A DNA stretch of 32,000 bases from an uncultured Chloroflexia bacterium (lineage in GTDB: Bacteria > Chloroflexota > Ktedonobacteria > Ktedonobacterales > JADMIN01), in the NCBI GenBank assembly GCA_963718915.1, contig CAVRAI010000004.1:480001-512000 (forward strand). The letters run 5' to 3'. Position 1 is the stretch's first letter. Each line of letters starts with the position of its first letter. The notes under the pieces were generated by a model that saw only the letters and a program-made list of their open reading frames with translations, made no database searches and was not told where the DNA came from. The position numbers and the translations under genes are program-made. This document shows, one piece after another, positions 1 through 32,000 of the stretch.

Positions 1-272
1 AGCCTTTCGTTCCCGGTACGTCGGCCCCTGGCTCGCCCTCGACGTTCGCCTACGCCGATTCGCCCGCGGATGGCCTGCGCTTCTACGTCCATGTCGCCAA
101 ACTGAGCTACTATGCCCAGGTCGCGTCCGCCGCGCGTAGTGGAGGGCCGGAGGCGGCGGCGAAGGCGCTCGGCGCGTCTCCCTGGGACGCGGGCCACTAT
201 ACCGGCGACAACGATCCTGGCTCCTCGCTAATCGCGCTGATGCGGCAGTACAACCTCACCCAGTACGATTGA
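1..272 (+). CDS. 3' end of an unidentified CDS (start lies upstream of the window)
   Basis: Frame 3 is open from the window edge to TGA at 270-272 (...GASPWDAGHYTGDNDPGSSLIALMRQYNLTQYD*). Codon usage is GC3-rich like the neighbours. It is absent from the ORF track only because no start codon lies in the window. Product not recognised. Confidence 0.45.
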   Translation, partial: PFVPGTSAPGSPSTFAYADSPADGLRFYVHVAKLSYYAQVASAARSGGPEAAAKALGASPWDAGHYTGDNDPGSSLIALMRQYNLTQYD

Positions 273-287
273 AGCGACCTTACCCCT

Positions 288-316
288 AGTCCCCTCTCCC
301 GGTAGGAGGGGGGACT
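288..316. terminator. Hairpin between convergent gene ends (possible bidirectional terminator)
   Basis: AGTCCCCTCTCC (288-299) pairs with GGAGGGGGGACT (305-316): 12 bp with one G-U and a 5-nt loop. It lies between the stops at 272 (+) and 338 (-). No U-tract, so only tentative. Confidence 0.35.
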
Positions 317-337
317 ACGCCCATGACGCTGGTAACA

Positions 338-1639
338 CTACCCTGTCCACCCCAACTCCCTAGCGCGTTTCTCCGCTGCATCAGCCTCGGCGATCCGCCC
401 CAGCATGCGCAACGTGATGCTCATGTTGCTCCAAGCAGTGATATTGTTCGGGTCGAGAGCCAGTGCCCGGCTGTAGGCGGTCAACTCCTCCTCATAGTTC
501 CCCAGCGCGAACAGACCGACTGCTTTACCATTCCAGGCATTAGCATCATAGGGGGTCAGGGCTAGCACTCGTTCGTATGCATTCATTGCCTCTTGATAGC
601 GCCCTATGTTATTGAGTAAGAATCCCTTATTACTCCATGTGAGGGCATCGTTCGGATCCAAGTCAAGCGCCTGGTCAAAAGCGGCCAAGGCCTCCTCAAG
701 GCGTCCCAAGTTGCCGAGCGCTGCACCTTTGCCGATCCAGGCGGCGCGAAAATTTGGATTAAGTTCCAAGGCACGGTTGCATGCAGCCAGCGCCTCCTCA
801 GGGCGTCCAAGACGACCGAGTGCATTGCCCATGTTGCTCCAAGCGGCAGCGAAGTCAGGGGCGAGAGCCACCGTCCTGTCGTAAGCAGCTAACGCTTCCT
901 CACGGAGTCCCAGAGCACTGAGCGCTTTGGCTTTGTTGTTCCAGACCCATGCCTGCTTATCGTCAAGGGCGAGGGCTTGGTCGTACGCTTGGAGGTCGTC
1001 TCCGTGCCGCCCCGTTTCATTGCGTGCAAGTCCAAGATTGGCCCAGGCGTCGGACGAGCCAGGAGCGAGTTGGGTGGCGCGCTCGAAGAGAGGCAGCGCC
1101 TCGGCGTATTGCTTCTGCGCAATCAGCGCCTTGCCGCGAGTCAGCAAGTCATCTGCGTCCTCACTGGGCTGCGGGGCGACGGGAGTGGGGGCCGCACCAA
1201 CCGGGGTCAGGCCGAGGGCGCGCAGCAGGCGGTTGGCCGCCTCCATCACGGCGTAGGGCGTGAAGCCGGGAGCCTCGATACGCTTGTAGTTGTAGTATGC
1301 AAGCCAGCCGTTATCTGCCCCAAAGTCATTGCGCTCGATCCGTTCTGCCGTCACCGGTAGGAAGACCCGCGAGGGATCGCGGTCGCCTAACTCCTCCGCC
1401 CAGTCCGCCTCGCGCTTCACCCATTTTGAGCTAATGGCGTGTTTCGAGAGGATTAGCACAAAGATCGGTCGGCTGCCCAGCTCGCGCAGGATCACATCCT
1501 GCAATCGGCCATTGCCCATGTTGTGCTCGTCATACCAGACGTCCGCGCCCGCATCGCGCAACGCCGTTACGACGGCATGACAGAAGGCATTGTCCTCGGT
1601 GGCATGGCTGACAAATACCCGCAGTTGCTGCGCTGCCAT
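338..1639 (-). CDS. TIR-domain protein fused to about 8 TPR repeats
   Basis: The N-terminus VFVSHATEDNAF...DVWYDEHNMGNG...IFVLILSKHAISSKWVKREADWA fits the bacterial TIR_2 pattern, including SxWVxxE. After a Pro-rich linker, 34-aa TPR units follow (AWxNxGxAL...G...EAL.AYD.AL.L.P). I moved the start to the ATG at 1639 (MAAQQL...) because AAGGAGGGA sits 6 nt upstream; the ORF-track start at 1663 lacks an SD. Confidence 0.85.
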   Translation of the reverse strand: MAAQQLRVFVSHATEDNAFCHAVVTALRDAGADVWYDEHNMGNGRLQDVILRELGSRPIFVLILSKHAISSKWVKREADWAEELGDRDPSRVFLPVTAERIERNDFGADNGWLAYYNYKRIEAPGFTPYAVMEAANRLLRALGLTPVGAAPTPVAPQPSEDADDLLTRGKALIAQKQYAEALPLFERATQLAPGSSDAWANLGLARNETGRHGDDLQAYDQALALDDKQAWVWNNKAKALSALGLREEALAAYDRTVALAPDFAAAWSNMGNALGRLGRPEEALAACNRALELNPNFRAAWIGKGAALGNLGRLEEALAAFDQALDLDPNDALTWSNKGFLLNNIGRYQEAMNAYERVLALTPYDANAWNGKAVGLFALGNYEEELTAYSRALALDPNNITAWSNMSITLRMLGRIAEADAAEKRARELGWTG

Positions 1640-1695
1640 GAGTGGTCCCTCCTTTGCGCGCATGCTGGCTTACCGACGATACCGTTTGCTCCCTC

Positions 1696-1704
1696 ATTCT
1701 AGCA
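1696..1704 (-). promoter_or_regulatory. Candidate extended -10 promoter for the TIR-TPR gene
   Basis: The minus strand reads TGcTAGAAT (TGn plus a 5/6 match to TATAAT) about 55 nt upstream of the 1639 start. There is no good -35. Confidence 0.3.
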
Positions 1705-1850
1705 CGTCTGGCATCTGTGACTGGCTGGTCTTTCACGTGGCATCGCAAAACGGTGCAGTCAGTACACCGGTCGGCGGTAGATGTCTGAGGGACGCTTGCC
1801 GGAGCAAAAATGCCCCGGCGAATATCCCCGCTCTATCCTACAGTCATTCG

Positions 1851-1870
1851 CCGTAGCGTTGACGCTACGG
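1851..1870 (-). terminator. Hairpin just downstream of serS (candidate terminator)
   Basis: Perfect 8-bp stem CCGTAGCG/CGCTACGG with a 4-nt loop, 17 nt past the serS stop. No U-tract. Confidence 0.3.
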
Positions 1871-1886
1871 CCAGACTCACCTCCCT

Positions 1887-3170
1887 CTACCGCCACGGTT
1901 TGCCTAGCGTCGCGTGGCCGCCGAGGAAGGGACGCAGCGCCTCTGGGATGGCAATCGTACCGTCCGCCTGCTGGTGGTTCTCCAGCAGCGCGATGATCGT
2001 CCGCGTCGAGGCGAGCGCCGTGTTGTTCAGCGTGTGGACGTGGCGCACCATTCCCTCGCCGTCGCGGTAGCGGATGTCGGCGCGGCGGGCCTGGTAATCG
2101 TGGAAGTACGAGTCCGAGTGCGTCTCGCGGTAGCGGTCCTCCGAGGGAATCCAGCACTCGATGTCGTAGCCCTTCACCTTCGCGTCGCCCAGGTCGCCCG
2201 TGCAGATGTTCAGCACACGGTAGGGCAGCTCCAGCGCGCGCACGATCTCCTCAGCGTTCGCCAACAGCGACTCATGCCATTTCACCGACTCCTCGTGGTC
2301 GGCCTTGCAGATGACGTACTGCTCCACCTTCTCGAACTGGTGCACCCGCATAATCCCGCGTGTATCCTTGCCGTAGGTACCCGCCTCGCGCCGGTAGCAA
2401 GGCGAGTAGCCGACGTAGAGCACTGGCAAGTCTTCCTCGCGCAGAATCTCGCCGCTATGCATTCCGGTGATCGAGACCTCAGCGGTGCCGACCAGATAGA
2501 GATCTTCGGCCTCCAGCGCGTAGGTCTGTTCGCGCCCGCGCGGGAACTGGCTGTTGCCGATGAAACAGTATTCCTTCGCCATCGCCGGGACGAGCAGAGG
2601 TGTAAAGCCCTTGCGCACTATACGGCTGAGCGCGAACTGCATCAGCGCCAGGTCCAGCAGCACCGCCTCGCCCTTGAGGATGTAGCTGCGCGAGCCAGCG
2701 ATCTTCGCCGCCCGTTCGAGGTCCAGCCAGTCTTGCCCGCGCATCAGCGCCACATGATCGAGCGGCTCGAAGTCAAACGTGCGCGGCGCGCCGACCCGCT
2801 TCACCTCGACGTTGTCCTCCTCGCCCGCCCCTTCGGGCACGGTGGCGTCGGGGATATTCGGCACGAGCAGCCAAAGCTCGCGTAGTCGCGCCTCCAATTC
2901 CCGCTCGCGTGGCTCCAGCTCTTTCAGCGTCGCGGCGACGGCCCGCCCCTGCTGGATGAATCCCTCACGCGCCTCTTTGTCGCTTCCCGCCTGCTGGATC
3001 GCCTTCGAGAGGCGGTTCTGCTCGGCGCGCTGCTCCTCAGCCTGGCGGCGGACGTTGCGTAGCTCGCTATCGATGGCCAGCAGCGCATCCACGTCCACGG
3101 CGGTCTTGCGCCGACGCGCGACCTCTTTGATCAGGTCGGGATGCTCACGGATGAATGCCAGATCCAACAT
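1887..3170 (-). CDS. serS: Seryl-tRNA synthetase
   Basis: MLDLAFIREHPDLIKE... gives the N-terminal coiled-coil arm, followed by a class-II catalytic core (TAEVSITGMH, RREAGTYGKDTRGIMRVHQF, TLNNTALA). The start is set at the ATG at 3170, preceded by GGAGGAG. The ORF-track extension to 3290 runs into the T-box leader. Confidence 0.95.
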   Translation of the reverse strand: MLDLAFIREHPDLIKEVARRRKTAVDVDALLAIDSELRNVRRQAEEQRAEQNRLSKAIQQAGSDKEAREGFIQQGRAVAATLKELEPRERELEARLRELWLLVPNIPDATVPEGAGEEDNVEVKRVGAPRTFDFEPLDHVALMRGQDWLDLERAAKIAGSRSYILKGEAVLLDLALMQFALSRIVRKGFTPLLVPAMAKEYCFIGNSQFPRGREQTYALEAEDLYLVGTAEVSITGMHSGEILREEDLPVLYVGYSPCYRREAGTYGKDTRGIMRVHQFEKVEQYVICKADHEESVKWHESLLANAEEIVRALELPYRVLNICTGDLGDAKVKGYDIECWIPSEDRYRETHSDSYFHDYQARRADIRYRDGEGMVRHVHTLNNTALASTRTIIALLENHQQADGTIAIPEALRPFLGGHATLGKPWR

Positions 3171-3457
3171 GCTCTTACTCCTCCTCGGAAAACAGGTAAC
3201 GCCGCCCATCTCAAAGGACGAGCGGCGTATCGTGGTGCCACCTTTGTTTGTCGCCAGGCGCATATGGCTCCAGACGACCTCAATGACCACTAACGCTGGT
3301 CCGCGTCCCGCCTTCTTCCGCTAGCTGTGTGCGCGGTTTTCGGGAGGAGGCTTGCGAGGGGATTTCCGTCAGCCGGGCGCCGCGTCGCATCATCCCGCGG
3401 CTTGCTGCTAGCCCGGCGCTGGCGTACTTGTCTCGCGCTGCGCCTGTCTTCGATTGT
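3171..3457 (-). promoter_or_regulatory. T-box leader (tRNA-Ser-responsive) upstream of serS
   Basis: The minus strand carries the T-box elements in canonical order. Stem I: base GCGAG...CUCGC, AGUA box, distal hairpin GCCGCG..CGCGGC. Specifier region: GAAAUCC, with UCC at 3360-3362. Then the F-box GCGUUA. T-box sequence AAAGGUGGCACCACGA lies at 3230-3245; its UGGC matches a G73 discriminator, as in tRNA-Ser. A hairpin ACGCCGC...GCGGCGU (3199-3228) follows, and UUUU starts 6 nt after it. Confidence 0.7.
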
Positions 3458-3463
3458 GTCTTC

Positions 3464-3492
3464 ATGGTATCCAGTCTCTGCGCGCGTGTCAA
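3464..3492 (-). promoter_or_regulatory. Sigma70-type promoter driving the serS T-box leader
   Basis: Minus strand: TTGACA (3492-3487), 17 nt, TACCAT (3469-3464). This places the TSS near 3457. Confidence 0.45.
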
Positions 3493-3732
3493 GCCGTATG
3501 AGCGTGGCTGTGAGGTATACTGTATTCTGGATGTTTGTGCATGGGGCGCCTGTTGGCATAATAAGTCCGTAGCGTAAATGCTATGGCCCATGAGGACGCC
3601 ACCGCGCAGGAGACATCTCATTCGCCTGGGCCTTCAGGTTCCGGCATGTATTGCGATAAACACCATCTCATCGGAAATGAGTATCAGAAATCTTGCTGGC
3701 AGGTATTCTGCCGTTCACATACTATTGAGACC

Positions 3733-6111
3733 ATGCACGAGAAGAGCCTGACAACACTCGAATATCCCAAAATACTGGAGCAACTGACCCGCGAAGCGGG
3801 CTTTTCCGCCAGTAAAGAACTGGCGCGCACGCTCGCGCCCAGCGACGACCGCAACGAGGTGCGCCGCCGTCTCGCGTTTACCTCGGAGGCTCGGCTGCTC
3901 CTGGAGCAACGGCCCGATACGGGCGTCCGTGGCGCGAAAGAGGTGCGTCCGCATGTGCGGGCGGCTGAGCGTGGCGTCATGCTGACGCCGCATGAGCTGG
4001 TCGAGATTCTGGCAACGCTACGCGCCTCCGAATACGTCTCGCGGCTGGTGCGCAAGGTCAGCGAGCATTTTCCGCTGCTCTGGTCGCTGGCGGTGGATCT
4101 CCCGGTTCGCCCTGGGCTGGAGGCGCGCATTGGTGAAAGCGTCAACGAGGATGGTGATATCCTCGATTCCGCCTCGCCCGCCCTGCGCCGCATACGCGCC
4201 GAGCTACGCGCCGCCCAACAGCGTTTACAGGATCGCCTGGGGACGCTGGTGAACGAGTATCGTAGCGCCTTGCAGGAGCCGATTATCACCATGCGCTCCG
4301 ACCGCTACGTCCTGCCGGTCCGAGCCGAGTCCCGTGGCCAGGTGAAGGGCATCGTCCACGACCAGTCGGGCAGCGGCGCGACCGTCTTCATCGAGCCTGC
4401 CGTCGTCGTCGAGATGAACAACCGCCTGCGCGAGCTACATCTGGAGGAGCAGCGCGAGATCGAGCGCATCCTGCAGGAACTTTCGGCGGCGGTTGCCAGC
4501 GACGGGTCATACATCACCCTGGCCGTCGAGCTGCTGGCTGAGATTGACCTGCACCTGGCCAAGGCGCGCTATGCCGGGTTGCTGCGTGCCAGCGCGCCCA
4601 GCGTCAATGACGACGGACGGCTGCTGCTACGCAAGGCGCGTCACCCACTTCTGCGCGGCAATGTCGTCCCGATTGATTTCTGGCTGGGGCGCGACCAGGA
4701 TGACGCCGAGATGCGCATGGTGGTCATCACTGGCCCAAACACTGGCGGCAAGACTGTGGCGCTCAAAACGGTCGGCTTGCTCAGCCTGATGGCGCAGGCA
4801 GGGATGCATATCCCCTGCGAGGATGGCTCCGAGATTCCGGTCTACGGCGATATCTTCGCCGATATCGGCGATGAGCAGAGCATTGAGCAGAGCCTGAGCA
4901 CGTTCTCATCGCATCTGACGCGCATTGTCGAAATCTTGCGGCTGGCGACGGATAATTCACTGGTGTTGCTGGATGAGTTGGGCGCGGGCACCGATCCCAG
5001 CGAAGGCTCGGCGCTGGCCCGCGCTATTCTGGCGCATCTGCTGGCGCAGCGGGTGAATACTGTCGCAACAACCCACTACTCCGAGCTGAAGGTCTTTGCC
5101 CACGAGCAGCCGGGCGTGGCCAACGCATCGGTGGAGTTTAACGTCGAGACACTCTCGCCGACCTACCGGCTGAGCATCGGCCTGCCGGGTCGCAGCAACG
5201 CGCTGGCAATTGCCACACGCCTGGGTCTGCCGGAGGATGTTATTGAAAGCGCGCGCGAATACGTGGGGACTGCTGGCGTCGAGATGGAGGGGCTGCTCGC
5301 CACCCTTCAGGCGGAGCGCACCGCCGCCGCTGATGAGCGCTACCGGTTGACGATGGAGCGGGTCGAGGCCGAATACCAGCGCAACCAGGCCGAGAAGCTG
5401 CGGGCGGAGATCGAGGAGGAGCGCGTGCGCGTGCTCAACGAGGCGCGGGCGCTGGCGCGGCGTGAGGTCGAGGAGACACGGACCGAGCTGGCGCGGGTGA
5501 AGACGCAGATGCGTCGCAAGCTGAACGAGGATCAGTTGGACAAGCTCCGCGAGCGCACGCGCAGACTGGACGAGCGGATGGCCGTCGAGTCGCCAAAGTC
5601 GCATCGGTCGCATCGTGCCTCCCCGGAAGCCGAGGGTACTCCTGTTACTGGCCCGTTGGAGGTCGGTGATACGGTCTTCGTTCGCTCGATGGGCCAGCGT
5701 GGCGAGCTTATCGCCCTGGCGAATGGCCGTGGTGAGGTCGAGGTGCAGCTTGGCGCGATGAAGCTGCGTGTGGCGGAGGGCCAGGTGGAGCGGCTCAGCC
5801 GACGGCAGGCGCGTGTGGCGGAGACCCGTTCAGTCGTACTCCCCTTGCGCGAACCCACCCTTGCGCCGGAGTTACAACTCGATTTGCGCGGCTGGCGGGT
5901 CGAGGATGCGCTCGAAGAGGTAGATCGTTATCTCAATAACGCCGCGCTCGCCGGGATGCCGTTCGTCCGCATTCTCCACGGCAAAGGCACCGGAGCGCTT
6001 CGTCAGGCGATCCGCCAGCAGCTTTCACATCATCCGCTGGTGAAGTCACAGGCCTCCGCGGATGCCAAAGACGGCGGCGACGGTATCACCATCGTGACGC
6101 TCGCGGGGTAG
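3733..6111 (+). CDS. mutS2: Endonuclease MutS2 (MutS-family ATPase with C-terminal Smr domain)
   Basis: Conserved N-terminus MHEKSLTTLEYPKILEQL, Walker A GPNTGGKT, DELGAGTDP, a long coiled coil, and a C-terminal Smr domain (LDLRGWRVEDALEEVDRYL...ILHGKGTGALR). The start is trimmed to the ATG at 3733, giving about 792 aa, typical for MutS2. Confidence 0.9.
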   Translation: MHEKSLTTLEYPKILEQLTREAGFSASKELARTLAPSDDRNEVRRRLAFTSEARLLLEQRPDTGVRGAKEVRPHVRAAERGVMLTPHELVEILATLRASEYVSRLVRKVSEHFPLLWSLAVDLPVRPGLEARIGESVNEDGDILDSASPALRRIRAELRAAQQRLQDRLGTLVNEYRSALQEPIITMRSDRYVLPVRAESRGQVKGIVHDQSGSGATVFIEPAVVVEMNNRLRELHLEEQREIERILQELSAAVASDGSYITLAVELLAEIDLHLAKARYAGLLRASAPSVNDDGRLLLRKARHPLLRGNVVPIDFWLGRDQDDAEMRMVVITGPNTGGKTVALKTVGLLSLMAQAGMHIPCEDGSEIPVYGDIFADIGDEQSIEQSLSTFSSHLTRIVEILRLATDNSLVLLDELGAGTDPSEGSALARAILAHLLAQRVNTVATTHYSELKVFAHEQPGVANASVEFNVETLSPTYRLSIGLPGRSNALAIATRLGLPEDVIESAREYVGTAGVEMEGLLATLQAERTAAADERYRLTMERVEAEYQRNQAEKLRAEIEEERVRVLNEARALARREVEETRTELARVKTQMRRKLNEDQLDKLRERTRRLDERMAVESPKSHRSHRASPEAEGTPVTGPLEVGDTVFVRSMGQRGELIALANGRGEVEVQLGAMKLRVAEGQVERLSRRQARVAETRSVVLPLREPTLAPELQLDLRGWRVEDALEEVDRYLNNAALAGMPFVRILHGKGTGALRQAIRQQLSHHPLVKSQASADAKDGGDGITIVTLAG

Positions 6112-6162
6112 CGCGTCAGCGTGCCAGTGTCCGATTCCTCAGTCCCTGTGGAGGCTCCGCGA

Positions 6163-8220
6163 TTAGTTGATGACAAGCGGCAGATCGCGCGCGACAGACG
6201 TTGTGCCATTGATATTCAGTGTGACCAGCACATCGTATGTGCCAGAGCTGAAGGCGTGCGAAGTGACAAAGTAGCCCCACGATGATGGTGCGATATTGAT
6301 GTTGAAGGCCAGTGTATAGACAACCTGACCATTGTGCCGGAATGCAATGGCCATTGGCGCTGAGCCTGCTCGTCCCGACGTGCAGTAGTTGACGTAGATA
6401 TTCTGGCCAGAGTTGAATGTCGTGCGACTGTTGCCGCCGGAACAGTTGCCGTCTGAGAACGTCGCAAGAGTGACATTACGGAACGACGCATAGGCCTGCT
6501 GGTTGAGAATTTGCTGCTGGGTCTGCGTTGCCGTAGGCTGCGGGCCAGCCGTGTTGGTTGGCGCGGGCGTCGTGGTAGCCTGTGTGGTGCTGGTCGGCGC
6601 TACGGTGAGTTGCGCCGTGGGTTGGGGATTACCACCCAACGCGATGCCAAAGCGCGACGCATTAAGCGCAAGGCCGCCAAACAGTGTCAGAATGACCACC
6701 GCGGCAATGAGGACCGCCAGCTGAGAGCGCGGCTTGCGAGGCCGTGGCTGAGTTGCCGGAATACGATGCTCGCTATTTGGCCCCCTGTCTGAGGCGCCTG
6801 GGCGGCTATTTGGCGCTCGTTGCGCCTGATCCGCGGTTTCCGTACGCAAGAAGCCCGACGGAGCCACGCGACCCGCGGGCGAACCGAGCGGCAGTCTGAT
6901 TGGCTCGTGCGAGAAGCCAGAGATTTCCATAGCCGCTGCCGCAGGCGGCATAGCTCCGCTCTGTTCCAGTGGCACGCCCAGTTCAGCGATTGACGGAGGT
7001 CGGCGCACACGCACGAATGGCGGCAAGGTCTTGCGAGCGCGACTCGGTGGGGCTGTCTTATGCCCGCGTGCAAGCGGCGCCGTCTTGCGGACTCGACCCG
7101 CCCCAAGCCCTCGATGCGTTCGGTGGAATGGCGGCATGGTCTTTCGGGCGCTGATCGCGGGCAGCGGGGCCGTCGTCTCTTCGTAGATATCTTCACGGAC
7201 ATGCGCGACGAGTGGGGGATTTTCGATTGTATCGCGATCGGCCACATCATCCCTGGCGCGTTGGTGAGGCGCGGGCAGTGGTCGTGTCGGGGTCAACCCA
7301 CGAGAGTGTGCGATCACTATGGGGCCGTTTTCAGGCTGCTGGGCAGAGATATCAGGCAATTCTCCCGCGAATGGACGCAGAGCGCGCGCGAACGATTCGG
7401 CGCTCCCGTAGCGCTCGTCGGGCCGCTTGGCCAGCGCAATTTCCAGGATGTGCACCAGCTCCGACGGGACGCCTGGATTGAAGCCGCGGATGTAGGCCGG
7501 GCGCGAATGCACATGCTGAAAGAGAACGGAAACCGGCGTCGAACCGAGAAATGGTGGTCGACCAGCCAGTGTCTCGTAGAGCACGCACCCAAGCGCGTAG
7601 ATATCGGCGCGTTCGTCGATCTCACGCCCCTCGGCCTGTTCCGGTGACATATATTCTGGTGTGCCTATCGTCGTGCCTGATTTAGTCAGGCCGCGCGCGC
7701 CCTGAATCTTGGCGATGCCGAAATCCGTCAGCAGCAGATGATTGCTACCGGGATACTCCAGCAGCATATTGGAGGGCTTAACATCCCGGTGAATGATGCC
7801 CTTGGTATGCGCATGGTGCAGCGCATAGGCGATCTGTACCATGTAGGCGACGGCTTCGGGGATCGGCAGGGGGCCGTTCAACTTGCGCCGAAGGGTGCCG
7901 CCAGTGACACACTGCATCACGAGATAGACGAACTCGTCGTTCTCGCCCGCGCCATAGACGCCGACAATGTTGGGGTGATGAAGTTGCCGGACGGCGTCGA
8001 CCTCGCGTACGAATCGGTTGAGGAAGAGCGCGCGGTCCTCGGCGTCATTCGGAATGACCTTGATCGCGACATCGCGTTTGGCATCGGTATCGTACGCATG
8101 GTAGACTCGCGACGAGCCACCGCGCCCCAGTTCGTCCAGTATGTCGTACTGGTCGAGCCGCATGCCAATCAGGTCATTCCAGCCCATTGTTCTCATCGCT
8201 CCCGTTGCCGATATCGTCAC
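6163..8220 (-). CDS. Hanks-type Ser/Thr protein kinase: cytoplasmic kinase domain, Arg/Pro-rich linker, one TM helix, uncharacterised extracellular C-terminal domain
   Basis: GRGGSSRVY...AIKV, HRDVKPSNML, DFGIAK, GTPEYMSPE. TM helix LAVLIAAVVILTLFGGLALNA, then a Thr/Pro/Gln linker and a roughly 120-aa beta-rich domain. The start is uncertain: GTG at 8220, ATG at 8196 or ATG at 8187. Confidence 0.9.
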   Translation of the reverse strand: MTISATGAMRTMGWNDLIGMRLDQYDILDELGRGGSSRVYHAYDTDAKRDVAIKVIPNDAEDRALFLNRFVREVDAVRQLHHPNIVGVYGAGENDEFVYLVMQCVTGGTLRRKLNGPLPIPEAVAYMVQIAYALHHAHTKGIIHRDVKPSNMLLEYPGSNHLLLTDFGIAKIQGARGLTKSGTTIGTPEYMSPEQAEGREIDERADIYALGCVLYETLAGRPPFLGSTPVSVLFQHVHSRPAYIRGFNPGVPSELVHILEIALAKRPDERYGSAESFARALRPFAGELPDISAQQPENGPIVIAHSRGLTPTRPLPAPHQRARDDVADRDTIENPPLVAHVREDIYEETTAPLPAISARKTMPPFHRTHRGLGAGRVRKTAPLARGHKTAPPSRARKTLPPFVRVRRPPSIAELGVPLEQSGAMPPAAAAMEISGFSHEPIRLPLGSPAGRVAPSGFLRTETADQAQRAPNSRPGASDRGPNSEHRIPATQPRPRKPRSQLAVLIAAVVILTLFGGLALNASRFGIALGGNPQPTAQLTVAPTSTTQATTTPAPTNTAGPQPTATQTQQQILNQQAYASFRNVTLATFSDGNCSGGNSRTTFNSGQNIYVNYCTSGRAGSAPMAIAFRHNGQVVYTLAFNINIAPSSWGYFVTSHAFSSGTYDVLVTLNINGTTSVARDLPLVIN

Positions 8221-8507
8221 TCAAGCCGACTATTCAAGATTTCCCATTAGTGAATACTGTGTGGCATTACACGGCGATGCGCCAGCGGACCTGCCAGCGA
8301 GTATTGTAGCCTACCAGGTAGCGAGTTGCCAGTCAACAGGCGCCTGCTGCGCAGTTTCTCGCAAATGATGGGCCACAAAGGGTATAGCAGGGGGTCATGC
8401 CGCGCCTCATCTTTCGTGGTAGACTCCCTCATAACAGCCCTTCCCTGGATCTTGAGGCAGGAAACGCTGGAAACGTCCCCGTAGGACCAATAAATCGAGG
8501 TGAATAT

Positions 8508-8828
8508 TTGTTCCCGCCTCTCGGTTGGTTCATGTTTGTGTGCGCAACATTCATCGTCCTGATTTCGGGACTGATACTGACCCTGTCGCTCAAAAGGAAT
8601 CGTTCGCTTATTTTCACGATGCGAACTTCGTTGCAATATGTGGCGATGTTGCTTCAGGGATGCGCTCTCTTTCTGTTGGCCGCATGTATGGCTTGGCCGA
8701 TGCTATGGAGCGTTGGCGTCGTTGTCTGGCTTGTCTTTGGTTTATTAGTGCTATCGTTGATCTTACTGTTTGTAGGCGGGTACCCACTCTTTAGGCAGGT
8801 GTATAGGACTCTTTTTGTACCTTTGTAG
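8508..8828 (+). CDS. Small hypothetical multi-pass membrane protein
   Basis: GAGGTGA (8497-8503) precedes an in-frame TTG at 8508; an ATG at 8531 is also possible. The hydrophobic sequence has 3-4 predicted TM segments. It sits in a locally lower-GC stretch. No recognisable family. Confidence 0.4.
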   Translation: MFPPLGWFMFVCATFIVLISGLILTLSLKRNRSLIFTMRTSLQYVAMLLQGCALFLLAACMAWPMLWSVGVVVWLVFGLLVLSLILLFVGGYPLFRQVYRTLFVPL

Positions 8829-8840
8829 CGCAAGCCTTAC

Positions 8841-10349
8841 CTATGCATCGTCGCGCGCCCAACCGCGTGCTCGCTCGACGGCGCGCTGCCAGCCGCGATA
8901 GAGTCGCGCGCGGGTATCATCGGCCATCGACGGCGCGAACGCGCGATCCATTGCCCAGTTGCGGGTGATATCGTCTAGCCCGCTCCAGAAGCCGACTGCC
9001 AACCCTGCCAGGTAGGCCGCGCCGAGCGCTGTCGTCTCCGCGACCACTGGCCGCTGTACCGGCACATTGAGCATATCCGCCTGGAACTGCATCAACCAGT
9101 TGTTGGCGACCATGCCGCCATCCACGCGCAACTCTTGCAGCGTGATGCCGGAGTCCGTCTCCATCGCGTGGGCAACGTCGCGTGTCTGGTAGGCCGCCGC
9201 CTCAAGTGCCGCCCGCACGATCTCGGCGCGCCCCGTGCCGCGTGTCAGTCCGACAATGAGGCCACGGGCGTAGGGATCCCAGTATGGCGCGCCCAGACCG
9301 ACGAACGCGGGCACCAGATAGACGCCGCCGGTATCGTGAATCGAGGTAGCCAGCGACTCGGTCTCGCTCGCCTGCGAGATGATGCCCAGTCCATCGCGCA
9401 GCCACTGCACCGCCGCGCCAGAGATAAAGATGCTACCCTCCAGGCAGTAGGTGATCTTGCCGCCAAGTCCCCAGCCAATCGTCGTGAGCAGCCCGCTCTG
9501 CGAAGCGACGGGCGACTCCCCAGTATTGAGCAGGAGAAAGCCGCCAGTTCCATAGGTGTTCTTGGCCATTCCAGGCGTAAAGCATGCCTGCCCGAAGGTC
9601 GCCGCCTGCTGGTCGCCCGCGTCCCCTGCCACCGGAATCGCCACGCCGAAAAGCTGCTCGTCGGTCGTGCCATAGACCTCACTGCTCGGTCGAACGTCGG
9701 GCAGCATCGCGTGTGGAATGTGTAGCCGCGCCAGAATCTCGTCATCCCATTCAAGGGCATGGATGTTGAAGAGCATGGTGCGCGAGGCGTTGGAATAGTC
9801 GGTGACGTGGACTCTGCCAGCCGTCAGCCGCCAGAGCAGCCAGCAATCGACCGTGCCGAAGAGAATCTCGCCGCGCTCGGCACGCTCGCGCAGGCCCGGC
9901 AGGTTGTCGAGCATCCAGGCGATTTTCGTGCCCGAGAAATAGGCGTCGATCACAAGGCCGGTTTTCGCGCGGACCGGCGCTTCCCAACCCTCGGCACGGA
10001 GCGCATCGCAGAGCGGCGCTGTGCGGCGATCCTGCCAGACGATGGCGTTCATCACTGGTTTTCCGGTCGCCTTCTCCCAGAGGATAGTGGTCTCGCGTTG
10101 ATTGGTGATGCCGAGCGCGGCGATCTGTGCCGGATGCACGCCCGACGTTTGCAGCACACTCTGCGCGCAGGCGATTTGTGATCCCCAGATGGCCTCGGGG
10201 TCGTGTTCCACCCAGCCGGGCTGAGGATAGAGTTGAGGGTATTCCTGACTGGCGACTGCCGCGGCTCGGCCGGAATGGTCGAATAGAATTGCGCGTGAGC
10301 TGGTGGTGCCCTGGTCGAGCGCCATCACGTACTGCGGTGAGTTGGCCAT
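8841..10349 (-). CDS. glpK: Glycerol kinase
   Basis: [16 protein letters not shown]...[17 protein letters not shown], and FGGY-family signatures along the full length (502 aa). SD GAGAGGA lies upstream. Confidence 0.95.
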
Positions 10350-10413
10350 AAATGATGCATCCTCTCTGAATGACGCGCGCGTCGAGCGGTCTCAGGCCCA
10401 TAGGCGCATGCTA

Positions 10414-10443
10414 GATGCTAGCATCCAGCAGGATGAGACGCAA
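10414..10443 (-). promoter_or_regulatory. Candidate glpK promoter with an overlapping perfect 12-bp palindrome (possible operator)
   Basis: Minus strand: TTGCGT (10443-10438), 17 nt, TAGCAT (10420-10415). The palindrome GATGCTAGCATC (10414-10425) overlaps the -10. The site is about 65 nt upstream of the glpK ATG. Confidence 0.3.
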
Positions 10444-10686
10444 ACGTGGGATTCATGGCGGATGTGTTCGGTGAAACGTCGCTGAAATTGAGGGGGGGCA
10501 GACCGCCACCTCCTATGGCGCCCTGCCCCCACACGTTGGTTCTGCCGGAACGGCTGCATCCTTGCGATACTGCGTTCATCGCACTTCCTGACAGCATCCC
10601 GTCTGCCGACACAGGTAAGTATAGCCAGAAGCAGCGCAAAATACCCCCTGGAAAACCCTAGTTTTTTGGACGAATATTGGTGAAAC

Positions 10687-10702
10687 TGTGAACTGTGTCA
10701 CA
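10687..10702. promoter_or_regulatory. Perfect CRP/FNR-family-type palindrome TGTGA-N6-TCACA
   Basis: TGTGAACTGTGTCACA lies in the 573-bp glpK upstream intergenic region, about 340 nt from the glpK start. Confidence 0.3.
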
Positions 10703-10922
10703 TTCTGGTTGTTGCAGGAGGGGTATTGGTCTTCCTATAGCCAAAGACTACGGGGTTTGAGCGGTGTTGAGGAAAACCACAGAGCAAAGAGTAAGGGTCA
10801 TACTCGGGTTACAGCGCACGGCAATGTGTTCCACTCGTAGATGTGGCATGCGACGGTTGTATGCTCGGCCAACCAGGCCAGCATGTTTTTGGTTGATTGT
10901 GGGAAGCTGGGATTGGTGGGCT

Positions 10923-11912
10923 TCAGATGCCCGCGAAAGGCGCTGGCATGTCATCCATCATGAAGGCGTGGGCCATCGTTGCGGAGTTACGCGCATAGCC
11001 GACGCGACCGTAGCTATCCAGCACGATCAGCCCGCCCTCACCAGACGTGCGCTCGCCCAACAGGCGGATTGCCGCGGTGGCCGCGCCTTGAGCGGAAAGT
11101 CCCGATGAGAGAAAATCGGCGACGCGCTTCGCTAGCAGCAGCCGGATGAAATCTTCGCCGTCACCAGTGCAAGAGATGCCCCCAATGCCGCCCTCAGCGT
11201 AATAGCCACACCCAGGCAATGGTGTGTCGCCCACGCGCCCGAGATGCTTGCCCGCGCGTCCGCCGGTCGAGGCCGATGCGACGATGTTGCCGTCGCTATC
11301 CACCGCGACCGCGCCTACGGTGCCGTGCTTCACGTCGTCGGCGTGTACCGGCTCGGCGCTGGCGTTGTGACCGTTGGCGGCGGCGCGTGTCTTCGATTTC
11401 GCGGGAGGCTTTGCCAGAAGCGCATCCAACTCGGTTCCCGCGTGCGCGCCATCGCCAGGACGATAGCCGCGTTGCCAGCGCGCGTATTGGTACGGAGTAA
11501 CTAATTCGCCAGGTTCGCAGAGCGAAAAGCCAGCCTCACGGGCGAACTCCTCAGCCCCAGCGCCGACCAGCAGGACATGCGGACTGGTAAGCACGGCGCG
11601 TGCAATCTGTATGGGATTCTTGATGCGCTCGACACCCGCGACAGCGCCGACATTGAGCGACTTGCCATCCATAACACCACAGTCCAGCTGAACGCGCCCG
11701 TCACTGGTCAACACTGCCCCAGTGCCCGCGTTGAATCCCGGATCGTCTTCGAGCGTTGTGATCGCCGCTTCGATGGCATCGAGCGCCGAGCCGCCATCGG
11801 TCAGAATGCGCCAGCCAGCTCTCGCCGCAGCCCGGCAACCCTCACGAGCCGCCTCGTAGCGATCGGGCGGTATGAGTCCCGCGCCGCCGTGAACAATGAT
11901 TGCTCGTCCCAT
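10923..11912 (-). CDS. Isoaspartyl peptidase / L-asparaginase (plant-type, Ntn-hydrolase family)
   Basis: IIVHGGAG, DPGFNAGTGAVLT, and the autoprocessing site HGTVGAVAVD. The start is set at the ATG at 11912 (MGRAIIVHGGAG) with GAGGTG upstream; the ORF-track start at 11960 adds 16 unlikely residues. Confidence 0.88.
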   Translation of the reverse strand: MGRAIIVHGGAGLIPPDRYEAAREGCRAAARAGWRILTDGGSALDAIEAAITTLEDDPGFNAGTGAVLTSDGRVQLDCGVMDGKSLNVGAVAGVERIKNPIQIARAVLTSPHVLLVGAGAEEFAREAGFSLCEPGELVTPYQYARWQRGYRPGDGAHAGTELDALLAKPPAKSKTRAAANGHNASAEPVHADDVKHGTVGAVAVDSDGNIVASASTGGRAGKHLGRVGDTPLPGCGYYAEGGIGGISCTGDGEDFIRLLLAKRVADFLSSGLSAQGAATAAIRLLGERTSGEGGLIVLDSYGRVGYARNSATMAHAFMMDDMPAPFAGI

Positions 11913-12045
11913 CGCGCCATCACCTCGTCGTCGATAACACGCATGAACACGCATGCGCACACCAGCATCTGCCAGTATGGCTCACCGATTCTATCACGAT
12001 GTTGATGTGGCGAATAGTCGCCTGGACCGATGTGCTGGTGTGGCA

Positions 12046-12903
12046 TTACTCGGTACTGGCAGCGGCAGAGCCAATGGAGGCGATCTCAGACTCAGATGAC
12101 ACCGCCTCGCTCGTATGCGACTCTGGCGAATTATATTGCGGCAGCTTCATCTCGGCGCGCAGACGACGAATAGCCTGGTATACCTGCGGCGCGTCCATCT
12201 GGAGGTCGGTGGCAATCTGTTTGTGGACCCCAATGGGTGGCACCGGCAGCAGTGGCAGGTAGCGCTCACGGATACGTTCCAGGGTTTCGTCGTTGCCCTT
12301 GAAAGCTTGTAACTCCCACCAACTGGGCAACTGCCGCCTGGCGCGCAACTCCCTGACCACCTGCTTCACGATTGGCTTGGGCGCCTTCAATTCGTCGGCA
12401 ATCTGCGAACGGATACCATCGAACTCCACCGGATGCGATAGCTCCAGATAGCGTTGCTCGATAGTCGCGCGTAGCTCGTCGGTCAACTCATACGGTTTAG
12501 GGGCGGAACGTGGCTGGCGGGCGCGCTTTTCTGGCGGGGCGGGTCTCTTCGCAGGCTGCTGTGGTGGCGTGGGCTTCGTCACGGGAGGCGTCGCGGCCAT
12601 GGGTTGCGCCGACTCCGGCTGAGGCGCGCGCTGTGGCCCGCGCGTGCTGTGTCGCTCAGCATAGCGTGCCTGCGAGCCAAAGATCGCCTCTTCTGGCGGT
12701 GGTGTCGCCTGGACAATCGTAATTGTTGGCGCCGTTGTTCCGGCGCCTGGGCGGACAGTCCCTCCGTTGCCAGACTGCGCCAGGGCTAGCGCGTTCTTCC
12801 TCGCCAGACGCTCCTTCGCCAGACAGTCCGCGCAGAGCACCTGTTTTTTATTCGTCTGCTTGAATCGCTTGCCGCAGTGGGCGCATTTCATTTTCTCGGA
12901 CAT
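12046..12903 (-). CDS. Hypothetical protein: N-terminal CxxC...CxxC zinc ribbon, Pro-rich linker, two tandem HTH-like modules
   Basis: CAHCGKRF-x10-CADC at the N-terminus, followed by about 100 aa of Pro/Ala/Gln-rich linker. Two modules of about 55 aa then align with each other (E.RYL.L..P...G....IA.[DE]L......V.Q.[VI]R.LRA...LP). No family recognised. Confidence 0.75.
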   Translation of the reverse strand: MSEKMKCAHCGKRFKQTNKKQVLCADCLAKERLARKNALALAQSGNGGTVRPGAGTTAPTITIVQATPPPEEAIFGSQARYAERHSTRGPQRAPQPESAQPMAATPPVTKPTPPQQPAKRPAPPEKRARQPRSAPKPYELTDELRATIEQRYLELSHPVEFDGIRSQIADELKAPKPIVKQVVRELRARRQLPSWWELQAFKGNDETLERIRERYLPLLPVPPIGVHKQIATDLQMDAPQVYQAIRRLRAEMKLPQYNSPESHTSEAVSSESEIASIGSAAASTE

Positions 12904-13283
12904 GTCTCATCGTCCCTTGCTATCACGAAATATACAAAACCTCTTTCCAACGGCCATAGCTGCCATCTGAGGTTCGTATTCAGTATAGGTTCGCGGCGAA
13001 TAGAGCGTCAATGTAGGCGTTGCGTTGCCTGGCTGCACATCCCAATAGAGTCGCGGAACCAATAACGGGCGCTTCCCATAACGTGGATTGTGAGGTGGGA
13101 ACTTGTGCGCCGCGGGCGTGAGTAGTACACTCGTTGCGCGATTGGGCTGTGCCGGTGGGAGGGCCACGTAGCGCAGCGCTAAGGGCAAACGGCCACATTT
13201 CGCTCGAATACCCAGCCCGTTTATACAGGACAAACCGGGTATGCAGCCGAGCGTGTGGTTTTATGAGCGAGGAGATGAGATGC

Positions 13284-13997
13284 ATGGAGCAGTTCATCCA
13301 GCATATCCTTCAGGTGATGGAGACCGTGCCCGCGTTCGCTGTCTATGGCATCATTGCTGTCTGGGTTGGACTGGAGAGTTCCGGCATTGGCGTACCCATC
13401 GAGCCGCTGATGCTCTTCGCTGGTTCATTGACGACACAGGCCGGATCAGCTATTAACCTCATTCTGGTGATCGTAGCGGCATCGGTTGGATGCATACTCT
13501 TTTCCTCAGTGGCTTATTTCATCGGCGACCGCGTCGGTACGCAGGCGATTGCGCGTGTTGGGCGCTATGTGGGGCTGACACAGGCGCGCGCCGATCACAT
13601 CGAGCTCTGGCTGCGTCATCGGGGCGCGGTTGGCGTCTTCATCGCGCGTGAGACGCCCATGGTGCGCACGTATGGCTCATTCATGATGGGGGCAGCGCAA
13701 ATTAAGCTGCCTACTTTCTTGCTGGGGACTGCGGTTGGCTCGCTGTTGTACTGCGGGGTCGTCACGATCATTGGCGCGGCGCTCGGCAAGAACTATGTCA
13801 GCGCCATCAAGTACTTCCAGCAGTTTGGCACAATCGGCGCAGTCGTCGTGGTGGTTGTCCTGTTGACGATCCTGGTCATTCACCACTTCTGGGGGCGATT
13901 GACCTTGTATCGCATCGCGCTCCACTTCCATCGCCATCATGCGCTGCACAAACCCCCGACGACTGAGGCGGATGTCTCGCCGGAGATGCCCGCATAG
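13284..13997 (+). CDS. DedA-family (SNARE-associated) membrane protein
   Basis: LESSGIGVPIEPLMLFAG, FFIGDRVG, and RHRGAVGVFIARETPMVRTYGSFMMG fit the DedA pattern. GAGGAG lies 10 nt upstream of the ATG at 13284. The ORF-track start at 13134 adds a non-hydrophobic, unconserved-looking extension. Confidence 0.85.
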   Translation: MEQFIQHILQVMETVPAFAVYGIIAVWVGLESSGIGVPIEPLMLFAGSLTTQAGSAINLILVIVAASVGCILFSSVAYFIGDRVGTQAIARVGRYVGLTQARADHIELWLRHRGAVGVFIARETPMVRTYGSFMMGAAQIKLPTFLLGTAVGSLLYCGVVTIIGAALGKNYVSAIKYFQQFGTIGAVVVVVVLLTILVIHHFWGRLTLYRIALHFHRHHALHKPPTTEADVSPEMPA

Positions 13998-14188
13998 CGC
14001 CGGGAGCGGCTCTCTGTTGGGATATCGCCGGTCTCGTAACTCCTAGTCAGCGTTGTGAGCCTGCCTGCTTGTGTGTGATATAGTGCCCTGGATCAGCGCA
14101 GCGCATGGCCAATTATTTCTGGCCTGAGACTTGATGCGTAACAATGCGTGCGCGGCACTCTGAACTTTCTGACGAGCGAGGCAAATCC

Positions 14189-15496
14189 ATGACGGTTAGT
14201 GGGCAGGCGAGCGGAACGGACGATGTGCGCACGGTGGACGTGTTGGTAGTAGGCGGTGGGCCAGCTGGGCTGAGCGCGGCGGCGGCGGCGGCGAGTGGCG
14301 GGGCATCGGTCGCGGTGCTCGAGCGGCAGAAGGAGATCGGTTACCCGGTTCACACCAGTGGTGGAAGCTGGGTTGCCGATATGAAGACGCTCGGTATCCC
14401 ATCCGATCTCTACCATCCCATCAAGCACGTGACGTTTCTCTCGCCCAACCGCGAAGCGCGCTTCGAGTACCCCGATCCTGTGTGCTGCGTGCTGGATGTG
14501 CGCGGGGTCTACCAGCATCTTGCCGGTCGCGCTGTCCGGGCAGGTGCGACACTGCATCCCAACTCGCCGGTCGAGGGGCCAATCCTGGAAGATGGGCGTG
14601 TCGTTGGCGTTGTCGCGAAGGATCATCGTAATCGAGTCGGTCAGTGGCGCGCATCGGTTGTCGTCGATGCCAGCGGCTTTTCGAGCACCATTGTGACGAA
14701 GATGGGATTGCGCCAGGGTTTCAAGCGCTACGGTTATGGGGCGGAATACGACCTCGTCGCGCCCAATTACGACCCCGAAACGCTCTACCTGATTATGGGG
14801 AGCCAGGTAGCGCCCGCTGGTTACGCCTGGGCTTTCCCGCGCGGCAAGGGACGCGTGCGATTAGGAGTCGGAGTTATCCGCCCCGATGTAGACGAAGATG
14901 CCCGTGAGTATCTGGATACCTTCGTCCAGCGGCTGCCGTCGCTTGCGTCCGATTTCGCGGGATCAAGTCCGGTTGAGTATCATACCGGCCTCTTCCCGTC
15001 AGAAGGCGTCGCCGAACGCTTTGTCTCAGACGGACTGATCGCGACTGGAGACTCCGCGGGCCATGGATCCACGCTGGTTGGCGAGGGTATTCGCTTCGCG
15101 ATTTACAGCGGCCAGATGGCTGGGGCGGTGGCGGCGGAGGCCGCGCGTGCGGGCGATTGTAGCGCGCAATTTCTGGGCCGGTATGACCGCCAGTGGCGCG
15201 CTCGATTTGGGCGTGAGATGGACATCTCGTATATCGTAAATCAGCGCATCGCGCGCTGGAGCGATGCCCGGTGGGATGAAGGCGTCGAAATACTGCGGCG
15301 GCTCACTCCGGCTCAGGCCGCGGAATTGCTGCGCGGGGACTACAGCATCGGTTTGTTCCTCGGCGTGCTCAGAAGGAACCCAGGACTCCTGCGCACTGGT
15401 TCGCGCAAGTTCTTTGACGTTGCCATGCAGCGCCTGGGTCGCCAGACGCCAGTGACCGAGGCTGAGGTTGCCAGCGCTGGCCAGCAGGAAGCGTAG
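14189..15496 (+). CDS. FAD-dependent oxidoreductase, geranylgeranyl reductase family
   Basis: Rossmann motif VDVLVVGGGPAGLSAA, ...LERQKEIG.PVHTSGG, GDSAGHGSTLVGEGIRFA. Start set at the ATG at 14189. Confidence 0.85.
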   Translation: MTVSGQASGTDDVRTVDVLVVGGGPAGLSAAAAAASGGASVAVLERQKEIGYPVHTSGGSWVADMKTLGIPSDLYHPIKHVTFLSPNREARFEYPDPVCCVLDVRGVYQHLAGRAVRAGATLHPNSPVEGPILEDGRVVGVVAKDHRNRVGQWRASVVVDASGFSSTIVTKMGLRQGFKRYGYGAEYDLVAPNYDPETLYLIMGSQVAPAGYAWAFPRGKGRVRLGVGVIRPDVDEDAREYLDTFVQRLPSLASDFAGSSPVEYHTGLFPSEGVAERFVSDGLIATGDSAGHGSTLVGEGIRFAIYSGQMAGAVAAEAARAGDCSAQFLGRYDRQWRARFGREMDISYIVNQRIARWSDARWDEGVEILRRLTPAQAAELLRGDYSIGLFLGVLRRNPGLLRTGSRKFFDVAMQRLGRQTPVTEAEVASAGQQEA

Positions 15497-15502
15497 CCGT
15501 GC

Positions 15503-15531
15503 TTGACGTTCTCTTGGCGAGAGCATAGACT
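15503..15531 (+). promoter_or_regulatory. Sigma70-type promoter driving the proS T-box leader
   Basis: TTGACG (15503-15508), 17 nt, TAGACT (15526-15531), immediately after the upstream gene's stop (15494-15496). Confidence 0.5.
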
Positions 15532-15537
15532 TTGAGC

Positions 15538-15858
15538 AGAATACGTCCGCGACGACCGGGATCAGTAGGCGCCGATCACCCCATTACGCAGCGAGCCGGG
15601 ATAGTGAAAGCCGGTGTGGGGCATCCCGCCGAACCCATCCCGCGAGCAATAGCCGAACTTCTGCGCGATAGAGGGTAAGGCTATCGGCCATCCACCGTTA
15701 TCATGGGATAGCCTTCCGCGAGGATCATTTCCGGTACGGCAGGCATTGAGGGATGCTTACTGTCGCCATCTATAGCGGCCGGTAGCGTCCGAAGGTAGGT
15801 GGTATCGCGGGAAACATGCCCGCCCTCCCAGGAATCAGGTCTGGAGGGTGGGTTTTTT
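15538..15858 (+). promoter_or_regulatory. T-box leader (tRNA-Pro-responsive) upstream of proS
   Basis: All elements are present in canonical order. AGUAG, then AGCGAG (AGVGA box), then a distal hairpin. The specifier loop reads GAA-CCC-A, with CCC at 15634-15636. The F-box CCGUUA is at 15695-15700. The T-box sequence AGGUGGUAUCGCGG is at 15797-15810; its UGGU implies an A73 tRNA. A terminator hairpin plus U6 follows. Confidence 0.85.
15819..15858 (+). terminator. Intrinsic terminator of the proS T-box (attenuator)
   Basis: CCCGCCCTCCCAG (15819-15831) pairs with CTGGAGGGTGGG (15841-15852), with one G-U and one bulged C. TTTTTT follows at 15853-15858. Confidence 0.8.
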
Positions 15859-15925
15859 GTTGTGCTGTTCTGGTGTTTTGAGTTATGTGCCTGGCGCGGG
15901 GCGCAGCCAGGGGAAAGGCATCACC

Positions 15926-17443
15926 GTGGCAGATACGGCTGGCAGAAAAAGCAAAGGGCAGGCGAAAGCGCGGGCTGAAGAGAAGAATGCGAACGCGGAG
16001 AAAATGGTCGAGGATCTTGCCGACCGCGACGATTTTTCGCAGTGGTATCAGGACCTCGTCTACAAGACCGAGCTGGCTGACGAGTCTCCGGTGCGGGGTT
16101 GCATGGTCATTCGCCCCTATGGCTACGCCCTGTGGGAGAATATGGTGCGGCGGTTGGATGATCGCATCAAGGCGACCGGCCATGAAAACGCCTATTTTCC
16201 GCTTTTCATCCCCAAGAGCTTCATCGAGCGCGAGGCCGAGCATGTGGAGGGATTCGCGCCAGAAGTAGCATGGGTGACGCGCGCGGGCAAAGAAGAACTG
16301 GCCGAGCCATTGGTCGTGCGCCCGACCTCTGAGACGGTCATTGGCTATATGTATGCGCAGTGGGTGCATAGTTATCGCGACCTCCCTCTGCTCTATAACC
16401 AGTGGGGCAATGTCGTTCGCTGGGAAAAGCGCACGCGGCCTTTCCTGCGCACGACTGAATTTCTCTGGCAGGAAGGCCATACCGTCCATCGCACTGAAGA
16501 TGAGGCGCAGGCAGAGACGATGCTGATCCTGCGGCAGGTCTATCAGGATTTTCTGGAAACGGAGCTGGCGATTCCGGTGATCGCGGGCCTCAAGAGTGAG
16601 AGCGAGCGTTTCGCGGGCGCGTTGCGAACATACTCGCTGGAGGCAATGATGGGCGATGGCAAGGCGCTGCAGTCGGCGACATCGCACAATCTGGGTCAGA
16701 ACTTCGCGCGGAGCTTCGACATTAAGTTCCAGGACTCCGATGGCGAGGTGAAGATCGCCTGGACGACAAGCTGGGGCGCGAGTACCCGCATGGTGGGGGG
16801 TGTCATCATGGTACATGGCGATGCCTCAGGCCTTCGGATGCCGCCACGAGTGGCCCCAATTCAGGCAGTGATTGTTCCCATCTGGCGCAAAGATGAGGAG
16901 CGCGAGGCCGTGGCAACGCTGGTGGGCGAGGTTGAACAGTCGCTACGCGCCGTGGGGGTGCGTGTCAAAGCAGACTGGCGTGAGGAGCGGCCTGGCTTCA
17001 AGTATAGCCATTGGGAACTACGGGGCGTGCCGGTACGTATAGAAATTGGCCCTCGTGACGCGCAGAGCGGCCAGGTGGTGCTTGTGCCGCGGACCGACCG
17101 GAGCGACAAGCGCACCGTAGCGCGCGAGGCGGTAGCCGATCATGTCATATCGCTGCTTGATGAGATTCAGCAGACACTGTATGACCAGGCGCTAGCCTTC
17201 CGTAAGAGTCGCACCTACACGGTGAACACCTATGAGGAGTTCCAGGCGTTGATGGCTGACCGCGAACGCCTCGGTTTCGTCGAAGGTTGGTGGTGTGGCG
17301 ACGCCGAGTGTGAGGCGCAAATCAAAGCCGAAACACAGGCGACAATCCGCTGCCTGCCGCTGGAACAGCCTGATGGCAGCGGCGTATGCGTCCATTGTGG
17401 GCGCCCATCGGCTGCCTGGGCCATCTTTGCCAAAGCCTACTGA
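15926..17443 (+). CDS. proS: Prolyl-tRNA synthetase (archaeal/eukaryotic-like type lacking the INS editing domain)
   Basis: DFSQWYQDLVYKTELADESPVRGCMVIRPYGYALWE, FPLFIPKSFIEREAEHVEGFAPEVAWVT, and a C-terminal Zn-binding-type domain (CGDAECE...CVHCG). The ORF-track start (GTG at 15848) lies inside the T-box terminator. I prefer the GTG at 15926, preceded by GGGGAAAGG; the ATG at 16004 is an alternative. Confidence 0.9.
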   Translation: MADTAGRKSKGQAKARAEEKNANAEKMVEDLADRDDFSQWYQDLVYKTELADESPVRGCMVIRPYGYALWENMVRRLDDRIKATGHENAYFPLFIPKSFIEREAEHVEGFAPEVAWVTRAGKEELAEPLVVRPTSETVIGYMYAQWVHSYRDLPLLYNQWGNVVRWEKRTRPFLRTTEFLWQEGHTVHRTEDEAQAETMLILRQVYQDFLETELAIPVIAGLKSESERFAGALRTYSLEAMMGDGKALQSATSHNLGQNFARSFDIKFQDSDGEVKIAWTTSWGASTRMVGGVIMVHGDASGLRMPPRVAPIQAVIVPIWRKDEEREAVATLVGEVEQSLRAVGVRVKADWREERPGFKYSHWELRGVPVRIEIGPRDAQSGQVVLVPRTDRSDKRTVAREAVADHVISLLDEIQQTLYDQALAFRKSRTYTVNTYEEFQALMADRERLGFVEGWWCGDAECEAQIKAETQATIRCLPLEQPDGSGVCVHCGRPSAAWAIFAKAY

Positions 17444-17488
17444 TTCGTAGCTGATAGCGCGACAAGCGGCGCATCGTACACCTGTGCG

Positions 17489-17544
17489 CTCTCTCTCCAC
17501 CTGTCACCGGTTCTATCAAGGGTACCGGGTGGAGAGGGAGTTTT
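17489..17544 (+). terminator. Intrinsic terminator of proS
   Basis: CTCTCTCTCCACC (17489-17501) pairs with GGTGGAGAGGGAG (17528-17540): 13 bp with one G-U, plus inner ACCGG pairing. TTTT follows at 17541-17544. Confidence 0.7.
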
Positions 17545-17671
17545 GTCCTATCACGTGGTGATATTCTGGGCATTGAGTATGCAATAGTGTTGTCAAGGTA
17601 TTGAGTCGCCTCGGGATAGTTCTGAAATGGCCGACCCTACAGCCCTGTGTGATGGTCAAACTGGTAGAAAC

Positions 17672-17701
17672 TGGCAAATGCTATGCTATCCCATGTATAA
17701 T
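17672..17701 (+). promoter_or_regulatory. Candidate promoter for the trkA-like gene pair
   Basis: TGGCAA, 18 nt, then a perfect TATAAT (17696-17701), about 90 nt upstream of the 17793 start. Confidence 0.35.
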
Positions 17702-17792
17702 TTGCTGGCGCCAAATGCCGATGCGAAAAGGGTTTACAGTGGCAGGGCGCATAAAGGACACGCTCCGGACATCGCCCGGAGAAGAAGGGAAT

Positions 17793-18305
17793 ATGAGACT
17801 GCTGATTCTTGGCTGTGGTCGCGTGGGGGCGACTCTGGCCAATATCATGATCAAAGATGGTCATGAGGTCACTGTCATTGACCTCAATAGCGAAGCCTTT
17901 GAACGCCTGGGATCGAACTTTGGTGGCGTAACAATCGTCGGAGACGGCACAGACGAAGATGTGTTGATGCGCGCGGGCATCGAAGATGCGCAGGCATTCG
18001 CGGCTGTGACAAATGGCGACAATCGCAATATCCTGGCTGCCCAGATTGCTAAACATATCTTTGGCATTCAAAAGGTGATCTGCCGCATTTATGACCCAAT
18101 CCGGCAAGAAACGTACAATGCGCTTGGCCTGGAGAGTATCTCTCCTACAGTTGTTGGCGCGAAGCTCATCAAGACAGCGCTCATCAATGATGCGCCCCGC
18201 ACCAAATCGGCTGTGCAATCCATTGCCGAAGGTCGGCCCGTTCCATCCGCCACCGAGCCTGAGAAACCGCTGACCACGCCAGCGGCCACTGGGGAGAAAC
18301 ACTAG
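17793..18305 (+). CDS. TrkA-N (RCK N-terminal, NAD-binding) domain protein, K+-uptake regulatory subunit
   Basis: MRLLILGCGRVGATLA...GHEVTVID...GDGTDEDVL..AGIEDA.AF.AVT. Start set at the ATG at 17793, preceded by GGAGAAGAAGGGA; the ORF-track start at 17601 adds 64 unlikely residues. There is no TrkA-C domain; the tail is Pro/Thr-rich. Confidence 0.85.
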   Translation: MRLLILGCGRVGATLANIMIKDGHEVTVIDLNSEAFERLGSNFGGVTIVGDGTDEDVLMRAGIEDAQAFAAVTNGDNRNILAAQIAKHIFGIQKVICRIYDPIRQETYNALGLESISPTVVGAKLIKTALINDAPRTKSAVQSIAEGRPVPSATEPEKPLTTPAATGEKH

Positions 18306-18309
18306 ACCT

Positions 18310-18984
18310 ATGTATATCGTTATCGGCGGTGGCGGACAGGTGGGTTATTATCTGGCGAAAGGTCTCATCGAGCAGGGCCATGAGGTGGTGCTGCTCGAGA
18401 AAGATAGCAAACGTGTCGAGCGCCTGTCTGAAGAGTTGAGCAACTCCATCATACGGGGCGACGCATGTGAGGCGCGCACACTGGCCGAGGTCGGCACGTC
18501 GCGCGCGAATCTGGTTATCGCGGTGACAGGCGATGACGAGGATAATCTGGTCATTTGCCAGGTGGCCAAGGCGCGCTTCCACGTCGCCACCACCATCGCG
18601 CGCGTGAACAATCCTCGCAACGAAGGGCTTTTCCGCAAGCTTGGCATTGATGTCATCGTCAGTCCAACCCAGTCGATCCTGCATATGATCGAGGCGCAAT
18701 TACCGCATCATACGCTGGTGCCGCTCATGACGCTGACGAAGGCTGGCCTGGGACTGGTAGAGCTGACGGTGCCACCGACATCACCCGCCGCGGGCAAGAC
18801 GGTGCGGTCGATGACCCTCCCCAATTCGGTCAATCTGGCGCTGATCGTGCGTGGCGACACCAATCTGACCCCTACGGGCGACACCGTGATTCTGCCAGAA
18901 GACCACATTTTCGCGCTGGTCACGGCGGAAGGCGAGTTGTCGCTTCGAGAGAGGCTGTTGAATGAGGGTGGTGCGCGTCTGTAA
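18310..18984 (+). CDS. trkA: TrkA-family K+-uptake regulatory protein (TrkA-N + TrkA-C)
   Basis: MYIVIGGGGQVGYYLAK.L...GHEVVLLEKD, GDACE...L.EVG, and a C-terminal TrkA-C-like segment (LVELTVPPTSPAAGKTVRSMTLP). It starts 4 nt after the previous gene. Confidence 0.9.
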   Translation: MYIVIGGGGQVGYYLAKGLIEQGHEVVLLEKDSKRVERLSEELSNSIIRGDACEARTLAEVGTSRANLVIAVTGDDEDNLVICQVAKARFHVATTIARVNNPRNEGLFRKLGIDVIVSPTQSILHMIEAQLPHHTLVPLMTLTKAGLGLVELTVPPTSPAAGKTVRSMTLPNSVNLALIVRGDTNLTPTGDTVILPEDHIFALVTAEGELSLRERLLNEGGARL

Positions 18985-19021
18985 AAGAGACGAACTCCCT
19001 GCCGGTTGATATCCTCTTGAT

Positions 19022-19054
19022 ATCCTCCCCATTCGTTCTGAGATTGGGGAGGAT
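19022..19054. terminator. Hairpin between convergent trkA and purB ends
   Basis: ATCCTCCCCA/TGGGGAGGAT form a perfect 10-bp stem with a 13-nt loop, followed on the + strand by GGTTGTTTCC (weak U-tract). Confidence 0.4.
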
Positions 19055-19078
19055 GGTTGTTTCCACCCGCTCTTCCTT

Positions 19079-20380
19079 TTAGAGCAGGTGAAGACGCTCG
19101 AAGGCAGTGTCGATGTTGACGAGATATGCCTTTGGGTCGGCAATTTCGTCAAGTTCGTCTGCTGTTATGTGGGCCATGACCTCGGAGTCGGCTTTGAGCA
19201 TCGCAAGCAGCCCCTGCCCCTGGTCTTCATTGCGCCAGACCTTCTGCGCATTGCGCTGCACCAGCTTATAGGCCTCCTGGCGATCCATCCCCTTATCCAC
19301 CAGCGCCAGCAGGATACGCGAGGAATAGATAAGCCCGCGTGTCATCTCCAGGTTGGCGCTCATGCGCTCCTCATCCACCTCCAGCCCCTGCATGACCGAG
19401 TTGAAGAGCCAGAGCATGTAGTGAAGTAATCCTGTGCTGTCTGGCAGAATTATCCGTTCGGCGGAGGAGTGGCTGATATCGCGCTCGTGCCAGAGAGCGA
19501 CGTTTTCCATCGCGGTGATGGCGTGCCCGCGCAGTACCCGCGCCAGCCCACAGATGCGCTCGCACTTCTCCGGGTTGCGCTTGTGCGGCATGGCGGATGA
19601 ACCCTGCTGCTGCGCGCCAAATGGCTCGAACGCCTCGCCCAGCTCGGTGCGCTGTAGATGACGAATCTCCTGCGCCATCTTCTCCAGTGAGGAGCCGATA
19701 AGCGCCAGCACGCTGACGAATTCGGCATGGCGGTCGCGCTGGACGATCTGCGTTGAGACCGGCGCGGGCTGGAGTCCCAGTTCGGCGCAGACATATTCTT
19801 CGATGCTCGGCGGTACGGTGGCATGGGTGCCGACGGCGCCCGAAATCGCGCCGACGGCGATAGTATCGATGGCGTGATCCAGCCGTGCTCGGCAGCGGCG
19901 CAACTCGTCAACCCACATCGCCAGTTTGAAGCCGAAGGTCGTTGGCTCGGCGTGGATGCCATGGGTCCGACCGACCATGAGGGTGGTGCGGTAGCGAAGC
20001 GCGGCGTGCGTAGTGGTTTCGCTCAGCGCGTCGAGTTGCTCACGCAGGAGCGCGCCAGCCTGAACCAGTTGTACCGCCAGGGAAGTGTCGAGCATATCGG
20101 ATGATGTGAGTCCGAGGTGTAACAAGCGCCCTTCTGGCCCCAGGCGCTCCTGGACGGACCTCAGAAACGAGATCACATCGTGGTGAATCTCTTCTTCAAG
20201 CTCGCGGGCGCGCGCCAGATCATAGGTAGCCTCGCGCAGCTTCGCCATATCTTCAGCGGAGATGACGCCCTCACGCGCCCATCCCTCGCAGACCAGCAAT
20301 TCGACCCGCAGCCATGTATCGAGCTTATTTTCATCCGACCAGACCCGCGCCATCTCAGGCCGGGTGTAGCGTTCAATCAT
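19079..20380 (-). CDS. purB: Adenylosuccinate lyase
   Basis: MIERYTRPEM..VWSDENK, and the fumarate-lyase signature GSSAMPHKRNP. Full length (433 aa), with a strong SD GAAGGAGAAGG. Confidence 0.95.
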   Translation of the reverse strand: MIERYTRPEMARVWSDENKLDTWLRVELLVCEGWAREGVISAEDMAKLREATYDLARARELEEEIHHDVISFLRSVQERLGPEGRLLHLGLTSSDMLDTSLAVQLVQAGALLREQLDALSETTTHAALRYRTTLMVGRTHGIHAEPTTFGFKLAMWVDELRRCRARLDHAIDTIAVGAISGAVGTHATVPPSIEEYVCAELGLQPAPVSTQIVQRDRHAEFVSVLALIGSSLEKMAQEIRHLQRTELGEAFEPFGAQQQGSSAMPHKRNPEKCERICGLARVLRGHAITAMENVALWHERDISHSSAERIILPDSTGLLHYMLWLFNSVMQGLEVDEERMSANLEMTRGLIYSSRILLALVDKGMDRQEAYKLVQRNAQKVWRNEDQGQGLLAMLKADSEVMAHITADELDEIADPKAYLVNIDTAFERLHLL

Positions 20381-20528
20381 GCCTTCTCCTTCGCGGACGC
20401 GCCGTCTCGCTGTAGCATCTATGCGGTGCGGTCGGCGTGTGGGTGGCGCCGCTCGCGTGGTTTCTCACTCTTTATCGTACCGCATTGTGCCGCGTTCCTG
20501 CTGTTAGAGAAGGTAGCGGGTGAAGATG

Positions 20529-20924
20529 TTAGCTGAGGTCATAGTCCAGAGTGAGCGTGTGGCCACCGTCGGCGTCGATAGTGATATTGCCCCGACCACC
20601 GATTCCCTGTAGTTCGCCCGTGCCTGAGTCGCGCATAATGGTCAGGCTCAACGATTGCCCATCGCTCGACATGCTGGCGTCGTGAACCAGCACGAAACTT
20701 CCCGACCTGTCGTGAAGACGGCCCACAATACGTTCGAGTCCGACATAGACGGCGGAACCGCCCGGCGCGCCAGCCATCAGCAGTACTGCCGTACTCTGGC
20801 CCTCCAGATCACCCTGAAAAGTCTTGGCTAAGTGCGTGCGGGTCAGCTTGACCCCATCAAGATCGTCGTATTCCTCTGGTTCCCAGGAAGTGATCGCAAA
20901 TGTGCAGGTCGCGTGGGTCGTCAT
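20529..20924 (-). CDS. DUF3224-family protein
   Basis: About 130 aa. The pattern ...SWEPEEYDDLDG.KLTR....TF.GDLEG......LM......SA.YVGLERIVGRL..RSGSFVL.H........TI...SGTGEL.G..G...I....GGHT.TLDYDL matches my memory of DUF3224 proteins. Confidence 0.8.
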   Translation of the reverse strand: MTTHATCTFAITSWEPEEYDDLDGVKLTRTHLAKTFQGDLEGQSTAVLLMAGAPGGSAVYVGLERIVGRLHDRSGSFVLVHDASMSSDGQSLSLTIMRDSGTGELQGIGGRGNITIDADGGHTLTLDYDLS

Positions 20925-20979
20925 GTGGGTGCTTCCCTCACTCTTGTAGCTTGCTAGAAGGTTATTGCTATGGTCAGGT

Positions 20980-21585
20980 TCAGGCTGATTTAGCCAGCCG
21001 CCGACGCGGAGTGACAGACTTCGACGGAGCGCGTGTGGATTTGTCGACGGCAGCCGCTTTCGCCACCGCCGACCTGCGCGTTGCCTTCGGCTTCACCGGA
21101 GACGCAGGAGACGCAGGAGACGCAGGCGTGATTGTAACATGCGTCGGCTTCTTCGCCACAGACTTGGTAGCTCGCGTGGGCTTATGCGCTCCCGGCCTGG
21201 CACGTTGTGCAGACCTCTCCGTCGCTCTCTCCGCCGCCTTCGTGATCCTTTCGACGGTTGGGTTTGCACGCCGTCCGGCCTTAACGGCCTTGGCAGACTT
21301 GGCAGACTTGACGTCGGGTGATTTTGCCGGTCTGATTGTTTTCGTTGCCGACTTTGTCGCGATCTGCGCTGTTCTGGTAGCGGTTGACCTGGTTGGTGCG
21401 GCAATTTGGGTAGCGCTGGTCGTTTTGGTAGTTTTGGCTAATTTTCCTGCCGTGGCCCGAACTGGCTTTGCGATCCGCGCGCCCTTCTCGACTTTCTCGA
21501 CGGTAGGTGTAGCTGGCTTTGCCGACACTTTGGCGCGCTTTGCCGTGGCAGGCGCGGTGTCCCATAGTGTCGCCTGCTTGGCCAC
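20980..21585 (-). CDS. Lys/Ala/Thr/Pro-rich (histone-H1-like) low-complexity ORF; probably the displaced C-terminal part of the upstream gene
   Basis: Starts at a GTG. Its composition matches the tail of ORF 21281..22198 before position ~21590. It overlaps that ORF by 305 nt in another frame. See the frameshift finding. Confidence 0.5.
   Translation of the reverse strand: MAKQATLWDTAPATAKRAKVSAKPATPTVEKVEKGARIAKPVRATAGKLAKTTKTTSATQIAAPTRSTATRTAQIATKSATKTIRPAKSPDVKSAKSAKAVKAGRRANPTVERITKAAERATERSAQRARPGAHKPTRATKSVAKKPTHVTITPASPASPASPVKPKATRRSAVAKAAAVDKSTRAPSKSVTPRRRLAKSA
21098..21126. repeat. 3 x 9-bp perfect tandem repeat (GGAGACGCA)
   Basis: Read directly. It encodes (PAS)x3 in the minus-strand low-complexity ORF. 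A second small one, GGCAGACTT x2, lies near 21293-21310. Confidence 0.9.
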
Positions 21586-22198
21586 GACTGCGTTGCGTCT
21601 GCGTTGGCGTCGCCGACCGCTTTACCGTGGACTTGACTGAAAGGGCAGAAATCGCGGGTTCGGCAGATTTCTCCGCCGCCGCTGTCTTAGCAACCCTGGC
21701 GACTTTGGGCTTGGGGACAGTGGCATCCGTGTCCTTCGCGACCCTAGCCTTCACAGACAGAGTGGCTTTTGGCGTCGTAGTGGCTGTCATTGCAGGGTTT
21801 GGCGGCGGACTGGCGGGCGCTGCTGCTTTCGGCGTCGCCTTCGCCGGTCGAGGCTGTCTAATCCCCCGAGAGCGCCGTGGCGTCTCATCATCCTTTGCGA
21901 GGAGCGGGTTGGGTATGACGATATCTTCTTCACCCATGCCCAGGAGAAAGGTATTTGGATGCAGGCGCTCGTCGGGTTCGAGCCGCAATTTACGAGGCAG
22001 CTCGATGACTGGCGTACGCGTGCGCCTCCGATGGCTTGCGGAAGCCTCGGTGAGCGCCTTCAGTTGTTGCGGAGGCAGTTGGCATACCGTCGGCGCGAAG
22101 CCTAGCCGATCTCGGTACCGCTCGGTTGCCTCGATGATCTTCGCAGCCAGCGGACGTCTGGCGTCGTCGTCGTACCAGAGCAATCCTGCCATGACCAT
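21281..22198 (-). CDS. Hypothetical protein: conserved-looking ~100-aa N-terminal domain plus AKPT-rich basic tail (the reading frame probably breaks near 21590)
   Basis: SD GAGAGGA lies 8 nt upstream of the ATG at 22198. The N-terminus MVMAGLLWYDDDARRPLAAKIIEATERYRDRLGFAPTVCQL... looks globular, followed by PKAAAPASPP...KPKVARVAKTAAAEK. After ~21590 the translation turns into atypical Cys/His/Tyr/Asn-rich sequence. Confidence 0.6.
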   Translation of the reverse strand: MVMAGLLWYDDDARRPLAAKIIEATERYRDRLGFAPTVCQLPPQQLKALTEASASHRRRTRTPVIELPRKLRLEPDERLHPNTFLLGMGEEDIVIPNPLLAKDDETPRRSRGIRQPRPAKATPKAAAPASPPPNPAMTATTTPKATLSVKARVAKDTDATVPKPKVARVAKTAAAEKSAEPAISALSVKSTVKRSATPTQTQRSRGQAGDTMGHRACHGKARQSVGKASYTYRRESREGRADRKASSGHGRKISQNYQNDQRYPNCRTNQVNRYQNSADRDKVGNENNQTGKITRRQVCQVCQGR

Positions 22199-22695
22199 AG
22201 GAATGATCCTCTCGTGCGTACATTTGTTCTAGTTCAGTATATGGCGTAGGCTAGCGCCTGTCAATCGCTGAAATGCCAAATCTGGCGGTGATGATTACCC
22301 TTCAGGTGCGCTGTCCGAAGCCCAAACGCTGCGGCTAATATGGCGGGAAATTTGCCGGGATTCAAGCCATGAATCGCTCACTGACCTCCACCATCTGGTG
22401 GATTATTGTGTAACTTGCATGTATTCATTCTCCGCAGAGCATGTTAATTCGGTATGCAGAACGTCAAAAGTCGTTGCTGCGAGTCAGTATTGATTACCTG
22501 ATATAGTTATAAGTCTCACTATTTGCTTGTATTGGAAATTAGCTGCAAATAACTCTTTACAAGCAGCATATTCTCTCTTTCAGGGCTGAGGGATTAGCCG
22601 CTGAAGACTTCGCAATATTATGCGCTTTGCTATCGTGGCTTCGTGGGCCTGAGCCGTATTCTCCCTTTCCTCTGGTGGAGTTAATGAGCGAATCT

Positions 22696-23187
22696 CTAGT
22701 TCTCCCTTTCATTGTAGGGTGATGGCGTTCGATATGCGAGCAGTGTAGCCGCGAGTGCGAGAACTAGCACAGGCAAGAATATGCCATTATCATGCACCAC
22801 GTAATACAGGCGGAGCAACCCATCTGTTGGATAGGATAATGGATAGATAATCCAAAGTAGCAGCAATGTGGTGAGTCCAAGGAGCACCTTACGCCAAACG
22901 TTTCGGCGGGAATAGAGGTGCGCCATCACACTCAGGGCAAAGCCGCAGATAGTGAGCGCAAGCAATATGTATACAACGAGATAACCTACCGTCAGCTCGA
23001 GCTGGAGAGTGGAAACATACTGGATAGTATGGACACCGTTGGCGCCAGATGTCCCAACTCTCCATCGCGGCGCGAAGAGTGTGAAAGCCAGTGCAGCAAG
23101 ACCAACAAGACTCGCTCCAAGGCCACTCAAGAGTTCGGCCTTGTTCCTAAGGCGCCAGATCGCTACTCGATGCATGTCTCTCGCCAT
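22696..23187 (-). CDS. Hypothetical 4-TM membrane protein (orphan, low-GC region)
   Basis: 163 aa with four clear hydrophobic helices. No family recognised. It lies downstream of, and on the same strand as, the secreted-protein gene. Confidence 0.65.
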   Translation of the reverse strand: MARDMHRVAIWRLRNKAELLSGLGASLVGLAALAFTLFAPRWRVGTSGANGVHTIQYVSTLQLELTVGYLVVYILLALTICGFALSVMAHLYSRRNVWRKVLLGLTTLLLLWIIYPLSYPTDGLLRLYYVVHDNGIFLPVLVLALAATLLAYRTPSPYNEREN

Positions 23188-23373
23188 CCTTTCAGATGTC
23201 CAAATCAGATCTGTTGTACGTGTTTGAGGTCACTCAACATCTACTCAGCCCGGCAGTTGAATTGCTTGAACTGGCACGCAGCCGAATGAATGGAAGTGCT
23301 TCTGGGTTTCCTTCATACGACTGCGTACCACAACTGAATATCAGATTCTACTCTCGTAGATGCCGTAAGTTTG

Positions 23374-24177
23374 TCAGTTTAGTGGCCCAATGGACCAACT
23401 GTCATCAGAATAACCCCATGGACATCCCGAGTTACCTGGCTTATCATCGACGGTCCACTGAAAATTGTGCCCTGGTGGGTCACTAAACCAGTTGGTGAAT
23501 GTCTCCAGCGTATAGAACGGCAGCAGGCGGCATTGCAACTGATCGTGATGACTGAGATAGTCATTATAGAGCCAACCAGGGGGATGGATTGACCCCTCGT
23601 TCTCCATACCTGTCTGGCCAAAGTTCAGCCAGTCCTGGCAGTCGATAGGTGGGCCACTATCTCTTCCATAGTTGACGAAGGAGTACATCAGGATCGTGCC
23701 TGGTGGATCTGGTAAGTCGGCATTCCAGTACATTTCTGCTTTTATGTACTGGCCACAACCAGTTCGACACACTGCTCCACACTGGACAAGTGGCGTGCTT
23801 GTGGCGTGGAAAGCTGTGGCGCGTGTCTTGGCGATGAGGGTCTGTACTGACGCCTGAGATGCAGGAATCATCAGGTATGCAAGGTGCCTCGCTCGCGCAT
23901 GGGAAAGTGGCATCTCCCTTGTGAGAATCACAGCCCCTGGCCCGCAGGCATGTTGATATTTCACATGCTGGGTTGACTTTCCGGGATTGACTGTCAATTT
24001 GATCGTGCAACTTGATCCAGGCACGGATGACAGGTCATAAACTGCGACTACTTGGGGATCAGCCTGTGCATGTGCGTCTGCGACCACTGAGAGTTCAGGT
24101 AATAGCAGGGTTGCACAGACCATCATCCCGAGTGTGACCACGAGCACGCTCACTAGATGTCCTGGTTTCCGTAGCAT
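23374..24177 (-). CDS. Hypothetical secreted Cys-rich protein (orphan, low-GC region)
   Basis: N-terminal signal-peptide-like MLRKPGHLVSVLVVTLGMMVCATLLLP...ADAHA. About 10 Cys and Trp/Tyr/Asp-rich. SD AAGGAA lies 5 nt upstream of the ATG. No family recognised. Confidence 0.7.
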   Translation of the reverse strand: MLRKPGHLVSVLVVTLGMMVCATLLLPELSVVADAHAQADPQVVAVYDLSSVPGSSCTIKLTVNPGKSTQHVKYQHACGPGAVILTREMPLSHARARHLAYLMIPASQASVQTLIAKTRATAFHATSTPLVQCGAVCRTGCGQYIKAEMYWNADLPDPPGTILMYSFVNYGRDSGPPIDCQDWLNFGQTGMENEGSIHPPGWLYNDYLSHHDQLQCRLLPFYTLETFTNWFSDPPGHNFQWTVDDKPGNSGCPWGYSDDSWSIGPLN

Positions 24178-24188
24178 AGTTGTTCCTT

Positions 24189-24214
24189 ACTTCACCTCTT
24201 GACTTCACCTCTTG
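24189..24214. repeat. 2 x 13-bp perfect tandem duplication containing an SD-like motif
   Basis: ACTTCACCTCTTG x2 on the + strand, i.e. CAAGAGGTGAAGT x2 on the coding (minus) strand. It ends 11 nt upstream of the 24177 start codon. Confidence 0.9.
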
Positions 24215-24333
24215 ACGGAAATGAAAATCTTTGCCCGAGGTATTTCCCCATCGCATTTTGAGGAAGGGTTTCCTATGCGCAGTTCTGACTCCACAGAACA
24301 TTACGAGTAAGCTTACTGCGATGCCACGATGCA

Positions 24334-24554
24334 TCGACGAGGAAGGGATTGCGACGAGGAAGGGATTGCGACGAGGAAGGGATTGCGACGAGGAAGGGAT
24401 TGCGACGAGGAAGGGATTGCGACGAGGAAGGGATTGCGACGAGGAAGGGATTGCGACGAGGAAGGGATTGCGACGAGGAAGGGATTGCGACGAGGAAGGG
24501 ATTGCGACGAGGAAGGGATTGCGACGAGGAAGGGATTGCGACGAGGAAGGGATT
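24334..24554. repeat. 13 head-to-tail copies of a 17-bp unit (GCGACGAGGAAGGGATT), 221 bp
   Basis: Counted directly. Units start at 24334, 24351, ... 24538. All are identical except the first base of copy 1 (T for G). There are no spacers. The unit has no stop codon in any of the six frames. Confidence 0.98.
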
Positions 24555-24628
24555 CGGTACTCAACTCCCCTCCTAAGCAGAGCAAGTGACCGCATTAGGT
24601 AAAAGACAACATCCTCAAAATCGACTTC

Positions 24629-24657
24629 AGCATACACAATATTTCATAGCATGTCAA
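24629..24657 (-). promoter_or_regulatory. Sigma70-type promoter reading into the 17-bp array and the orphan genes
   Basis: Minus strand: TTGACA (24657-24652), 17 nt, TATGCT (24634-24629). It lies downstream of the greA terminator and upstream of the array. Confidence 0.5.
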
Positions 24658-24740
24658 GGACATACATAAAGTGATGTAAACAAAGCGAATATCTTGACAT
24701 TGTGATAACTGCTAGCGCTACGATAGGAGGATATCGCGTC

Positions 24741-24769
24741 AAAAAGCTGGCCGGAATGCTCCAGCCAGC
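24741..24769 (-). terminator. Intrinsic terminator of greA
   Basis: Minus strand: GCTGGCTGG/CCGGCCAGC (9 bp, one G-U, 6-nt loop) followed by TTTTT, 30 nt after the greA stop. Confidence 0.75.
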
Positions 24770-24798
24770 GTCATGAATCGGCACTCGATACACGTGCG

Positions 24799-25317
24799 TC
24801 AATGGATGTCTTTGACGGTGTAGATGACCGTTCCTCCCGGTGTGGACACCTCGACTTTGTCGCCGATGGCATGGCCCATGAGCGCTCGCCCAACTGGAGA
24901 TTGGTCAGAGAGTTTGCCAGTCGTTGAATTAGCCTCGGCGCTGCTCACCAGCGTGAAGGTGCGGCTCGTGCCACGATCTGTCTCGACGTCGATGCTGGTG
25001 CCCAGTCGTACCGTGCGCTTGCCGCCGGTATGCTGCGGTGTTTCCAGAATGACCGCATGTTCCAGCAGGTGCTGAAGTTCCTGTATCTCACCCTCGACCA
25101 TAGCCTGGAGATTTTTCGCGTCTTCATACGCGCTACTTTCAGAGATATCGCCAGCTTCCTTGGCCTCGTGAATATAGTCGGCAACTTGCTGGCGACGCTC
25201 GGTGATGAGAAACGTGAGGCGAGCCTGATTCTCCTCGTAACCCTCACGTGTCAATGGAATGCGCTCTGTCTCGGCGGCGCGTCCCCCGTGACTATTATTT
25301 GTCGCATTTGTCGCCAT
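24799..25317 (-). CDS. greA: Transcription elongation factor GreA
   Basis: IPLTREGYE...L..L...R..V...I.EA...GD.SE.S.Y..AK, and a C-terminal domain ...SP.GRAL.G...GD.V.V..P.G. Start set at the ATG at 25317 with AAGGAG upstream. The 186 extra N-terminal codons in the ORF track have no GreA counterpart and cover the promoter and leader. Confidence 0.9.
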   Translation of the reverse strand: MATNATNNSHGGRAAETERIPLTREGYEENQARLTFLITERRQQVADYIHEAKEAGDISESSAYEDAKNLQAMVEGEIQELQHLLEHAVILETPQHTGGKRTVRLGTSIDVETDRGTSRTFTLVSSAEANSTTGKLSDQSPVGRALMGHAIGDKVEVSTPGGTVIYTVKDIH

Positions 25318-25438
25318 AGTCCATACTCCTTGCTTCTCCGTATAGGTTGGTGGCTGTGTGCGCTGTAACGCGAACGAACTGCCCTTGGCCGCGCAGGCCG
25401 CGCCACGGAGATATGCCGGTTGGCCCGGCTTGCAGCAT

Positions 25439-25470
25439 AAAAAAACTGGCGGGGTCCAAAAGGCCCGCCA
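25439..25470 (-). terminator. Promoter-proximal intrinsic terminator inside the greA leader
   Basis: Minus strand: TGGCGGG(CC)-UUUU-(GG)ACCCCGCCA stem (7 bp, extendable by 2), then G and TTTTTTT (25445-25439). It is 122-153 nt upstream of the greA ATG. No upstream minus-strand gene needs terminating here. Confidence 0.7.
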
Positions 25471-25499
25471 CAGGCTCATCTTGCCAGAAGATGCCTGCA

Positions 25500-25529
25500 A
25501 GTATATGCGTGGATGAATGCGAATGTCAA
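25500..25529 (-). promoter_or_regulatory. Sigma70-type greA promoter
   Basis: Minus strand: TTGACA (25529-25524), 18 nt, TATACT (25505-25500). The predicted TSS is near 25492, about 50 nt upstream of the leader terminator's U-tract. Confidence 0.5.
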
Positions 25530-25698
25530 GGTGTATAGAGCAAGCGAATGGCGGTGGATTGCATTGGATTGCATTGATAGCATCGTGGCGCAGACGCATG
25601 ATTGATGGTCGCGATTGTGCGAGGCGTCGCTTGCGCCATGCATGCTTGGGCTGGTACGATAGGCCGGGCGTGAGAAGTCTGGCATCAGGAGAAAACAG

Positions 25699-27150
25699 GT
25701 GGAGAATCAGGAGCCATTTGTTACGATTCCGCTGCGGAACGGCGCATCGGCGACGGTGCGACACGATGGCGTGCATGTGGATGAGCGGATGTATGCGCTG
25801 GCCGATGTTCAGGATGCGCGCCAGGTCGCGCCTGACCCTGTAACAATTGCGCTGCGCGTGGCGAACGAGCGTCACGTCGTCGAGCTTCAGCCCGCACAGG
25901 CTAGCGATGGCGCGTTATTGCTTGAAGCCTTGTTCCGGCTGCGGCCAGAATTACGGCCAGCAGGCTTTGAGGCGCCCGCGACGCTTCCCGCGGGTTTCCC
26001 ACCGCTGCCGCAGCCAACACACCAACAAGTGGCCCCTGCCCCATGGGGAGCGCACCCAAGCTGGCCGCCACACCCGGGCATGTATCCGCCACCGCCCCAA
26101 CCCGCGTTGCCACCGTCTATGCCTCCTTATGCTTCCCCACACTATCCACCCGTCGGCGCAACTGGTGGTCGTTTGACACCCTATCCACGTGGCGTCGGTG
26201 AGTTGATCGGAGCGACATTCGCACTGTTCACGGCGCACTGGCGAAGTTGGCTGCTGCTGGGTCTGGTGGCGCTCTTCGTACCCCAGATGGTAAATGGCGC
26301 GGTGGATGCGGTATTCCACGTGCTCGGAGGCAATGATCTCTGGGCTGGCTTGTCGTTGACGTCACAGAGCGCGGGGAGCGGCGGTCTCGGCTTAGGCAGC
26401 ACAACCTTGCCCCAGGGCCGTGATCTGCTGCTGACCTCTCTCGACCTATTGATAACAGCGATAGTGAGTGCGTTGATTAGTGGATGGTCTGCCGCTGTCC
26501 TGGGAAATGCGGGCCGCTATGCGTTGTTTGGCCGTGCCCCGAAGATTGGCGAGTCGCTACGCGCCGGGCTAAAGCGGGCTTTCCCGGCGCTGGGCGCCAG
26601 CATTCTCAGCGGCGCAATTGTGCTGCTTATCTTGCTGCCGGTTCTTGTCCTCTATGGCATCTTGCTCACACAGTTCGGCGATGCTTTAAAGGATCCGACC
26701 AGTCTCGATTCGTCGTCAACAGCCGGTGCTGTTTTCACGCTGCTGGGGTGCCTGACATTGCTCTTCATGGTGCCCTGTATCATCTTTGCGATCTACGTCT
26801 ATGTGCGGCTCATCCTGTCTCCCTATATCGCTGCGACGGAGGCGCTGGGGCCAGTTGCGTCGCTACGCCGTAGCTGGAATCTGACGCGCAGGCAGTGGGC
26901 GCGTGTCTTCTGGCCATTATTCGTGACTGCAGTGCTCGTCGCTATCATTTCATTCCCTGTCAGTTTTGTGGAGTATGCATCGTATGGAGTCGCAGCGCTG
27001 ATAGCGAATCCGCTGATTTCCGCGTTGACAGCGCCACTCGTTGCGCTTGCGGCAATTTCCGTGCTCTATGATCTGCGGCTGCGACGAGAGGGCTATGCGG
27101 CGCTTGCGAGCGAGAGTGTTGGCGAGGAGCCAGAGCCGACATCAGTCTAG
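25699..27150 (+). CDS. Hypothetical membrane protein: small N-terminal soluble domain, Pro-rich linker, ~6-TM C-terminal domain
   Basis: GTG start preceded by AGGAG. Residues ~90-165 are Pro-rich (PPHPGMYPPPPQPALPPSMPPYASPHYPP), followed by multiple long hydrophobic helices. No confident family. Confidence 0.8.
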   Translation: MENQEPFVTIPLRNGASATVRHDGVHVDERMYALADVQDARQVAPDPVTIALRVANERHVVELQPAQASDGALLLEALFRLRPELRPAGFEAPATLPAGFPPLPQPTHQQVAPAPWGAHPSWPPHPGMYPPPPQPALPPSMPPYASPHYPPVGATGGRLTPYPRGVGELIGATFALFTAHWRSWLLLGLVALFVPQMVNGAVDAVFHVLGGNDLWAGLSLTSQSAGSGGLGLGSTTLPQGRDLLLTSLDLLITAIVSALISGWSAAVLGNAGRYALFGRAPKIGESLRAGLKRAFPALGASILSGAIVLLILLPVLVLYGILLTQFGDALKDPTSLDSSSTAGAVFTLLGCLTLLFMVPCIIFAIYVYVRLILSPYIAATEALGPVASLRRSWNLTRRQWARVFWPLFVTAVLVAIISFPVSFVEYASYGVAALIANPLISALTAPLVALAAISVLYDLRLRREGYAALASESVGEEPEPTSV

Positions 27151-27458
27151 CTATCATCCCGTGACAGTGGCCTGACAAAAACCAGGCCGACCAGAACACT
27201 CCCGCAGGACAGATGTCCTTGCTCATTACTCCCGGCGTCTGTGAACGTTATGAGAGATAGAGAAACCTCACTGGCGTGCCGCCATGGCCCGTCAGTCGCC
27301 TCCCAGGTGGACGAGGAACGCGGGAGCGGCCAGCGATATGTCCCACGGCGTCGCTTCCCGTATTGCCAGGAGAGATGATAGGGCTTACGATGCGCGCAGG
27401 TGTATCGGTCTGGGCTTGAAAGTGAGGATGTGACAGCGCGTGCGGACGGGCTGTCATA

Positions 27459-28328
27459 ATGGCAGGCATGGCAAAGAACACACCCGGAAAACCTCATCCA
27501 CCATCCCTCGGCAACTTGCCGCTGATCCATGCCAGTTCCCAGGTGGAATATTGGCTTGGGCACTATTGGGAACAGCTTAAGATACCCACCAGTCAGTTAC
27601 GCTTTCTCGCCATTACGATGGATCGCCAGGAGTTCGCGGAATGGACTGGGCGAAGGCTTCAGTCGATGGCGCTTGGTTGTTATTGCTACCTGCCGCTCAG
27701 CAACATTGCCGGTACCGTGACTGACCATAGCGCCTCGCCTGATATTGTCGAAGTCGCCACTGAAGAGCGGACTGCCTCACGAACGCCATCGCTTCAGCCG
27801 ACGCTACCTGGCTTCGATACATACATAGACTACTATGCTCACGGAACCTCTTCTTTCGCACCGGCAGGCGACTTTCGCCATCTCATTTTCATCGAGCCAG
27901 GTATGCTCGAACGCGGCATCGAGGTGACGGTTGCCCACGAGCTGATTCACCTGTCGGATCGCGTGCAGGGACGACCACGCAAACATCAGTGCCATGGCAA
28001 CGACTCCATCTCGTTCGACGAGGCGGTGATTACCGGACGGGATGCCGAGACACTCCGCCGAGAGTTGGCCGAGGAGACGCGGCGGCGTGAAGAGTCGCTA
28101 CGGCGTATTCGCCCCTATAAATACTTCTACTATTGCCCTCAGTGCCATCGCGGTTATCCACGTGTGCGGCGCTATGCGCGGCCAGTCTCCTGTGGCCATT
28201 GCTTTCGCCAGTATAATCCCGACTTTGTGTTGCGACTGCGCCTCGCGCCAGATGGCCCGGATGTCGATCCAGAGTATGTAATGCCGCAGGAAGCGCTGGG
28301 CGACTCCGGCGACTCCATCACTGAGTAG
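27459..28328 (+). CDS. Putative SprT-like zinc metallopeptidase with C-terminal zinc ribbon
   Basis: HExxH motif in TVAHELIHLSD. C-terminal CxxC...CxxC (YYCPQCHRGYPRVRRYARPVSCGHCFRQY) resembles the SprT-family ribbon. The start is uncertain (ATG at 27459 or 27468). The N-terminal half is not recognisable. Confidence 0.6.
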   Translation: MAGMAKNTPGKPHPPSLGNLPLIHASSQVEYWLGHYWEQLKIPTSQLRFLAITMDRQEFAEWTGRRLQSMALGCYCYLPLSNIAGTVTDHSASPDIVEVATEERTASRTPSLQPTLPGFDTYIDYYAHGTSSFAPAGDFRHLIFIEPGMLERGIEVTVAHELIHLSDRVQGRPRKHQCHGNDSISFDEAVITGRDAETLRRELAEETRRREESLRRIRPYKYFYYCPQCHRGYPRVRRYARPVSCGHCFRQYNPDFVLRLRLAPDGPDVDPEYVMPQEALGDSGDSITE

Positions 28329-28339
28329 CTCGTGCAAAG

Positions 28340-29122
28340 CTACAGTGAAGCGGGTGTGGTCGAGTCCGCTGGAGGCCGCGGAATCCTCATCCAGTCGAGC
28401 AGGTCATAGAGTGTCGTCGCGACGAGGCAATCTATCTGCGCGGGATCATGCACGCGACGGCGGTCGAGCAGAATTGGTGTGATCCCGACAGCGCGCGCGC
28501 CCAACACATCGAGTACATAGGAGTCGCCGATGTGAAGGGTATAGTCGGGGATGGCGTCGGCACGCTCGAGCGCCGTCTGGAAGAGTTGCGGATCGGGTTT
28601 CGCTCGGCGAGCCTGCGCGGAGATGACCGCGAAATCAAAGAAGTCTATCAGGTCATAATGGCGCAGGATCAGGCTCAGGCTCACCCCCCAGTCGGAGATC
28701 ACGCCGAGGGTCAGGCCATGCTCATGTAGCGCATGCAGGCAAGGCAGCACATCGGGATAGAGCGCATAGTTGCCCGCGTCGTCAAAGGCGCGAACCGTCT
28801 CCTGGACGCAGATTTCCAGGCGTTCCGGCTGATCGGCGAGGCAGGGGCGGAGCATTTCGGTGAAATAACTCGTCCAGATGCCATTGATGGCATTCTCATC
28901 GCCCCACGTCCAGGGCTGTGCCTTCGACATACTGCGCAGATGATCCTCGGAGCGCTTTTGCTGCTGGCGCAGGCAGTTCACGTCAATCGCCACACCCAGG
29001 CGCTGACTGGCGTCTAGAACAATCTGCGTCACCGATGGATGAGGCGCGAGCAGGGTGTAGCCAACATCGAAGAAGATGGCCCGTACAGCCTGTGGATTGG
29101 GAAGCTCGCGCGGTGCTGACAT
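28340..29122 (-). CDS. HAD-superfamily hydrolase (subfamily IA-like)
   Basis: Motif I IFFDVGYTLL, motif II GVISDWG, motif III/IV K...HIGDSYVLDVLGARAVG. Substrate not predictable. Confidence 0.85.
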   Translation of the reverse strand: MSAPRELPNPQAVRAIFFDVGYTLLAPHPSVTQIVLDASQRLGVAIDVNCLRQQQKRSEDHLRSMSKAQPWTWGDENAINGIWTSYFTEMLRPCLADQPERLEICVQETVRAFDDAGNYALYPDVLPCLHALHEHGLTLGVISDWGVSLSLILRHYDLIDFFDFAVISAQARRAKPDPQLFQTALERADAIPDYTLHIGDSYVLDVLGARAVGITPILLDRRRVHDPAQIDCLVATTLYDLLDWMRIPRPPADSTTPASL

Positions 29123-29160
29123 GAAGTACTCTCCTGGGATATGCGCGACGGGTCAAATGC

Positions 29161-30390
29161 CTATACACCGGTAGATTGCCCGGTATAGATAACCTCGGCG
29201 GCGGCGACGCCCGCGCCAGCGGTCAGCGTATGGCCGAAGCGCGGTAGCAAGCGCTCGAATGCACTAAGCACGCGCAGGATGTTGCGCCTCTCAGCATTGT
29301 AGCCCATGATGCCGACGCGCCATACCTTGCTAGCATAGTCACCCAGACCGCCACCAATCTCGATACCGTCCTCTTCCAGCAGCGCCTTGCGGAGGCCGAC
29401 GACATCACCCACGCCGTCTGGAACGCGCAATGCCGCCACCATCGGCAACTGATGCTCTGGCCCGGCCAATGGTATCATCCCAAGCGCTGCCGCTCCCGCC
29501 CGGAGCGCCATGCCGTTCAGCATGTGGCGAGCGTAGCGGGCGTCCAATCCCTCGGTCAGGGTCAGACGCAGGGCGGTGTGGAGCGCGTAGATGAGCGAGA
29601 CGTTCGATGTGTGGTGGTACGCATGGGGTGGGTTCCAGTAACGCTGGAGCGCCAGCAGATCCAGGTACCAGCTTTGTACCGGCTGCTTGCGTCGCTCGAT
29701 AGCCTGCACGGCACGCGCGCTGAGGGTAATAGGTGCGAGTCCAGGTAGTGCGCCAAGACATTTCTGCGTGCAGCTATAGACGGCGTCGAGTTCCAGTTTA
29801 TCCACTGGGATGGACATTCCGCCGAGCGCCGTTACCGCGTCCACGACAAGTAACGCGCCAATCTCGTGGGCTAGTGCGGCAATGTCCGCCAATGGCTGCT
29901 CTACGCCGGTCGAGGTCTCCGCCAGCACAACTGCGATGGCTTTCACCTGTCCCAATTCTCGCGCCGCCGCGCGGAGCGCATCCGCCGCTATTGGCGTGCC
30001 CCAGTCGCCCGCGACTGTGGTGACCCGCGCGCCGCACCGCGCGCCGATCTCCGCCATCTTCGCACCGAAAAAGCCCGCCGCGCCGACCAACAGCGTATCG
30101 CCTGGCTCCAGCAGATTGCAGAGCGACGCCTCCATCCCAGAGAAGCCCGTGCCTGGGACGGCGAGCGTCAGGGCGTTGCTCGTGCCAAAGACCTGCCGTA
30201 GCATCTCTGCCGTCTCGCCAAGTATCGCCAGGTAGGCTGGATCGAGATGCCCGAGCACCGGAGCAGCCGCAGCCCGCAGCACGGCAGGATGCGGGTTGCT
30301 CGGCCCTGGCCCCATCAATAGCCGCTCAGGCGGCTCGACAGGGGCGTAGACGGCGGATGCGCTTGCGGTCGCTGACGATGCTGCGGGCAT
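29161..30390 (-). CDS. Class-V pyridoxal-phosphate aminotransferase (serine-pyruvate / alanine-glyoxylate type)
   Basis: LLMGPGPSN..P.VL.A, PGTGFSGMEA, and the PLP-lysine context YSCTQKCLGALPGL. SD AAAGGAG upstream. Confidence 0.9.
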   Translation of the reverse strand: MPAASSATASASAVYAPVEPPERLLMGPGPSNPHPAVLRAAAAPVLGHLDPAYLAILGETAEMLRQVFGTSNALTLAVPGTGFSGMEASLCNLLEPGDTLLVGAAGFFGAKMAEIGARCGARVTTVAGDWGTPIAADALRAAARELGQVKAIAVVLAETSTGVEQPLADIAALAHEIGALLVVDAVTALGGMSIPVDKLELDAVYSCTQKCLGALPGLAPITLSARAVQAIERRKQPVQSWYLDLLALQRYWNPPHAYHHTSNVSLIYALHTALRLTLTEGLDARYARHMLNGMALRAGAAALGMIPLAGPEHQLPMVAALRVPDGVGDVVGLRKALLEEDGIEIGGGLGDYASKVWRVGIMGYNAERRNILRVLSAFERLLPRFGHTLTAGAGVAAAEVIYTGQSTGV

Positions 30391-30432
30391 GTGTGCTGCT
30401 CCTTTGCGGTTCTCGTCCGATGAGACTTCAGC

Positions 30433-31548
30433 CTACTTATGGTTATTATCAGGGTCGTCGTTCATATCGGCCAGCTTTTGCGCCTGGTCGGAGGAGATCA
30501 GCGCGTCGATCAGCGGATCGAGATCGCCACCCAGGATACGCGGCAGGTTGTGAAGCGATACGTTGATTCTGTGATCGGTGACACGATCCTGTGGGAAATT
30601 ATAAGTGCGAATCTTCTCGCTGCGGTCGCCTGTCTGCACCTGCGAGCGGCGGGCCGCGCCAAGTTCGGCGTCGCGCTTCTGCTGTTCGAGATCCCACAAG
30701 CGCGAGCGCAGCACACCCAGCGCCTTCGCCTTGTTTTTGAGTTGTGACTTCTCATCCTGGCAGGTGACTACCAGCCCGGTCGGCAGATGGGTGATGCGTA
30801 CGGCGGAGTCGGTCGTGTTGACACTCTGGCCGCCGTGTCCAGTTGAGCGGTAGACATCCACGCGGATATCCTCGGGGCGAATCTCGATTTCGATTTCCTC
30901 GGCCTCTGGCAGCACAATCACCTTCACCGTGGAGGTGTGGATGCGCCCCTGGGACTCGGTGGCGGGTACCCGCTGGACTCGATGGGTTCCACCCTCATAT
31001 TTCATGCGAGCGTAGGCCCCTTTGCCGCGCACCTCGAAGACGACCTCTTTGTAGCCGCCAATGCCGCTCTCATTCTCATCCATCACCTCAATAGTCCAGC
31101 GTTTTGCGTCGGCATAGCGCAGATACATGCGGAAGATGTCGGCGGCGAAGAGACCGGCTTCATCGCCACCTGCGCCTGCCTGGACCGTGACGATGGCGTT
31201 GCGGTCATCCATGATGTCGCGCGGAAGCAACGCGACCTGCACCTCGGTCGTCAGTTCGTCCTCGCGGGCGTGCAGTTCTTCGATCTCTTCATAGGCGAGC
31301 GCGCGCATCTCCTCGTCGAGTCCGTCGCTCAGCATCGCCTCGGTGTCACTGAGTTGCGCGCGTACCTCCTGGAGGGCGCGGTACGTTTCCACCACATCGG
31401 TGATGCTGGCGTATTCGCGCCCATACCGTTGCAGCAATGCGGGATCGCTGGCCGTTGCAGGATCGGCCATGATCGTCTGAAGTTCCTGATAGCGCTGCTC
31501 GAGCGCGGAAAGTTTGCGGTCGAGACTGGCCGTAGTTGTTGTATTCAT
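30433..31548 (-). CDS. prfA: Peptide chain release factor 1
   Basis: RF1-specific PAT tripeptide ([14 protein letters not shown]) and the GGQ motif ([25 protein letters not shown]). Start set at the ATG at 31548 (MNTTTT...) with AGGAGC upstream. Confidence 0.95.
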
Positions 31549-31723
31549 GCGGATACGTGCTCCTATGCGCAATGTAGCGTGTTATCGTCGCTCTCTAACA
31601 AAACAAAATAACCTTACGCCGCACTCGTGTCATGGCTGTCTGGCATGCGGCGGACAGACAGACGCCCCATCCTTCACCTCCCAGGTTGCTGGGCAGGGGG
31701 ACGGGGCGCTCTCGGATCAGGCG

Positions 31724-31870
31724 CTAATGCTCGTAATTGGTCTCAATGCTGAGGCGACGCGACCGCTCCTCGGCGAATGCCTGGAGCAGGCCAAGCAGCA
31801 ACGTGCCGAGCATGGCCGCGATCAATATGATCTCCATTGTGCTCAGGCGAATACGCCCCTGCTTATCCAT
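31724..31870 (-). CDS. Possible 48-aa single-TM small protein (below the ORF-track length cut-off)
   Basis: The ATG at 31870 is preceded by GAGAGGA (7-nt spacer). It translates to MDKQGRIRLSTMEIILIAAMLGTLLLGLLQAFAEERSRRLSIETNYEH*, and a long imperfect hairpin (31664-31711) follows. No family recognised. Confidence 0.3.
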   Translation of the reverse strand: MDKQGRIRLSTMEIILIAAMLGTLLLGLLQAFAEERSRRLSIETNYEH

Positions 31871-32000
31871 GCCAGAATCCTCTCATGCGCGGCAGTCACC
31901 AGTTGGCCGCTATCAATCATTGCTCTCTATTATACAACGTAGAGTCGCTCGTACGCTGGCTGTGCTATCAAGCTACGCGAGATACTCAGGAGAAGTAGGG

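Follow-up and report, generated by a model that had tools for sequence, protein, structure and literature searches.

A young, perfect 17-bp tandem array between greA and a secreted-protein gene in a soil Ktedonobacterales lineage, a candidate leader VNTR

Introduction

Tandem repeats in the leaders of bacterial genes are known from a few systems. The hmw1A and hmw2A genes of Haemophilus influenzae carry 7-bp leader repeats whose number is generally inverse to mRNA level (PMC2424069), and uspA2 of Moraxella catarrhalis has expression-setting AGAT repeats in its 5′ untranslated region (PMC4679880). Intergenic heptamer arrays (STRR, TAACTGA) of cyanobacteria and Beggiatoaceae also lie between promoter and start, with post-transcriptional roles proposed for them; such arrays occur at >100 loci per genome, and the Maribeggiatoa draft has 169 heptamer-repeat sets (PMC4679880). 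Here, we report the analysis of a 17-bp tandem array in an uncultured bacterium of the Ktedonobacterales, situated within a 32,000-nucleotide stretch of DNA (the window). To our knowledge, repeat-mediated contingency regulation has been found almost only in host-adapted pathogens and with 1- to 7-bp units. Like the repeats of hmw1A/hmw2A and uspA2, the array consists of perfect head-to-tail copies, its unit length is not divisible by 3, and it separates a promoter (here a promoter-like site) from the start codon of a gene for a secreted or surface protein. The heptamer arrays are multilocus, whereas the 17-bp array is single locus and its unit is missing from 331 kb of related loci.

Results

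The array itself is as follows.

24334 to 24554, no strand assigned: tandem array of 13 (12.9) head-to-tail copies of GCGACGAGGAAGGGATT, which reads AAUCCCUUCCUCGUCGC on the minus strand

Tandem Repeats Finder (TRF) placed it at 24335 to 24554 (period, 17; 12.9 copies; 100% matches; 0 indels; score, 440), and a pattern search with GCGACGAGGAAGGGATT returned 12 exact copies and, ahead of them, one whose first base (24334) is T instead of G. The two methods agree with each other and with an earlier note on this DNA, which had described 13 perfect head-to-tail 17-bp copies bar the first base of copy 1. The unit is without dyad symmetry, and its copies are contiguous and head to tail without spacers; a CRISPR array was ruled out, there being no spacers between the repeats. 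The statement of the same note that no frame of the unit holds a stop codon was borne out by its 17 cyclic trinucleotides, from all of which TAA, TAG, TGA, TTA, CTA, and TCA are absent. Because the unit is stop free on either strand, open reading frames (ORFs) in five listed frames traverse the array. Its edges are sharp (the 17 nt flanking either side match the unit at only ~3/17 bases), so no decayed copies flank it.

Outside the array, the pattern search (≤3 mismatches) found two 3-mismatch matches to the unit in 32 kb (expected, 0.13) and, at ≤2 mismatches, no further copy in the window. An exact 34-mer (two units) had 0 matches in the genome-contig collection, and across 185,579 species-representative genomes, the JGI metagenomes, and IMG/VR, a relaxed two-unit pattern met only four unrelated two-copy matches, none of them in the viral set (IMG/VR). 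The plasmid and phage collections were likewise free of the unit. The 12-mer core was missing from all related loci, and no other array of ≥4 copies was present in 331 kb of contigs from syntenic relatives and homologues. The 17-mer, for which the earlier note had considered a generic dispersed repeat, was absent from the rest of the window, the related loci, and the collections searched; a dispersed repeat family (REP/MIRU/STRR-like) was ruled out, the array being at a single locus in everything searchable. One of the four two-copy matches, in a Ruminobacter metagenome-assembled genome (L022, 2176 to 2204), is a duplication of GAGGAAGGGATTTGAAC that adjoins the tRNA-like GGGATTTGAACCC; it looks like a duplicated tRNA 3′ arm, unrelated to the array.

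The array lies within an insertion, for which the following features give the setting.

about 22265 to 24734, no strand assigned: lineage-specific insertion, 2.47 kb, GC content 0.41 to 0.58 by segment
22236 to 22264, minus strand: conserved promoter (TTGACA-17-TATACT) of the next conserved gene, at the left edge of the insertion
24746 to 24769, minus strand: intrinsic terminator of greA, a 10-bp stem with 7 GC pairs followed by TTTTT
24799 to 25323, minus strand: greA, 174 amino acids (aa) (Pfam GreA_GreB_N, 6e-20; GreA_GreB, 8.5e-21)
19079 to 20380: adenylosuccinate lyase gene, its product in a 90%-identity cluster with a protein from a Ktedonobacterales metagenome-assembled genome

Nineteen soil-metagenome contigs (L002 to L020) that share gene order with the window served as syntenic relatives. 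All 19 lack the insertion and align on both sides of it (BLASTN, 82 to 85% nucleotide identity), with positions 18001 to 22244 and 24735 to 30000 alignable and no counterpart for 22245 to 24734. They carry ~80 to 100 nt of intergenic DNA where the insertion sits, and in every relative contig that reaches greA, a conserved gene of 403 to 409 aa follows ~220 nt on. Left homology stops just past the conserved promoter, and right homology starts at the greA terminator, which is kept in the relatives and forms the right edge of the insertion. The GC content of the inserted segments compares with ~0.60 around them, and GC at third codon positions (GC3) is 0.53 to 0.55 versus 0.62 to 0.74 in the neighboring genes. 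Within the insertion, a stretch of ~430 bp (22265 to 22695; GC content, 0.46) is without an ORF and matches nothing. A mobile-element origin was considered and set aside: the insertion has no integrase or transposase ORF, no Pfam domain in its genes, no plasmid or phage similarity, and no inverted or direct repeats at its termini beyond chance-level 11- to 14-mers. On the alignments, the insertion is a segment apparently acquired recently, and by this Ktedonobacterales lineage only, between greA and the next conserved gene. The earlier note had taken no account of it.

A short-read contig of an independent Logan assembly (L001; 2,282 bp; run ERR11563127) matches 22058 to 24339 at 99.96% identity. 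It confirms the left junction of the insertion and terminates 6 nt into the array, those 6 nt matching. No contig besides that of the window spans the array, and a look for the right flank in other assemblies found no record of GreA products of 174 or 177 aa. A break at the array fits, because a repeat exceeding k breaks a k-mer assembly; the Logan assembly is also fragmentary (contigs of 1 to 2 kb; that of the 289-aa neighbor, 1.2 kb), so the break may be a coincidence. Elsewhere in the window, the conserved 403- to 409-aa gene (20980 to 22198), which has a Lys/Ala/Pro-rich tail, is divided between two frames by a 1-nt insertion (about 21585 to 21590) that adjoins an 11-nt tandem repeat, the tblastn alignment moving from frame 1 to frame 2 at 21590/21582. 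The split gene is either a pseudogene or an assembly consensus error.

Two genes, here called the cassette, occupy the insertion downstream of the array.

23374 to 24177, minus strand: gene for a secreted Cys/Trp-rich protein, 267 aa, member of a small family (HMMER, tblastn, alignment)
22696 to 23187, minus strand: gene for a small membrane protein with about four hydrophobic helices, 163-aa ORF (159 aa called from 23175)

The secreted-protein gene had been called an orphan. A word-indexed search with the 267-aa protein returned the self-match only; HMMER gave 20 relatives at E ≤ 1e-3 (e.g., a 267-aa protein with 37% identity and an E value of 3e-30), and the gene has a conserved partner, so that the word no longer applies. 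A homologue detected by DNA comparison (L026; JGI 3300007982) has 62% aa identity over 257 aa in a single frame (tblastn), and its alignment supports the ATG at 24177 as the start. The family consists of unannotated secreted proteins of 250 to 270 aa, with an N-terminal hydrophobic segment in all 15 members aligned and with Cys57, Cys78, His98, Tyr101, Cys141-Gly142, and Tyr207 invariant in the alignment (A1). The 267-aa protein had no Pfam match, and its AlphaFold model (mean pLDDT, 76.7; only 1/5 models good) had no fold match in the PDB by Foldseek (TM score about 0.13, a meaningless value). The membrane protein has four homologues (59 to 68% identity), and the order of the 267-aa homologue followed by the membrane-protein homologue is the same in L026, which makes the two a conserved pair. 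Both downstream genes are real genes under purifying selection, with dN/dS about 0.08 for the 267-aa gene (pN, 0.25; pS, 0.75) and about 0.23 for the membrane-protein gene (pN, 0.25; pS, 0.62).

Genomic contexts vary within the family, one member (L032) adjoining transposase fragments and an FtsX/ABC transporter. In L026, the homologue of the 267-aa gene is called as pieces of 82 aa and 119 aa because of one in-frame TAG (385 to 390), with no frameshift; pseudogenization, a sequencing error, or recoding of the stop may lie behind it.

The loci of the homologues are without the array. In L026, the ~50 nt upstream to the neighboring gene call contain no repeat, and neither the contigs of two membrane-protein homologues (L027 and L028) nor those of five 267-aa homologues (L029 to L033) have a comparable array or the 17-mer (≤4 mismatches). 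Since it is missing at all homologue loci examined, the array is a late, local addition. The very recent expansion suggested by the earlier note is supported by 100% identity, by sharp edges, and by the lack of an array upstream of the homologues. The array is a real, very young, single-locus minisatellite in everything searchable.

Between greA and the cassette, the following small features accompany the array.

24629 to 24657, minus strand: promoter-like TTGACA-17-TATGCT, consensus match 10/12
24260 to 24272, plus strand: solitary copy of the unit core, GAGGAAGGGTTTC (motif search)
24306 to 24317, no strand assigned: 12-bp palindrome AGTAAGCTTACT, at chance level
24189 to 24216, no strand assigned: a further perfect tandem duplication (13 bp × 2.2; minus-strand sequence, CAAGAGGTGAAGT)
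24313 to 24574, minus strand: candidate upstream ORF (uORF), hypothetical, 83 aa, with SD-like AGGAGGGGAG (24574 to 24565), UUG at 24564 to 24562, and stop at 24315 to 24313

A promoter at 24629 to 24657 and the greA terminator, both said earlier to lie upstream of the array, were found there, the promoter as a consensus match only. Between greA and the ATG at 24177, the minus strand has no other consensus-like promoter, and inspection by eye of 24178 to 24333 showed no acceptable −35/−10 pair. Promoter-like sites number 7 in that 3 kb versus 2.4 expected, so the match at 24657 to 24629 alone proves little. Transcription would start near 24622, so that the leader would be 445 nt long and the array would span about +68 to +288 of it. 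Because it lies downstream of the sole consensus-type promoter and 156 nt before the ATG, the array is most likely transcribed, as part of the 445-nt 5′ leader of the two-gene cassette. As in contingency loci, the repeat sits between a promoter-like site and the start codon of a secreted-protein gene. A promoter formed by the unit junctions was also considered and rejected (TTGCGA is a 5/6 match to a −35 element on the plus strand, with nothing −10-like 17 nt on).

The degenerate extra copy reported near the array is real, being the GAGGAAGGGTTTC at 24260 to 24272. The 9-mer GAGGAAGGG has one further occurrence in 32 kb, at 1923 (expected, 0.25); with the 9-mer this rare in the window, chance is unlikely to have placed a same-strand core copy 61 nt from the array. 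The 12-bp palindrome is likewise present at 24306 to 24317; it was said to abut the array, from which it stands 16 nt off, and it is statistically unremarkable. With 11 perfect 12-bp palindromes in the window and ~8 expected, AGTAAGCTTACT was dropped as a feature.

The duplication at 24189 to 24216 doubles the SD-like GAGGTGA that immediately precedes the ATG at 24177 and is a second young repeat within the leader that holds the array. Perfect tandem duplications with a period of 8 to 20 number 11 in the window versus 0.98 ± 0.9 expected (maximum, 3) in 100 third-order Markov simulations, a ~10-fold enrichment.

5598, 11936, 19006, 21098, 21289, 24189, 25297, 25555, and 28299: examples of tandem duplications in the window

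With 11 duplications against ~1 expected, mutation by short tandem duplication seems frequent in this genome or lineage, with the 17-bp array apparently the extreme case. Many perfect repeats of 9 to 11 bp also occur in the homologue contig L032.

In the minus-strand RNA of the array, C makes up 46.6% and G 11.8%, and each unit holds 7 YC dinucleotides; no other 200-nt stretch of the 32-kb window, whichever the strand, has so strong a C>G bias (0.35 to 0.37 versus 0.245 elsewhere). This RNA has essentially no structure (z, −0.35), with a minimum free energy (MFE) of −10.7 kcal/mol over 221 nt and a centroid that is open throughout. Shuffled sequences fold better than the whole leader does (z, +2.4), the proximal leader has a z of −1.4, and the plus-strand fold of the array (z, −3.4) is made solely of weak GAUU/GAUU self-pairs. 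In both MFE and centroid structures, the gene's own SD is unpaired with the array, and only an upstream SD-like AGGAGGGGA pairs with the unit. An Rfam search of 22000 to 25000 on both strands gave no match at E ≤ 1, Csr/Rsm sponge RNAs included. Slippage driven by hairpins was rejected as a candidate, the single-stranded DNA of the array being without structure. Sites for loading of Rho (rut) are described as loosely defined and C>G biased (PMC13650167). A C>G-biased, unstructured RNA of at least about 80 nt is what such a site calls for, and the 221-nt array RNA has this make-up.

Discussion

We favor, with a probability of about 0.5, a young slippage-made minisatellite (a variable-number tandem repeat [VNTR]) in the 5′ leader that damps the acquired cassette according to copy number and is a candidate site of Rho loading. 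A copy-number-variable VNTR that tunes downstream expression had already been put forward in the earlier note, and it is the best reading of the sequence, with both the variation and the effect presumptive. The array would have been made by tandem duplication of the 17-bp unit together with replication slippage or unequal recombination, and its RNA would contribute 220 nt of unstructured, C-rich, G-poor leader with the composition of a candidate rut site. More copies would give a longer, ribosome-free leader that loads Rho better and, with it, less full-length mRNA; plain length-dependent damping of the cassette may take the place of the Rho-sensitive kind. With 220 bp of perfect repeat open to slippage, the expression level would be heritable yet reversible. 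Damping of either kind, Rho sensitive or length dependent, is preferred because the array RNA is unstructured and rut-like in composition. The reading supposes that the promoter is used, that copy number is unstable, that it affects expression, and, in one version, that Rho is involved.

It is possible, if a more tentative proposition, that the array is a neutral by-product, a slippage accident in unconstrained, recently acquired noncoding DNA with no selected role and no meaningful effect. The array is missing upstream of every cassette homologue and unique across all collections searched, short perfect tandem duplications are in 10-fold excess in the lineage, the adjacent conserved gene is frameshifted beside another small tandem repeat, and the array holds no RNA structure, Rfam match, or conserved motif. 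A 220-nt C-rich leader insert, however, is unlikely to be wholly without effect if transcribed, contingency repeats classically sit where the array does, between promoter and secreted-protein gene, and the core motif recurs singly at a distance of 61 nt. The lack of an array at any homologue fits a neutral accident and a new regulator alike. That the array or its copy number is not as written, owing to an assembly or polishing artefact, we consider very improbable: the only independent contig halts at the array, and the 1-nt frameshift in a conserved gene 2.7 kb off is possibly a consensus error, but 13 perfect units with clean unique flanks in a 1.05-Mb contig are rare for artefacts, the left flank is confirmed by a short-read contig whose first 6 nt of array agree, and a break precisely there is expected of a genuine repeat longer than k.

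The remaining readings give the unit itself a function. Translation from the UUG at 24564 through the array would turn copy number modulo 3 into a three-state switch of translation and of shielding from Rho. Because 17 = 2 modulo 3, the uORF stop would cycle among 24315, 24275, and 24097, which in an in-silico copy-number series lie 135 nt or 95 nt ahead of the ATG or, in a different frame, 82 nt within the gene, the last overlapping the start of the gene. An SD-like sequence and a start codon stand immediately 5′ of the array, and the unit is stop free in every frame; such ORFs nonetheless arise automatically from any stop-free repeat, UUG is a weak start with an SD spacing of just 4 nt, and the SD-like AGGAGGGGAG is predicted to pair with the array unit, all of which leaves the frame switch unlikely. 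Hardly more probable is the combined form, in which the stop-free, C-rich array would toggle the cassette among at least three heritable states, copy number modulo 3 setting the uORF stop and copy number setting the exposure to Rho. A DNA array of protein-binding sites, iteron-like or operator, that titrates or nucleates a DNA-binding protein has in its favor a 17-bp unit within the iteron range and the nearby solitary core motif. Its iteron-like form, proposed in the earlier note, did not hold up: the insertion has no rep or regulator gene, rep-like Pfam domain, or plasmid or phage similarity, and there is no DnaA box in the 22- to 25-kb part of the window and none at ≤1 mismatch between 19302 and 25775. 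The unit is without dyad symmetry, contiguous copies of 17 bp are not in phase with the helix, so that neighboring sites would lie on different faces of it, and perfect identity with uniqueness in the collections is unlike functional site arrays, so that we give this reading very little credence. Least probable is an RNA that acts through complementarity or as a sponge, whether a CU-rich minus-strand RNA sequestering SDs or a GGA-rich plus-strand RNA titrating a CsrA-like protein. The unit is complementary to GAGGAAGGG-type sequences, the one upstream SD-like AGGAGGGGA pairs with it in MFE and centroid, and the plus strand has two GGA motifs per unit. The anti-SD idea, another of the earlier proposals, is nevertheless unsupported, because no pairing joins the gene's own SD to the array and shuffled leaders fold better than the real one; the array RNA is unstructured, the plus-strand fold has weak GAUU/GAUU pairs only, the sole plus-strand promoter-like site upstream of the array is weak (9/12) with no plus-strand terminator, and neither version has an Rfam match.

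If the array varies and damps expression, as the leader VNTR reading has it, contingency regulation would extend to uncultured soil Chloroflexota and to a 17-bp unit, and a regulatory element would have arisen inside a newly acquired cassette. A neutral array would be a further sign of the ready tandem duplication of the lineage and still a handy strain-typing marker. Either way, the understanding of such repeats is unchanged.

VNTR or minisatellite loci serve in typing by multilocus VNTR analysis (MLVA), an example being mycobacterial MIRU-VNTR. The array is like these loci in being an intergenic, lineage-specific tandem array with a unit in the 10- to 100-bp range, of the kind that changes by slippage or unequal recombination. 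MIRUs are dispersed over many loci with imperfect copies, whereas the array here is single locus where searchable and its copies are perfect. Plasmid iterons are direct repeats of ~17 to 22 bp (those of RK2 oriV are 17 bp) with helical-phase spacing and imperfect copies, beside a rep gene, an AT-rich unwinding element, and DnaA boxes. The unit size of the direct repeat is similar here; the spacing, the imperfection, the rep gene, the unwinding element, and the DnaA boxes are not found. With rut sites and Rho-dependent leader attenuators, the array shares a long, unstructured, C>G-biased, apparently untranslated RNA in a probable 5′ leader; natural rut sites are not perfect tandem repeats.

In hmw1A/hmw2A and uspA2, copy number steps the level of mRNA or protein (PMC2424069, PMC4679880), whereas the array here is known from its sequence. 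The unit is 17 bp rather than 4 to 7 bp, the host is a free-living soil member of the Chloroflexota rather than a host-adapted pathogen, and the array is conserved at no homologous locus. It is a bacterial VNTR or candidate leader-type contingency repeat, which is a known class of repeat, and may have a contingency role.
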